This document shows, in pieces, positions 1 to 64,000 of a stretch of DNA of 64,000 bases. The stretch lies in sequence record OP557970.1. One strand, given 5' to 3'. Made by a program: the position numbers and the translations under genes. The first letter of the stretch is position 1. Every line of letters starts with the position of its first letter. The notes beneath the pieces are model-generated. The model was not told the origin of the DNA, made no database searches, and was given only the letters and a program-made list of their open reading frames with translations. The DNA is from Escherichia phage ph0021.

Positions 1-315
1 ATTAAATCTCGTAAAGAAATAGATGGTTATACTTATGATATTAATGACGTTTATGTATGCCAAAGATTGGAATTTCAATACCAAGGAAATACATTTTATT
101 TTAGACCTCCTGGAAAATTTGAACAATTTTTAACTGTAAGCGATATGTTATCCAAATGCTTGCTTAAGGTCAATGATGAAGTTAAAGAAATTAATTTTCT
201 TGAGATGCCAGCATTTGTTTTAAAATGGGCAAATGATATTTCTACAACTTTAGCAATTCCTGGCCCTAATGGTCCAATAACCGGAATTGGCAATATTATT
301 GGATTATTTGAATGA
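1..315 (+). CDS. 28: baseplate hub distal subunit gp28, 3' portion (gene enters from upstream of window)
   Basis: Frame open from position 1 into the 67..315 ORF; sits immediately upstream of gene 29 as in T4. Confidence 0.5.
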   Translation: MKSRKEIDGYTYDINDVYVCQRLEFQYQGNTFYFRPPGKFEQFLTVSDMLSKCLLKVNDEVKEINFLEMPAFVLKWANDISTTLAIPGPNGPITGIGNIIGLFE

Positions 316-2084
316 AAAAGCCACAAGAAATGCAAACGATGCGTAGAAAAGTTATTTCAGATAATAAACCAACACAGGAAGCGGCTAAATCCGCTTCTAA
401 CACTTTATCTGGACTTAATGACATATCTACGAAATTGGATGATGCTCAAGCTGCCTCTGAATTAATAGCTCAAACTGTCGAAGAAAAATCGAATGAAATA
501 GTTGGAGCAATTGATAACGTTGAAAGCGCAGTAAGTGATACTACTGCCGGTTCTGAGTTAATTGCTGAAACTGTTGAAATTGGCAACAATATTAATAAAG
601 AAATCGGTGAATCGCTCGGAAGCAAATTAGATAAATTAACAAGTTTACTGGAACAAAAAATTCAGACAGCTGGAATTCAGCAAACTGGAACGAGTTTAGC
701 AGTAGTCGAAAATGCTATTCCTGTTAAAGTCGTCGAGGATGATACAGCTGAATCTGTGGGTCCTTTATTACCGGCTCCTGAAGCAGTTAATAATGATCCT
801 GATGCTGATTTTTTCCCTACTCCTCAGCCAATTGAACCAAAACAAGAGTCTCCAGAAGAGAAGCAAAAAAGAGATGCATTTAACTTAAAATTATCTCAAG
901 CTTTAGATAAATTAACAAAGACAGTTGATTTCGGATTTAAGAAATCTATTTCAATTACTGATAAAATATCTAGCATGCTATTTAAGTATACCGTCAGTGC
1001 TGCTATTGAAGCTGCTAAAATGGTTGCATTGATAATGGCTGTTGTTATTGGAATAGACCTGCTGATGGTTCATTTTAAATACTGGTCAGATAAATTTTCA
1101 AAAGCCTGGGATTTATTTAGCACTGATTTTAAAACTTTCTCAAGCGAAACAGGAACTTGGGGCCCTTTATTACAAAGCATCTTTGAATCTATTGATGAAA
1201 TTAAAAAGTTCTGGGAAGCTGGAGATTGGGGCGGATTAACAGTAGCTATTGTTGAAGGGCTTGGAAGTGTTCTTTATAATTTAGGAGAGCTTATTCAATT
1301 AGGTATGGCTAAATTATCTGCAGCAATTCTTCGAGTCATTCCTGGCATGAAGGATACTGCTGATGAAGTAGAAGGAAGAGCATTAGAAAATTTCCAAAAT
1401 TCTACTGGAGCATCTCTTAATAAAGAAGACCAAGAAAAAGTAGCAAATTATCAAGATAAACGAATGAATGATGATCTTGGCCCAATAGCAAAAGGATTAG
1501 ACAAAATTGCGAACTGGAAAACTCGTGCATCTAACTGGATTCGTGGTGTAGATAATAAAGAAGCATTGACTACTGACGAAGAACGTGCAGCAGAAGAAGA
1601 AAAATTAAAACAACTTTCACCGGAAGAAAGAAAAAATGCTTTAATGAAAGCTAATGAAGCTCGTGCTGCGATGATTCGTTTTGAAAAATATGCTGATTCA
1701 GCTGATATGAGCAAAGACTCGACAGTTAAATCAATTGAAGCTGCTCATGAAGACCTTAAAAAACGAATGAATGATCCGGATTTAAATAATTCACCAGCAG
1801 TTAAAAAAGAACTTGCTTCTAGATTTGCTAAAATTGATGCCACTTATCAAGAGCTCAAGAAAAATCAACCTGAAGCAAAACCTGAAACTTCTGCTAAATC
1901 ACCAGAAGCAAAACAGGTCCAGGTGATTGAAAAGAACAAAGCACAACAAGCTCCTGTTCAACAAGCATCTCCTTCAATCAATAATACTAATAATGTTATT
2001 AAGAAAAATACTGTCGTTCATAATATGACACCTGTAACGAGCACGACTGCTCCTGGTGTATTTGGTGCGACGGGAGTTAATTAA
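312..2084 (+). CDS. 29: gp29 baseplate hub / tail-tube length determinant
   Basis: 590 aa, same length as T4 gp29; position 28-29-48-54; ATGA overlap with preceding ORF. Confidence 0.85.
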   Translation: MKKPQEMQTMRRKVISDNKPTQEAAKSASNTLSGLNDISTKLDDAQAASELIAQTVEEKSNEIVGAIDNVESAVSDTTAGSELIAETVEIGNNINKEIGESLGSKLDKLTSLLEQKIQTAGIQQTGTSLAVVENAIPVKVVEDDTAESVGPLLPAPEAVNNDPDADFFPTPQPIEPKQESPEEKQKRDAFNLKLSQALDKLTKTVDFGFKKSISITDKISSMLFKYTVSAAIEAAKMVALIMAVVIGIDLLMVHFKYWSDKFSKAWDLFSTDFKTFSSETGTWGPLLQSIFESIDEIKKFWEAGDWGGLTVAIVEGLGSVLYNLGELIQLGMAKLSAAILRVIPGMKDTADEVEGRALENFQNSTGASLNKEDQEKVANYQDKRMNDDLGPIAKGLDKIANWKTRASNWIRGVDNKEALTTDEERAAEEEKLKQLSPEERKNALMKANEARAAMIRFEKYADSADMSKDSTVKSIEAAHEDLKKRMNDPDLNNSPAVKKELASRFAKIDATYQELKKNQPEAKPETSAKSPEAKQVQVIEKNKAQQAPVQQASPSINNTNNVIKKNTVVHNMTPVTSTTAPGVFGATGVN

Positions 2085-2092
2085 GGAATAAT

Positions 2093-3187
2093 ATGGCAAT
2101 TGTTAAAGAAATAACTGCTGATTTAATTAAAAAGTCCGGTGAAACAATTTCAGCCGGACAGAGTACTAAATCAGAAGTAGGAACTAAAACATACACAGCC
2201 CAGTTTCCAACTGGGCGTGCTAGTGGTAATGACACTACAGGGGACTTCCAGGTAACAGATCTATATAAGAATGGATTATTATTTACTGCATACAATATGT
2301 CATCTAGGGATTCTGGAAGTCTTAGAACGATGAGATCTAACTACTCTTCTTCATCTTCGAGTATTTTACGTACAGCCAGAAACACTATCAGTAATACAGT
2401 ATCAAAACTATCAAATGGACTAATATCAGATAATAATTCAGGAACAATAAGTAAAGTTCCTGTTGCAAATATTCTTTTACCTAGATCTAAATCTGACGTC
2501 GATACGTCATCACATAGATTTAATGATGTTCAAGATAGTCTTATTACAAAAGGTGGAGGTACTGCTACTGGTGTGCTAAGCAATATGGCTTCAACCGCAG
2601 TATTTGGAGCGCTGGAAAGTATAACACAAGGTATAATGGCTGATAATAATGAACAGATTTATACGACAGCCAGAAGCATGTACGGCGGTGCTGAAAATAG
2701 AACTAAAGTGTTCACTTGGGATTTGACTCCGCGCTCAACAGAAGATTTAATGGCTATTATTAATATCTATCAGTATTTTAACTATTTTTCTTACGGTGAA
2801 ACTGGTAAATCTCAATATGCTGCTGAAATAAAAGGATATCTAGATGAGTGGTACCGTTCTACTTTTATTGAGCCGTTAACTCCAGAAGATGCAGTTAAAA
2901 ATAAGACGTTATTTGAGAAAATGACATCGAGTTTAACTAACGTTCTTGTAGTTTCAAACCCGACAATTTGGATGGTGAAAAACTTTGGTGCAACATCTAA
3001 GTTTGATGGAAAAACGGAAATATTCGGTCCATGTCAAATCCAGAGTATCAGATTTGATAAAACACCTAATGGTAACTTTAACGGATTAGCTATTGCTCCA
3101 AATCTCCCTAGTACATTTACTCTCGAGATTACTATGAGAGAAATTATCACGTTAAACCGTGCTTCTTTATATGCGGGGACTTTTTAA
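2093..3187 (+). CDS. 48: gp48 baseplate tail-tube cap
   Basis: 364 aa as in T4 gp48; conserved order. Confidence 0.85.
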   Translation: MAIVKEITADLIKKSGETISAGQSTKSEVGTKTYTAQFPTGRASGNDTTGDFQVTDLYKNGLLFTAYNMSSRDSGSLRTMRSNYSSSSSSILRTARNTISNTVSKLSNGLISDNNSGTISKVPVANILLPRSKSDVDTSSHRFNDVQDSLITKGGGTATGVLSNMASTAVFGALESITQGIMADNNEQIYTTARSMYGGAENRTKVFTWDLTPRSTEDLMAIINIYQYFNYFSYGETGKSQYAAEIKGYLDEWYRSTFIEPLTPEDAVKNKTLFEKMTSSLTNVLVVSNPTIWMVKNFGATSKFDGKTEIFGPCQIQSIRFDKTPNGNFNGLAIAPNLPSTFTLEITMREIITLNRASLYAGTF

Positions 3188-4152
3188 TGTATTCTTTAGA
3201 GGAATTTAATAATCAAGCAATAAACGCAGATTTCCAACGTAATAATATGTTTAGCTGCGTTTTTGCAACAACTCCATCAACTAAAAGCTCTTCGTTGATA
3301 AGTTCAATTAGCAACTTTTCTTATAATAACTTGGGCCTAAATTCAGATTGGTTAGGATTAACTCAAGGCGATATTAATCAGGGAATTACTACGCTAATTA
3401 CAGCTGGCACACAAAAACTGATAAGAAAATCAGGGGTTAGTAAATATCTTATTGGTGCCATGAGTCAACGTACAGTTCAAAGTTTATTAGGCTCATTTAC
3501 AGTTGGTACATATTTAATTGACTTCTTTAACGTGGCATATAACTCATCTGGATTGATGATATACTCTGTAAAAATGCCAGAGAATAGATTATCCTATGAA
3601 ACTGACTGGAACTATAATTCTCCTAATATTCGTATAACTGGGAGAGAATTAGACCCTTTGGTTATTTCATTCAGAATGGATTCAGAAGCTTGTAACTATC
3701 GTGCAATGCAAGACTGGGTTAACGCTGTTCAAGACCCAGTAACTGGATTGCGTGCTTTGCCGCAAGATGTCGAGGCAGATATTCAGGTTAATCTTCATTC
3801 TCGCAATGGATTACCACATACTGCGGTGATGTTCACTGGATGCATTCCAGTGTCCGTAAGCGCTCCTGAGTTATCATATGATGGAGATAACCAAATAACT
3901 ACATTTGATGTTACTTTTGCGTATAGAGTGATGCAGGCTGGAGCAGTTGATAGACAAGCTGCCCTTGAATGGCTTGAATCTGCTACTATAAATGGTATTC
4001 AAAGCGTTCTCGGAAATAGTGGAGGTGTTACTGGACTATCTAATTCGCTTTCACGACTTAGTAGATTAGGGGGAACTGCAGGAAGCATTTCAAATATTAA
4101 TACTATGACAGGAATTGTCAATTCGCAGAGTAAAATATTAGGAGCAATATAA
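3187..4152 (+). CDS. 54: gp54 baseplate tail-tube initiator
   Basis: 321 aa, T4 gp54-sized; start overlaps gp48 stop. Confidence 0.85.
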   Translation: MYSLEEFNNQAINADFQRNNMFSCVFATTPSTKSSSLISSISNFSYNNLGLNSDWLGLTQGDINQGITTLITAGTQKLIRKSGVSKYLIGAMSQRTVQSLLGSFTVGTYLIDFFNVAYNSSGLMIYSVKMPENRLSYETDWNYNSPNIRITGRELDPLVISFRMDSEACNYRAMQDWVNAVQDPVTGLRALPQDVEADIQVNLHSRNGLPHTAVMFTGCIPVSVSAPELSYDGDNQITTFDVTFAYRVMQAGAVDRQAALEWLESATINGIQSVLGNSGGVTGLSNSLSRLSRLGGTAGSISNINTMTGIVNSQSKILGAI

Positions 4153-4156
4153 CAAT

Positions 4157-4186
4157 GGGGACCGAAAGGTCCCCATATTTTTATTT
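4157..4186 (+). terminator. rho-independent terminator after gene 54
   Basis: Perfect hairpin ggggaccgaaaggtcccc followed by T-run atatttttattt. Confidence 0.7.
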
Positions 4187-4471
4187 ACGGAATGAAATGA
4201 AAGCAGAAACTGAAGCAACTAAACTGTCTTCAATATAAACTTCAATTTTTACCGGAGCTTCTGACTCAAATTTACCTGTTACTACACCTTGGAAAATACT
4301 TTCAGTCTGTTCTGGCTTTGAAAAATTTTCAGAAGGAAAAATTCCGAACTTTTTATCTGTTCCAAAAATTTTGATAAATTCATCGTAAACTGCTTCATTA
4401 AAAGCATTATCAGCAGGAATAACTCCTTCAACTACAAGTTCTTGACCTAAAAAGCGCAAAGAAGATTTCAT
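4181..4471 (-). CDS. hypothetical protein (alt-downstream small ORF)
   Basis: 96 aa ORF with GAGGA RBS and its own early promoter. Confidence 0.45.
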   Translation of the reverse strand: MKSSLRFLGQELVVEGVIPADNAFNEAVYDEFIKIFGTDKKFGIFPSENFSKPEQTESIFQGVVTGKFESEAPVKIEVYIEDSLVASVSAFISFRK

Positions 4472-4501
4472 TTTGTGTTCCTCATGTTATGTCAGTAAGA
4501 C

Positions 4502-4532
4502 TACTATAACACAACACGAGGGACTTGTAAAC
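4502..4532 (-). promoter_or_regulatory. T4-type early promoter
   Basis: Minus-strand GTTTAC -35 (4527..4532) and TATAGT-like -10; part of a repeat shared with the alc promoter. Confidence 0.6.
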
Positions 4533-6589
4533 TACATTTTGAACTTTTTAGACATTCCGTTGATGTTAACCAAAGAAGTCAAGATTTGAGAAACTTCATT
4601 TTCCTCTTCTTTTGATTCTTCTACAAGGAATTGATTAAATCCAGCCATTGGACGAACTTCACCAGTTTCCATTAGATGGTCTCCATCATATACTGATTCT
4701 TCTAATTGTTCAGAAGGAGGAACGATTGTACCTTCGATTAGATACTTGTTATAAGCAGTTTCTTTCATAAAGTACGTACTTACTTTATTAATCTTCAGTA
4801 AAATTCCACGTGGTAGAATAACTTCAGCTTCTGACGGAAATCCTGATAAATGACCTGGAACGATAACTTTGATTCGCTCAGCTCCTTTAATTACCATACC
4901 CACGCTAGTTTCTGCATCTTCATTAGCATATGTAGAATGACTACCCATATGCATCAAATCTTCTGCATCAACGGAACCTTCTCCTTCACCAGAAAATACT
5001 GCGCCGGAATCATCTAGAGCCATATAGTTTTTACCATGCTCACCGAAGATATTTGGTTTAAGCGATGTGGATACGAAGTTCTTGAAATAGAACATTTTAT
5101 TTTCAATGTTATGACGCAAAGTTTTAAAGGTAACTTCTTGCCCACGGTAAAGTGTAGTTCCTGGAGGAAGAACTGATCCTTTGGCAAAGGCAGAATCTAA
5201 CGTCTCGATGTGCTTAATAGCTCGTTCCATGTATTCTTCACGGGTAGAATCTGGTTTACCCAAAAGGAACGAGTTCATTTCAACATATGAATCTGCACAA
5301 TAATCTTCAATTACATCAGATTCAGCCTGAGTCAGTCCTTTTGGAGCTACTTCGGTGCTTGCGTATTCATATGCCTGGGCAGCAGATTCATTAATCAATT
5401 TATAAATGCCATTCATGACAAATTGAATAATAGCTGTCTTTTCATCTGGTGTGGTTTTAGAACCTTTAACTAAATCATTAATAATTTTCTTAATAACATC
5501 AAAGCTATTAGAAATATTAATGTCAGCAAGATCGCTTAAAATTTTATCAGTTTTATAATCAAAGAATTCTTTATTCTTTAAATATTCTTGAGAACCTTGA
5601 TATGTTATATCGCTCTGCAACTTGATAGATGGATCACGTAAACGTGCATGGGCTAATGCAATATGATTTCGGAAACTTTCTAGTTCATAATCGTTAGATT
5701 TAAAACGAAAAGCACTTCTCATACCACCGATAGCTCCTTTGCTGAAGTTTGAACCAATCTGAATAACGCCAGAGTTCATTGGTCCTTCTGCTTTATATAC
5801 CGGAACTTTAGATTCAAATTCTTGATATTTCTTAGCAGCGAAGCTATCACCCTGAAGTGAAGCATCAACAGTAGAATATTGAGCTTGTGCTGCTAATCGA
5901 CGACTAATTTTAGTTTTCTGAATAACAGCTTGATCCGTGCGCTTATCATTTTCTAAAGCAATAGAAGCAGCAACAGCAACAGCTTTAGGAACAGCATTAC
6001 CTGTTTTAACGTCTACATAAACATCACCAACCTTTGATTCAACTTTTGTGAATAACTCGGTTGAAATAGGAGGTACACCTGGAATGTCTTCTAAATTGGC
6101 ATTTTTACGGTAAACCATAATATATGCGTACTTTTTATCATAATCCCAGATTTCCTTTAAAAGAACATATCGACCTGCTCCTTTAGTACGTACTAAACGG
6201 TCAGCAATAACTTGCATTTGACGAGCTGCGCCATTTGTTTTACTTTTTAGTACGCGGAATAGGCATGCATCAATTTTATACTGCTTCATTGTTTGAAGAG
6301 CAGTATCAAAAACAGCATTAATGACGCCAATTGGATTTCCACCCAAGTTTTTAAGCTTAACTAATGATAGTTTCTCATTAACACCTATCATTACGATATG
6401 CATCATTTTGTCGCCTGGCTTAACGTTTTTATTCGTATCACCGCCAGAGGTGTATGTACAAAATCTAAATCCAGGAAGCACGCTTTCTTCACCTGCTTGA
6501 ATAGCAAAAATTTGAGGTATTTTATGCTTAGGATTTAAGTTAACAACCGGCGCCGAAGCGCCGTCAAATAATTCTGTAATAAGTTCCAT
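4532..6589 (-). CDS. Alt-like ADP-ribosyltransferase, paralog 2
   Basis: 685 aa; N-terminal ~230 aa and C-terminus (YDGDHLMETGE) closely match the adjacent Alt; ART motifs LYRG, FVSTSL, EAEVILPRG; central region diverged. Confidence 0.8.
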   Translation of the reverse strand: MELITELFDGASAPVVNLNPKHKIPQIFAIQAGEESVLPGFRFCTYTSGGDTNKNVKPGDKMMHIVMIGVNEKLSLVKLKNLGGNPIGVINAVFDTALQTMKQYKIDACLFRVLKSKTNGAARQMQVIADRLVRTKGAGRYVLLKEIWDYDKKYAYIMVYRKNANLEDIPGVPPISTELFTKVESKVGDVYVDVKTGNAVPKAVAVAASIALENDKRTDQAVIQKTKISRRLAAQAQYSTVDASLQGDSFAAKKYQEFESKVPVYKAEGPMNSGVIQIGSNFSKGAIGGMRSAFRFKSNDYELESFRNHIALAHARLRDPSIKLQSDITYQGSQEYLKNKEFFDYKTDKILSDLADINISNSFDVIKKIINDLVKGSKTTPDEKTAIIQFVMNGIYKLINESAAQAYEYASTEVAPKGLTQAESDVIEDYCADSYVEMNSFLLGKPDSTREEYMERAIKHIETLDSAFAKGSVLPPGTTLYRGQEVTFKTLRHNIENKMFYFKNFVSTSLKPNIFGEHGKNYMALDDSGAVFSGEGEGSVDAEDLMHMGSHSTYANEDAETSVGMVIKGAERIKVIVPGHLSGFPSEAEVILPRGILLKINKVSTYFMKETAYNKYLIEGTIVPPSEQLEESVYDGDHLMETGEVRPMAGFNQFLVEESKEEENEVSQILTSLVNINGMSKKFKM

Positions 6590-6592
6590 GAT

Positions 6593-8686
6593 TTATCCTT
6601 GAACGAACTTGTAAGGCATGTTTGTAATATCTATGCAAGACGCAATAATTCCAAGAGATGATTCTACTTTCTGTTTAATATTTGATGAAACAAATGATGC
6701 AAAGTCAACTCTGTCTTCTATTTCAATATCACCTGTCATTGCAACCAATTCACCAGTTTCCATTAAATGGTCTCCATCATAGATTACCGATTCGGTGAGC
6801 TCTTCCGTGGTCATAACTTCAGCTTGAATGAGTTTTGTATTATTAGATGTTGTTCCGTCATTATTAGAAGCATCGGTTATTTTATTAACTTTGACCATCA
6901 ATCCACGCGGTAGAATAACTTCAGCTTCTGTTGCTATTCCGAGACTTCCTGGATATACAACATTAACTTTATGAGCTCCATCAATTGCCCATCCTATTTG
7001 AACTTTAACATATTCAGGATTTTCTTTATACGCTCTTATTTCGTTTGGATTAATAGTTATTCCTTCTTCATTTTTATCAACTGTTAATTCATTGCGAGCT
7101 TCTGGTTCTAAAAGACCAATACCAGCATGTGTGATTCCAAAACGTCCAAAAATGATAGGAGTTAAAGAAGTAGATACAAAATTTCTGAAGTAGAACACTT
7201 TATTTTTAACTAACGCTTCATATATAGGAGCAGTCATACTTTGAGCACGATAAACTGTAATGCCTTCTGGTATACGGTCACCATTTTCAAAAGCTGAATC
7301 TAAGTTATTTATAGCAGATTCAATTTCTTTTTCACTCATTACATCGTATCGTTCTGGATTGTAACGACCTAAAAGAAGATTATTGATGTCAGTATATCCT
7401 GAACCGCAATATTCTCTAATGCCACGCTTTTGTGATGGAGTATATTTAGAACCATCGCGGGCAATAGTAATATCAATCATTGGACCAGCACCAATTCCAG
7501 AAAAACTGTAAATCATTCGTTTGAGGAATTTAGTTTTTGCTGCGTTCCAGGAATTTTTAGTTATTTCTTCCCAGACTTCATCTGGTTGTCCTTTACGATT
7601 TTTATTATGATTAGCAAGCCATTTATCTTTATAATCTTCAAAGAATTGATTTACAGCTGCTGCGTATTTCTCTAAACATTTTATTGAAGTAGTTGGTTCA
7701 TTTTTAATTGCATTAAAAATTACTTCTTTAATTTTTTCTGAAACTTCACCGACTTGACTCATTGGAAAGAATTTATAATCATAGTGAAGTTCATCTGCCG
7801 TTCCTTCAGCAATAATTTTTGCTGCCTTTGTTTTAGAAGCTAATGAATTAATTCCAATTTTCATTTCTTCTGCTTCGGGAATTAAAGGTGCAGTAGCTGG
7901 TTTATTAAAATTGGCTGCTGTAGATTCATACTTCTGGAATAATTCACTTTCAAATCTAGAAGATTCCAATGACTGACTTTGTGCAATTGCTCTACGGGAA
8001 ATTTTAACTTTAACGATTACAGCTTGGTCAGAACGTTTATCATTTTCTTGTGCAATAGATGCTGCAATTGCTTCATTTTTAGTTACTTGAGCTCCAGTAT
8101 CTTTATTGATATAAACATCACCGACCTTCGATTCAACTTTAGTAAAGAGTTCAGTGCTAATTTCTGGAACTCCTGGAATGTCTTCTAATGATACATTTTT
8201 GCGATGTATAAGAATATATGCATACTTTTTATCGTAATCCCAGAGTTCCTTAAGAAGGACGTATCTGCCACCTGAACGACTACGGATAAGTCTATCAGCA
8301 ATAACTTGAATTTGTCGAGCTTGGCCAGCAGTTTTAGACTTAAGAATACGAAGCATGCAGGCATCAATTTTATATTGACGCATCGTTTGCATTGCAACAG
8401 TAAAAACTGAATTGATATAATTAATTGGGCTTGGACCAAGACCTTTTAATTTAGCAATTGAGCCTTTAGCAGTTAATGTAAAAGGAACAATATGCATCAT
8501 TTTATCGCCCATCTTTAAATCGCGATTAGTATCACCTCCAGATGTATAGGTACATAAACGAAAGCCTGGTTGTTCAATTGCATCATCAACATGAACTGAA
8601 AAAATTTGTGGTATTTTCTTCTTTGGATTTAAGTTTGTAATCGGAAGAGTAGTATCTTCGTCAAATAATTCTGTAATAAGTTCCAT
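6593..8686 (-). CDS. alt: Alt ADP-ribosyltransferase (head-packaged, modifies host RNA polymerase)
   Basis: 697 aa starting MELITELFDEDTTLPITNL; ART R-S-E motifs; located between 54 and 30 as T4 alt. Confidence 0.85.
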   Translation of the reverse strand: MELITELFDEDTTLPITNLNPKKKIPQIFSVHVDDAIEQPGFRLCTYTSGGDTNRDLKMGDKMMHIVPFTLTAKGSIAKLKGLGPSPINYINSVFTVAMQTMRQYKIDACMLRILKSKTAGQARQIQVIADRLIRSRSGGRYVLLKELWDYDKKYAYILIHRKNVSLEDIPGVPEISTELFTKVESKVGDVYINKDTGAQVTKNEAIAASIAQENDKRSDQAVIVKVKISRRAIAQSQSLESSRFESELFQKYESTAANFNKPATAPLIPEAEEMKIGINSLASKTKAAKIIAEGTADELHYDYKFFPMSQVGEVSEKIKEVIFNAIKNEPTTSIKCLEKYAAAVNQFFEDYKDKWLANHNKNRKGQPDEVWEEITKNSWNAAKTKFLKRMIYSFSGIGAGPMIDITIARDGSKYTPSQKRGIREYCGSGYTDINNLLLGRYNPERYDVMSEKEIESAINNLDSAFENGDRIPEGITVYRAQSMTAPIYEALVKNKVFYFRNFVSTSLTPIIFGRFGITHAGIGLLEPEARNELTVDKNEEGITINPNEIRAYKENPEYVKVQIGWAIDGAHKVNVVYPGSLGIATEAEVILPRGLMVKVNKITDASNNDGTTSNNTKLIQAEVMTTEELTESVIYDGDHLMETGELVAMTGDIEIEDRVDFASFVSSNIKQKVESSLGIIASCIDITNMPYKFVQG

Positions 8687-8709
8687 GTTATCCTCTCTAG
8701 TGTTTATTC

Positions 8710-8717
8710 TATTTATA
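8710..8717 (-). promoter_or_regulatory. late promoter TATAAATA upstream of alt
   Basis: Reverse complement reads TATAAATA about 25 nt upstream of the alt ATG. Confidence 0.6.
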
Positions 8718-8722
8718 AAATT

Positions 8723-8740
8723 AAAGGCCCGAAGGCCTTT
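8723..8740 (-). terminator. UUCG-loop hairpin, terminator or RNA-stability element
   Basis: aaaggcccgaaggccttt palindrome followed on the transcript by a U-rich tract. Confidence 0.5.
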
Positions 8741-8742
8741 AA

Positions 8743-8928
8743 TTAATAGAGAGCTAAAAGAGTACGATATACTTCAAACTTTGGACCTTTTTCATATGGA
8801 TCAAATCTTTCCGTGAATTCATCATATGCTAGTTTATCTGGGAATTCAAGAATAACCTGCGATACCGCAGTGGAAACATCTCCACCTTCTTTTTGAGCCA
8901 CGACAATTGTTTCTAAGTAAGCTTTCAT
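8743..8928 (-). CDS. hypothetical protein
   Basis: 61 aa ORF, start overlaps ligase stop. Confidence 0.4.
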   Translation of the reverse strand: MKAYLETIVVAQKEGGDVSTAVSQVILEFPDKLAYDEFTERFDPYEKGPKFEVYRTLLALY

Positions 8929-10388
8929 AAACCAGTTACCTCATGAAAATCGCCAAATACATCTTCGAACGTATTAGCTTTAGTTTTATCTTCACGTAAA
9001 CGAATTGCAATTGGAAGAAATAGCTTAACGTAATCAGTACGTCCATCTAATTTTACCCAGCCGTTGCATTCGCACTCTAGAATTTTTCCAATATAATAAT
9101 TTTGGTTTTCCATAATGCGAGTACGATCAAGTTCATGCGATTTTATACCGGCTTTATCTTTTAAGCCTGAACCAGCATTTACTTTAATTTTTCCACACTC
9201 TGATTCAAGAATGAAACCACCTGCTTTAGTAGGGTCTTTACGGTGAGGATAAATTCCTACAATTTTTAAATCAACATCAATTACTTCTTTAAATTTATAA
9301 AGATTTTTTGAACGAGCATTTTCCCATAATCCATCGATATTTTTAAGAATAATACCTTCAAGACCTTGGTCAATATACTTTTTATAAATTACCTTAGCTT
9401 CATCTAGGTTATTTACTACTTGGTTTTCAATTAAAATTACTTTATCATAGCCTGATGTCATTTGTTCTAGTTTAGAAAAACGTACATCATATTTTAAACG
9501 AAATGCTGGAAGACCATATATTTCTACTAATGGAACATAGTCCCAGACCTGAAACTTCATGCATTGTGCTTCTTTTTCAGAAATGGTTCCCTTTAAAGAT
9601 TTATTAGCGATTCCATTAGAAGTAGTACGTGATTCAGCTACTTCGGCGAATTCTTTAGCTTTACTAATTTCAGGATAAGCATCAAAAAGAAAATCTAGGC
9701 CTTCTGGTTCCTTTTTAACTTGCTCATGGTATACCAATTCGCCATCAATTAACACACCTTCTGGATGAATCTGGCGAGCTTCTGCAGTCATTTTGATTAA
9801 CTCTTCCTTGAGAAGATCTAATCCTAGATATTCATTACCAGCTCGTGATAAAAGACGAACATCATCTAATTCATCACCTCTGACTTCAGCAAAACAGCGA
9901 GCTCCATCAGCTTTTAGCTGTGCAAAGGCTGGAAATTTGATATTCTTATTAATGCCTTTTTCGTCATAAGAACTTGCTAGCATTTGAGGTTGTTCAGGAA
10001 TTAAACCTGGCCAAACTTTGTTTGCAATAGATACTGATGCACCGCATTCAAGGTCTCGCATCATCACCCGACGCAAAACTTCAACATCATCTTTTTTACC
10101 GTCAGTAATATATCCAGTTAATTCCTCAATTGCCGCATTTCCAGTCAATTTCCGAGTAGCTAACGTGAATTCAATGAAGTCAAGCATATCGGTAAGAGTC
10201 AACATTCCAAAACTCTGGGTAGTAATACCCGGTTTAGGCCATTTCTTGATATAATACTGTAACCCACGAGAATAAGTCAGACGATATACTCGTTTAAGCA
10301 ATTCATTATCTTTATTCTTTTCAAGAATTGCTTGCTTCTGCTTAGTTGAACCAATAGATGCTATTTCGTTCAGAATTTTAAGAATCAT
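8925..10388 (-). CDS. 30: ATP-dependent DNA ligase gp30
   Basis: 487 aa, N-terminus MILKILNEIASIGSTKQKQAILEKNKDNELLKRVYRLTY matches T4 DNA ligase. Confidence 0.95.
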   Translation of the reverse strand: MILKILNEIASIGSTKQKQAILEKNKDNELLKRVYRLTYSRGLQYYIKKWPKPGITTQSFGMLTLTDMLDFIEFTLATRKLTGNAAIEELTGYITDGKKDDVEVLRRVMMRDLECGASVSIANKVWPGLIPEQPQMLASSYDEKGINKNIKFPAFAQLKADGARCFAEVRGDELDDVRLLSRAGNEYLGLDLLKEELIKMTAEARQIHPEGVLIDGELVYHEQVKKEPEGLDFLFDAYPEISKAKEFAEVAESRTTSNGIANKSLKGTISEKEAQCMKFQVWDYVPLVEIYGLPAFRLKYDVRFSKLEQMTSGYDKVILIENQVVNNLDEAKVIYKKYIDQGLEGIILKNIDGLWENARSKNLYKFKEVIDVDLKIVGIYPHRKDPTKAGGFILESECGKIKVNAGSGLKDKAGIKSHELDRTRIMENQNYYIGKILECECNGWVKLDGRTDYVKLFLPIAIRLREDKTKANTFEDVFGDFHEVTGL

Positions 10389-10654
10389 TGTTCATCCTTT
10401 AGAGTTTGGTTTACAGCTCTATTATAAATCAATTCATCATTAAGCTCAGTCAAAGACCTGTGATACGTGGTTCTAACTTTATTTCCTTGCATCCAGTGCT
10501 TGACATAAATGAAACCTTGCTCTACACATTTTTTAAAAATTCGTTCGTCTTTTTGAGCTCGGAATTCTGGATTGCATCTAAAAAATTGATTTACGTGACC
10601 GTAATCACGTGTAGTATTACCTTCATTTTCATAAATAGTGTGAACGACAAACAT
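10385..10654 (-). CDS. hypothetical protein (30.1 position)
   Basis: 89 aa ORF, coupled overlaps with neighbours. Confidence 0.4.
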   Translation of the reverse strand: MFVVHTIYENEGNTTRDYGHVNQFFRCNPEFRAQKDERIFKKCVEQGFIYVKHWMQGNKVRTTYHRSLTELNDELIYNRAVNQTLKDEQ

Positions 10655-11490
10655 TAGAATGCTCCTTGGAAAATATTATCACCACTAGTAGGTCTATTAT
10701 ACAAATACTCTATGCCACCGGGTTTAATATAGTTCCATGTCTGAAACGGATGCGTCTGATATGGATGATATAGATTATAAGGATTAAATCCAGGAGTTCT
10801 CCAGGTAGTGTTCCAAGGAAAAGAATCGTTTTTAATCATCTTTTCAATTACATCTTTTATAGCTTTTTCACTATCAAAACTTTCTTTATTTTCATTCGAT
10901 GGAAAAAGCTTATTCTCTACATCATTCCATGTATAAACTCGCTGTGCAGTTTTTGGAATATTGTCACGCTCTCCTCGAGCCATCCAATAAACAGGAACAT
11001 TTAATATTTCACTCGCATGATCGCAGTGGTGAGCGAGATCGTCAATATAACAAATTACGTTATATTTCTCTTTTGCCTTTTTGAACAACTCTTCTTTTGA
11101 AGAATCATGACCACACATCAATACTTCTGAGAAGGCACCAGGAAAAAGAGCATTCAAATTAAATTGACGATTCAGCAGAGCGTCAATAGAATCACCCAGT
11201 GCTGTAACAGCTACAAAATTATAATCTTCTTTTAATTTGTTAATTACACACAGGGCATCTTTATATGGAGACAAATAGCGAATAAAATCTGAACGATTAT
11301 ACTTTTCGATTAATTTAACACCAAGTTCTTCATCGCAATTAAAGAGCTTACCAGGAGAAATAAATTTTTCGTCCTGAATCATTTTTAAAATATGTTCCAA
11401 CGGAAGATTATATTTTTGGGCAAAATAAGGAAGGCCTGATTGCCAGCTTAAACATACACCATCAATATCAGTCAAAATAGTAGGCTTCAT
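10654..11490 (-). CDS. HAD-superfamily hydrolase, possible nucleotidase (30.2 position)
   Basis: 278 aa; motif I LTDIDGV near N-terminus and later YIDD motif typical of HAD phosphatases. Confidence 0.55.
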   Translation of the reverse strand: MKPTILTDIDGVCLSWQSGLPYFAQKYNLPLEHILKMIQDEKFISPGKLFNCDEELGVKLIEKYNRSDFIRYLSPYKDALCVINKLKEDYNFVAVTALGDSIDALLNRQFNLNALFPGAFSEVLMCGHDSSKEELFKKAKEKYNVICYIDDLAHHCDHASEILNVPVYWMARGERDNIPKTAQRVYTWNDVENKLFPSNENKESFDSEKAIKDVIEKMIKNDSFPWNTTWRTPGFNPYNLYHPYQTHPFQTWNYIKPGGIEYLYNRPTSGDNIFQGAF

Positions 11491-11951
11491 AGAGAGTCTC
11501 TTAATAGGTTTAACACATCAATAAATTCAACTTCGGTTAGTATTGTATCATCTTTTGTTAGACCACTAGCCATGCTATGCTTCAAAATTTTTCCTTTTGA
11601 GGCTTGTAAGGCATCACGAAACCCCTTGTTTTGGATCGCTGCTTCAAAATATGCATTTGTATACAATTCTTTCCACGCTGGGGAGTATCTTGAAAATGGA
11701 ACTCCGAGCCAGAAGAGGGTCCCACGGTCCGCAGCTCTTGCATAAGACCTTCCAGCTTGTTGGGCGGCAAGCCCGGATAACCCAAATATACGTCTTTGCT
11801 GCTCAACATTTTTCACCTTGCATCCTTGGAGGAATCCTTCAAGACCTCCGAATTGAATACCATCCATGACGAAAGGCCATTGGGCGAAATTACTTAATGC
11901 GCATGATGGCCATCTAAAATTGCTTCTAATCTCTAACTCAGACATTTTCAA
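11487..11951 (-). CDS. NADAR-domain protein (YbiA-like; 30.3 position)
   Basis: 154 aa; motif ALSNFAQWPFVMDGIQFGGLEGFLQGCKV parallels E. coli YbiA FSNFAAWPIKVDGKTWPTSEHYFQAQKF. Confidence 0.6.
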   Translation of the reverse strand: MKMSELEIRSNFRWPSCALSNFAQWPFVMDGIQFGGLEGFLQGCKVKNVEQQRRIFGLSGLAAQQAGRSYARAADRGTLFWLGVPFSRYSPAWKELYTNAYFEAAIQNKGFRDALQASKGKILKHSMASGLTKDDTILTEVEFIDVLNLLRDSL

Positions 11952-12144
11952 TACTTATAATTTCAACATCAGCCCAATGACCATAGCAAGGAAGACGAAA
12001 TTCAACTGGCCAGTTAGGGTCCTTTTCTAATATAATAGACTTAACTTGTGGTTCTTCATGTTCATCAGTATATGGATTTTTATCTGTTACTTTATATGTG
12101 ACCTTAATGTATTGAATTCCAAAAATCTTATTAATTATATTCAT
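11938..12144 (-). CDS. hypothetical protein
   Basis: 68 aa ORF in 30.x cluster. Confidence 0.35.
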   Translation of the reverse strand: MNIINKIFGIQYIKVTYKVTDKNPYTDEHEEPQVKSIILEKDPNWPVEFRLPCYGHWADVEIISIENV

Positions 12145-12338
12145 ACTAATTCCTTTAATCCGTAAATAGGAGACAATTCATCACCCATACGAAGGTCTTC
12201 ATTTCCATCTACCCAGGAAACAATATAAGCCTCTTTTATTTGAACACCACTCCATTTAAATGGAGGTAGAACCTTAGAAATTAATCCAGGTATACCAACT
12301 CCCTTTAATTCAACAGTTTGACCTAAAAAGAATTTCAT
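12141..12338 (-). CDS. hypothetical protein
   Basis: 65 aa ORF in 30.x cluster. Confidence 0.35.
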   Translation of the reverse strand: MKFFLGQTVELKGVGIPGLISKVLPPFKWSGVQIKEAYIVSWVDGNEDLRMGDELSPIYGLKELV

Positions 12339-12625
12339 TAGAACCTCATCTGAAAACCATGCGATTTAACATTACCGCCGCCAATATCAGAAATATTAAT
12401 TTCACGCGCAATCGAAGGATCGATGTCAATTTCACGATTAAGTTTAGCGATAGCTAAAGTATCACGCCCATTTACAGTACGGAACTCTAAAGGACAAACC
12501 ACATCAACGTAATTTTTAATCGATTCACTGGTAGGTTGCAAATGAGCAGGAAGGTCTTTGGGCGCCTTTGAGAAAACCACTTCACAGAAATTTTTACGGG
12601 TATCAAAATAAGTAGTCATAAACAT
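12338..12625 (-). CDS. hypothetical protein
   Basis: 95 aa ORF preceded by a UUCG hairpin and RBS. Confidence 0.4.
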   Translation of the reverse strand: MFMTTYFDTRKNFCEVVFSKAPKDLPAHLQPTSESIKNYVDVVCPLEFRTVNGRDTLAIAKLNREIDIDPSIAREINISDIGGGNVKSHGFQMRF

Positions 12626-12666
12626 AGTATTTTCCTCAGTAAGGGGCCGAAGCCCCTCATTTTATT

Positions 12667-13044
12667 TTAAATATCAAATTCATTAAGAACTACATCAAAG
12701 ATTGCTTCAAGATGCTCAGGTTTAGCTCTGTTACTCAGAATATGACGAATCCAAGTTTTAACCAAAAGCTTGCGATTATCACCATTCCAGCAAGGATGAG
12801 TCCCTAAATCGCGTTGACGAAAATCATCATCCAGAGCGATTTTAAAGTTGGAACCTTCCATTGTGATTGAAACCGTGATGCCATTTTCAAATCGCATATA
12901 AACGTAATTAGGAGTCATATACTGTTCAATTTCGCATACTGATCCATTTTGATGTTTCCAAAGGCAAATAGTATCAATAGAACCTGCAATACCATTAGAA
13001 ACATATTTACGTTCAAAGTTGATGTAGTTCATTTTATTCTCCAA
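12667..13044 (-). CDS. hypothetical protein
   Basis: 125 aa ORF with its own early promoter. Confidence 0.4.
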   Translation of the reverse strand: MENKMNYINFERKYVSNGIAGSIDTICLWKHQNGSVCEIEQYMTPNYVYMRFENGITVSITMEGSNFKIALDDDFRQRDLGTHPCWNGDNRKLLVKTWIRHILSNRAKPEHLEAIFDVVLNEFDI

Positions 13045-13063
13045 GATGTTTAATTGCGGTACA

Positions 13064-13097
13064 GGTATATAATATCATATCCTGTACCAAAGTAAAC
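13064..13097 (-). promoter_or_regulatory. T4-type early promoter
   Basis: GTTTAC -35 (13092..13097), 17 nt spacer, TATTAT -10 on minus strand. Confidence 0.55.
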
Positions 13098-13099
13098 AA

Positions 13100-13432
13100 T
13101 TATTTTACTACTTTCCAGTGTTGCATGTCAAGTTTACCGACTTTTTTCATCTTCTCAATTAAGCGTTCGGCGCGTTGGCGAGCTGTAACATAATGCCATT
13201 CGCCTAATTCATTTTGTTCAATTTTTCCAACGATTACTGTATTCAATTCATAAATCCAACCAGTAAAGAAATTATGAACTTGAATTGTAAAGGTGAAATC
13301 TGTTCCCATACCTTCTGTTGTTTCTACTTCAATAATATCACCTTCAACTGCCATTAAGAACCACATAGTTTCGTTATATTCACCATTGAAGCATTTAGCT
13401 TTAACTGCAGCGTTCAGATTAATCGTTTTCAT
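13100..13432 (-). CDS. hypothetical protein
   Basis: 110 aa ORF with its own early promoter. Confidence 0.4.
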   Translation of the reverse strand: MKTINLNAAVKAKCFNGEYNETMWFLMAVEGDIIEVETTEGMGTDFTFTIQVHNFFTGWIYELNTVIVGKIEQNELGEWHYVTARQRAERLIEKMKKVGKLDMQHWKVVK

Positions 13433-13457
13433 TTTATTCTCCTTTGTTTGTGTAAGA

Positions 13458-13489
13458 TAATACTATCACAAAGGAACCATACTGTAAAC
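13458..13489 (-). promoter_or_regulatory. T4-type early promoter
   Basis: GTTTACA -35 (13484..13489) and TAGTAT -10 on minus strand. Confidence 0.55.
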
Positions 13490-13509
13490 AACTTTATGCA
13501 ATCTTTGGA

Positions 13510-13537
13510 AAATAAAAAAGGACTCCCGAAGGAGTCC
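13510..13537 (-). terminator. rho-independent terminator
   Basis: Hairpin ggactcccgaaggagtcc (UUCG loop on transcript) followed by U-run. Confidence 0.65.
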
Positions 13538-13542
13538 TCAAC

Positions 13543-13719
13543 TTATGCTTTCTGCTTACCAAAACGAGAAGCATCATCTCGAAGAACCGCACGTGCTCGG
13601 CGCATGATCTTCTCAACAGTTTGATTGATACGAGAGTTCGACCCACGCTTGTAGCCAGCGCGTTTAGAATCACCAACTTTCTTTTCAACTGCTTTCTTTG
13701 CTTTAGCTTGTTTTGCCAT
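13543..13719 (-). CDS. small highly basic protein (about 58 aa from MAKQAKAKK)
   Basis: Lys/Arg-rich ORF; the internal start with upstream RBS is preferred over the longer 72 aa reading. Confidence 0.4.
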   Translation of the reverse strand: MAKQAKAKKAVEKKVGDSKRAGYKRGSNSRINQTVEKIMRRARAVLRDDASRFGKQKA

Positions 13720-13964
13720 TATAAATTCTCTTTTAAATGAAAATGCAGGACTTATTGGCATTGCCTGCGCAAGCCCTCAAGGGGAACATAGGTTTTTGGG
13801 TATTTAACGACCAGGATAACCATAAACCCGTCATCATTCACATTCAAGAGGTACACCATAAAACTGCCGGGGTCTTAAAACTATAATGATTCGCAAATCA
13901 TTAATCAGACAGTTCGATGGCTCCTCGATTTTAGCTCACACTAAGGCAGTGAATCTCCAATAAA

Positions 13965-14213
13965 TTACTTCAATGTTACCACAAAGTGACGAACTGCTTT
14001 TCGTGCAGCAGAAGCCAGAGGCTTAGCATACTTAAGTTCATCTTTTTCCTGAAGCTCAGCAGCTAATGCAGTTTGAGCAGGATTTAGATGTTTGAAATAA
14101 CGCAGGATTTCAAGAGCTTCGGCTTCAACATCAATAGATGCGCCATAGTTTTCGTGACCATTATTCCATGCGTTTCGTTGCAGTTCAAGAGCGTGTTGTA
14201 ATTGTTTAATCAT
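13965..14213 (-). CDS. rIII: rIII lysis-inhibition accessory protein
   Basis: 82 aa, same length and position (beside gene 31) as T4 rIII. Confidence 0.8.
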   Translation of the reverse strand: MIKQLQHALELQRNAWNNGHENYGASIDVEAEALEILRYFKHLNPAQTALAAELQEKDELKYAKPLASAARKAVRHFVVTLK

Positions 14214-14360
14214 TTAAAAATTCTCGTTAGAGATTAAAACTCGGTAGTCACGTTCTTCTGAATTTCATCTTCTTTCGACAGATCTCTCAGTTGTAGACTA
14301 CCACATAGAATTGTTCGGTTAACTTATTATTCCGACACCCAATTCATATTATTATTTATA

Positions 14361-14696
14361 TCACTTATAAAGACATGGAATAGCTTTATAGTGGCAAGTG
14401 ACGAATTTTTGTTTAATTTCTTTTGGCTGCTTAAGACCCAGAGCTACAAAAGGATGCGGAACATTTCGAATTTGACCAACTGGAAGAGAAGTCAAATCAC
14501 CAACTTCGCAGAAACCTTCAGGAACATCAGGACCAACAGAGTGAACTACACACAGTTCAGGAACTTCACCTTGAACACGTTTACCGATAATAAGTCCTGA
14601 TTCTGTAACTTCTTCATCACCAGCTTGTGCAGGTTCAGAAACTAAAATAACATATTCACCGACAGCACGAATTGGTAGCTGTTGTACTTCAGACAT
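14361..14696 (-). CDS. 31: gp31 co-chaperonin (GroES analogue for capsid folding)
   Basis: 111 aa starting [19 protein letters not shown], matching T4 gp31. Confidence 0.9.
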
Positions 14697-14724
14697 CGTT
14701 TTTCCTTTTTGTTAACAGATGAAT

Positions 14725-14755
14725 TAATAATAACAAATAATTCTTAAAGCATTTA
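14725..14755 (-). promoter_or_regulatory. candidate MotA-dependent middle promoter for gene 31
   Basis: Minus-strand TGCTTTA (MotA-box-like) about 12 nt upstream of a TATTAT -10. Confidence 0.4.
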
Positions 14756-15061
14756 TTTACCAATAAATTGAAGCAAATGCTCAACTTTCATACCATTAAC
14801 AGAAATCAATTTGCCAATAGAAAAACCTCGCCATGCGCCAAGTTCAACATCAAATACTGGAATCATGTCAGTAGATTCTTTCCGAGTAGATTCAGTCAAT
14901 TTACCAGTTTGCATGGTTGGCATAAAGTCTGCATCACGAGTACCTTTCATAGTACGAATAGTACCATCAGACTTTTCAAAAACTACGTTTGAAACACCCA
15001 TGGACAATTTGGTTTTCAAAATTTCGCGAATTGCTACTTTCTGCTCAGTTGTCAGTTTCAT
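14753..15061 (-). CDS. hypothetical protein (31.1 position)
   Basis: 102 aa ORF. Confidence 0.4.
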   Translation of the reverse strand: MKLTTEQKVAIREILKTKLSMGVSNVVFEKSDGTIRTMKGTRDADFMPTMQTGKLTESTRKESTDMIPVFDVELGAWRGFSIGKLISVNGMKVEHLLQFIGK

Positions 15062-15298
15062 TTATTTACCTATTACAGTTTTAATATGAGTTGTTCCACG
15101 TTCTTTAAGGGTGGAAAGTAATTTTTGGCATTTTTCTAAATCAGATTTCCAACTATATGGTCTATCAATACTAGTCCAATCAGTTTTATAATACTGTTTC
15201 CATTTAGAGAAAAAATATTTCTTATACTCTACAGCAAACGAGATGTTCTCGTTAGAATAAGAACTAATTGCTGTAAGCTTTACCAAACGAAATTTCAT
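15062..15298 (-). CDS. hypothetical protein (31.2 position)
   Basis: 78 aa ORF. Confidence 0.4.
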   Translation of the reverse strand: MKFRLVKLTAISSYSNENISFAVEYKKYFFSKWKQYYKTDWTSIDRPYSWKSDLEKCQKLLSTLKERGTTHIKTVIGK

Positions 15299-15879
15299 TA
15301 TTCACCACAGAATTCGTTGATATTTTCCCAGTTTAACTTATTCAAGTTTTTCTTAGGAACATTAAACACTTCAATACCTGCATTTCGCAGAATATCATCC
15401 CAGCCAGGTTTATTTTTATCGTATGTTTCACAATAAACCAACTTTTTAATTCCAGATTGAGCTATTGCTTTTGCACAATCTGGGCAAGGAGAAAGTGTTA
15501 CATACATAGTAGCACCTTCAATTGAAGAACCATTTCGTGCAGCAAACAAAATCGCATTTAGTTCAGCATGAATTTCATTTTTAGACGACCATTCAGAGTG
15601 AGCGCTACGATGTTCTTTCGCCAAGACAAAACGATCAGTTGAACCAAATGATACACATTCGGGTTTATGACCTTGGATAATAGTATGTTTAGGTTTATTC
15701 AGCAACCAACCTTGCTCGGCAGCATAATCACAGCAGTTCACACCACCAGCAGGTGAACCATTATATCCGGTAGAAATAATACGTCCATTCTTTTCAATTA
15801 CTGCTCCTACCTTCCAGGAGCAACATTTTGATTCTTGTGATACTAAATATGCAATTTGAAGTACTGTACTCGCTTTCAT
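15298..15879 (-). CDS. cd: dCMP deaminase
   Basis: 193 aa; zinc-binding deaminase motifs HAELNAI and SPCPDCAKAI. Confidence 0.95.
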   Translation of the reverse strand: MKASTVLQIAYLVSQESKCCSWKVGAVIEKNGRIISTGYNGSPAGGVNCCDYAAEQGWLLNKPKHTIIQGHKPECVSFGSTDRFVLAKEHRSAHSEWSSKNEIHAELNAILFAARNGSSIEGATMYVTLSPCPDCAKAIAQSGIKKLVYCETYDKNKPGWDDILRNAGIEVFNVPKKNLNKLNWENINEFCGE

Positions 15880-16214
15880 TTCATAATCACCAGATAAGCA
15901 GATTTAGCAGTTTCAACACGATAAATTTCATGACGAAGTTTAGTTATACTTTTAATAACAGAACTAATTATATTCTGCCCATCTTTAAAGCGGTTTTTCT
16001 TATCAATAAAAATTGCACCAGTCATCTTTTTGTGAAGCTCAACTGGATACTTCGTCACAATAATAGCATCATACACAGAAGGATGAATACTATTCACCAG
16101 AGTATCATTCATTAAAGTTATTCTAATGAACTTTGCTGTTTCAGAGTCAAGCGCTCTATGATCGCCAGTATCATTTTCAAGACAATTATCAATTATATCA
16201 GTTAAATTCATCAT
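15876..16214 (-). CDS. hypothetical protein (cd.x)
   Basis: 112 aa ORF. Confidence 0.35.
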   Translation of the reverse strand: MMNLTDIIDNCLENDTGDHRALDSETAKFIRITLMNDTLVNSIHPSVYDAIIVTKYPVELHKKMTGAIFIDKKNRFKDGQNIISSVIKSITKLRHEIYRVETAKSAYLVIMK

Positions 16215-16447
16215 AGTACGCCATACACCCTTTGTGCTTCAACTAATCCATCAAAATCCAATTTAAGATGCGATATTTGATCGCCATCACCTGGATTCAC
16301 AATTACTAATACTGAACGAGGAGTTTCGGTAATAACACGAACCGATGTTTCAGGAAATCGTTCAGAAACCTTATTTACTAATTCCTGCGCAAATAGTTTA
16401 ACTTTTTCTTGAAATTCTTTAACAGTAATTGGTTTTTCACTTAGCAT
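16211..16447 (-). CDS. hypothetical protein (cd.x)
   Basis: 78 aa ORF. Confidence 0.35.
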   Translation of the reverse strand: MLSEKPITVKEFQEKVKLFAQELVNKVSERFPETSVRVITETPRSVLVIVNPGDGDQISHLKLDFDGLVEAQRVYGVL

Positions 16448-16983
16448 GTTGATCCCAGCTCCTTACTTTCAACGTTTTTAACTAATTTGACAGAAACTAA
16501 TTCAGCATCTTGGGTAATCATTACTGGACCTTCTTCATACTCTTCAAGATATTCTAGAGCTTTCTTTTTAGCTTCTTCCTTCGTATCAGTTTGAGCATAG
16601 ATATAAAACATACAACCAGTAATACCTACTACTTTCCATTTAATTTCTTTATCAGTTTTAATTTCAAATTTACTGACAGAATCATCTTTTTGAACTTCTT
16701 CGAAAAAATAATATTCTGACATATAAGTAATTGAAAACAACGGGCTATCTTTATAGCATTCGCCCATTACATCAACAGCTTTATACCAGTAATCGTCAAT
16801 TTCGCGTTTAATGCTAATAACATTCTTCGCAGGATCAATTTTTACTTTAAATGAATTTTCATCAATAAACTGGGCAATTCGTTTATTAGCCCCACAGGTT
16901 TCATTAAAAATATCTTTATATCCAGCTTTAAAGCGATAAACCTTATCTTCTTCAAACCATTCGCTCATTTTCAATTTCCTCAT
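16441..16983 (-). CDS. hypothetical protein (cd.x)
   Basis: 180 aa ORF with its own early promoter. Confidence 0.4.
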   Translation of the reverse strand: MRKLKMSEWFEEDKVYRFKAGYKDIFNETCGANKRIAQFIDENSFKVKIDPAKNVISIKREIDDYWYKAVDVMGECYKDSPLFSITYMSEYYFFEEVQKDDSVSKFEIKTDKEIKWKVVGITGCMFYIYAQTDTKEEAKKKALEYLEEYEEGPVMITQDAELVSVKLVKNVESKELGSTC

Positions 16984-16996
16984 TTGTTTGGTAGAG

Positions 16997-17028
16997 CTAT
17001 AATATCACAACTCTACCGTAAAGTAAAC
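16997..17028 (-). promoter_or_regulatory. T4-type early promoter
   Basis: GTTTAC (17023..17028) plus TATTAT -10 on minus strand. Confidence 0.55.
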
Positions 17029-17030
17029 TA

Positions 17031-17306
17031 TTAAATTGCTTTGAATTCTGATGTCTGTGATTCAAAGCGAATGTCGCCTTTGATGACTAGCTCAGCATCA
17101 AGACCGAATACGACAATGATATGCGCGGAACCTGGATACAGCGTAATTGCAATAGAATCCACTTGGTCTGGAAGCAAAGCGTTCAATACATGAGTCACTT
17201 GAGCATGGATTCGAAGTTCAGCTGCGTTATCAAGCTTTTCAAACATATTATTAGCGATAATTTGACTAAACACTACTTCTACGATTTTAGAATAAGTCGG
17301 AAACAT
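17031..17306 (-). CDS. hypothetical protein (cd.x)
   Basis: 91 aa ORF. Confidence 0.35.
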   Translation of the reverse strand: MFPTYSKIVEVVFSQIIANNMFEKLDNAAELRIHAQVTHVLNALLPDQVDSIAITLYPGSAHIIVVFGLDAELVIKGDIRFESQTSEFKAI

Positions 17307-17308
17307 AT

Positions 17309-17509
17309 TTACCTCACATAATTTTCTTCAAGCCAATCAATAACATCCAACGCATTATCAAAAGTTGAACCATCTACTTTGTCTTCTGTTTCATAATCAA
17401 GAACATCTAAACCTACTCTTCCATTAACAATAGGCCATAAACAAAACAGGTATTTCTTTTCTTTTTCAATTTTATCGCAAAGATGATAAATTTTTTCTAT
17501 GTTATTCAT
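17309..17509 (-). CDS. hypothetical protein (cd.x)
   Basis: 66 aa ORF. Confidence 0.35.
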   Translation of the reverse strand: MNNIEKIYHLCDKIEKEKKYLFCLWPIVNGRVGLDVLDYETEDKVDGSTFDNALDVIDWLEENYVR

Positions 17510-17698
17510 AAGTTTTCCATGGTAAAGGCAGTTTAGTTTTCTTTACTGTTAGTTCAACATCAGGATTCTTTTCTCTTAATTTAAGGCATTCCTCCCAAGC
17601 TCTGATTTCACTAGTGAATACACAAAATTGCCCATTACTAGTACCGACTAAACCACTATTTACAATAATAATAGCCCAAGTTTCATGATGCCACGCCA

Positions 17699-17699
<1 letters not shown>
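17502..17699 (-). CDS. hypothetical protein (cd.x)
   Basis: 65 aa ORF. Confidence 0.35.
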
Positions 17700-18792
<1,093 letters not shown>

Positions 18793-18888
18793 TTAATACT
18801 ACCCCACGGTCCAAATCCATATATACTGCACCATTGCATGCATCAATGTAACGGTCTGAACATTCAATATAACGTTCTAACAGAGCTT

Positions 18889-19119
18889 TCATTTATTTTT
18901 CTCAACTAATGATTGAATATAATCATGCAGATCTTTAGACGCCTTAGCCCAATTATTTTGATATTCATTTTTAAGATTAGCACGTGATTGAGCTAATAAA
19001 ACATCATTAGTTGGAGGTAAAGATTCTAACCGCTGAATCTGGCGTCCGTAAATCATTGCAGCCATCTCGGATTCATAAATCAATCCTTTGAGATGTTCAA
19101 ATTGATGCCATGAAATCAT
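18889..19119 (-). CDS. hypothetical protein (pseT.1 position)
   Basis: 76 aa ORF. Confidence 0.4.
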   Translation of the reverse strand: MISWHQFEHLKGLIYESEMAAMIYGRQIQRLESLPPTNDVLLAQSRANLKNEYQNNWAKASKDLHDYIQSLVEKNK

Positions 19120-19415
19120 TTACATTTATCCTCTTTTAACTCTTGACGATAATAACATATCATAGTTTTTTGATCATGTACATATCGTTTTACATCATTA
19201 AGCCAAATACGAAATTCCTGGGAATCTTCAAATGGCATACCGACCCAAGCTTTACCATCAATAACTTTAACTTGCCAAGATAGTTTAGCTTCGTCATATG
19301 ACTTTATTTGTACAGGCCAATTAGGATGAACTGTTTCTTTCTTTACTTCTAGAGGCTTTGTCGAACAACCAACTAGAAGACCAATAGATAATATTACTGC
19401 TGATAGTTTAATCAT
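19116..19415 (-). CDS. o-spanin (outer-membrane lipoprotein; pseT.2 position)
   Basis: 99 aa; signal peptide with lipobox LLVGCS; paired with upstream type-II membrane protein. Confidence 0.7.
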   Translation of the reverse strand: MIKLSAVILSIGLLVGCSTKPLEVKKETVHPNWPVQIKSYDEAKLSWQVKVIDGKAWVGMPFEDSQEFRIWLNDVKRYVHDQKTMICYYRQELKEDKCK

Positions 19416-19765
19416 TTAGAAAGGTCCTGGATGTCTTCTGCGAACTTGTTGAAGGAGTTGTTGATTTGTTTTTCAACCAATCCTGGCTTACGAGCCACCA
19501 CATCCGCCTTCTTTGCGTCTTTGCGCAGTTTTTCATTTTCACGCTCAATAGCAGCAATCGCCTCACGATTTTTATTATTCATCGCATCAATATAATTATA
19601 TTGATTTTTTAAATCATTTAATGCTAAAGCGTTTTCATTGGCCGTTTTTGTAATTTCTACAACAGACGTTTCTAATCCTTCAATTTTATTTTTTAAAATT
19701 AAAGAAGTTCCGCCTAATGCAATTACAATTAATAGCAAACCTGCTGTCGTATTACTTAATTGCAT
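19412..19765 (-). CDS. i-spanin (pseT.3 position)
   Basis: 117 aa; N-terminal TM helix AGLLLIVIALGGTSLIL then coiled-coil-like periplasmic domain. Confidence 0.7.
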   Translation of the reverse strand: MQLSNTTAGLLLIVIALGGTSLILKNKIEGLETSVVEITKTANENALALNDLKNQYNYIDAMNNKNREAIAAIERENEKLRKDAKKADVVARKPGLVEKQINNSFNKFAEDIQDLSK

Positions 19766-20262
19766 AAAGTTTTAATAACCTCTATAATATCGTCTTGAGA
19801 AAGACCGTTAATTAAAATATGATGTTCAGCTGGAGATTTAGAAATTTTAAAGCATGCCTCAACATCTTCTGCCATATCCGATGCACTACGATTTGGATTA
19901 CTAACCCCAAGGCGGTGTTTTCCCGTCAAAGGATTAACGATGATATAGCATTTGCAGCTATTGATATGAACATTGGGTTGAGTCTGATTAATGAACACTT
20001 CACAATCATACTTAGCGAGTTGATTTTCTAAAAAGACTTTCATCTCCTCAACCGCATCAGGAAGCATATCACGGGCTTGCTCAAGACGACGATTTCGATA
20101 TTCTTTAATGGTCGTTTTCCGCTTGACTTGCTTAGCTAAATCTTTCTTAAGATCGGTGATATATCCAACTCGACGATTTCCTTTGAATACAGAAATCCCA
20201 TCTGTAGTATCACCGTATGCTTCAACGACCATTTCAGTAGTAATAAGCTGCAAATCCATCAT
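19756..20262 (-). CDS. alc: Alc-like transcription unfolder/terminator
   Basis: 168 aa ORF at the T4 alc position between rnlA and pseT.3, T4 Alc size. Confidence 0.6.
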   Translation of the reverse strand: MMDLQLITTEMVVEAYGDTTDGISVFKGNRRVGYITDLKKDLAKQVKRKTTIKEYRNRRLEQARDMLPDAVEEMKVFLENQLAKYDCEVFINQTQPNVHINSCKCYIIVNPLTGKHRLGVSNPNRSASDMAEDVEACFKISKSPAEHHILINGLSQDDIIEVIKTLCN

Positions 20263-20291
20263 AAAGTCCTCATGTTATGTCAGTAAGACTA

Positions 20292-20320
20292 CTATAACAC
20301 AACATAAGGAACGTGTAAAC
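20292..20320 (-). promoter_or_regulatory. T4-type early promoter (alc)
   Basis: GTTTAC (20315..20320) and TATAGT-like -10; a 38 bp core is identical to 4479..4516. Confidence 0.6.
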
Positions 20321-20323
20321 AGC

Positions 20324-21911
<1,588 letters not shown>

Positions 21912-21938
21912 AATAAAATGGGCCTTGCGGCCCACTCC

Positions 21939-23117
21939 TTAAAAGTATTTTTTAAAACTCATCATAACTTTATCATCAACATCATTATCAATCTGTGCAA
22001 CAAGGTAAGATGACAATTCTACTTCTTGTGGCGCAGATTGAACATTATCAGAATTAAGATATTCACGAATCCAAGGATATGGATGTTTAACCGGAGCATC
22101 GGTAATTGGGCATGGAAGACCACACTGTTTCATACGAGATACAGTTAAGTAATCAATAAAGCTCCACATGCTATTTGTATTTAATCCAGGAACATCGCCA
22201 TCTTTAAATAAATGAACTGCCCAGTCTTTTTCCTGGCGGTTAACTTCCATGAAAATATCAACTGCTTCTTGTTCACACTCTTGAGCAATTTTAACCCATT
22301 CATCGCCATCAGTACCGGATTGAAGCTGACGAATAATATATTGGGTGCCTTTAAGGTGAAGCTGCTCATCACGTGCAATGAACTTCATAATCTTGGCATT
22401 ACCTTCCATGATTTCCATGTTCTTATGGAAGTTAAAGGTACATGCAAAAGATACATAAAAACGAATAGCTTCCAATGCGTTGATTACATGCAAACAGAGG
22501 TAAAGAGATTTCATTAGCTCACGCTTCCAATATGTCTCATGCTCAATAGCATCTTCAATAACGTCTTCGTCTGCATTAATTTCTTTTTGGTATTCGATAT
22601 CAGCTTTAGCGTTTTCCCAATAACGAGTTTTAGTCAGAACATCATCATAATAACGTCCAATGGATTCAGCACGTTTCATAATAGCTTCATCTAATACAAT
22701 CTCATCAAATACCTTTGACGGATCAGTATAAAGATTTCGCATGATATGGGTATATGAACGGCTGTGAATAGTTTCACTAAAAGTCCATGTAGCAACCCAT
22801 GTATCAAGACTTGGGTCTGAAATTAACGACATAAGTACAGCAGACGGTGCACGACCTTGAATGCTATCTAGAAGTGATTGATACTTCAGGTTATTAGTAA
22901 AAATATCTTGCTGATATTGAGGAAGCTTGTTAAATTGCGCAGCATCCATCATTAAGTTTACTTCTTCAGGACGCCAGAAAAATGACAACTGCTTTTCGGT
23001 TAAATCTTCAAAAACTTTATGACGTTGAATATCGTAACGCGCAATACCAAGACCTGAACCGAAGAACATAGGTTCTTTTAAAACATCAACTGGATTTGTA
23101 TTAAAAACTGTAGACAT
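21939..23117 (-). CDS. nrdB: ribonucleotide reductase small subunit
   Basis: Continuous ORF with ferritin-like R2 fold residues; likely start MSTVFNTNPVD; no intron interruption visible. Confidence 0.9.
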   Translation of the reverse strand: MSTVFNTNPVDVLKEPMFFGSGLGIARYDIQRHKVFEDLTEKQLSFFWRPEEVNLMMDAAQFNKLPQYQQDIFTNNLKYQSLLDSIQGRAPSAVLMSLISDPSLDTWVATWTFSETIHSRSYTHIMRNLYTDPSKVFDEIVLDEAIMKRAESIGRYYDDVLTKTRYWENAKADIEYQKEINADEDVIEDAIEHETYWKRELMKSLYLCLHVINALEAIRFYVSFACTFNFHKNMEIMEGNAKIMKFIARDEQLHLKGTQYIIRQLQSGTDGDEWVKIAQECEQEAVDIFMEVNRQEKDWAVHLFKDGDVPGLNTNSMWSFIDYLTVSRMKQCGLPCPITDAPVKHPYPWIREYLNSDNVQSAPQEVELSSYLVAQIDNDVDDKVMMSFKKYF

Positions 23118-23848
23118 TAATTTTTCCTCTTTAAAATTCTGCCGCGTTTCCAACCTGGCGGTATAATATCATCTTTACCTATAAGCGTGCATTCACTTCC
23201 ATTATTAATCCATTTCTTACCGCGGATTCCTTTATAATCTCTTGGCTGTATTTTGTCAAACTTTGCGTCAAGCTGATATGCCCATCGAAATCCATAGGCA
23301 TATTGAAATTTACCCTCAGCACAATATTTGATATTTGACCCGTTTCCATTAACTGACCTGGACGCTGCGGCAATAGAGTGAAAGGTTTCTATGAAATCCC
23401 CATCTAATGAGAATTTATGTATTTCGATAGATGGGCATGCATACCTATTCACATTTGATACATGTTGTTTAGTTTCGTTTTTATGATGCTTGCCTAACAT
23501 TCCTCTAGGATGAGGATTATTTTTCCAATATTTCTTAAAGAAATCAGAATTAGCTTTAGCAAATAATTTTCTGTGCAAGCTATACAATCTGTTATTAATT
23601 CTATTACCAGCTTTATCTGTTGCCATTAACGTTAACGCAGAGGCAAGACCAAAATGGCCTTCATTTATCTTGCATAGTAATAGATGCGCTATAAAATGTT
23701 CTCTAGCTGTTAATTCAACTAAATTTTCTTTATCATCAGAACCTCCCATGCATTTAGGGACTATATGATGTGTCTCTTTATATTCGGATAAAGGTTCCCG
23801 AGCCTGAGCTCGGGAAATTAGGTCATTATAGATTTTTTGATAATTCAT
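23117..23848 (-). CDS. HNH homing endonuclease (MobE-like)
   Basis: 243 aa; His-Me finger motif HHIVPKCMGGSDDKENLVELTAREHFIAH; sits between nrdA and nrdB where T4 carries mobE. Confidence 0.75.
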   Translation of the reverse strand: MNYQKIYNDLISRAQAREPLSEYKETHHIVPKCMGGSDDKENLVELTAREHFIAHLLLCKINEGHFGLASALTLMATDKAGNRINNRLYSLHRKLFAKANSDFFKKYWKNNPHPRGMLGKHHKNETKQHVSNVNRYACPSIEIHKFSLDGDFIETFHSIAAASRSVNGNGSNIKYCAEGKFQYAYGFRWAYQLDAKFDKIQPRDYKGIRGKKWINNGSECTLIGKDDIIPPGWKRGRILKRKN

Positions 23849-26112
23849 TACAATTTACACGCTGCACAATCGTCGGCTTTAGGAGTTTCTATTTCATAAT
23901 CATCAGTACCAGAACCATCACGGGTATTATGATAATAGAAATTTTTAATGCCATAATACCATCCGTATAGCATGTCATCAATCATTATTGACATTGGAAC
24001 CTTTCCTTTTGGAAAAATCTGCGGGTCATAATATGTATTCGCTGAAGCTGATTGACATACCCATTTCAGCATAATAGCTACCTGCGTAAGATAAGGTTTA
24101 TTACCTTTCTTAGCTAATTTCCATGTATAATCATAGAGGTCTATGTTATGCTCAATATTGGGCACGACTTGATTAAAGGAACCCTCTTTTGATTCTTTAA
24201 CAGAGACTGGTCCACGTGGAGGCTCGATACCGTTTGTACTGTTAGAAACTTGGGAAGATGACTCACATGGCATAAGTGCTGATAATGTGCTATTACGGAT
24301 GCCAAAGAGCTTAAGGTCTTCCCGCAGCGCCGACCAGTCACAAACGTATTTTGGAGCTGCGATTTGGTCAATCTTTTTATTGTACCAGTCGATAGGTAAT
24401 TCGCCTCGAGACCAACGAGTGTCTGAATAATATTCGCAAGGTCCTTTTTCTTTGGCGAGCTTAATGGATGCTTTAATGAGTCCATACTGTAATCTCTCAA
24501 ATAGTTCATGTGTTAAATCGTTAGCATCTTCATAAGAAGCAAAGTTACTTGCCAGCCAAGCTGCATAGTTAGTAACACCTACACCGAGGTTACGACGCTT
24601 TTTAGCTTTTTCTGCTTCAGGAACTGGATATCCTTGGTAATCCAAAAGATTATCAAGAGCACGAACTTGGACTTCTGCCAATTCATTAATTTTATCTTGG
24701 TCTTGCCAGTCAAAATTATCCAGTACGAATGCAGAGAGAGTACACAATCCAATTTCAGCATCAGGACTATTCACATCATTTGTTGGAATAGCAATTTCAC
24801 AACACAAGTTACTCTGACGAATAGGTGCCTTTTCACGAATAAACGGAGTATAATTATTCGTATTATCGATGAACTGCACATAAATCCTTGCTGTTCCTGA
24901 GCGTTCAGTCATGAGCAATTCAAATAGTTCACGGGCTTTAATGCGCTTTTTACGAATATTAGGGTCTTTTTCTGCTGCTTCGTATAATTCGCGGAAACGG
25001 TCTTGGTCTTTAAAATAAGAATAATAAAGCTCGCCACCCATTTCATGCGGACTGAACAAAGTAATGTAGTCGTTCTTTCCAAAACGTTCCATCATCAAAT
25101 CATTCAGCTGGACGCCATAATCCATATGACGGATACGGTTTTCTTCTACACCTTTGTTATTTTTCAAAACGAGAAGATTTTCAACTTCCAAATGCCAAAT
25201 AGGATAATAAGCAGTAGCAGCGCCGCCACGAATTCCACCCTGTGAGCATGATTTAACAGCAGTCTGAAAATGTTTCCAAAAAGGAATAACACCAGTATGG
25301 CGTACTTCACCCATGCCAATCTTGGAACCTTCGGCACGAATCATACCAACGTTAATACCAATTCCAGCACGTTTGGAGATATATTCAACAATTGAAGCGG
25401 AAGCCTTATTGATAGACTTTAATGAATCACCTGCCTCAATAACAACACATGAACTAAACTGTCGAGTCGGAGTACGACAACCAGCCATAATAGGAGTTGG
25501 TAATGAAATCTGTCGAGTAGATACTGCTTCATAAAAATGAATAACATGTTTTAATCTATCAACAGGTTCATCTTGATGCAATGCCATTCCAATAGTCATA
25601 AATGCAAACTGTGGAGTTTCATAAATTTGACCAGTGGTTTTATCTTTAACTAGATATTTTTCTTTTAATTGCATCGCCCCGGAATAAGTAAATTCCATAT
25701 CCCGCTCATGCTTAATTTTTGATTCTAAAAATGTAATTTCTTCTGCTGAATATTTTGACAATAATTCAGGGTCATATTTACCTTCATTTACACAGTAAGA
25801 AATATGGTCAATAAATGAACATGGTTCATACTGTCCGTACACATGTTTACGAAGAGCGAACATTAGACAACGTGCAGCTACATATTGATAATCAGGCTCT
25901 TCAACCGAAATAGAATTCGCAGCGGCCTTAATGACAATAGTCTGAATATCATCAGTTGTCATTCCATCACGGAGATAAGATTTAATATTTTCATATAATT
26001 CATAAGGATCGACTGATGTTCCTTCAGCTGCCCAAGATAAAACTTTAATAATTTTTTGTGGGTCAAAGCTCTGAGAAACACCACTACTTTTGATAACATT
26101 AATTAATTGCAT
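23848..26112 (-). CDS. nrdA: ribonucleotide reductase large subunit
   Basis: 754 aa, same as T4 NrdA; class I RNR motifs. Confidence 0.95.
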   Translation of the reverse strand: MQLINVIKSSGVSQSFDPQKIIKVLSWAAEGTSVDPYELYENIKSYLRDGMTTDDIQTIVIKAAANSISVEEPDYQYVAARCLMFALRKHVYGQYEPCSFIDHISYCVNEGKYDPELLSKYSAEEITFLESKIKHERDMEFTYSGAMQLKEKYLVKDKTTGQIYETPQFAFMTIGMALHQDEPVDRLKHVIHFYEAVSTRQISLPTPIMAGCRTPTRQFSSCVVIEAGDSLKSINKASASIVEYISKRAGIGINVGMIRAEGSKIGMGEVRHTGVIPFWKHFQTAVKSCSQGGIRGGAATAYYPIWHLEVENLLVLKNNKGVEENRIRHMDYGVQLNDLMMERFGKNDYITLFSPHEMGGELYYSYFKDQDRFRELYEAAEKDPNIRKKRIKARELFELLMTERSGTARIYVQFIDNTNNYTPFIREKAPIRQSNLCCEIAIPTNDVNSPDAEIGLCTLSAFVLDNFDWQDQDKINELAEVQVRALDNLLDYQGYPVPEAEKAKKRRNLGVGVTNYAAWLASNFASYEDANDLTHELFERLQYGLIKASIKLAKEKGPCEYYSDTRWSRGELPIDWYNKKIDQIAAPKYVCDWSALREDLKLFGIRNSTLSALMPCESSSQVSNSTNGIEPPRGPVSVKESKEGSFNQVVPNIEHNIDLYDYTWKLAKKGNKPYLTQVAIMLKWVCQSASANTYYDPQIFPKGKVPMSIMIDDMLYGWYYGIKNFYYHNTRDGSGTDDYEIETPKADDCAACKL

Positions 26113-26429
26113 AAGTCCTCAACTTGAAAATCGTCTTTAAACAATCGGTTAACTATATGAGCTATTATATCACCATGACACGGCTTTGGTTTACATGTGC
26201 ATCCTAGCCTCATTCCACGTAAAGGCTCTAAATGTGCTTTAGTTATTTCTCCGGATTTAATTCGACGTATAAAATCTTTTTTGAATAATTCAATGGCAGC
26301 CTCCCGGCTGCCAGCATCTTTACCGACGTAATTTCCCCAAAATGTACCACGGTGAATATTAACATCAAAGTCGGATTTATATTTATTCACTACTCGGCAT
26401 ATACGGCCTGCGCGGTTGTAGGTGTTCAT
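26103..26429 (-). CDS. hypothetical Cys/His-motif protein (nrdA.1 position)
   Basis: 108 aa; C-terminal [13 protein letters not shown] motif. Confidence 0.4.
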
Positions 26430-26646
26430 ATTGTTCTTCCGTTAAAACAGTAATATCGTAGTAACAGTCAGAAGAAGTTTTAACTGTGGAAATTTTATTA
26501 TCAAAATACTCACGGGTCATTTTATGAGTATAATATTTTTTGCCATAAATGATAATAGGCTGATTTGGTCCTGGAACTTCTAACTCGCTTGGGTTAGGAA
26601 GTGTAAAAAGAACTACACCAGAAGTATCTTTAAATCGTAAAATCAT
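26383..26646 (-). CDS. hypothetical protein (nrdA.2 position)
   Basis: 87 aa ORF. Confidence 0.35.
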
Positions 26647-26669
26647 AAATCCTCACAATTAAATTAAAA

Positions 26670-26984
26670 TTACACCGCCATTTTTCCTTTCAAGACGCCG
26701 TGGGACTGATAATCTTTGAGAACGAAATCTTTAGGCCTGAGTTTAAGAATGTATTCCAATTGTTCTTTAGTAGAAAGATAGCGGAATTTATAAGGCAATC
26801 CGCCTATTATCAGTTCACAAAGCTCTTTAGGTTCACGACGCAAAATTTCTTTACATTGTTCTACGTGATTCATATAGATATGAGTATTACCGCCAGAAAA
26901 TATCAAATCTCCAGGAATAAGATTACACATCTTAGCTACAATATGAACTAACGCAGCATATGATGCAATATTAAATGGAAGCAT
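26670..26984 (-). pseudogene. td: thymidylate synthase exon 2 only (td remnant)
   Basis: Translation LPFNIASYAALVHIVAKMCNLIPGDLIFSGGNTHIYMNH is the TS C-terminal third; the apparent start ATG lies in intron-derived sequence; no exon 1 found in the window. Confidence 0.75.
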
Positions 26985-27128
26985 TATGTTCAGATAAGGT
27001 CGTTAATCTTACCCCGGAATTATATCCAGCTGCATGTCACCATGCAGATCAGACTATATCTCCAACTTGTTAAAGCAAGTTGTCTATCGTTTCGAGTCAC
27101 TTGACCCTACTCCCCAAAGGGATAGTCG
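26985..27128 (-). mobile_element. 3' portion of td group I intron (remnant)
   Basis: Non-coding, structured GC-rich segment between the td exon 2 splice junction and an ORF ending in the I-TevI C-terminus. Confidence 0.55.
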
Positions 27129-27380
27129 TTAGGCATTTATGTAGAACCAATTCCATTTATCAGATTTTACACGATAAGTAACTAATCCAGACGAAATTTT
27201 AAAATGTCTAGCTGCATCTGCTGCACAATCAAAAATAACCCCATCACATTCATCTTCCCATCCCATATCACGTAAAAGATGTTCAGCTTTTTCAACGAGT
27301 TCAGAATCTTTACCAATGATATTAAAATACCATTTACCTCTAACTTCTGAATCTTTGATGCTCTGACGTTGTAATCTCAT
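27129..27380 (-). CDS. chimeric ORF carrying the I-TevI C-terminal HTH DNA-binding domain
   Basis: 83 aa; last ~39 aa CDGVIFDCAADAARHFKISSGLVTYRVKSDKWNWFYINA match the I-TevI C-terminus; N-terminal 44 aa unrelated; own early promoter and AAGGAG RBS. Confidence 0.6.
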   Translation of the reverse strand: MRLQRQSIKDSEVRGKWYFNIIGKDSELVEKAEHLLRDMGWEDECDGVIFDCAADAARHFKISSGLVTYRVKSDKWNWFYINA

Positions 27381-27399
27381 TTTATTCTCCTTAGTTGAT

Positions 27400-27435
27400 A
27401 GGGTAATAGTATCACACTACTACCCTTCCGTAAAC
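27400..27435 (-). promoter_or_regulatory. T4-type early promoter
   Basis: GTTTAC (27430..27435) and GATACTAT -10 on minus strand. Confidence 0.55.
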
Positions 27436-27800
27436 TACTTTTTGAAAGTTTTTCGCAAAAGTTCAATGATTTCATCTACATTGTTTTCGTCTACAATGCA
27501 GTGAATTTTTGTTACGCCAGAAATCTTGTCTTCGACTTCATCTTCTTCAAAAGTCGATTCTTTATACTCACGAAAACAATGAAATTCATCTTCACAGACG
27601 TTGAAGTAAAAATGCTTTCCATTTGCGCATTTAATGTGTTTTATTACTCTAAATCCATCAGCAGAGAAAGCTTCTTTAACTTCAAACCATCCGCCATTAT
27701 CTCGAATAATTTTAACTATTGATGAATTAGAACGTGGGCGATAATTAATAAATGTATCAATAAGTCTTGGAACAAGCTCATACTTTTTGCCAATATACAT
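27435..27800 (-). CDS. hypothetical protein (frd.2-like position)
   Basis: 121 aa ORF. Confidence 0.4.
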   Translation of the reverse strand: MYIGKKYELVPRLIDTFINYRPRSNSSIVKIIRDNGGWFEVKEAFSADGFRVIKHIKCANGKHFYFNVCEDEFHCFREYKESTFEEDEVEDKISGVTKIHCIVDENNVDEIIELLRKTFKK

Positions 27801-27844
27801 TACGTTTTCCTCATTTTAATAGGGGCTTTATAGCCCCTTAATAA

Positions 27845-28096
27845 TTATTGTTCAATCAGTCCCATGTAAAATTCTGCGTCTTCAGAATCCATGCCATCAC
27901 AATATTCATTAGCCATAAAGCGGGTGAGGTCTTCAAGAGGACCTTCAATGACAATAGAAAAATTGCAATAATTGGGATCATCATGAATACTTGTGATACT
28001 AAGTTCAGGATAACGATTACGAATAATTTCTTCAATATATTCAAAATCAACGATGTCAATATCAACTTTAGCCATATTATTTTCCTCTTTAATCAT
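27845..28096 (-). CDS. hypothetical acidic protein (frd.3-like position)
   Basis: 83 aa ORF with its own early promoter. Confidence 0.4.
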
Positions 28097-28114
28097 CAGC
28101 AGTATTGCCGATAG

Positions 28115-28148
28115 TTGTATAGTACCATAAAGCTTTATGCTTGTAAAC
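28115..28148 (-). promoter_or_regulatory. T4-type early promoter with A/T-rich UP element
   Basis: GTTTACA (28143..28148), TATACA-like -10, upstream ttttgtgaaaaaattttgaaataaaaaa; near-repeat of 45390..45450. Confidence 0.55.
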
Positions 28149-28164
28149 CGTTTTGTGAAAAAAT

Positions 28165-28197
28165 TTTGAAATAAAAAAGGGGACCTCTAGGGTCCCC
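28165..28197 (-). terminator. rho-independent terminator after gene 32
   Basis: Hairpin ggggacctctagggtcccc followed by U-run on the minus-strand transcript. Confidence 0.65.
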
Positions 28198-28219
28198 AAT
28201 TAATTAGTAATATAATCTA

Positions 28220-29128
28220 TTAAAGGTCATTCAAAAGGTCATCCAGGTCCGTGTCATCAGCACTAGATGAACTGCCAGAGCTTGAGCTCATAAAATCATC
28301 TTCAGTTTTTGTTTTGAAGTCATCAACATTGAATGCATCCAAATCATCAGCAACTTTATCAGCTTTCTTAGCGGCAGTTGCTGCGGCACCACCCATAGCA
28401 GCAGTTCCCATAACTTGACTGAACTTAGTGCTCAGTTCTTCAAACGATTTGAATTTATCTTTAGAAGTCATTTCAGAAAGGTCAACCATTTGTTCGAACA
28501 GTTCTTTCTGGAAAGATTCATCATCAATGTTTGGAATCGCAGATTGATTCAGGAATTTAGATTCGTCGTAGTTACTAAAACCAGAAACTTGTTTAACTTT
28601 CAGTACAAAGTTAGCACCTTCCCACGGACAAGTTACATCAACCGGAGTTTCACCCATTTCAACATCAACTGCAATCATTGCATTGATTTTATCCCAGATT
28701 TTCTTACCGAAACGGTATTTAAATACTTTGCCTTCATTTTCTGGAGCAGCTGGGTCTTTTACTACAAGAATGTTAGCCCAGTAAGAAGTTTTACGTTTAA
28801 CAAGACCGTACTCTTTATTGTCAGTATTATACAAATCATTTTTACTGATGTACTGACATACTGGACAAGAATCGTAATCACCGTAGGTAGATGAGCATGT
28901 TTCGATATACCATTTACCATTTTTCTTGAAACCGTGATTTACAAGAAGTGCAAATGGTGCTTGTTCATCATTTTTAGACGGAAGAAAACGAATTACTGCT
29001 TGACCGTTACCCGCATTATCGAGTTTCAGTTTCCACTCGCCTTTATCTTCAGAAGAAAAACCACCTTTATTTCCAGCCAGTTTAGCCATTTGTGCAGCGA
29101 GTTCAGCAGTAGATTTACGTTTAAACAT
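28220..29128 (-). CDS. 32: single-stranded DNA-binding protein gp32
   Basis: 302 aa; [18 protein letters not shown]-terminus and acidic C-terminal tail [22 protein letters not shown] as in T4 gp32. Confidence 0.95.
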
Positions 29129-29190
29129 TTTTATTTCCTTTTTAATTTAATTAACAGTTGGTGCTATGACACTTTACCTCATAGCTGGCA
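29129..29190 (-). promoter_or_regulatory. gene 32 autoregulatory translational operator (AU-rich leader plus pseudoknot)
   Basis: Leader reads uuaauuaaauuaaaaaggaaauaaaaAUG, preceded by pseudoknot-forming gccagcuaugagguaaagugucauagcacc. Confidence 0.6.
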
Positions 29191-29811
29191 TAATTCACAA
29201 TACTCTGGGTCTTCGAGAGGTATCCAACCTGAGTTGAAATACTTTACCATCGATTTAGCAGTTGTATCAGTTATATTTATATTACCCTTAACTCTTCGCC
29301 ATCCAGGAGTTTTACCGTACAGATTAGAGGATAATAATAACACATAATTCTCGTAAGCAATATGAGATAATTTCCAAGACTCTATATTAGCTCGTGATGT
29401 TTTCCAAGGTCTAAAATCGTCACGGTTCATATAATTAGCCAATCTCATATGCTCTCTAACTTCCGGGTCTTTGGCTGGATGAGTTTCACCACTCACACCA
29501 AATCCGCCGCCAGCATATACCAGATTAAAATAGTCTGGATTATCTCTGGCATTTACTTCAAGTTGGTATTTTCGCTCTGCTTCAATAACATCCAAATCAT
29601 CATCAATTTGAATTATTTTAACGCTCGGTTTTTGAAGCATTACCGCATTTAAAAATCTTTTTTGTTTACATGAGCTCCAGTATTCCTTTCCGGAAGAGTC
29701 ATATATTATTCCATTCTCAAATGAGCAATTTAATTTACTACCGATATAGTAGTACGGCGGAGTCTTATTTTTGACACGGTCTTCAAATGTAAACCAATAT
29801 ACTATATTCAT
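29179..29811 (-). CDS. GIY-YIG homing endonuclease (SegG-like)
   Basis: 210 aa; N-terminal IVYWFTF...YYIGSK resembles a GIY-YIG motif; located between 32 and 59 where T4 has segG. Confidence 0.55.
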   Translation of the reverse strand: MNIVYWFTFEDRVKNKTPPYYYIGSKLNCSFENGIIYDSSGKEYWSSCKQKRFLNAVMLQKPSVKIIQIDDDLDVIEAERKYQLEVNARDNPDYFNLVYAGGGFGVSGETHPAKDPEVREHMRLANYMNRDDFRPWKTSRANIESWKLSHIAYENYVLLLSSNLYGKTPGWRRVKGNINITDTTAKSMVKYFNSGWIPLEDPEYCELCQL

Positions 29812-29812
29812 A

Positions 29813-30466
29813 TTAATACTTACAGGATTTCACAGTTTCAATGAAAACACTTTTGGCTTTCTGTGAATCAATATTTAAAATTTTTCTATAAGCTTTTAAC
29901 TTTATAGAATAATTATTCCAGACTAAATTATCAGTCTGTTCATCATGTTTATCAATTATATTTAAAAACGAATCAAGCAAGATAAACGTCTCAAACGAAA
30001 TTATATTCGATTGAAGTAGTTTAAAAATATAACTTGATTGAACTTTTGGATTATACTCAAAGATTTCTTTAAAAGCAGAAACTTCAACTTTTTTACTAAA
30101 ATAATAAATGTTGCGAATATCTTCTTCAAACTTAAATTTAATTTGCTTTAAGCGTCCGATATATTCACGATAAAACACAAGTGCATCAGCGTCAGAGATG
30201 TCACCAATCCAAGCATCTTGGTTAGCAACCAGATTGCTTATAAAGATTAAAGCAAGTTCCTTTAATTTATATTTTTCTGATAACTTCTGGAAAAAATACT
30301 TATCCCTTCGCTTTTGATAAGCGGCATCAGACACCCGCATGCACCAATTATACTTAATTACATCATACTTTCCATTCATATGTTGTTTTATCATTAAGTA
30401 TAATTTATAAACTGATTTACCATCAATATATCTTTCACCACCAGCAGGCATGCGGAGTTTAATCAT
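29813..30466 (-). CDS. 59: gp59 helicase loader
   Basis: 217 aa, T4 gp59 length and position. Confidence 0.85.
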   Translation of the reverse strand: MIKLRMPAGGERYIDGKSVYKLYLMIKQHMNGKYDVIKYNWCMRVSDAAYQKRRDKYFFQKLSEKYKLKELALIFISNLVANQDAWIGDISDADALVFYREYIGRLKQIKFKFEEDIRNIYYFSKKVEVSAFKEIFEYNPKVQSSYIFKLLQSNIISFETFILLDSFLNIIDKHDEQTDNLVWNNYSIKLKAYRKILNIDSQKAKSVFIETVKSCKY

Positions 30467-30801
30467 AGTAGAAAATCTAATGTATTAGTTTTTTCACAAC
30501 GAACAACAGAAGGACGTAAAAGATTTTCGTCAATAGCTTCTGACTGAATTTTTTCAATTATACCCGAAGGAATAAATTTAGCAAATTGAGTTTCAGGAAT
30601 AGAATTTTCTTCTAAAAATGCTGTTGTAGCTTCAAGATAACTCATTCCAAACTCTTCTACCATTTTTTCAATAATAAATCCATTTTCTTGACGATCAAGA
30701 AGCTTTGCTATTTCATCCTTTTCTTTCTTAATTGAAAGTTCTTTTTCTGAAAGACCGGTCTCATCGACCGGACGAATATCATTTAGAGAAAACTGTGTCA
30801 T
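30463..30801 (-). CDS. 33: gp33 late-transcription co-activator
   Basis: 112 aa from MTQFSLND; conserved position 59-33-dsbA. Confidence 0.75.
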   Translation of the reverse strand: MTQFSLNDIRPVDETGLSEKELSIKKEKDEIAKLLDRQENGFIIEKMVEEFGMSYLEATTAFLEENSIPETQFAKFIPSGIIEKIQSEAIDENLLRPSVVRCEKTNTLDFLL

Positions 30802-31048
30802 AAAGTTCAACTACCTCTTCGGTTTCAGCTTCAAACACATCACGGTTATCTTTATGATACAAAGCTAATAGACGATTAAACATCTTACCATCAACGCCAA
30901 GTTCATCTTTGGCACGAATTCGAATATCTTTAATCAGTTCATTATAACCGGAAATTTTCAGTTTATGATCAGATGCTTCTTTGATAAATTTAGCCAAGTC
31001 TTCGCCGTGGATAGCTTCATCAAATTCAACCATTTCTTTTTTAGCCAT
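30779..31048 (-). CDS. dsbA: DsbA dsDNA-binding late transcription protein
   Basis: 89 aa, T4 DsbA length and position. Confidence 0.75.
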   Translation of the reverse strand: MAKKEMVEFDEAIHGEDLAKFIKEASDHKLKISGYNELIKDIRIRAKDELGVDGKMFNRLLALYHKDNRDVFEAETEEVVELYDTVFSK

Positions 31049-31056
31049 TATTCACC

Positions 31057-31974
31057 TCAAAATTCATTAATGCTATTAGTTAATTTAGAAAGACCCGCTT
31101 TTACAAAATATGAATAAATTTTGCCACGCGGTGGTAATTTATATGAATTATAGTAATTCACAATGTTTGAAGCAATATTATCAGGAATATAATCAAAATC
31201 AATTAGAACTAAATTTTCTTTATATCGATTATATTCAGATTCAGTGAGAAGCACCTTAGCTTGCTCACGGTCATTAGCAATAGCTTCAACAATAGAGGTT
31301 TTCATTGAAGGAGTTCGTTCACCTTCAACTCTGGTAAACCAAAAGTCAGATCGTACTTTAACTGAAGCAACGTTATCCTTTTTGTCGCCTTTAAGGATTT
31401 TAGTCATACAGTCAATTTCAGCAGAACCACTTTTAATTTTAACCCATTTCTTGTGCATCGGTGACCATTGCTTAACATTTGGGTATTTATGAAGTTGAGT
31501 AAAGTCACCATCTGATGAAATGATTAAAATCTTATGTCCTTCTAAAGAGAACTTTTTAACAAGAACAGCAATGTGGTCATCTGCTTCATACTTATCAATA
31601 TCCATAACAATGTATGGCATATAAGCTTTCAATTCATCTATAACTTTATGACTGGATTCAAAATAACCTTCCCAGTCCCAAGTAGATTCTTCTCGTGCTT
31701 TTCCACGGTTTTTCTTGTAATAGTAAGCGAAATCACGACGCCAGTATCCAGATTTCGCGTTATCAATACACAGCACAATTTTAGTGTATCCAAGCGTTTT
31801 TGCTTTTTTGACATTAAACTTAATTGAGTTCAATATCAAATGACGAACCATTGATAAATTAATTTTTTCTTTATTTGGGAAGTTTACAAGAGCAGTTGAA
31901 AGTGCAATTTGACTAAAATCAATAAAGCAAATTCCTTCTTTATAATCTTCATCCAGCATCATTTCTAAATCCAT
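31057..31974 (-). CDS. rnh: RNase H (5'-3' exonuclease / flap endonuclease)
   Basis: 305 aa from MDLEMMLDEDYKEGICFIDFSQIALS; FEN-family acidic residues. Confidence 0.9.
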   Translation of the reverse strand: MDLEMMLDEDYKEGICFIDFSQIALSTALVNFPNKEKINLSMVRHLILNSIKFNVKKAKTLGYTKIVLCIDNAKSGYWRRDFAYYYKKNRGKAREESTWDWEGYFESSHKVIDELKAYMPYIVMDIDKYEADDHIAVLVKKFSLEGHKILIISSDGDFTQLHKYPNVKQWSPMHKKWVKIKSGSAEIDCMTKILKGDKKDNVASVKVRSDFWFTRVEGERTPSMKTSIVEAIANDREQAKVLLTESEYNRYKENLVLIDFDYIPDNIASNIVNYYNSYKLPPRGKIYSYFVKAGLSKLTNSINEF

Positions 31975-32036
31975 ATGAACCTCGTTCAATTAGTGAGATT
32001 TCTATTATATACTATCCAAATCTTAAAGTAAACAAG

Positions 32037-32044
32037 TATAAATA
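32037..32044 (+). promoter_or_regulatory. late promoter TATAAATA for gene 34
   Basis: Exact TATAAATA 35 nt upstream of the gene 34 ATG. Confidence 0.7.
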
Positions 32045-32078
32045 CTTATTATTGAAAACACAATAGGAGCCCGGGAGA

Positions 32079-35000
32079 ATGGCCGAGATTAAAAGAAAGT
32101 TCAGAGCAGAAGATGGTCTGGACGCAGGTGGCGATAAAATAATCAACGTAGCTTTAGCTGATCGTACCGTAGGAACTGACGGTGTTAACGTTGATTACTT
32201 AATTCAAGAAAACACAGTTCAGCAATATGATCCAACTCGTGGATATTTAAAAGATTTTGTAATCATTTATAATAATCGTTTTTGGGCAGCAACGGATAAT
32301 ATTCCAAAACCTGCTGGAAATTTTAATAGAATTCGTTGGAAAGCATTACGTACTGATGCTGTATATACAACTGTATCATCTGGACCATATCAATTAAAAT
32401 CCGGAGAAGCAATTTCAGTAGATACATCAGTTGGCAATGACATTGAGTTTACTTTACCACCTTCTCCACTTGATGGAGAAACCGTAATAATTCAAGATAT
32501 CGGTGGAAAACCTGGCATAAATCAGGTTAAAATAAATTCTTCAAATCAGAGTATTGTCAATTTTAGAGGTGAACAGGTACGTTCAGTTCTAATGACTCAT
32601 CCAAAGTCACAGATGATATTCATTTTTAATAATCGTTTGTGGCAAATGTATGTTGCTGATTATAGCAGAGAAGCTGCGATTGTTACTCCATCGACTGCAT
32701 ATCAAGCACAATCTAATGATTTTATCGTGCGTAGATTTACTTCCGCTGCGCCGATTAATGTTAAGCTTCCAAGATTTGCTAATCATGGCGATATTATTAA
32801 TTTCGTTGATTTAGATAAATTAAATCCACTTTATCATACAATTGTCACGACATATGATGAAACAACTTCAGTACAAGAAGTTGGAACTCATTCTATTGAA
32901 GGCCGTGCATCGATTGACGGTTTCTTGATGTTTGATGATAATGAAAAATTATGGAGATTGTTTGACGGGGATAGTAAAGCACGTTTACGCATTATAACAA
33001 CTAATTCTAATATTCGTCCAAATGAAGAAGTTATGGTATTTGGTGCGAATAACGGAACAGCCCAAACAATTGAACTTCAGCTTCCAACCGATATTTCCAT
33101 TGGTGATACTGTTAAAATTTCCATGAATTACATGAGAAAAGGACAAACAGTTAAAATCAAAGCTGCCGGTGAAGATAAAATTGCTTCTTCAGTTCAATTA
33201 CTGCAATTCCCAAAACGCTCAGAATATCCGCCTGAAGCTGAATGGGTGACTGTTCAAGAATTAGTTTTTAACGGTGAAACTAATTATGTTCCGGTTTTAC
33301 AACTTGCTTATATAGAAGATTCTGACGGAAAATACTGGGTTGTACAGCAAAACGTTCCAACAGTTGAAAGAGTCGATTCTTTAAATAATTCTACTAGAGC
33401 AAGATTAGGCGTAATAGCTTTAGCTACACAAGCTCAAGCAAATGCTGATTTAGAAAATTCTCCACAAAAAGAATTAGCAATTACACCAGAAACATTAGCT
33501 AACCGTACTGCTACAGAAACTCGCAGAGGTATTGCAAGAATAGCAACTACTGCTCAAGTAAATCAGAACACCACATTCTCTTTTGCAGATGACCTTATCA
33601 TCACTCCTAAAAAGCTGAATGAAAGAACTGCTACAGAAACTCGTAGAGGTGTCGCTGAAATTGCTACGCAGCAGGAAACTAATACAGGTACTGATGATAC
33701 TACAATCATCACTCCTAAAAAGCTTCAAGCTCGCCAAGGTTCTGAGTCATTATCTGGTATTGTAACCTTTGTATCTACGGCAGGTGCTACTCCAGCTTCT
33801 AGTCGTGAATTAAATGGTACAAATGTTTATAATAAAAACACTAATAACTTAGTTGTTTCACCTAAAGCCTTGGATCAGTATAAAGCTACTCCAACACAGC
33901 AAGGTGCAGTAATTTTAGCAGTTGAAAGTGAAGTAATTGCTGGACAAAGTCAGGAAGGATGGGCAAATGCTGTTGTAACGCCAGAAACGTTACATAAAAA
34001 GACATCAACTGATGGAAGAATTGGTTTAATTGAAATTGCTACGCAAAGTGAAGTTAATACAGGAACTGATTATACTCGTGCAGTCACTCCTAAAACTTTA
34101 AATGACCGTAGAGCAACTGAAAGTTTAAGTGGTATAGCTGAAATTGCTACACAAGTTGAATTCGACGCAGGCGTCGACGATACTCGTATCTCTACACCAT
34201 TAAAAATTAAAACTAGATTTAATAGTACTGATCGTACTTCTGTTGTTGCTCTATCTGGATTAGTTGAATCAGGAACTCTCTGGGACCATTATACCCTTAA
34301 TATTCTTGAAGCAAATGAGACACAGCGTGGCACACTTCGTGTGGCTACACAGGTTGAAGCTGCTGCAGGAACATTGGATAATGTTCTAATAACTCCTAAA
34401 AAGCTTTTAGGTACTAAATCTACTGAAGCGCAGGAAGGCGTTATTAAAGTTGCAACTCGGTCTGAAACTGTAGCTGGAACGTCAGCAAATACTGCTGTAT
34501 CTCCAAAAAATTTAAAATGGATTGTGCAGAGTGAACCTACTTGGGCAGCGACTACTGCGATAAGAGGTTTTGTTAAAACTTCGTCTGGTTCAATTACATT
34601 CGTTGGTAATGATACAGCTGGTTCAACACAGCCATTAGAATCATATGAGAAAAATGGTTATGCAGTATCACCATATGAATTAAATCGCGTATTAGCAAAT
34701 TATTTGCCGTTAAAAGCAAAAGCCGTAGATAGTAATTTACTGGATGGTCTAGATTCGCTCCAGTTCATTCGTAGGGACATTGCACAAACAGTTAATGGTT
34801 CACTAACCTTAACACAACAAACGAATCTGAGTGCCCCTCTTGTATCATCTAGTACTGCTACGTTCGGTGGATCAGTTTCAGCAAATAGTACACTAACTAT
34901 TTCTAATACTGGAACAGCAACTCGTCTGATTTTTGAGAAAGGACCTCAAACTGGAACAAACCCGGCTCAAACGATGACAGTCAGAGTGTGGGGAAATCAA

Positions 35001-35948
35001 TTTAGTGGGGAATCAGACACAACACGTTCTACCGTATTTGAAGTTAGTGATGAAACGTCTAGTCATTTTTATTCTCAGCGCAATAAAGCTGGAAATATAA
35101 CATTTAATATCAACGGTACAGTAACACCGATAAATGTTAATGCTTCAGGAACATTGAATGCAAATGGTGTAGCAACATTTGGTAATTCAGTCACTGCAAC
35201 TGGTGAAATTATTTCTCGAAGCGCAAATGCTTTCCGTGCTATTAACGGAAATTATGGTTTCATTGTTCGCAATGATGGGTCAGTAACGAATTTTATGCTT
35301 ACTGCATCGGGTGATCAGACTGGTGGATTTAATGGATTACGTCCTTTAGCTATTAATAATGCATCTGGTCAAGTAACGATTGGTGAAAGCTTAATCATTT
35401 CCAAAGGTGCTACTATAAGTTCAGGTGGTTTAACTGTTAACTCGAGAATTCGTTCTCAGGGTACTAAAACCTCTGATTTATATACCCGTGCGCCAACATC
35501 TGATACAGTAGGATTCTGGTCAATCGATATTAATGATTCAGCCACTTATAACCAGTTTCCGGGTTATTTTAAAATGGTTGAAAAAACTAATGAAGTTACT
35601 GGACTTCCATACTTAGAACGTGGTGAAGAAGTTAAATCTCCTGGTACATTGACTCAGTTTGGTAACACACTTGATTCACTTTACCAAGATTGGATTACTT
35701 ATCCAACGACTCCAGAAGCACGTACCACTCGCTGGACACGTACATGGCAGAAAACCAAAAACTCTTGGTCAAGTTTTGTTCAGGTATTTGACGGAGGTAA
35801 CCCTCCTCAACCTTCAGATATAGGAGCGATCCCATCTGATAACGGAATAATAGGTAATCTTACTATTCGCGATTTCTTGCGAATTGGTAATGTTCGCATT
35901 ATTCCTGACCCAGTGAATAAAACTGTTAAATTTGAGTGGATTGAATAA
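32079..35948 (+). CDS. 34: gp34 long tail fibre proximal subunit
   Basis: 1289 aa (T4 gp34 length); repetitive beta-rich fibre sequence. Confidence 0.95.
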   Translation: MAEIKRKFRAEDGLDAGGDKIINVALADRTVGTDGVNVDYLIQENTVQQYDPTRGYLKDFVIIYNNRFWAATDNIPKPAGNFNRIRWKALRTDAVYTTVSSGPYQLKSGEAISVDTSVGNDIEFTLPPSPLDGETVIIQDIGGKPGINQVKINSSNQSIVNFRGEQVRSVLMTHPKSQMIFIFNNRLWQMYVADYSREAAIVTPSTAYQAQSNDFIVRRFTSAAPINVKLPRFANHGDIINFVDLDKLNPLYHTIVTTYDETTSVQEVGTHSIEGRASIDGFLMFDDNEKLWRLFDGDSKARLRIITTNSNIRPNEEVMVFGANNGTAQTIELQLPTDISIGDTVKISMNYMRKGQTVKIKAAGEDKIASSVQLLQFPKRSEYPPEAEWVTVQELVFNGETNYVPVLQLAYIEDSDGKYWVVQQNVPTVERVDSLNNSTRARLGVIALATQAQANADLENSPQKELAITPETLANRTATETRRGIARIATTAQVNQNTTFSFADDLIITPKKLNERTATETRRGVAEIATQQETNTGTDDTTIITPKKLQARQGSESLSGIVTFVSTAGATPASSRELNGTNVYNKNTNNLVVSPKALDQYKATPTQQGAVILAVESEVIAGQSQEGWANAVVTPETLHKKTSTDGRIGLIEIATQSEVNTGTDYTRAVTPKTLNDRRATESLSGIAEIATQVEFDAGVDDTRISTPLKIKTRFNSTDRTSVVALSGLVESGTLWDHYTLNILEANETQRGTLRVATQVEAAAGTLDNVLITPKKLLGTKSTEAQEGVIKVATRSETVAGTSANTAVSPKNLKWIVQSEPTWAATTAIRGFVKTSSGSITFVGNDTAGSTQPLESYEKNGYAVSPYELNRVLANYLPLKAKAVDSNLLDGLDSLQFIRRDIAQTVNGSLTLTQQTNLSAPLVSSSTATFGGSVSANSTLTISNTGTATRLIFEKGPQTGTNPAQTMTVRVWGNQFSGESDTTRSTVFEVSDETSSHFYSQRNKAGNITFNINGTVTPINVNASGTLNANGVATFGNSVTATGEIISRSANAFRAINGNYGFIVRNDGSVTNFMLTASGDQTGGFNGLRPLAINNASGQVTIGESLIISKGATISSGGLTVNSRIRSQGTKTSDLYTRAPTSDTVGFWSIDINDSATYNQFPGYFKMVEKTNEVTGLPYLERGEEVKSPGTLTQFGNTLDSLYQDWITYPTTPEARTTRWTRTWQKTKNSWSSFVQVFDGGNPPQPSDIGAIPSDNGIIGNLTIRDFLRIGNVRIIPDPVNKTVKFEWIE

Positions 35949-35956
35949 GAGGTATT

Positions 35957-37072
35957 ATGGAAAAATTTATGGCAGAGTTTGGACAAGGATACGTCCAAAC
36001 GCCATTTTTATCGGAAAGTAATTCAGTAAGATATAAAATAAGTATAGCGGGTTCTTGCCCGCTTTCTACAGCAGGACCATATGTTAAATTTCAGGATAAT
36101 CCTGTCGGAAATCAAACATTTAGCGCAGGTCTTCATTTAAGAGTTTTTGACCCTTCAACAGGAGCATTAGTTGATAGTAAGTCATATGCTTTTTCTACTT
36201 CAAACAATACAACATCTGCCGCTTTTGTTAGTTTCATGAATTCTTTGTCAAACAATAGACTTGTTGCTATATTAACTAGCGGAAAGGTTAATTTTCCTCC
36301 TGAAGTGGTATCTTGGTTAAGGGGAGCAGGAACTTCAGTTTTTCCATCAGATTCAGTATTGTCAAGATTTGACGTATCATATGCTGCTTTTTATACTTCT
36401 TCTAAAAGAGCTATTGCATTAGAGCATGTTAAACTAAGTAATAGAAAAAGCACAGATGATTATCAAACTATTTTAGATGTTGTATTTGATAGTTTAGAAG
36501 ACGTCGGAGCTACGGGATTTCCTAAAAGAACATATGAAAGTGTCGAGCAATTTATGTCAGCGGTTGGTGGAACTAATAATGAAATTGCGCGTTTGCCAAC
36601 TTCATCCGCGATAAGTAAATTATCTGATTATAATTTAATTCCTGGTGATGTTCTTTATCTTAAAGCACAGTTATATGCTGATGCTGATTTACTCGATCTT
36701 GGAACTACAAACATATCCATTCGTTTTTATGATGCATCAAATGGATATATTTCCTCTACCCAAGCTGAGTTTACTGGGCAAGCTGGGTCTTGGGAATTAA
36801 AGGAAGATTATGTAGTTGTTCCTGAAAATGCAGTCGGATTTACTATATATGCGCAGAGAACTGCTCAAGCTGGTCAAGGCGGAATGAGGAATTTAAGCTT
36901 TTCTGAAGTATCAAGAAATGGCGGCATTTCAAAACCTGCCGAATTTGGCGTCAACGGTATTCGCGTTAATTATGTCTGTGAATCGGCTTCACCTCCAGAT
37001 ATAATGGTACTTCCTACACAAGCCTCTTCTAAAACTGGCAAAGTGTTTGGGCAAGAATTTAGAGAAGTTTAA
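35957..37072 (+). CDS. 35: gp35 long tail fibre hinge
   Basis: 371 aa; position after gene 34. Confidence 0.85.
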   Translation: MEKFMAEFGQGYVQTPFLSESNSVRYKISIAGSCPLSTAGPYVKFQDNPVGNQTFSAGLHLRVFDPSTGALVDSKSYAFSTSNNTTSAAFVSFMNSLSNNRLVAILTSGKVNFPPEVVSWLRGAGTSVFPSDSVLSRFDVSYAAFYTSSKRAIALEHVKLSNRKSTDDYQTILDVVFDSLEDVGATGFPKRTYESVEQFMSAVGGTNNEIARLPTSSAISKLSDYNLIPGDVLYLKAQLYADADLLDLGTTNISIRFYDASNGYISSTQAEFTGQAGSWELKEDYVVVPENAVGFTIYAQRTAQAGQGGMRNLSFSEVSRNGGISKPAEFGVNGIRVNYVCESASPPDIMVLPTQASSKTGKVFGQEFREV

Positions 37073-37075
37073 ACT

Positions 37076-37100
37076 GAGGGAGCCTTCGGGTTCCCTTTTT
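37076..37100 (+). terminator. rho-independent terminator after gene 35
   Basis: Hairpin gggagccttcgggttccc followed by tttttcttt. Confidence 0.6.
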
Positions 37101-37103
37101 CTT

Positions 37104-37111
37104 TATAAATA
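37104..37111 (+). promoter_or_regulatory. late promoter TATAAATA for gene 36
   Basis: Exact TATAAATA 24 nt upstream of the gene 36 ATG. Confidence 0.7.
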
Positions 37112-37134
37112 ATATTAAAATAAAGGGGCATATA

Positions 37135-37785
37135 ATGGCTGATTTAAAAGTAGGTTCAACTGTAGGTGGATCTGTCATTTGGCATCAAGGAAATTTTCCA
37201 TTGAATTCAGCCGGTGACGATGTACTCTACAAATCATTTAAAATATATTCAGAATATAATAAACCACAGGCAGCTGATAACGATTTCGTTTCTAAAGCTA
37301 ATGGTGGTACTTACACCGGTCCAATTACTATTAATTACGGGGTAAATAGTTATCTTCAATTAAGTAATAATGAAACCCCCATTCGAATTCGTTCTGGTGG
37401 CGGTACCGGTAATACTCTTGTAGTTGGCGGCTCTTCCGGTGGTATTAGTTTTAGACCTGCAGGTAGTGAAATCACTACTGGACAAATTACCATTACGCCA
37501 GAAGGTTTGACAACATTTACCAGGGCTGTAACGGCTCCATCGGTAACTGTTACATCTACTCCTTCCGCAGCATCTGATGTTACTCGTAAAGATTATGTTG
37601 ATGGAGCAATAAATACTGTTACAGCAAATGCAAACTCTAGGGTATTACGCTCTGGAGACACTATGACAGGAAATTTAACTGCGCCAAACCTTTTTTCACA
37701 GAATCCTGCATCTCAACCTTCACACGTTCCACGATTTGACCAAATCGTAATGAAGGATTCTGTTCAAGATTTCGGCTATTATTAA
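37135..37785 (+). CDS. 36: gp36 long tail fibre distal connector
   Basis: 216 aa; position and Gly/Thr-rich fibre composition. Confidence 0.85.
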
Positions 37786-37793
37786 GAGGACTT

Positions 37794-40760
37794 ATGGCTA
37801 CTTTAAAACAAATACAATTTAAAAGAAGCAAAACTGCAGGTCAACGTCCTGCTGCTTCAGTATTAGCCGAAGGTGAATTGGCTATAAACTTAAAAGATAA
37901 AACAATTTTCACAAAAGATGACTCAGGTAGTGTTATAGAATTAGGTTTAAAATATGGAGGAACAATTGATGGTTCTTTAACTGTTAATGGAAACATAATT
38001 GGAAATTTAACAGGTAACGCTGCAACTGCAACGAAATTAAAAACAGCACGAAAAATTAATGGTATATCCTTTGATGGGTCAAAAGATATCACGCTAACTC
38101 CATCTGACATAAATGTCAATAGCACAACGTTTATAAAAAATAACGGCGAATTACCTGTTGATGCTAATTTAGATGAGTATGGGCCTGTTGAAGAATATCT
38201 TGGAGTTTGGTCGAAAGCAACTTCAACCAACGCTCAACCAGCAAATAAATTTCCAGAAGAAAATGCTGTAGGTGTTCTAGAAGTATTTGTGGCCGGTCAA
38301 TTTGCTGGTACTCAGAGATATACAACTAGATACGGAAATGTTTATATTCGTTCCTTGACTGCTACATGGAACGGAGTAAATGGTCCGTGGAGTGTGTGGC
38401 GAAATATTCAATCCGGTACTCGTCCACTGTCAACAACAATTGATCTTAATGATCTAGGAGGCGCTGAACACCTTGGTTTGTGGCGAAATAGTTCAAATTC
38501 CATTGCTACCTTTGACAGAAATTTCCCAGAAGAGGGGTCGTCAGCTCAAGGTCTTTTGGAAGTATCTGAAGGTGGAAACTATTCTCGTACACAAAGATAT
38601 ACAACCAGATTTGGAGTTGTTTATACTCGCTGTCTTACTGCTGCATGGGATGCATCTGCGCCTAAATGGGGACCGTGGCAACAAGTCGGTAATGTCACAC
38701 CGGCGACTTTCTATGATGGAGATCTGAATGATTTTAAAACTCCTGGGTTATATAATATTTTAGGCACTGATGCCGTTATTAACTGTCCTACAGGTGAAGG
38801 TTTGCCGACTGTTATTGTTGGTTTGCTGGAAGTTAAACAGCGTGCTTCTGGCGGTGCTATTTTCCAAAAATTTACTACTGCCGGAACAGGTGCAACTACT
38901 CGCGATCGTATTTTTGAGCGTGCATATACTGGTGGTGCGTGGGGTGCATGGAACGAAGTATATACATCTTATTCTCTGCCAATTACTTTGGGTATGGGTG
39001 GTATTAAAGCTCAATTAGCGGAGTTAGATTGGCAAACCTTTGATTTTGTCCCTGGTAGTATGTTTAGTGTTCCTTTGAACAAAATAAAGAATATGCCCGC
39101 AAATATGGATTGGGGCACGATTGATGGAAACCTGGTTATGTTTTCCGTTGGTCCTAGCGAACACACTAGCACAGGACGTACTGTTCAGATTTGGCGTGGT
39201 ACTGTATCCCAGACAAACTACCGTTATTTTGTCGTTCGTGTATTCGGTAATTCAGGAAATAGAACTTGCACAGTTCGTCGTGTTGTTCTTGAAGACGGAT
39301 CACATACTTGGACTGCTAAACAAGATTTTAATGGCGCAGTTAACTTTAACTCTACTGTTAACCTTAATAACACTACCACATTTAAAACAGAAGTTAAATT
39401 TCGCTCATTGAATGCATTCCGTATGTATGGCGGAAAATTTGGTACATTTTTACGTAATGATGGAGAGAGTCTTTATATTCTTTCCACCGACGAAGATGAT
39501 CAAGATGGAAACTTTAATACAAATAGACCTTTCCGTTATGAATTAAGAACTGGTGATGTTACTTTAGGTGGTATTAGTGGTGCTAACGTTTTAAAATTAA
39601 AACGTGATTCTCTCACCGCATTTTTTGGTGGTGATATTAACATGAAAGGCTTGATGACTTTTGACGCCGGACGTTTAGGATCACGAGATTATTTTAAATT
39701 TAACCATTGGGGTGATAGTAATAATGCGCGTGATAACATTATTCAGTTAGAAGACAGCAAAGGCGCTCATTTTTCCACTGAACGTACTTTAGCGACTGGT
39801 GCAATTAAGACTAAATTTTTTGGTGAAATTGAATCCGATGGTAAATTGGTTATTAAACGTCCGGGTGATTCTATTGTATTATCAGCACCTGCTAATAATT
39901 CTTTGCATATTCGCGGTGATATAGACGGGACTGGTAACTGGTATATTGGTAAAGGTGGTACTGATAATGGATTAGCGTTCTATAGTTATGCTACTAATGC
40001 TGGTGTATACATTACAAACGCAGGAGATATCTCGCTAAGTCCAAAGGGTGCCGAAATGGCTCAGGTCAATAACGTTCGATTATATGTTCATGGTGAACGT
40101 TGGACCGCTAGTCAACCAGGTGATTGGGGCAGTCAGTGGCAAGTGGAAGCGCCAATATTCGTCGATCATGGTTATGTTGGATCAGATAGCTATTATCCAA
40201 TTATTAAAGGAAGAAGTGTAGTCACCAATCAAGGGTTTGTAACTGCCGTCGATCTTGGTATTCGTCGTGTCAATAACAATTGGGGACAAGCAATTATTCG
40301 TGTTGGATCTGCGGAGGCATCGCCAGCGGCTGGACACCCTAACGCGGTATTTGAATTTCATTACGACGGTACTTTCTATTCTCCTGGTAATGGTAACTTT
40401 AACGATGTGTATATTCGTTCCGATGGTCGTCTTAAGATTAATAAAAAAGAGCTAGAAAACGGAGCACTTGAAAAAGTATGCCGACTGAAAGTTTATATTT
40501 ACGATAAGGTTAAGTCTATTAAAGACCGTAGTGTTATTAAACGCGAAGTTGGTATTATTGCTCAGGATCTTGAAAAAGAATTACCGGAAGCTGTGTCTAA
40601 AGTTGAAGTTGATGGATCTGATGTTCTGACAATTTCTAACTCCGCTGTGAATGCTCTTTTAATTAAGGCTATCCAAGAAATGAGCGAAGAAATTAAAGAA
40701 TTAAAAACGCCTTTCTTCACTAAAATTGCTCGCAAAATTAGTAAATATTTTAAATTCTAA
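37794..40760 (+). CDS. 37: gp37 long tail fibre distal subunit with C-terminal chaperone-like tail
   Basis: 988 aa fibre protein; last ~110 aa switch to a charged helical segment ([12 protein letters not shown] ... EEIKELK). Confidence 0.9.
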
Positions 40761-40763
40761 CAA

Positions 40764-40790
40764 CAAGGGGCAACGCCCCCTTTGGAGATA
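40764..40790 (+). terminator. hairpin between genes 37 and 38 (attenuator-like)
   Basis: aaggggcaacgccccctt hairpin immediately before the gene 38 RBS. Confidence 0.4.
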
Positions 40791-40794
40791 AATT

Positions 40795-41595
40795 ATGGCA
40801 GTAGTTGGTGTTCCTGGTTGGATTGGTAGTTCATCCGTAAATGAAACAGGACAACGATGGATGAGTCAAGCGGCTGGTCAATTAAGATTGGGTGTTCCTT
40901 GCTGGATGAGTCAATTTGCAGGTCGCTCACGAGAAATTATTCATACACTTGGAGCAGACCATAACTTCAATGGTCAATGGTTCCGAGATAGATGTTTTGA
41001 GGCCGGTAGTGCACCTATAGTGTTTAATATTACAGGTGATTTAGTATCATATTCTAAAGATGTTCCTTTATTCTTCATGTACGGGGATACGCCTAATGAA
41101 TATGTTGTTCTTAATATTCATGGTGGTGTTCATATGTGGGGTCGTGGTGGTAATGGTGGATACACTCACTCAGGAGGCGACGGTAACGGTACACAAGGCG
41201 GTCATGTTATTCAAAATGATATCGGCGGACGGCTTCGTATTTGGAACTACGGTGTTATAGCTGCTGGCGGTGGCGGTGGCGGTGGTATTGCATATCGTCC
41301 ACACTCAGGGGCAAACTGGCAAGATATCGGTGGCGGTGGTGGTCGACCTTTCGGTGGCGCTGGCGGTGGCGGTTATTCCGGTGGTGCTGCTTCGTATGAA
41401 GGTCCGGGTGGTGGTTATGACTATGGTAACGCACACTCCGGCGCTGGTGGTAATGCTGGTGCTGCTGGTCAGAATGCATGGTCTGACGGCGGTAAAGTTC
41501 TTAAAGTTGGTGTTGGTGGTGCGTCTGGTCATGCAGTGTTTGGATCTTCTCCAACTTGGGGTGTTGTTGGAACAATTTACGGACCAAGAGTATAA
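40795..41595 (+). CDS. 38: gp38 receptor-binding adhesin, T2-type with glycine-rich motifs
   Basis: 266 aa; N-terminus [13 protein letters not shown] and multiple poly-Gly blocks (GRGGNGG, GGGGGGG, GGAGGGG) separated by variable segments. Confidence 0.9.
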
Positions 41596-41625
41596 TGTGA
41601 ATAAATACCCTTAAAAGGAGGGTCT

Positions 41626-42282
41626 ATGGCAGCACCTAGAATATCATTTTCGCCCTCTGATATTCTATTTGGTGTTCTAGATCGCTTGTTCAAAGATAAT
41701 GCTACCGGGAAAGTTCTTGCTTCCCGGGTAGCTGTCGTAATTCTTTTGTTTATAATGGCGATTGTATGGTATAGGGGAGATAGTTTCTTTGAGTACTATA
41801 AGCAATCAAAGTATGAAACATACAGTGAAATTATTGAAAAGGAAAGAAATGCACGCTTTGAATCTGTCGCCCTGGAACAACTCCAGATAGTTCATATATC
41901 ATCTGAGGCAGACTTTAGTGCGGTGTATTCTTTCCGCCCTAAAAACTTAAACTATTTTGTTGATATTATAGCATATGAAGGAAGATTACCTTCAACAATA
42001 ACTGAAAAATCACTTGGAGGATATCCTGTTGATAAAACTATGGATGAATATACAGTTCATTTAAATGGACGTCATTATTATTCCAACTCAAAATTTGCTT
42101 TTTTACCAACTAAAAAGCCTACTCCCGAAATAAACTACATGTACAGTTGTCCATATTTTAATTTGGATAATATCTATGCTGGAACGATAACCATGTACTG
42201 GTATAGAAATGATCATATAAGTAATGACCGCCTTGAATCAATATGTGCTCAGGCGGCCAGAATATTAGGAAGGGCTAAATAA
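41626..42282 (+). CDS. t: holin T
   Basis: 218 aa; MAAPRISFSPSDILFGVLDRLFKDN and single TM helix as in T4 holin. Confidence 0.95.
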   Translation: MAAPRISFSPSDILFGVLDRLFKDNATGKVLASRVAVVILLFIMAIVWYRGDSFFEYYKQSKYETYSEIIEKERNARFESVALEQLQIVHISSEADFSAVYSFRPKNLNYFVDIIAYEGRLPSTITEKSLGGYPVDKTMDEYTVHLNGRHYYSNSKFAFLPTKKPTPEINYMYSCPYFNLDNIYAGTITMYWYRNDHISNDRLESICAQAARILGRAK

Positions 42283-42555
42283 TTATTTGTTCGTATACAT
42301 CTCTAGATATCGATATACACCCTCAAAACCCTCGTTGAATTCGTCGATGAGGGTTTTCTTATCTTCTTGAGTTAATTCAGAAACAATTTTACGGAATGAA
42401 TTCTGATTTAACTTTCTACCTTCATGCGTTACTCCAATCTCATTCAGAAATGCAATAAAATTAGCACGATTCTCAACAATATCTTCTCTGGAAAATTTAA
42501 TCAAAATAGACGCAACAGTAATAATTTCACGAACTGTATCAATATTTTTATTCAT
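42283..42555 (-). CDS. asiA: AsiA anti-sigma70 factor
   Basis: 90 aa starting MNKNIDTVREIITVASILIKFSREDIVENRANFIAFLNEIG. Confidence 0.9.
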   Translation of the reverse strand: MNKNIDTVREIITVASILIKFSREDIVENRANFIAFLNEIGVTHEGRKLNQNSFRKIVSELTQEDKKTLIDEFNEGFEGVYRYLEMYTNK

Positions 42556-42584
42556 TAACTATACCACTCAATTAGTTGACTTTG

Positions 42585-42616
42585 TTATAATATCATCAGA
42601 CGTTTGTTTTGTAAAC
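42585..42616 (-). promoter_or_regulatory. T4-type early promoter for asiA
   Basis: GTTTAC (42611..42616) with TATTATAA -10 on minus strand. Confidence 0.55.
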
Positions 42617-42716
42617 TGGTCTGTGTTATTTTCTTCAAAAATTTTTTCTACGAATTCCTTGAACGACTCACGTTCCTGAGCTACATTATGCTCGATTACC
42701 ATTTCAAGATTATGAC

Positions 42717-42995
42717 TCATTCGAAATAATCTTCAATTTCGTAATCATGGACGTAAATCATTATAGTTTTTAATACATCATCAATACTTTTTCCTGGAGC
42801 TGGAATTACGTAAAAATATCCTGCTTTTGAGAGGTCTTTATAAGTTCCAACCAAGAAATCATTATTCTCGAGATGTAATTCTTCAACTAATTCATTAACA
42901 ATTGAATGGTATAAATTTGGTAGAAACTTATATAGCTTTTCTAGAATATCAATTTTGATTGTATATTGAACCACAGATTGAGAATCAATAATCAT
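42717..42995 (-). CDS. arn: Arn-like anti-restriction protein (McrBC inhibitor)
   Basis: 92 aa acidic protein at the T4 arn position between asiA and motA. Confidence 0.6.
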   Translation of the reverse strand: MIIDSQSVVQYTIKIDILEKLYKFLPNLYHSIVNELVEELHLENNDFLVGTYKDLSKAGYFYVIPAPGKSIDDVLKTIMIYVHDYEIEDYFE

Positions 42996-43078
42996 AGACC
43001 TTCCCCTTATGTTTCTGTTTGCGATTAGATTCTTTAAACGCTTTCTTCTTATCCTTATGAACAGAAGCTTTATTAAAA

Positions 43079-43297
43079 TTATGTTTTGCGACTAAATTGT
43101 TCATAGTGCTGAATTACCTCTCTCAAACATTTGCATGTGAATGAAAACTTTTTAGCTACACCACATTCAAATATGTGTTCTCTTAAATCACGTGTATCAG
43201 TATATCCCATCTCAACAATAAAATGCCGTATTAGATTTTTATCTTTATCATTGAGAGAATTAAAATAATCGGATTTTGAATTAATTTCCCTGGCCAA
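43079..43297 (-). CDS. hypothetical protein
   Basis: 72 aa ORF. Confidence 0.35.
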   Translation of the reverse strand: MAREINSKSDYFNSLNDKDKNLIRHFIVEMGYTDTRDLREHIFECGVAKKFSFTCKCLREVIQHYEQFSRKT

Positions 43298-43577
43298 ATT
43301 GAATCACCTTCAGTTGACGTTTTAATTCTTTTATCATCTCTTCGTTCATCGCAATATAAAGATCGCGTAAAGCAGGTTTTAACATTCCATTTACTGGAGA
43401 ACTAAATGGACATACATAATCTTTTCCTACGAGCTTTTTGGTGAATTCCATATCACAGAACTGAAATGCCGGTTCATTGGCATAAATTCCCCAATTAGTT
43501 GACATCATTTTATTGGCATATTCCAACGCCTGGATTTGATTCTTAATTCCATCAATTTGAAACTTTTTAATATTCAT
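43281..43577 (-). CDS. hypothetical protein
   Basis: 98 aa ORF. Confidence 0.35.
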   Translation of the reverse strand: MNIKKFQIDGIKNQIQALEYANKMMSTNWGIYANEPAFQFCDMEFTKKLVGKDYVCPFSSPVNGMLKPALRDLYIAMNEEMIKELKRQLKVIQFGQGN

Positions 43578-44038
43578 TAGTAAAGGTCCTCAGAGTAAAG
43601 TTCTTTTTCACTACCACCGTGTTCAATACGTACTTGTCCGGCGTAAGTTGCAATAATCATTGCTTCTTCACGTGTCCAGTAATTGCTATACTGATCAATA
43701 AACCCTTGGTCATCATCACAAACTTGCTGAGTAACTAATTGGGGTTTAACTACATCTAAAACTTCTGCCATATCTTTAGAATAATGACGAGCACCTGGAA
43801 TAACAAGAGTTCGTCCATCTTTTAATTTAAAACGGTTGGCGGCACAAACAATTCGTCGTTGATACTTTTGGTTTTCATCCCAGTATGCGGTCTGCCAACA
43901 GATTTCAGGAACTTCTTTCAGAATATCTTCTTCTGTGCATTTATAACCATGTGCTTTAAATTTTTCAACAAGACTTTCTGGAGTTTCACGAGATAAAGGA
44001 ACATTCAGCATTTTTAAACGATTAATAAATGGGTTCAT
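43577..44038 (-). CDS. hypothetical protein
   Basis: 153 aa ORF; no motif recognised. Confidence 0.4.
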
Positions 44039-44364
44039 TTAAACCATCCTTTAATACGCTGCCACAGAGTTTTCTGTTGAGCTTTGTTAACACCAATTGA
44101 GCGAATAACTGGTTGAGATTCCTGGAATTCTTTATAATCAGCAAGGTAAATTTCGTAAGCCGATTGAACAAAGGTACTAATCGCTGCCATGAAGTTCTTG
44201 CGAATTCCCATAGAGGCTTCAGAACCACCACGGATGATTAAATATTTACCAGTCTTAATCTTTACGATAGTTCCAAGATAAGCTCCATGGTACCAGATGT
44301 CCCACCCCTCTTGAGTGGGTTCTGCACAACGACGAAGTTCATTAACAATTTCTAACTTGTTCAT
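44035..44364 (-). CDS. hypothetical protein (motA.1 position)
   Basis: 109 aa ORF. Confidence 0.4.
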
Positions 44365-44374
44365 TATTTATTCC

Positions 44375-45010
44375 TCACAGTTCAGATGCTACGGTGATTA
44401 CCGCTTCAATGTTTTCTGCCGAGCGTTTAATGTCAAGATACACATTACCGTTTTTAGCGATTTTACATGACATTCCGATATCAATAAATTTCTGAATATG
44501 ATGTTCCATCATTTTGTATCCAAAAATTCGCATATTTCCATTATTGTTAATTTCAAAATTACGAATTCCGTGAGTGCGTTTTTCTAAAATAGCGAGATAG
44601 TTACTACGATAAGTTTCAACCTTTTTAAGAACAAATCCATTTTCATCTAAAAGTTTTAGCATAAGGTCTTTATCTTCTTCCATATCGGAAGTAATCTCAC
44701 GAGCTTTACGAGTTGCTCGTTTTTTCAGTAGTTCAGGAGCATTTTCCTGTGCATATAAAGTTGCTGCATTTGAAATAATATCCTGAGCTTCTCCTGTAAT
44801 GATTAATCCATCACCAGATTTCTCTACCAGACCTTTTTTAATCAATACCCCAATATTACTATTAACTACTGCATTACCTAAATCTGGATGCACCTCACGA
44901 ACTTCTGCGGCTGTAATGAAATCTTTCTTAGCAATGGTAATTAAAATCGCAGCAGTTTTTTCATTCAGAACATCGTTAGAAGCTTTGATGATGTAAGTTA
45001 CTTTAGACAT
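44375..45010 (-). CDS. motA: MotA middle-transcription activator
   Basis: 211 aa starting MSKVTYIIKASNDVLNEKTAAILITIAKKDFITAAEV. Confidence 0.9.
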   Translation of the reverse strand: MSKVTYIIKASNDVLNEKTAAILITIAKKDFITAAEVREVHPDLGNAVVNSNIGVLIKKGLVEKSGDGLIITGEAQDIISNAATLYAQENAPELLKKRATRKAREITSDMEEDKDLMLKLLDENGFVLKKVETYRSNYLAILEKRTHGIRNFEINNNGNMRIFGYKMMEHHIQKFIDIGMSCKIAKNGNVYLDIKRSAENIEAVITVASEL

Positions 45011-45045
45011 TTTAATCTCCGTTTCAGTTCATTTATTTGATAGGT

Positions 45046-45076
45046 CTATAGTATCATGTTTAAAGCAGAAGTAAAC
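45046..45076 (-). promoter_or_regulatory. T4-type early promoter for motA
   Basis: GTTTAC (45071..45076) and GATACTATAG -10 region on minus strand. Confidence 0.55.
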
Positions 45077-45115
45077 ACTTTTTTGCACTCTTTTTCAAGA
45101 GCTCTAATAAAGTAC

Positions 45116-45343
45116 TTACTTAATGTTCAGATTACGAACTTCGATTTCGTCTTCATGGGCAAAATCAAACTGTTTGAATTCTGTGTCACCTTTAAATTTA
45201 AAAATCATTGTGAAGAAAGTCAGAACACCAGGTTTTTCTTCACGAACTCCACAGATATCATATTCAATACCATCTACAACCAGTTTGTTAGCAGTCAGAG
45301 CATTTTTAGCTTTAACGATTTCGTTTTCGATTTTAAATTTCAT
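45116..45343 (-). CDS. hypothetical protein
   Basis: 75 aa ORF with its own early promoter. Confidence 0.4.
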   Translation of the reverse strand: MKFKIENEIVKAKNALTANKLVVDGIEYDICGVREEKPGVLTFFTMIFKFKGDTEFKQFDFAHEDEIEVRNLNIK

Positions 45344-45389
45344 TTTTTGTATCTCCGGGTTGTTTGTTTCAGTTCATTTATTTGATAGT

Positions 45390-45422
45390 TGTATAGTACC
45401 ACAGTATGCTTTGGTTGTAAAC
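45390..45422 (-). promoter_or_regulatory. T4-type early promoter with UP element
   Basis: GTTTACA (45417..45422), TATACA-like -10, upstream ttttgtgaaaaaatttttgaaataaaaaa. Confidence 0.55.
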
Positions 45423-45439
45423 CGTTTTGTGAAAAAATT

Positions 45440-45472
45440 TTTGAAATAAAAAAGGGAGAGCCTCGGCTCTCC
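45440..45472 (-). terminator. rho-independent terminator
   Basis: Hairpin gggagagcctcggctctccc followed by U-run on the minus transcript. Confidence 0.6.
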
Positions 45473-45477
45473 CTAAA

Positions 45478-45627
45478 ATTACTGCATGACTGTGATAACT
45501 GTCATGATAACACGTTGAATTCCGAACGCAAGAAGACCTCCTGCTACGGCAGGAACAACACCTAAACCCGCCAGTAAAATGCCACCAGATACTAATGCAG
45601 CGCTTGTAATACCTATGAATGGACTCA
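45478..45627 (-). CDS. small hydrophobic membrane peptide (~49 aa), translationally coupled to gene 52
   Basis: MSPFIGITSAALVSGGILLAGLGVVPAVAGGLLAFGIQRVIMTVITVMQ; ATG overlaps the gene 52 stop (ATGA); below the ORF-track size cut-off. Confidence 0.45.
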
Positions 45628-46953
45628 TTTGATTTCCTCTAAATCTTTGGTGTATTCTGTAACTACATCAGTAGTTTTCCAATATTCGTTTTCTTCTTTT
45701 TTAGCTTTAGCTTCTTCAGCAAGTTTCTTTGCTTCGTCGGAAGTCATATGAAAAATATTCATTCCGACTAGTTTATCAACATAAGAAGAATACATCTCAA
45801 TTTTAGAAAGTTCTTCAGTCAGTTCTTTGCGAGTTTTACCCTGTACAACGATTTCACCTGAAATTACTTTCTTAATGAAATGTGCCTTGGCAAAAGCTAA
45901 ACGAAAAGCTGACTCAGTTTCTTTAATTTTATTATCAATTCGTTTTTGGACATAAGTTTTACGAACTTCAACGAAGTCTTTGATTAAATCAACTACGTTA
46001 TCGTAAACTTGTAGTTTTCCTTTCTCATTAATAACCGTAATATTCTGAGAACGACGCTCAATCAACCCGAAGTCTTTCATAATTTTTGCATGGCGTTCTT
46101 CTTCATTATCGCTCAAAGAGTATTCTTTTCGGAATTTAACTTTGAATCCAAAACCATGCTCACCACAAGCATCATCCCATGTAATGAAGCCTTTATCTTC
46201 AAGTGGGTCTAAGATTTTACTCACATAAATTTCACGATCATACTTATACGGAATCTCAGTGATATGCATTTGAGTTCGTGAAGTAAACTTATATGTTCCA
46301 CGAATTTCATATTGCCCATCAATTTCAACGACTTCACCACGAAATTCTGGGAATTCTACCTTCGGTTTAGTTACTTTCTTTCCTTGAAGAGCTTGTAATA
46401 CAGCTTTCTTGACAGAAGAAACACTATGAGGAAGAATGTAAGTTGCATAACCAGTTGCAATACCGGAAACGCCATTAAGAAGAACAGTAGGAATAATAGG
46501 CAAATAGAAAGCAGGCGGAATGTGTTCTTTATCTTGATGTACCGGAGCATATTCAGTATCTTTATATACGTTATAGAAATTTTTACTTACACGAGCAAAA
46601 ATATAACGACTTGCTGCTGCCTTTTGGACAGTACGAGAACCAAAGTTTCCTTGACCGTCTAACAGAGGAAAGTTATTATTCCAAGTGTTAGCCATCAAAG
46701 CACCTGCGTCTTGCGCAGAGTTTTCACCATGATGATATCCAAGGTCCGCTACACCGCCTGCGATAGAAGCGAGTTTGTGAAACTTATCTTTATTTCCTCG
46801 TGCCAAATCAAGAGCTCGAGCAATAACAAATCGTTGAACTGGCTTAAATCCGTCAATCATATTTGGAATGGCACGATTTTCAACCGTGTACATAGCATAA
46901 GCCAATGCTTCATTATCAATGATACTTTTTAAATCGCGATTATTCAGTTGCAT
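45625..46953 (-). CDS. 52: topoisomerase II medium subunit gp52
   Basis: 442 aa; GyrA/ParC-like N-terminus MQLNNRDLKSIIDNEALAYAMYTVENRAIP. Confidence 0.95.
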   Translation of the reverse strand: MQLNNRDLKSIIDNEALAYAMYTVENRAIPNMIDGFKPVQRFVIARALDLARGNKDKFHKLASIAGGVADLGYHHGENSAQDAGALMANTWNNNFPLLDGQGNFGSRTVQKAAASRYIFARVSKNFYNVYKDTEYAPVHQDKEHIPPAFYLPIIPTVLLNGVSGIATGYATYILPHSVSSVKKAVLQALQGKKVTKPKVEFPEFRGEVVEIDGQYEIRGTYKFTSRTQMHITEIPYKYDREIYVSKILDPLEDKGFITWDDACGEHGFGFKVKFRKEYSLSDNEEERHAKIMKDFGLIERRSQNITVINEKGKLQVYDNVVDLIKDFVEVRKTYVQKRIDNKIKETESAFRLAFAKAHFIKKVISGEIVVQGKTRKELTEELSKIEMYSSYVDKLVGMNIFHMTSDEAKKLAEEAKAKKEENEYWKTTDVVTEYTKDLEEIK

Positions 46954-46957
46954 AAAT

Positions 46958-47098
46958 TTACCATACTAGTGAATGTAGTGCCATAATAACATCAGAAATG
47001 AAAAGCACGACTTGAATTAATCCGAACATTACTCCATAATATAGTGCTACCAATAAAGTAGCAAGGGCTAATGAATAGCCCAAGATTTTCTTAATCAT
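46958..47098 (-). CDS. small hydrophobic peptide (~46 aa)
   Basis: MIKKILGYSLALATLLVALYYGVMFGLIQVVLFISDVIMALHSLVW; hand-translated. Confidence 0.35.
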   Translation of the reverse strand: MIKKILGYSLALATLLVALYYGVMFGLIQVVLFISDVIMALHSLVW

Positions 47099-47249
47099 TA
47101 GTAGATAACAACACAAATGTTAAATATGCACACATACCCTGGGCTAAAGCTTGTGAAAACACACTGCTAGCATCGATACAGATAGTTAAAACACATGCTA
47201 CTATCCAACAAATAAATGAAATAACTCCTAATAATTTTGCGATATTCAT
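47091..47249 (-). CDS. small membrane protein (~52 aa), Ac-like by size and position
   Basis: MNIAKLLGVISFICWIVACVLTICIDASSVFSQALAQGMCAYLTFVLLSTND; preceded by UUCG hairpin and RBS. Confidence 0.35.
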   Translation of the reverse strand: MNIAKLLGVISFICWIVACVLTICIDASSVFSQALAQGMCAYLTFVLLSTND

Positions 47250-47336
47250 ATTTTCCTCACTGGCGTCCGAAGACGCCTTTAGTTTTAAGATTATTACGAT
47301 AGAACTGCATCACATGTTCGTTATGGAAATTACTCA

Positions 47337-47795
47337 TTAATATGCCTGCAAAACGAATTTAAAATTATCAGCCAACATACGGTTCATTTCTTCAAGTGTT
47401 TGATACTCAGAATGATGATTACGAGTAAACGCTAAAGCTAACTGTCCTTTTCCAAATCCCGTCGTCAGAGGTTTCATCTTAGAAGCAGGCAGATAAAATA
47501 CTGCGTATGGAACATTGTTATTTGCAATAGTACGTGCAAGCTGAGACCGACGTTGACGAATATGACTTAGAACTGCACTGAATCCTTGCTTAGAACGCTG
47601 ATTACCTACATAAAATCGTGCAGACACGCATGGATTACTAAATGGACGACCATCTAATTTACTCACTAAAAAGTAAAATCCAGGTTTAGATAAAAAGTCT
47701 TTATGCGGAGTTCCCAAAAACCATTCACCGTTCTTGATTGTACCAATAACGGTAGCGCCAGCATTATTCAGATCAGTAGCAGTCATATATTTCAT
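47337..47795 (-). CDS. ndd: Ndd nucleoid disruption protein
   Basis: From internal Met [29 protein letters not shown]4 Ndd-like, ~152 aa. Confidence 0.85.
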
Positions 47796-47855
47796 ATTAA
47801 TTTCCTCTAAATTATTTTCTACTCCAAGGCCGCATGAATACACGCGGCCATTAAA

Positions 47856-48071
47856 TTAATCGTCGCAGTCGACGCTCAATTCCCAAAACTCTTCTACGGT
47901 ATAAGTTTCAGTATCATTTTCAATACAGAAACGTTCATTACTATTATTTGCTAAAGTAGCGTTAACTGTCATTTTCTCGCTGGTGCTCTTAAGAGGTGAA
48001 ATACGAATTAACTGATCACCACTATCCAAGCAAAAAATTTCACCAACTTTTACATCTTTAAAGATTTTCAT
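47856..48071 (-). CDS. hypothetical protein (ndd.x)
   Basis: 71 aa ORF. Confidence 0.35.
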   Translation of the reverse strand: MKIFKDVKVGEIFCLDSGDQLIRISPLKSTSEKMTVNATLANNSNERFCIENDTETYTVEEFWELSVDCDD

Positions 48072-48186
48072 AATTCACCTCAAGGAGTATAAAATCCAAA
48101 TGCAGTTGTTGACCATCCCATCCAATATGGAAAATTTGCGCCAATGTAAAACATAAGAATATAAAACCAACCACTCAGCAAATTCA

Positions 48187-48384
48187 TCATTTTACACCAT
48201 TCCAAATTGTTTCAACCACGGATTTTAAACCATTTTGATGAATATCCATTCCGACTACCGTCATCAAATAAATTCCAACTACAACTGAACCTAAGGCAAA
48301 AATCAGCATGAAAATGAATAAAGCCGGAAAAATATTATCGAAAAACCATTCAATAAATGTAAAAGCACTGCGTTTACGCTTCAT
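48187..48384 (-). CDS. small membrane protein (ndd.x)
   Basis: Hydrophobic core FPALFIFMLIFALGSVVVGIYLMTVV; likely start MKRKRS after a GAGGA RBS. Confidence 0.4.
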   Translation of the reverse strand: MKRKRSAFTFIEWFFDNIFPALFIFMLIFALGSVVVGIYLMTVVGMDIHQNGLKSVVETIWNGVK

Positions 48385-48391
48385 ATTTTCC

Positions 48392-48505
48392 TCACATAAA
48401 TCCAAAGTAAACGTTTAATACATCAATCATTAAAACGATTGGGAATATACTCAAAACTATTAGTATTATAACTACATTCCATATAGCTTTAACAATCTTT
48501 TTCAT
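48392..48505 (-). CDS. small membrane peptide (~37 aa)
   Basis: MKKIVKAIWNVVIILIVLSIFPIVLMIDVLNVYFGFM directly downstream of a promoter and GGAGG RBS. Confidence 0.4.
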   Translation of the reverse strand: MKKIVKAIWNVVIILIVLSIFPIVLMIDVLNVYFGFM

Positions 48506-48530
48506 TTTCTGTTCCTCCGTAGTTGATAGG

Positions 48531-48564
48531 GTAATAGTACCACGGAAGAACAGTCTTGTAAACA
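48531..48564 (-). promoter_or_regulatory. T4-type early promoter
   Basis: GTTTAC (48559..48564) and TACTAT -10 on minus strand. Confidence 0.55.
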
Positions 48565-48748
48565 ACTTTTTTAAAAATATTCGTAATAAATGTGAATACC
48601 AATCACTACTGCCGAAACTTGTGCAACCCACCATGCACACGCAATAAGTACAGAATTCAAAATTTTCATAATAACCTCATCACAAAAGTAAATGTTAAAC
48701 AAATTACTGGAATACTAATTAACCAAACAAAACACCAACATAATGAAC

Positions 48749-49012
48749 TCATAGTTCAATCTCAACGATTTCCAAGTGTTTTTGTTTTATTGCCTTTTTA
48801 ACACAATCATGGACTAAATATGACCATGAATCATTATATTCTCCATTAACTAATCGTTGGAGATCTTCACGTGATGATAAGTAAGGTTGATCTGATTCCC
48901 ATTTTGATAAAAATACTGCAGTAAAAATATCTCCTTCATCTGTAGTTGAAGTCGTAAATGCAATAAATTCACCGGTAATTTTATGTTTAGCGTAATAAAA
49001 TTTAAATTTCAT
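48749..49012 (-). CDS. hypothetical protein (~87 aa from MKFKFYYAK)
   Basis: Promoter and GGAGG RBS lie inside the longer ORF-track reading, so the internal start is preferred. Confidence 0.4.
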   Translation of the reverse strand: MKFKFYYAKHKITGEFIAFTTSTTDEGDIFTAVFLSKWESDQPYLSSREDLQRLVNGEYNDSWSYLVHDCVKKAIKQKHLEIVEIEL

Positions 49013-49038
49013 TTTTACTCCTCCGTAGCTGATAGTTG

Positions 49039-49069
49039 TATAGTACCACGGTCCTTGTGGTATGTAAAC
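49039..49069 (-). promoter_or_regulatory. T4-type early promoter
   Basis: GTTTACA (49064..49069) and TACTATACA -10 region on minus strand. Confidence 0.55.
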
Positions 49070-49086
49070 TGTTTTGTGAAAATTTT

Positions 49087-49644
49087 TTAAATGGAAAGAT
49101 ACCATCCATTGTAGTTGCTTTTTCTTACAACCTTACGAAGGTCTTCTCTGTCACCGATGAACTTCGGAGTGTACTGGATGACACCTGGATGAATTTCTTT
49201 AGTGTTGAATATAATTATACAGTCAGCGACTTGATGATTTAGAATGGGCCCTAGATTTATTCCAGAACCGTATGGATACTCTCCGCTGCATCCTGTTGTT
49301 ACAGAAATCCAACGTGAGCCAGTTTGATGTGTCTTAACTTCTACACGAAGCCCACAGTATTTTGGATGTGCTAAAACATCCCACGCGTATGTATATGGAT
49401 CATCGACATCTTCTTGACCTTTATTAACATACCCGCTTAGCCAATCTGCTACAAAAAACTCTGCGTATACAGCAATACGACATCTTTCAATAACTTCTGC
49501 TTTATCCTGGTTCGGGTTTTGTTTTAAAGAGTATCTTGCAGTATCAGCAATTTTGACCTTCATTTCACTAGTCAAGTCACTGTTCGATAGGGTAAATGTC
49601 GGAATCTGAAATAGTCTCTGTAAACCCGGATTCGTTTTCTGCAT
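49087..49644 (-). CDS. denB: DenB-like endonuclease IV
   Basis: 185 aa (T4 DenB size) located between ndd and rIIB. Confidence 0.55.
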   Translation of the reverse strand: MQKTNPGLQRLFQIPTFTLSNSDLTSEMKVKIADTARYSLKQNPNQDKAEVIERCRIAVYAEFFVADWLSGYVNKGQEDVDDPYTYAWDVLAHPKYCGLRVEVKTHQTGSRWISVTTGCSGEYPYGSGINLGPILNHQVADCIIIFNTKEIHPGVIQYTPKFIGDREDLRKVVRKSNYNGWYLSI

Positions 49645-49906
49645 TTAGACTTTCCTTTTTACCACTGAGATAAGCGTTATATACTTTAAGAGTGCCGTAA
49701 TAAATTCGGTCATTTTCATCTAAAGACTCGCGGTCAAGTTCATCAAGCTCCTTTTTATCCATGACTATAACATCATTACAGTAAAGAAACCCAAGTTTTT
49801 CGTGACCAAACTCAAATTTATTACAGTACACAATATTAGCGTGATGATTTCCGTGCAGTTTAATCTCTTTTATGTCGGAATCACCGATATTCATACAATA
49901 AATCAT
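49577..49906 (-). CDS. hypothetical protein
   Basis: 109 aa ORF, partly overlapping denB in another frame. Confidence 0.3.
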   Translation of the reverse strand: MIYCMNIGDSDIKEIKLHGNHHANIVYCNKFEFGHEKLGFLYCNDVIVMDKKELDELDRESLDENDRIYYGTLKVYNAYLSGKKESLNAENESGFTETISDSDIYPIEQ

Positions 49907-49944
49907 AATTTTTCCTTAAAACAAAAGGGCCGAAGCCCTTTATT

Positions 49945-50139
49945 TTACTTGAATTGTGCAATTCTTTTCTCTAGACATTCAGCATAAGATTTCATTGAGA
50001 TGAACTGTGAAAGTAGCAGTTCTTGCTCAACTACACTAACTGTTAGAAACTTTGCGCTTTCTAAAAATTTACTCAGTGCATTAATTTTGAGCATTAATTG
50101 ATCGTATTCTTCTTTTACTCGTGCTTGATAACCTAACAT
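49945..50139 (-). CDS. hypothetical protein
   Basis: 64 aa ORF flanked by GNRA/UUCG hairpins. Confidence 0.35.
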   Translation of the reverse strand: MLGYQARVKEEYDQLMLKINALSKFLESAKFLTVSVVEQELLLSQFISMKSYAECLEKRIAQFK

Positions 50140-50167
50140 AATTTTCCTTAGTTAAGGGCCGAAGCCC

Positions 50168-51106
50168 TTATTTAAATTGTTCAGTAACGTCTTCAACTAC
50201 TTCGTATTGGCAGGTACGCATTTTAGCGTCGTTATAATCAATCGGAATTGATACCACATCGCGAGGATGCACTTTAACTTTTACGACTCGGCTGGTTGAA
50301 CTGCCAAAGTGACGAATATAAGATTTAGAACACACATGCAGACCACGAGAACAAGTTTGTGTATCATCGTCATTCACACGAGTACGTGGCATTTTAACTA
50401 CTTTACCCGGACTGTTATCAAAGGTATTTGAGTGACAGTCAAAGTAATTGCTGCGAACTACTTTCCAAGCATAGAAGTAGCCATCTTCTGTAATTTCAAT
50501 ATCGTTTGCTACCAAGAAATCAAAGAGTCGAGATACCGCTTTTTGGCTTGGGTTTTCCAGCAGATTTTCCAAGAACGGAAAATAAAATTCAAAGTTTTCG
50601 CCTTTTTCCATCGAGTCAAGAATACGATCAACCAAACCAGACCGCAATTCAATATTTTGATAGAACAAGCTTCCACCTTCAATTCGAACATCGCCGGAAA
50701 TATATTTTTCAACAGCGCGACGAACATTAATTTTTTGTGCTGCTTCTTCCAGCTTATCCGCTACAAGCAGATTAAGAATTTCCTGGAAGTTTGAATGAGT
50801 ATTAGGAGTTGCGTTATAAGTTACACCGTCAACAGTAATTGAAATGAATTTTTTAGATGCATTCCAAATAATGTCAGATTTAGCAACTGGAGCAATAACT
50901 GCATCGCTATTAACTTTAACTGTAATATCACCACTAATAGTAACTTTAGAGCGTTCTGCTTCTTCAGCATTTTTCAAAACACGACGGATTGTGTCAACCG
51001 ATACACCTTGCCAATCAGCCAATTCCTGCTGGGTGTAATTACCACTTGAATACAGTTTAACAATTTCAGCTTGTTCGTTTTTGGTCAGGCATTTAATATT
51101 GTACAT
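50168..51106 (-). CDS. rIIB: rIIB
   Basis: 312 aa, T4 rIIB length, directly downstream of rIIA. Confidence 0.9.
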   Translation of the reverse strand: MYNIKCLTKNEQAEIVKLYSSGNYTQQELADWQGVSVDTIRRVLKNAEEAERSKVTISGDITVKVNSDAVIAPVAKSDIIWNASKKFISITVDGVTYNATPNTHSNFQEILNLLVADKLEEAAQKINVRRAVEKYISGDVRIEGGSLFYQNIELRSGLVDRILDSMEKGENFEFYFPFLENLLENPSQKAVSRLFDFLVANDIEITEDGYFYAWKVVRSNYFDCHSNTFDNSPGKVVKMPRTRVNDDDTQTCSRGLHVCSKSYIRHFGSSTSRVVKVKVHPRDVVSIPIDYNDAKMRTCQYEVVEDVTEQFK

Positions 51107-51117
51107 AATTTTCCTTA

Positions 51118-53295
51118 TTAGGCCGCAAGGGCCTTCATAGTTTTAGCGATTTGAGAAACTTCATCATCACTTAAAGAGTTGCGATAACCGATGAAGTCGG
51201 AAACAATACGGAATTTCTTGGTAAACTCAGCAACCATTTTATCACTGTTTTTTGAAGCATTATTTGACAATACATCAAAAAGATTAGTTACTGTCCAGAT
51301 GTCATGACCAATGGTATCTTTTCCACCATTAAAATATACACCGCGCAATGAACTAACTATATTAGCGAGTCGTGTATATTCTTCAGAAACTTCATCTGTA
51401 CTGAAGTACTTCATCATAAAATCTAACTCAGGATACTTGATAATTTTATCAATATATCGTTGAGCTGAACTTGAATAACCTACGTACTTATCATAATCTA
51501 CATCATCAAAAGCATCTACATATAAATCACGCAAAGCTTCAAAAATACACTGGCACTGACCGAGTTCTTTTACCTTTTTCTGTAAAAGCGGACGAATAAC
51601 ATAAAATTCATTAATGCCAATAAGATTAGCCATACGAATCAAAATATTCATAGATGGATGACAAAGAGATGTAGTACCATCCATAGAGAAAATATCAGAA
51701 CGATGCATATACGCTACATAACCAGTAATTTCATCTGCTTCTGATGTGAGCGTAAATAATTCCTCTTTTTCCCAGCGCCCGTCTTTAATTTCAAACTTAA
51801 ATGCTGTAGCAGCTTTAGGACGAGGAGCTTTACTTTTAACTACCTTTGGAATATAGCTTTTAACTAAAGCTTCGATTTCTGACAAATAATGAATGTTAAC
51901 TTCATCACTTTCAAACATCGCCATAATATCAGGGAGTAAATCAATCTGCGATTCTACTTCTGGGTTAATAAACAGAAGGCGTTCGTTATGATGAATATTC
52001 AAAGTGTTATTAAATTCACTATCATCTAACGCTCGTGCTAATCCACGAACAATATTAACACGATTTTTAATATTATCAATAACGATATTAATTTTTGTTG
52101 TATTAATACCAAACAGACGATAACTTGATGCAACGGCTGAAGTTTCATGACTTTGCTTAATGCGTTTCAGTCGAGGGTCAAGATTTACTTCATACACAAC
52201 TCCTGCATTGCATAACTTACTATCAGGTTCAAACATGCTTTGCATCTTTTTATATGACAGATTTTTAGTCGTGAATTTAACTGAATTACTAATCATATAA
52301 TCTCGAGCAGAATACCCCATCTTCATCAATTCACGATATGTGTGACGAGGAGATGTGGATTCTTTAAATCGTTTTACATCTTCATTAAATGCTTTCTCAC
52401 TGAGTTCTTTAACTCGTTCAATAATATTTTTACGAGTACGATCATCCAGTGAAAGAGCCTCGCGAGATGGAGCAATATCAAGTGAACCCATTGGAAACTT
52501 AATGTAATTCACTTCATTGCGAATGCTTAGCCAGTTACGGTCTCTAATAACACCATCGATAGGATAAACAATACCGCCATAGATAGCATATAATCCACCA
52601 CGATCAGGCCAGTATCTTTCTGGATTTACACCGTAATAGTCATCAAAATCCGGAAAATAATCAATTTCGCGGTCAAGACCATTAATGATAGCCAAATCTT
52701 TGAATGGTCGCATGATATAAGAAACTTCATAAGCAAAGTTTCTAAAGTCTTTTTCTTCAACTGGAACTACGATTTCAATACCAGTTTTATCATCTGGACC
52801 CATTTCTTTTACGAATGTAGGTTTAATCTGTGGACCATCACCATCCATGTAAGCTACATAACCACGAATTTCGCCTTTATGATATGAAGTAATACTAAAT
52901 GTATCAGTATAACTAAACGGAGATTTAGAACCTAAACCAAATCCACCAATGAAATCGTTAGATTCAGCCTTAGATGAACTAAAGTATGAATTATACAACC
53001 CAGGAGAATTATCATCACCCTGAATATCAAAATCGCTCATACCTGGACCAAAATCACGACAAACAAATCGCGGATCTAATCGTCCTGGAACTTGAATGAT
53101 AAATTTTTCAGGATTTCCATTGAGAGCATGGGCATCAATCATATTGGTAATCAATTCACGGACTACTGCGCGAATCTTGTTTGTATACAAATCAGATGAC
53201 AGAATTTTAAATACTTTAGGAGATGCTGTGATGCTAAATGCTTTTGATTTAGAACCATTGCCAAGAATTGTTTCTTTTTCAGTGGTGATAATCAT
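51118..53295 (-). CDS. rIIA: rIIA
   Basis: 725 aa, T4 rIIA length; N-terminus [26 protein letters not shown]. Confidence 0.95.
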
Positions 53296-53305
53296 AATTT
53301 CCTCA

Positions 53306-53509
53306 TTAATTCATATTGCGTTTAATAACTTCAGCGACTTCTAGTAGTTCATCTTTAGTTGCAGTGTCAGATTGAATTTTATCTCTAATATCCTTAAAGC
53401 GGTTTTTAAACTCTTCAGCTTCTCCCATATCGAAAAAGCGTTGAATGATTCTATATTCTCGATGAACTGCTTTATCAAAAAGTTCTAAATTTACTTTATA
53501 TGATTTCAT
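53306..53509 (-). CDS. hypothetical protein (rIIA.1 position)
   Basis: 67 aa ORF with its own early promoter. Confidence 0.4.
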
Positions 53510-53535
53510 TTCAATATCCTCATTTGCCCAATTAA

Positions 53536-53565
53536 TTATACCACATCCTTGTGGTAAAGTAAACT
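53536..53565 (-). promoter_or_regulatory. T4-type early promoter
   Basis: GTTTAC (53560..53565), 17-18 nt spacer, TATAAT on minus strand. Confidence 0.6.
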
Positions 53566-55384
53566 ACTGGCTCATCCATTCTTTACGAAGGTCAGCATTA
53601 TCTCCCATGAGCATTTCAAAAAGCTCTTTCCAATTCTCAGGAAGTTTAACAACATCATATACTGGGTTTTGAATCATCTCACGATATTCAGATTTTTCCA
53701 AAGAGCCAAGTCCTTTAATATAACGGATGCTATGTTTAGGTAGAGCATCTTTGGCACTCTCATATTCAGCGACTGTATAAAACCATTCTTGTTTTTTACC
53801 AATTTGAGCGATGATTACAGGAGTTTTGACAAAACGAATTCGTCCTTGCTCAAACAATTCTGGCCAATTACTAAAAAATCCGAGCAAAGAAGGATAAATG
53901 CTTCCTAGACCATCATGGTCGGCATCAGTCATAATAGCAATATTATGATAATTTAAGTTTTCAGCCTTTTCACCGAGAACTAATCCAGTGATTGCGCAAA
54001 TATCAAATAGTTCTTTGTTTTTAAGCATATCTGCATAAGACATACCCCAACTGTTGAGAACTTTACCGCGCAATGGATAACCACCGTGAAGTTCTTTATC
54101 ACGAACATCAATAAGATATCCGATAGCCGAATCACCCTCAGTTAAGAATAGTGTAGTGTCAGCATCTTTACCGCAAAGATTCGCTTTAATATGTTTATGA
54201 ACCTTAGCTTTAGAAGCCTTTTTAGCTGCTTTAGTTTCTGCTGCTTTTTCTGCTGCCAATTTACGGGCCAAGGCAGCTTCAATAATCGGCATTAAAATTG
54301 CTTCATTATTTAGAATAGCGCGTGAAATCTTTTTAGCATCAAGTTGAATATGACTACGAATTTCGCCAAATGGAGAAGTCAAACGCTCTTTAGTTTGAGA
54401 ATCAAATCGCATGTTTTTCATATCACGGACAAACATAACGATAGTCAAACATTCTTTGACACGTGCTTTAGTCACATCAATTTTGAACTTACGTTTGATT
54501 TGCGGAATAAGGTCTTCACAAATATCATCCATAACACAGTCAATGTGATGGCCACCATTCTTAGTGTGAATGTTATTGACGTATGTTAATTGACGAAAAC
54601 CATCCGGTGAACGACCAACCGCAATAGAACAATTTTCTTGTTCTTGAACAATAGCATGCTCATCATATTGGCGTGCATATTTCTTAAAATTGCCCTGAAC
54701 CTTTTTACCATTAAAGGTAAATTGAATATCAGGATAAACTACTGCAAGTGTCTGGAGACGATCTAGTGTAATGTCAAGATAAACTTGAGATAGCTCATTA
54801 GTTTCAAATGACATAAAATCAGGAATGAAAGTAACACGTGTTCCTTTCCATTTTCCAGGAATATCTTCCCATGATTTATTTTCCATACCATTTGAACAAC
54901 GAACTACAATATTATTTTGACCGTCGCCAGTTTCACCAACAAACATCACAGAAAAAATGTTTGTCAAACTAGAACCAACACCGTTCATACCGCCAGTGAC
55001 GCGTTCTTTATCATCACCGAAGTTACCACCTGCTTTTGGAATAGTCCATGCAGCAACAGGACCAGGAATTTCTTCACCGGTAGGTGTTTTGACCATCGCT
55101 TGTGGAATACCACGACCGTTATCTTCAACTGTTACTTGATTGTTTTTAATAGTAACATTAATTTTATTCGCGAATTTAAACTTAGTACGAATACCTTCAT
55201 CTACTGAGTTATCGATAATTTCATCAATAAGCTTAACAAGACCAGGTACATACTGAACACTTTCCCATTTACCAAACAGAAAGCGCTCATGCATTTCATT
55301 AGCAGAAGAGCCAATGTACATGCCACTACGCTTTTTGATATGTTCAATATCGCTCAGAATTTTAATTTCATTCTTAATCATCAC
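53564..55384 (-). CDS. 39: topoisomerase II large (GyrB-like ATPase) subunit, single uninterrupted ORF
   Basis: 606 aa with GHKL ATPase motifs (IEVEDNGRGIP-like), no interruption or bypass element visible. Confidence 0.9.
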   Translation of the reverse strand: MMIKNEIKILSDIEHIKKRSGMYIGSSANEMHERFLFGKWESVQYVPGLVKLIDEIIDNSVDEGIRTKFKFANKINVTIKNNQVTVEDNGRGIPQAMVKTPTGEEIPGPVAAWTIPKAGGNFGDDKERVTGGMNGVGSSLTNIFSVMFVGETGDGQNNIVVRCSNGMENKSWEDIPGKWKGTRVTFIPDFMSFETNELSQVYLDITLDRLQTLAVVYPDIQFTFNGKKVQGNFKKYARQYDEHAIVQEQENCSIAVGRSPDGFRQLTYVNNIHTKNGGHHIDCVMDDICEDLIPQIKRKFKIDVTKARVKECLTIVMFVRDMKNMRFDSQTKERLTSPFGEIRSHIQLDAKKISRAILNNEAILMPIIEAALARKLAAEKAAETKAAKKASKAKVHKHIKANLCGKDADTTLFLTEGDSAIGYLIDVRDKELHGGYPLRGKVLNSWGMSYADMLKNKELFDICAITGLVLGEKAENLNYHNIAIMTDADHDGLGSIYPSLLGFFSNWPELFEQGRIRFVKTPVIIAQIGKKQEWFYTVAEYESAKDALPKHSIRYIKGLGSLEKSEYREMIQNPVYDVVKLPENWKELFEMLMGDNADLRKEWMSQ

Positions 55385-55450
55385 TTATCCTCGTTTGGTT
55401 TCGGGAATATTATACTCCGGTAATCATAAAGCTAAAGGCCCGAAGGCCTT

Positions 55451-55711
55451 TTATTTAAAACGAATAGTTGAATCCTTAAAGAACAGTCCAGAACATACTG
55501 TTCCTTCTACTTTCTGCCCAGTAGGTCCAATAGCACGAAATCCAGTATGTTGGAAATCATTTTCAGAGCAACCGAACCAGTTATATCCAGTGATTTCAAT
55601 ATTAGTAAAACCGCTTGAAGACAAAACTTTGGTTGCATTATCAGCATCAGTACATCCTACTAAAGACACTACTAATACTAATGCTGCAATAGAACGATTA
55701 ATATATTTCAT
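55451..55711 (-). CDS. small lipoprotein
   Basis: 86 aa; signal peptide with lipobox LVGC. Confidence 0.5.
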   Translation of the reverse strand: MKYINRSIAALVLVVSLVGCTDADNATKVLSSSGFTNIEITGYNWFGCSENDFQHTGFRAIGPTGQKVEGTVCSGLFFKDSTIRFK

Positions 55712-55713
55712 AA

Positions 55714-55890
55714 TTACCCTTTAAGCAAGTCGTAAAATCCGCCATTCACATGCTTAGGAGCGGAAACTAACCGAATAGCAATCCGATGACAATCAGGACA
55801 TACATCAGTATCCCTTTCAGAAATTTTCTTGATTTTTTCATATTCATGTCCGCAATCTTCGGATTGGCATTTATAATCATACATTGGCAT
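55714..55890 (-). CDS. FmdB-like zinc-ribbon protein (~58 aa)
   Basis: MPMYDYKCQSEDCGHEYEKIKKISERDTDVCPDCH: two CxxC pairs; hand-translated, below ORF-track cut-off. Confidence 0.45.
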   Translation of the reverse strand: MPMYDYKCQSEDCGHEYEKIKKISERDTDVCPDCHRIAIRLVSAPKHVNGGFYDLLKG

Positions 55891-55892
55891 AA

Positions 55893-56312
55893 TTATTCCT
55901 TAAAGTGTGCTTTCAACATCTGATACAAGGACCATGCTTGTTCATTATTTTCAATAATAACTTTCATGATCGGGAATTCTGTGAAATCTTCTATTTGTTC
56001 TTGCTCTTCCTGCTCTTGTTCTTCAGCTGCCTGATATGGATTTTCCACTTCATTAAAGAACTCAGCTTCGCTCGTTGAAAGCCAAATAAAATCTTCATCC
56101 AAAATATCTTTACCGGAGGATAACGCCAATCTTCCAGTAGATGTCACAATTTTAGTAGGACGACCAAGATGGTCAATATCTATAACTTTAAAAGGTTCCA
56201 TACCTAAACGCCGCGCATAGATTCCGTTATCAGTATGGTCTTTAATAAAATTTTCTTGAGCTTGTTTATTTTTAAATTGATACCATTTATTAACTTCGAA
56301 TTTAATAGCCAT
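55893..56312 (-). CDS. hypothetical protein with acidic repeat (goF-like position)
   Basis: 139 aa; [10 protein letters not shown] tract. Confidence 0.35.
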
Positions 56313-56530
56313 TAATAAATTTCCTTCCAGTAAGTTGTGCCATCTTCAGTAATTTCACGAAATACACCGTAAATTGGTTGTTTATCCCCAACCTTTTCAT
56401 ACACATAAACCGAAGTCAAGTGAGTAAACTTAGCAGTGTGTTCCTTTTGAACTACTACCAAATCTGGATCGAATAATACATCTTCAAATTCATCATTAGT
56501 GCAATTCTGAACAATTTTACGTTTCATCAT
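56312..56530 (-). CDS. hypothetical protein (cef-like position)
   Basis: 72 aa ORF. Confidence 0.3.
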
Positions 56531-56701
56531 AATTTCCTCATTAATTGAACATTGGAGCGATGCGTTTCAGAAGAGTATCAGCGCACCTTTAACGAATTAT
56601 CCATTTTATTCTTCAAGTTGTTTTCTGTATCAGTAGTTGATATTGATATAGTACCATAATCAACTACTGATGTATATAGTTTTATGAAAAAATTTTAAAC
56701 T

Positions 56702-57193
56702 TTATGCATAGCGAGCTTTGCTGTAGTGTTTAATCCAACTTTCAGGAATGACTTTGTATGTTCCTAAAAATACCGCGTTGTATAACTTAACGCCATCTTC
56801 TACCCATTGATCAGTAATGTATGCACACATAGCGCGAGTACGCTGAGGAAGTGGTTGTCCACCTTCGGTAAATTCAAACTCATAAGGAGCAATGAACTTG
56901 ATAGCTTGACCAAGTTTCCACTTAAAGTCTACACCTACATGCGAAGTATCAATCGTTTCAATTCCTTTAGCAGGAACAGCTTTCAAAAACGCAGGCTCAA
57001 GAAATTTCCATCGAACATAACCAAACTGGGGCTTAGACATTCCATCTTTAGCAATGATACGTACTTTTACTTCAGAATCTTCATCTTTAACACCGTGTTT
57101 AAGCTGAATGCTTACAACTTCGACCAATTTTCCTGCTGCTTTAGAACGGGATTTATCAGATACACGAGCAATTTCACCGATATTAATATTCAT
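56702..57193 (-). CDS. motB: MotB-like protein
   Basis: 163 aa at the T4 motB position upstream of dexA. Confidence 0.5.
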   Translation of the reverse strand: MNINIGEIARVSDKSRSKAAGKLVEVVSIQLKHGVKDEDSEVKVRIIAKDGMSKPQFGYVRWKFLEPAFLKAVPAKGIETIDTSHVGVDFKWKLGQAIKFIAPYEFEFTEGGQPLPQRTRAMCAYITDQWVEDGVKLYNAVFLGTYKVIPESWIKHYSKARYA

Positions 57194-57237
57194 AATTATC
57201 TCTCACTTGTTAAAAAGATTTTATACTCCACAGGACC

Positions 57238-57267
57238 ATTATACTCTGGTCCCAAGAGTTTGTAAAC
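57238..57267 (-). promoter_or_regulatory. T4-type early promoter
   Basis: GTTTAC (57262..57267) and GTATAAT -10 on minus strand. Confidence 0.55.
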
Positions 57268-57815
57268 TAGCTTACACGAACATTAATCACTGCGCTACGA
57301 GGAACTACAGAGTATTCTCCAGCATGAACTACGTTCAGAAGTTCAACACCATCTTCAATCCACTGGTCTGTTACCCAACCACAGATAGGATTATCAAAAG
57401 GACGACGGATAGACACAGCAGCACACAACAAGTCTGTAGGGTCTTGTTCTTCAACTTCTTGGAACAGGATGAACTCATCTTCATAAACCAGGTTTTTCTT
57501 TATTTTGTTATTATCTAACCGGCGACCGTGGATGACGTAAGATTTGTCAAACCACTCACTTTTGGCAAATTCTTCAACAATAAATTCGCCTTCGCCAAAA
57601 ACATCAGTCAGAGTTTTATGACCAGAAATCAAGGCATTAGTTTTAATTTTAGGTTCAACCAGTTTGTAGGTTTTGCCGATTTCAATAGCGGTAGTCATAG
57701 TAGTTTCCTTAATTTCCAGTGGTTTAACAGGGCATACATAAGTGCTTACAACATCAAAATCAATCAGTTTAGCTACTGGATTTGGTGTGTATTCAGGATT
57801 ATAATTAAATTTCAT
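57267..57815 (-). CDS. MotB paralog
   Basis: 182 aa; C-terminal ~45 aa (WVTDQWIEDGVELLNVVHAGEYSVVPRS) parallels the neighbour (YITDQWVEDGVKLYNAVFLGTYKVIPES). Confidence 0.5.
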   Translation of the reverse strand: MKFNYNPEYTPNPVAKLIDFDVVSTYVCPVKPLEIKETTMTTAIEIGKTYKLVEPKIKTNALISGHKTLTDVFGEGEFIVEEFAKSEWFDKSYVIHGRRLDNNKIKKNLVYEDEFILFQEVEEQDPTDLLCAAVSIRRPFDNPICGWVTDQWIEDGVELLNVVHAGEYSVVPRSAVINVRVS

Positions 57816-57817
57816 AA

Positions 57818-58318
57818 TTATCTCATTTCAATAAAATCTACGAGTTCAGCATGGGATTTACGGAACATTACTTGATGTCCACCAATGATAACTTCATCTT
57901 CAGGAACTTCATATACAGCGAGATAAAATCCTTTAGAAGCTAATTCTTCACGCTCTTCTCGTGTGAACCATCTCATCATATCATATTCACTAGCGAAAGC
58001 AAAATGATAAAGACCTATAAACCATCCGGGAATATGATATTCTACTCCAACATAATCTTTCTTGAACTTAGTATTAATTACTATATTAGCGTTTTTAACT
58101 AATAGTTTATCTTCGTGCGGTAAAGGAATTCTTTTATTATTATCGCTATGATGCATAAAATTAGGTCTGTCATAACCTACGTGTAATAGCCACTCTTCGC
58201 TCCATGAATCTATTATACTCCTGTACGGCGTTATTTGAACACAAAGATTTCGACGTATTGTTATAGCATCTTCATAATCAAGAATACTAAACGATGATTC
58301 AACACGATAAATTTTCAT
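57818..58318 (-). CDS. hypothetical protein
   Basis: 166 aa ORF with its own early promoter. Confidence 0.4.
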   Translation of the reverse strand: MKIYRVESSFSILDYEDAITIRRNLCVQITPYRSIIDSWSEEWLLHVGYDRPNFMHHSDNNKRIPLPHEDKLLVKNANIVINTKFKKDYVGVEYHIPGWFIGLYHFAFASEYDMMRWFTREEREELASKGFYLAVYEVPEDEVIIGGHQVMFRKSHAELVDFIEMR

Positions 58319-58344
58319 TTTATTATCCTCGGTTAGCTATGGTG

Positions 58345-58377
58345 TTATAATACCATAACTAACCGAGGAAGTAAACA
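58345..58377 (-). promoter_or_regulatory. T4-type early promoter embedded in an inverted repeat
   Basis: GTTTAC (58372..58377), TATTATAA -10 flanked by ggttagctatggt / accataactaacc. Confidence 0.5.
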
Positions 58378-58382
58378 ACTTT

Positions 58383-59066
58383 TTATCGTTTAGTTGGAAG
58401 AGATAGAGGATCGCATTCTTCCTCTGATGGAGCGTCTTCAAGACCCATAGCATACCGCAAAGCATACTTCATCATCAGGATGTCTTTCGCACAGTCATGA
58501 ATGGAATCATGTGCAACAAATCCATCCAAGGTTCCTTTTGGAAGAGGACATGTGGTCATATCACGAACGAGTAGAAGTGCTTCAATTCTGGTACGAATAT
58601 CACGCTGATTCCAGAATTTACATGGTTCTAACTTAAATGTGTCAAGTTCATTCTCAGAAACGCCATTAAAACGTTGAATATCGCGAATGAGATCGACTAA
58701 AATTGGAAAATCAAACGACATTCCACGGCACCAGCCTTGAGATTTCCAAGGATCGATATTATGCGCATTGATGTAATCATTAAATTTTGCAATACCGTCA
58801 ATAGTGCTTACATCTTCATCGGATGGTGCAATATTTTTTCTAGCTTCAGGGGATTGATTCTTCCACCATTCGATAGTGCTTTTAGTAAAAAGACGATGTC
58901 CTTTTTGGCTTTTTAAATCAAATTTGATTTTAATGCCGCGTGAAACTAATTCATCAAATGTTTCAACTACTTCTGGGTTAGGGTCAAAAGCAATTACAGC
59001 TAAATCAATAACAGCTGCTTTTTCACCGCTTCCCATTGTTTCAAAATCTATAATAAAATCAAACAT
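58383..59066 (-). CDS. dexA: exonuclease A (DEDD 3'-5' exonuclease)
   Basis: 227 aa; N-terminal FDFIIDFETMG exo motif I; T4 DexA size and position. Confidence 0.85.
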   Translation of the reverse strand: MFDFIIDFETMGSGEKAAVIDLAVIAFDPNPEVVETFDELVSRGIKIKFDLKSQKGHRLFTKSTIEWWKNQSPEARKNIAPSDEDVSTIDGIAKFNDYINAHNIDPWKSQGWCRGMSFDFPILVDLIRDIQRFNGVSENELDTFKLEPCKFWNQRDIRTRIEALLLVRDMTTCPLPKGTLDGFVAHDSIHDCAKDILMMKYALRYAMGLEDAPSEEECDPLSLPTKR

Positions 59067-59341
59067 TAAATTTTCCTCGCTAAATCACGAATTTGGCCTA
59101 CAGTATAATCTTGAATATAAACTATATTAATAGGTTCATCAATAAATTTTGCCATAGATTCAATATCTTTTTGTATTTCTTCAAGACTGTATATTATCTT
59201 TAAAGCTTTTTCGCGAATAGTAACATTATCAGGTCCTGGATTTTCCTCAATGACAGCTTTGACATTTGTCATAAGAGATTTAAACTGATGCAAACTTAAT
59301 TCAATCATTAATAATCGCCTTATAAAGATGGCTAATTTCAC
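59066..59341 (-). CDS. hypothetical protein
   Basis: 91 aa ORF. Confidence 0.35.
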   Translation of the reverse strand: MKLAIFIRRLLMIELSLHQFKSLMTNVKAVIEENPGPDNVTIREKALKIIYSLEEIQKDIESMAKFIDEPINIVYIQDYTVGQIRDLARKI

Positions 59342-59561
59342 CTAAAACATAATCACTGATTGTAACAGTTTTTACTTCACCACAAAAGAATTCTAACGCA
59401 ATCAAATCTCGTTCAATTTCTTCCAATTGAAGCATTAACTTGCCTGATTCAGTTTTCACATTTTTGCGATTTTTGCTATAAGCTATTTCATAAATTTCGC
59501 TTATTTTATCTTGAAGAAGATAAAACTGATCTTTAGTTATTTCCACGAATAGCTTCCTCAA
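59301..59561 (-). CDS. hypothetical protein
   Basis: 86 aa ORF. Confidence 0.35.
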   Translation of the reverse strand: MRKLFVEITKDQFYLLQDKISEIYEIAYSKNRKNVKTESGKLMLQLEEIERDLIALEFFCGEVKTVTISDYVLGEISHLYKAIIND

Positions 59562-59793
59562 ATTTAATCAATAATTTACAGACGCTTTCATCTAATGTAA
59601 TTACCGTATCTGTATTACTATGATATGATTGTTTTTCAATTCGTTTAATTGCTAATATAGTATCACTTATAAGATAAAGCTTATGAAGCAGCTCAGCTCC
59701 TGTTACCATAACATTAAGATTATCTTGCTTATTAGTATGCTTCCTTATACCATCTATTAAACGATTTAAATATTTTGAATTGATGTTAATCAT
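59533..59793 (-). CDS. hypothetical protein
   Basis: 86 aa ORF. Confidence 0.35.
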   Translation of the reverse strand: MININSKYLNRLIDGIRKHTNKQDNLNVMVTGAELLHKLYLISDTILAIKRIEKQSYHSNTDTVITLDESVCKLLIKFEEAIRGNN

Positions 59794-59799
59794 ATATCC

Positions 59800-61119
59800 T
59801 CACACATAAAATACGTCATAACGACCACGGGTAACACCAACATAAAGAAGTTGTTGAGCCAATTCAGCATCTGCATAATGAATACAAGGCGTATAGATGA
59901 AAGCACGATCTACAGACATACCCTGAGCTTTATGGAATGTTGATGCAGGAAGTGCTTTCACTTTACTAAACTGTGATTTAGCATCCCAAAAATCACTCCA
60001 CGGAGCTTTTCCGCCTTTATTCCAGTTCTTATAAGTTTCTGCCGTTTTACCTAAAAATAGGTTAAACTTATATAGCTCTTCATCAGATGAAATTATTTTA
60101 ATCTTTTCGCGATAATATTCATCATCGCCGTAAGTTTCTACTGTTAAATCCCAATGACGAATTAAGTATTCTCCAGGAACACCACGAGCTTTAACAAATG
60201 TTGATGTATATTCTGCTTCTATAATACGAACTAATTGTCCATTATTAAAAATAATTTCTGACACAGGCTTTCCATCAATTTTATATGTTTTAATTAATGG
60301 TTCCTGCATTACAATAATTTCACCGACAATAAAATCTTTATCAGTTTCAAAAATCTTTTTACGAATAATGCTATTTAACTTGTCAACAGATTTATTCGTA
60401 AATGCCATTACGCGATTTTCAAACAAATCATCTAGAGATTTGACGATTGAAAAATAATTTACCATAAAATCGCGTAAAGCGGTATCACCAGTAAATCCAC
60501 GTACTCCATGCCCGTCAACAATTTTATCATAAATCCACTTACCGTTACGAACGTCAGTAGCTACATCAATAATAGGAGCATTACTGCGTTTAACTTCAGT
60601 GAGTTCACACTGATAAAAATCTTTATGTGTAAAGAATGGACTGATATAAGCAGTGTTTTCTCCTGGGTCAACAGGTCTAATTTGCTTATTATCACCTATT
60701 CCAATTATAGTACACCACGGCGGGATAGTTGAAAGCAGAATTTTAAATAGCTTTCTATCATACATTGACACTTCGTCACAGATTAATACCCTGCATTTAG
60801 CTAAATCTGGTACTTCCTTCTGTTCAAAAAGAACATTTTCTTCATATGTTACTGGGTTAATTTTAAGAATACTATGAATAGTACTCGCTTCTTTTCCTGA
60901 TAGTTTTGAAAGAATCTTTTTAGCTGCATGAGTAGGAGCTGCTAAAATAATACCAGTTTCACCTGTAGATATTAGGGCTTCAATAATAAACTTAGTAAGA
61001 GTAGTCTTACCGGTACCAGCAGGTCCATTAATAGTTACATGATGTTTCTTTTCTTTAATAGCCTTCATAACGATGTTAAAGGCATTTTTCTGGCCTTCGG
61101 TCAAATCATCAAATGTCAT
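59800..61119 (-). CDS. dda: Dda DNA helicase (SF1B)
   Basis: 439 aa; Walker A GPAGTGKTT; T4 Dda length. Confidence 0.95.
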   Translation of the reverse strand: MTFDDLTEGQKNAFNIVMKAIKEKKHHVTINGPAGTGKTTLTKFIIEALISTGETGIILAAPTHAAKKILSKLSGKEASTIHSILKINPVTYEENVLFEQKEVPDLAKCRVLICDEVSMYDRKLFKILLSTIPPWCTIIGIGDNKQIRPVDPGENTAYISPFFTHKDFYQCELTEVKRSNAPIIDVATDVRNGKWIYDKIVDGHGVRGFTGDTALRDFMVNYFSIVKSLDDLFENRVMAFTNKSVDKLNSIIRKKIFETDKDFIVGEIIVMQEPLIKTYKIDGKPVSEIIFNNGQLVRIIEAEYTSTFVKARGVPGEYLIRHWDLTVETYGDDEYYREKIKIISSDEELYKFNLFLGKTAETYKNWNKGGKAPWSDFWDAKSQFSKVKALPASTFHKAQGMSVDRAFIYTPCIHYADAELAQQLLYVGVTRGRYDVFYV

Positions 61120-61427
61120 CGTAAATTCCCTGCAATTGGTATACTAACAATACGCCCAGTATCTAAAATTCGCTGATATAATCTTTGTGTGTCTACGTCA
61201 GGCTTAACATGTTTAACTTCTATTTTATTAAACCAAAACTTGCGTGGAGTCTCAACTAATCTTGGAATTCCCTTACCTAAAGCTAATCGATACTGCTCTT
61301 TAAGAGTAGTAAATACTTTATCAGCAATATTCCATTCAAAAAATACAGCAGGACGATGTTCATCAAGCGGAACTGGCGCCGTAAATCCGTCTTTGTCTCG
61401 GTAAACTATCGCATATACATAAACCAT
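61116..61427 (-). CDS. hypothetical protein (dda.1 position)
   Basis: 103 aa ORF. Confidence 0.4.
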   Translation of the reverse strand: MVYVYAIVYRDKDGFTAPVPLDEHRPAVFFEWNIADKVFTTLKEQYRLALGKGIPRLVETPRKFWFNKIEVKHVKPDVDTQRLYQRILDTGRIVSIPIAGNLR

Positions 61428-61428
61428 A

Positions 61429-62175
61429 TTATCCTCGGATAAGTTTAAAAATTGAACAATTTAGCGGATATCCTCTTTTCAGTTTAAGTTTATCAATAAA
61501 AGACAAATTTTGATACCGCTCTACACCTTGAATAATTTTATCACACATATCATATTGCATTTCTGCTTCTGACAGCTTTTTCACAATTTTCCAATCCGAG
61601 CCTTTAAGAAGAACGTTCAATTTAACAACTTCAGCGCCTTCTGCTATACGAGAACCATCAATACGAGCTTTAAGTGCTATAATCGTTAGCTTAACGTCAG
61701 AAGTTTGTTTTGATTTAGAAAGCTGAGAAATGTGCTCAATTCGGTTTTCACGTTTTTTCTGTATAGCTTTAATTTGATTATAAGTCTTTTTGATTTTAGC
61801 CCATTTCTTTTCATCTAAATTTAGTTTATGAACTTTTTTCGCAGATGAACGACCAATTCGCAAAGCAAATAAATCACGCTTTTCAATCAACTCTTCTAAA
61901 GTATAATCAGAACGAAATGTATTATACTTTTTCTTTACTGCAATAACATTCCCTTTAATGTATCCAACGTTATTATCAAAACGTTCTAATGATAATTTCT
62001 CTCCTTCAATACGATTATCAAAAGGTTCTCCCGAGTAAGCACAAACTTTCTGATCTAAAATGTTCTTAATGTAATTGAAGTCTAAGTTAAAATCTTTAGA
62101 ACGTCTTTTTGCAGATGCCTGAGTATGCTCTAGACGACGTTTAATTTTACGAATTTGGTTATTAGACAGCTTCAT
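61429..62175 (-). CDS. srd: Srd-like protein
   Basis: 248 aa basic protein at the T4 srd position between dda and modA. Confidence 0.45.
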   Translation of the reverse strand: MKLSNNQIRKIKRRLEHTQASAKRRSKDFNLDFNYIKNILDQKVCAYSGEPFDNRIEGEKLSLERFDNNVGYIKGNVIAVKKKYNTFRSDYTLEELIEKRDLFALRIGRSSAKKVHKLNLDEKKWAKIKKTYNQIKAIQKKRENRIEHISQLSKSKQTSDVKLTIIALKARIDGSRIAEGAEVVKLNVLLKGSDWKIVKKLSEAEMQYDMCDKIIQGVERYQNLSFIDKLKLKRGYPLNCSIFKLIRG

Positions 62176-62206
62176 ATTTTTCTCACATCTTACGGACGGT
62201 TAACTA

Positions 62207-62241
62207 CTTATACTATAACATTTTTACCTTAACTTGTAAAC
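62207..62241 (-). promoter_or_regulatory. T4-type early promoter
   Basis: GTTTACA (62236..62241) and TATAGTAT -10 on minus strand. Confidence 0.55.
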
Positions 62242-62298
62242 AACTTTATGTAAAAATGCTTTAAAACTTTCATGGTATAATGAATCTAAGTCCTTCCA

Positions 62299-62901
62299 TT
62301 ATAGATTAAATCCTTCAAAGTCAAGAGTATAGATAGTGTATGTTGAATACTTTTTATACTCATATCTATCTGCAATTCTAAATACACTTCCAGCCGGTAT
62401 CATTACTTCTTGTTCATCTGAAACTAATTCCATATTACGATAACGATGACTATCCGGAAACTTAAAGTTTGGATTGTATTCTTTACAGCGTAGAGCTTTT
62501 ATAGCATACTCCTGGAAATTGAATACCATAGGAGCTTTGAATTCAAAAATAACCTGTGTGTTATACTCTAAACCGGAAGCAAAATGTAGAGCTATATTTT
62601 TATCATATGAAGCTGATACGACTTTATCAAATGTAATAATATCAATTCCTTGATTTAATACTTGCTTAGTCTCAGCTGGAACACCTCTCCAAAGAGGTTT
62701 ATCGTTTGGAACCAAACGAGATTTGATTATTTCATTTAACCAAGTATGGTCATCTGGCTTATTAGTAATACAATGAATTAAAAGTTCAATTTCAGATAAA
62801 TTAAACCCTTCAGAAAGTAATTCTTCACGAATAGAAGCACGCACCGATGCATCCATTGATTTTATTTTAAAATCTTTTAGTTGCATTACTGAGTATTTCA
62901 T
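62299..62901 (-). CDS. modA: ModA ADP-ribosyltransferase
   Basis: 200 aa; ART R-S-E motifs (LWRGV, SASYD, EQEVMIP). Confidence 0.8.
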   Translation of the reverse strand: MKYSVMQLKDFKIKSMDASVRASIREELLSEGFNLSEIELLIHCITNKPDDHTWLNEIIKSRLVPNDKPLWRGVPAETKQVLNQGIDIITFDKVVSASYDKNIALHFASGLEYNTQVIFEFKAPMVFNFQEYAIKALRCKEYNPNFKFPDSHRYRNMELVSDEQEVMIPAGSVFRIADRYEYKKYSTYTIYTLDFEGFNL

Positions 62902-63521
62902 TCAACTACCTCAATATCATAAACTTTAAATATTCCAAACGAATCGTGTAATTTTTCTTTTGAAATAGAAGTTATTTTATACTTTCCAATTGGAATCATC
63001 CATTCTTGTTCACGCACAATCATCATTAAGTTATCAGTACGCTCTGAATCTAATCCATCAGTATCTTCATACGTGTACTTAAACTCAGTATTAGGAGAAG
63101 AAAGTATAATATCGCTGATATGGTCAGAATAATTAAAAGCTTTATCAGTTTTTAAGCGAAATATTATTTCAGTGAAATACTCAACATAAGAAAAACCGCA
63201 TGCTGTGTGCAAACTAGTAGTAAATGAATCTACCCTGTTCGTTGAAAACACTTCTCCAACTTGTAAATCTTTAATAAGTTCTTCTGTTGATTTTGATATA
63301 CCACGATATAACTGATATGGTGATTTAGTTAAATGCTTTTTAATGATTTTATTCAACTGCTGATGAAGAGATTCATTCTTTTTGGCTTCCATACATTGCC
63401 AAAGAATTGACTGTTCAAAGTCAGTAAATTTTTCACAGACCTTTTTATACATATCATATTGAAAATCAACGCTTTCAGCTTTTATAGATAACTGTTCAAC
63501 ATCTGCAAGATTAATAATCAT
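62898..63521 (-). CDS. modB: ModB ADP-ribosyltransferase
   Basis: 207 aa; ART motifs (LYRGI, FSTNRV, EQEWMIP); tandem with modA. Confidence 0.8.
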   Translation of the reverse strand: MIINLADVEQLSIKAESVDFQYDMYKKVCEKFTDFEQSILWQCMEAKKNESLHQQLNKIIKKHLTKSPYQLYRGISKSTEELIKDLQVGEVFSTNRVDSFTTSLHTACGFSYVEYFTEIIFRLKTDKAFNYSDHISDIILSSPNTEFKYTYEDTDGLDSERTDNLMMIVREQEWMIPIGKYKITSISKEKLHDSFGIFKVYDIEVVE

Positions 63522-63545
63522 GATAGCCTCCGTATACTTCAGAAG

Positions 63546-63577
63546 CTATCATATCACCGTTAGAAAGGAAAGTAAAC
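63546..63577 (-). promoter_or_regulatory. T4-type early promoter for modB
   Basis: GTTTAC (63572..63577) and TATGAT -10 on minus strand. Confidence 0.5.
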
Positions 63578-63588
63578 AACTTTTTGAA

Positions 63589-63771
63589 TTATTTTGCCCA
63601 GGGAGCCCAGGGCGGAGGGTCAAGATGGTATGAAGCTAGTTCTTCTAGAAGAGCATCTGGGGCTTCAATTCCATAATTCTGTAATACTATACGGTATTCT
63701 TTCTTATAATCACTAGAATCATTCTGGTTATTCGTAGAATGATTATCTTCTAACATCTCAAATAAATCCAT
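63589..63771 (-). CDS. hypothetical protein
   Basis: 60 aa acidic ORF. Confidence 0.35.
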   Translation of the reverse strand: MDLFEMLEDNHSTNNQNDSSDYKKEYRIVLQNYGIEAPDALLEELASYHLDPPPWAPWAK

Positions 63772-63780
63772 ATTAATTCC

Positions 63781-64000
63781 TAGCGATAAAAACCAAATTG
63801 ACGATTAGCTTCAATAATCTTTCTTTCTTCTTCGGACATTCTCCAGCGTAGTCCAACATCAAAATGGGCCCAGACCATCTTAACAAATGCATTTATGTCT
63901 TTAATATCTTCAATGATGAATGTTTTACTTTTAAAAGGCTGACTCGCTAATTTAACTTTATCATCTTCAAACAGGTCAAAAAGACCATATTCATGAGCTC
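63781..64000 (-). CDS. hypothetical protein, partial (continues beyond window end)
   Basis: Open frame on minus strand from the window edge, ending ...RKIIEANRQFGFYR at a TAG stop at 63781. Confidence 0.35.

What the first reader, a model, noticed from the sequence alone, without database searches (positions are those of the whole stretch)
56702..57815. Tandem MotB-like paralogs sharing a C-terminal domain
Adjacent 163 aa and 182 aa ORFs have unrelated N-terminal halves but a clearly homologous C-terminal ~45 aa (ITDQWVEDGVKLYNAVFLGTYKVIPES versus WVTDQWIEDGVELLNVVHAGEYSVVPRS). Each has its own GTTTAC early promoter. This points to duplication and divergence of a host-targeting early protein; T4 MotB is reported to be DNA-binding and toxic to the host.
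Basis: partly seen in the sequence, partly recalled or inferred. Interest (0 to 1): 0.45.

Follow-up and report, generated by a model that had tools for sequence, protein, structure and literature searches.

The report
T4-type motB and motB.1 paralogs
The two adjacent genes are the known phage T4 early genes motB and motB.1, whose shared C-terminal domain and likely origin by duplication were published in 2021, so the finding is real but ordinary.

Summary
The window is a T4-like (Tequatrovirus) genome. ORF 56702-57193 (-) is MotB: it matches Pfam PF17613 over its full length (5e-94). ORF 57267-57815 (-) is the positional ortholog of T4 MotB.1 (PHROG 2333, 7e-89).

Their C-termini are homologous: BLASTP gives 17/31 identical residues (E 2e-11), hhalign of the two families gives E 1.4e-15 over 36 columns, and the PHROG MotB profile matches 58 residues (E 5e-16). 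The AlphaFold2 strands of the two C-terminal domains (CTDs) coincide.

One detail is wrong. Only motB has its own GTTTAC promoter. The other GTTTAC lies upstream of motB.2, which abuts motB.1.

The shared CTD, the different N-terminal domains (NTDs) and the duplication idea were published by Son et al. 2021 (PMC7827196). The GoF-like barrel NTD of MotB.1 was published by Kim et al. 2025 (PMC12152347). Novelty: already known.

What I add:
- Klebsiella T4-like phages carry one gene at this locus, combining a MotB-type KOW NTD with a MotB.1-type CTD. This supports duplication followed by NTD replacement.
- MotB.1 is acidic (pI 4.9) and MotB is basic (pI 9.3), so MotB.1 is probably not a MotB-like DNA coater.
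- The T4 reference sequence has an extra G that truncates MotB.1 to 119 aa. Five re-sequenced T4 genomes checked base by base lack it (143 aa).

The parts
56702..57193 (-). motB coding sequence (163 aa plus stop), a basic early DNA-binding protein.
   Evidence: Pfam PF17613 matches the full length, 5.2e-94. phrog_1671 3.2e-75. Syntenic with T4 motB. pI 9.3, net charge +6.
56990..57193 (-). MotB N-terminal small beta-barrel (residues 1-68), KOW/SH3-like and basic (pI 9.6).
56705..56932 (-). MotB C-terminal domain (residues 88-163). The core shared with MotB.1 is residues 121-156 (56726-56833).
   Evidence: BLASTP, hhalign and the A5 alignment. AlphaFold2 strands 97-108, 117-132, 135-142, 145-150, 154-157.
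57238..57267 (-). T4 early-type promoter of motB: GTTTAC, 18-nt spacer, TATAAT. The -35 hexamer overlaps the motB.1 stop codon.
   Evidence: 11/12 consensus match. GTTTAC at 57262-57267. The promoter and 5' leader are nearly invariant against T4. A promoter is annotated at the same place in phage JB75.
57267..57815 (-). motB.1 coding sequence (182 aa plus stop), an acidic paralog of MotB.
   Evidence: phrog_2333 6.9e-89 over the full length. 232 homologs, all carrying PF17613. 69% identity to re-sequenced T4 MotB.1 over the C-terminal 78 aa. Same position as T4 motB.1. pI 4.9, net charge -9.
57270..57464 (-). MotB.1 C-terminal domain (residues 118-182). The core shared with MotB is residues 143-178 (57282-57389).
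   Evidence: PF17613 hit at residues 140-176. phrog_1671 hit at residues 121-178. AlphaFold2 strands 133-136, 144-154, 157-164, 167-172, 176-178 coincide with the MotB strands at an offset of 22 residues.
57465..57698 (-). MotB.1 N-terminal barrel (residues 40-117), of the GoF/Frd.2/MotB.1 'LSm-like' type.
   Evidence: phrog_622 hit at residues 44-125, E 3.1e-4. The window's GoF is phrog_622 at 6e-40. AlphaFold2 pLDDT 64-71 with beta strands and one helix. Family described in PMC12152347.
57699..57815 (-). MotB.1 N-terminal extension (residues 1-39), predicted disordered. It carries the motif LIDFDVVSTYVCPVKPL.
   Evidence: pLDDT below 50 for residues 1-41. Residues are conserved as protein across homologs. 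The same D-x-D-V-x-S-M-Y...P-L motif lies just before the CTD in the single-copy KOW-type relatives.
57818..58318 (-). motB.2 (166 aa), the upstream gene. It abuts motB.1 and is probably co-transcribed with it.
   Evidence: ORF list. The stop TAA lies 2 nt before the motB.1 ATG. phrog_1106. T4 annotation.
58347..58376 (-). T4 early-type promoter-like site (GTTTAC, 18-nt spacer, TATTAT) upstream of motB.2. It is the likely promoter for motB.2 and motB.1 together.
   Evidence: Conserved in T4 and JB75.

Best explanation
Identity (shown). The window carries the T4-type early gene cluster motB.2 - motB.1 - motB. MotB (163 aa) and MotB.1 (182 aa) are tandem paralogs, each built from small beta-barrel modules.

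Shared module (shown). Both end in a C-terminal five-strand barrel with the core G-[WY]-[VI]-T-D-Q-W-[VI]-E-D-G-V-x-L-x-N-x-V...V-[VI]-P-x-S.

Different N-terminal modules (shown). MotB has a basic KOW-like barrel. MotB.1 has a GoF-like ('LSm-like') barrel preceded by a disordered extension.

Origin (inferred from comparison). An ancestral single gene, KOW barrel - linker motif - C-terminal domain, is still present alone at this locus in some Klebsiella T4-like phages. It was duplicated in tandem. The downstream copy stayed a basic DNA-binding protein (MotB). The upstream copy kept the ancestral-looking CTD but exchanged its KOW barrel for a GoF-like barrel.

Function. From the literature, for T4 MotB: it is made from its own strong early promoter, coats DNA non-specifically, perturbs H-NS and is toxic when overproduced. 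Inferred here: DNA binding rests mainly on the basic KOW barrel and basic flanks. The shared CTD is acidic in most family members, so it is more likely a structural or protein-contact module than the DNA-binding surface. MotB.1 (pI 4.9) is therefore probably not a MotB-like DNA coater; it more likely uses the same CTD with a different, possibly RNA- or protein-directed, N-terminal barrel. motB.1 is probably expressed with motB.2 from the early promoter upstream of motB.2.
For: Identity:
- Pfam and PHROG assignments.
- Near-identity to hundreds of Tequatrovirus genomes.
- Synteny with T4.

CTD homology:
-.
- Strand-for-strand agreement of the two AlphaFold2 models.

Two-barrel architecture:
- The MotB.1 model matches a 163-aa MotB model (170 alignment columns) and a 'KOW domain-containing protein' over most of their length in BFVD.

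GoF-like NTD: phrog_622.

Ancestral single-copy state:
-.
- Full-length PF17613 hit for the KOW-type relative P0239, and a Pfam KOW hit above threshold for P0244.
- CTD of P0233 is 71% identical to the MotB.1 CTD and 51% to the MotB CTD.

Charge pattern across the family: basic first 60 residues and acidic CTD.

Promoters.

MotB biochemistry: PMC6070864 and PMC7827196.

The CTD family is small and confined to short phage proteins: 32 representatives among 1.84 billion.
Against: - No experiment assigns DNA binding to either MotB domain. Son et al. considered both the KOW and the 'OB-fold' CTD as candidates.
- The GoF-like assignment of the window's NTD rests on one weak profile hit (E 3e-4). 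hhalign against the window's GoF alone was not significant.
- The direction of evolution (which CTD type is ancestral) is inferred from only a few genera.
- Transcription start sites were not measured.
Confidence: 0.8

Rival explanations
1. Partial duplication or module capture. Only the CTD-coding segment of motB was copied, or moved by recombination, onto a pre-existing GoF-like barrel gene. On this reading motB.1 never was a complete motB copy.
For: - The NTD belongs to the GoF/Frd.2 barrel family, and goF lies only about 1 kb away.
- N-terminal modules in this family are clearly shuffled: forms exist with two tandem barrels (P0232), with an extra roughly 70-aa N-terminal module (P0020, P0238), and with a different barrel in T4 versus the window.
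Against: - The window's MotB.1 keeps, at its extreme N-terminus, the D-x-D-V-x-S-x-Y...P-L linker motif. In the KOW-type single-copy proteins this motif sits between the KOW barrel and the CTD. That fits a barrel inserted into a full copy better than a bare CTD being captured.
- The MotB.1 CTD is closer to the single-copy relatives than to the neighbouring MotB, so it is not a recent copy of the adjacent motB CTD.
Confidence: 0.2
2. MotB.1 is a second, functionally redundant non-specific DNA-binding, nucleoid-remodelling protein like MotB. This is the 'transcriptional regulator' of many database annotations.
For: - It shares the CTD that Son et al. predicted to be an OB-fold DNA-binding domain.
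- Many records label it 'transcriptional regulator' or 'MotB domain-containing protein'.
- Small SH3-like barrels often bind nucleic acids.
Against: - It is acidic overall (pI 4.9, net -9), and its CTD has pI 4.2.
- It lacks the basic KOW barrel.
- The annotations are transfers from the Pfam name, not tests.
- T4 motB.1 mutants showed no phenotype, and overproduced MotB.1 accumulated to high levels in a reporter assay with no toxicity mentioned in the passages read. The expressed protein was, however, the 119-aa reference form.
Confidence: 0.12
3. The similarity is a chance or compositional match between two unrelated ORFs.
For: None found. The aligned stretch is short (31 aa pairwise).
Against: - E 2e-11 pairwise and E 1.4e-15 profile-profile.
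- The Pfam hit is above its gathering score.
- It is the only such pair in the 64-kb window.
- It is conserved across hundreds of phages.
Confidence: 0.01

Closest known systems
Phage T4 MotB (Pfam PF17613, PHROG 1671; Patterson-West et al. 2018, PMC6070864; Son et al. 2021, PMC7827196)
   Same: ORF 56702-57193 is this protein. It gives a full-length profile match, sits at the same locus with the same early promoter and leader, is about 85% identical to the T4-type cluster representative (P0125), and has the same basic charge.
   Different: Nothing of note; it is an ordinary ortholog.
Phage T4 MotB.1 (UniProt P39415, '13.8 kDa protein in motB-dexA intergenic region'; PHROG 2333)
   Same: Same position between motB.2 and motB. 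It gives a full-length phrog_2333 match and is 69% identical over the last 78 residues, including the complete CTD.
   Different: - The N-terminal half is strongly diverged from T4's and about 40 residues longer.
- It corresponds to one of the alternative-NTD categories of Son et al..
- The T4 reference entry is truncated inside the CTD by a 1-nt insertion that re-sequenced T4 genomes lack.
GoF / Frd.2 / MotB.1 'LSm-like fold' family of Tevenvirinae (Kim et al. 2025, PMC12152347)
   Same: Residues 44-125 of the 182-aa ORF hit the GoF family profile phrog_622, as does the T4 MotB.1 NTD. The model shows a beta-rich barrel.
   Different: The hit is weak (E 3e-4), and a direct profile comparison with the window's GoF is not significant. 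GoF and Frd.2 lack the MotB-type CTD.
KOW / Tudor / PWWP / chromo small SH3-like beta-barrels (e.g. Spt5 KOW 5ohq, 53BP1 tandem Tudor 3lgf, NusG 2xhc)
   Different: Sequence identity is only 5-20%, and there are no aromatic-cage or KOW signature matches in Pfam for the window proteins. This is fold-level resemblance, not family membership.

Membership tests
MotB (Pfam PF17613 / PHROG 1671) | Full-length match to the family profile above the curated threshold. | tested here: met
   163-aa ORF: 312.9 bits against a gathering score of 25, residues 1-163 on profile 1-162; phrog_1671 3.2e-75. 182-aa ORF: only the C-terminal part matches, at 36.8 bits on profile 117-153, so it is a member at the domain level only.
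MotB (Pfam PF17613 / PHROG 1671) | Basic KOW-like N-terminal barrel. | tested here: inconclusive
MotB (Pfam PF17613 / PHROG 1671) | Non-specific double-stranded DNA binding, toxicity, interplay with H-NS. | not testable with these tools
   Known only from experiments on T4 MotB (PMC6070864, PMC7827196).
MotB.1 (PHROG 2333) | Full-length profile match and a position between motB.2 and motB. | tested here: met
   phrog_2333 6.9e-89 over residues 1-181. Synteny with T4 and JB75.
MotB.1 (PHROG 2333) | MotB-type C-terminal domain with the core W-V-T-D-Q-W-I-E-D-G-V-E-L-L-N-V-V. | tested here: met
   These residues are invariant in 28 homologs. hhalign to the MotB family gives E 1.4e-15.
GoF/Frd.2/MotB.1 LSm-like barrel family (Kim et al. 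2025) | N-terminal five-strand bent beta-sheet homologous to the GoF NTD. | tested here: inconclusive
   phrog_622 E 3.1e-4 for residues 44-125. hhalign against the window's GoF gives E 0.42. The model has pLDDT 64-71 here, with strands 49-52, 77-85, 93-99, 104-109 and a helix at 60-73.
OB-fold (cold-shock / eIF5A C-terminal type), proposed for the CTD by Son et al. 2021 | Five-strand OB barrel recognisable by structure comparison. | tested here: inconclusive
T4 early promoter | GTTTAC at -35, a 17-18 nt spacer and TATAAT at -10, directly upstream of the gene. | tested here: met
   motB: met, at 57267-57238. motB.1: not met, because the nearest element (58376-58347) lies upstream of motB.2.

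The most novel reading that the evidence does not exclude
The shared C-terminal barrel is a homo- or hetero-oligomerisation (or common-partner) module. On this reading the acidic MotB.1, encoded just upstream, pairs with the basic, toxic MotB through that module. It would then tune or cap MotB's DNA compaction, or redirect it, so that the two paralogs work as a regulator-effector pair rather than as independent proteins.

A corollary concerns T4. The heterologous MotB.1 assays would be uninformative about this, because the expressed constructs encode the 119-aa reference reading frame that lacks most of the module. The null phenotypes of the T4 motB.1 amber and deletion phage mutants do not depend on that construct, so they are unaffected and still have to be accommodated by this reading.
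Probability: 0.1. Interest if true: 0.45.

Novelty: already known. Interest (0 to 1): 0.13.

Why it matters
As a discovery it matters little. The MotB/MotB.1 relationship is in the literature and in Pfam-based annotations.

Its practical value lies in three points.
1. It gives a cleaner evolutionary picture: one ancestral KOW-plus-CTD gene, then tandem duplication, then exchange of the N-terminal barrel.
2. The charge pattern argues against the common database label 'transcriptional regulator / DNA-binding' for MotB.1.
3. The T4 reference sequence truncates MotB.1 in the middle of the very domain it shares with MotB. The protein expressed in published heterologous assays (synthesised from NC_000866.4, quoted as 13.8 kDa) may therefore not be the protein T4 makes.

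Tried and rejected
- Third paralog in the window. tblastn gave a weak hit (E 0.035) at 6914-7039 (-). It lies inside the 697-aa Alt-like ADP-ribosyltransferase ORF and is taken as chance.
- Solved structures. A profile search of the MotB family against PDB sequences found nothing (best E 0.9).
- N-terminal homology between MotB and MotB.1 at the sequence level. None was found by BLASTP or hhalign.
- Direct hhalign of the MotB.1 family against the window's GoF. Not significant (E 0.42). Only the PHROG profile links them.
- MotB.2 as an SRA-like modified-base reader. The Pfam SRA hit (E 0.098) is seen in 1 of 15 homologs, and no PDB sequence match was found, so the idea is rejected.
- Long proteins (601-1544 aa) hit by the CTD profile. 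They match through several short stretches of 18-27 residues, so I took them for repeats matching by chance and did not inspect them.

Full report
**What is there**

The region matches hundreds of Tequatrovirus (T4-like) genomes at 80-100% identity, and its gene order equals that of T4. In window coordinates, all on the minus strand, the genes are:
- gene 39: 53564-55384
- 39.1/39.2-type small ORFs
- goF: 55893-56312
- cef: 56312-56530
- motB: 56702-57193
- motB.1: 57267-57815
- motB.2: 57818-58318
- dexA: 58383-59066
- dda: 59800-61119

The 163-aa ORF matches Pfam motB (PF17613) end to end at 312.9 bits. The 182-aa ORF matches PHROG 2333 end to end at 6.9e-89, the same family as T4 MotB.1. 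It has 232 homologs, all carrying a PF17613 hit.

**Check of the observation**

The two proteins share a significant C-terminal similarity:
- BLASTP: 17/31 identical, E 2e-11.
- The only cross-hit in the whole 64-kb window.
- hhalign of a 28-sequence MotB.1 alignment against a 26-sequence MotB alignment: E 1.4e-15 over 36 columns.
- A Pfam motB hit on residues 140-176 of the 182-aa protein, above the gathering score.
- A PHROG MotB-profile hit on residues 121-178, E 4.6e-16.

A joint alignment of the C-terminal domains suggests that the homology covers the whole domain. That is about 65 aa in MotB.1 and 76 aa in MotB, with a 15-residue longer first hairpin in MotB.

The AlphaFold2 models were MotB at mean pLDDT 79.8 and MotB.1 at 62.0, with the MotB.1 CTD at 73-82. 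In MotB.1 they place strands at 144-154, 157-164, 167-172 and 176-178. In MotB they place strands at 117-132, 135-142, 145-150 and 154-157. This is the offset of 22 residues given by the sequence alignment.

The promoter statement is only half right. GTTTAC-N18-TATAAT lies directly before motB, at 57267-57238, and overlaps the motB.1 stop codon. There is no GTTTAC between motB.1 and motB.2. The motB.1 ATG follows the motB.2 stop by two bases. The second GTTTAC-N18-TATTAT lies upstream of motB.2, at 58376-58347, and is conserved in T4 and JB75.

**What is already known**

- Son et al. [quoted passage not shown] - Kim et al. 2025 (PMC12152347) assigned the T4 MotB.1 NTD, with GoF and Frd.2, to an 'LSm-like' SH3-type barrel family. 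They found no phenotype for T4 motB.1 mutants.
- Patterson-West et al. 2018 (PMC6070864) showed that MotB is toxic, basic, binds double-stranded DNA non-specifically and raises burst size.

Some GenBank records already label the 182-aa ortholog 'transcription regulator MotB domain-containing protein'. The finding is therefore correct but not new.

**What the tools add on anatomy**

In MotB.1, residues 44-125 hit the GoF family profile phrog_622 (E 3.1e-4), as does the T4 MotB.1 NTD. The window's GoF is phrog_622 at 6e-40. Residues 1-41 are predicted disordered.

**What the tools add on origin**

A profile of the CTD alone was searched against 1.84 billion representative proteins. It finds only 32 proteins, 23 of them below 1e-10. 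Nearly all are short, and the confident hits carry the domain at or near the C-terminus. Their sequences show a combinatorial set of architectures:
- KOW-type NTD with MotB-type CTD.
- KOW-type NTD with MotB.1-type CTD (P0231, P0233-35, P0239, P0243, P0245, P0246).
- GoF-like barrel with MotB.1-type CTD.
- A form with two tandem barrels (P0232).
- Forms with an extra N-terminal module (P0238).
- A 43-aa deletion product that fuses the MotB.2 start to the last 27 residues of MotB.1 (P0248).

P0239 matches Pfam motB over its full length, and P0244 passes the Pfam KOW threshold.

The phage records closest to the KOW-plus-MotB.1-CTD form P0233 (61% and 48% identity by tblastn) are Klebsiella phages of other Tevenvirinae-like genera. 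There the match is the only MotB-family gene and sits at the same dexA-...-cef-goF locus. The P0233 CTD is 71% identical to the window's MotB.1 CTD and 51% identical to its MotB CTD.

A linker motif, D-x-D-V-x-S-M-Y...P-L, precedes the CTD in these proteins. In the window's MotB.1 it is found at the extreme N-terminus, before the barrel.

The simplest history is this (inference): a single KOW-linker-CTD gene was duplicated in tandem, the KOW barrel was then replaced, and a GoF-like barrel was inserted in the upstream copy.

**Likely mechanism**

Shown by others for T4 MotB: early expression, non-specific DNA coating, altered H-NS footprints and toxicity.

Inferred here from charge:
- The KOW-type N-terminal 60 residues are basic in most family members (pI 9-10 in 8 of the 12 KOW-type proteins tabulated).
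- The CTD is acidic in most of them (pI 4.1-5.5 in 9 of the 13 proteins tabulated), and near neutral only in a few, including Tequatrovirus MotB.
- The window's MotB.1 has pI 4.9 (net -9), and its CTD has pI 4.2.

I therefore consider the CTD a structural or protein-contact barrel rather than the DNA-binding surface, and MotB.1 unlikely to coat DNA as MotB does. What the CTD contacts is unknown. A homo- or hetero-oligomerisation role, which would fit DNA bridging by MotB and modulation by MotB.1, is the most interesting reading not excluded. I give it about 10%.

**Side finding on the T4 reference**

In NC_000866.4 / AF158101.6, motB.1 reads ...CAATGGATTGGAAGATGG... This shifts the frame inside the conserved core (WVTDQWI|GRWR*) and gives 119 aa.
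- Five independently sequenced T4 records (MT984581, KJ477684, HM137666, OZ209023, OL964735) read TGGATTGAAGATGG, which gives 143 aa with the full CTD.
- Six further T4 records, plus RB55 and RB59, align the 518-base query to 517 bases at 99.8% identity, which is consistent with the same one-base difference.
- Downstream of the extra G, the reference DNA stays almost identical to the in-frame sequence of the window.

This looks like an error, or a private mutation, of the reference. Kim et al. had their constructs synthesised commercially, cite NC_000866.4 coordinates for the amber-mutant inserts, and quote 13.8 kDa, the mass of the 119-aa form. The MotB.1 they expressed from a plasmid therefore probably lacked most of the shared domain.

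**Verdict**

Novelty: already known. Interest is low.

Noticed in passing
L002 (NC_000866.4) 7291-7650, around record position ~7306; compare window 57349-57368 (-): The T4 reference genome has one extra G in motB.1 (TGGATTGGAAGATGG). It truncates the protein to 119 aa inside the domain shared with MotB. Five re-sequenced T4 records checked base by base lack it, giving 143 aa. Six further T4 records plus RB55 and RB59 align with the same one-base length difference. Published MotB.1 constructs were made by gene synthesis, NC_000866.4 is the sequence the paper cites, and the quoted mass is that of the 119-aa form.
   Followed up: yes
L004 3001-3456 (Klebsiella phage vB_KM5a1-KLB31) and L005 2998-3441 (Klebsiella phage vB_Kpn_P545): These phages have a single MotB-family gene at the syntenic dexA-...-cef locus, with a MotB-type KOW N-terminus and a MotB.1-type C-terminal domain. 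It is the likely pre-duplication state.
   Followed up: partly
P0248 (43 aa; metagenomic representative), corresponding to window 58268-58318 fused to 57270-57350: This is a deletion derivative. The first 17 residues of MotB.2 (MKIYRVESSFSILDYED) are joined in frame to the last 26 residues of the MotB.1 C-terminal domain (GVELLNVVHAG...), which removes nearly all of both genes. It may be like the 29-aa RB69 'Category 3' peptide of Son et al..
   Followed up: no
window 57717-57767 (-), MotB.1 residues 17-33: The motif LIDFDVVSTYVCPVKPL lies at the N-terminus of MotB.1. In the KOW-type relatives the same motif (e.g. VVDTDVASMYLTPGLPL) lies between the KOW barrel and the C-terminal domain, which suggests that the GoF-like barrel was inserted downstream of it.
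   Followed up: partly
window 56629-56671 (-): A strong RNA hairpin (13-bp outer stem plus 5-bp inner stem) starts about 30 nt downstream of the motB stop codon, in the 170-bp motB-cef spacer. The 96-nt stretch folded around it (56610-56705) gives -22.6 kcal/mol, z -5.4 against shuffles. It is not followed by a U-run, so it is not a canonical intrinsic terminator. It could be a 3'-end stabiliser or a processing barrier.
   Followed up: partly
window 57696-57720 (-), around Met40 of MotB.1: An internal ATG (Met40) is preceded by a good Shine-Dalgarno sequence (AAGGAAACTACTATG) and sits exactly where the predicted barrel begins, aligning with Met1 of GoF. A shorter 143-aa product lacking the disordered extension is conceivable. 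Met40 and the preceding PLEIKE are conserved in the 28 aligned homologs: P32, L33, E34, K36 and M40 are invariant, and I35 and E37 nearly so.
   Followed up: no
window 57818-58318 (-), motB.2: All MotB.2 homologs carry a precomputed Pfam family PF26820 that is not in the local Pfam copy. A weak SRA-domain hit (E 0.098) did not hold up in 14 other homologs or against PDB sequences.
   Followed up: yes
window 57349-57368 (-); L004 3349-3368; L005 3340-3359: The 20-nt stretch GACCAGTGGATTGAAGATGG, which encodes D-Q-W-I-E-D-G, is identical at every synonymous site in the window and in Klebsiella phages of two other genera. This could be strong codon or nucleotide-level constraint, or recent exchange of the CTD module.
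   Followed up: no
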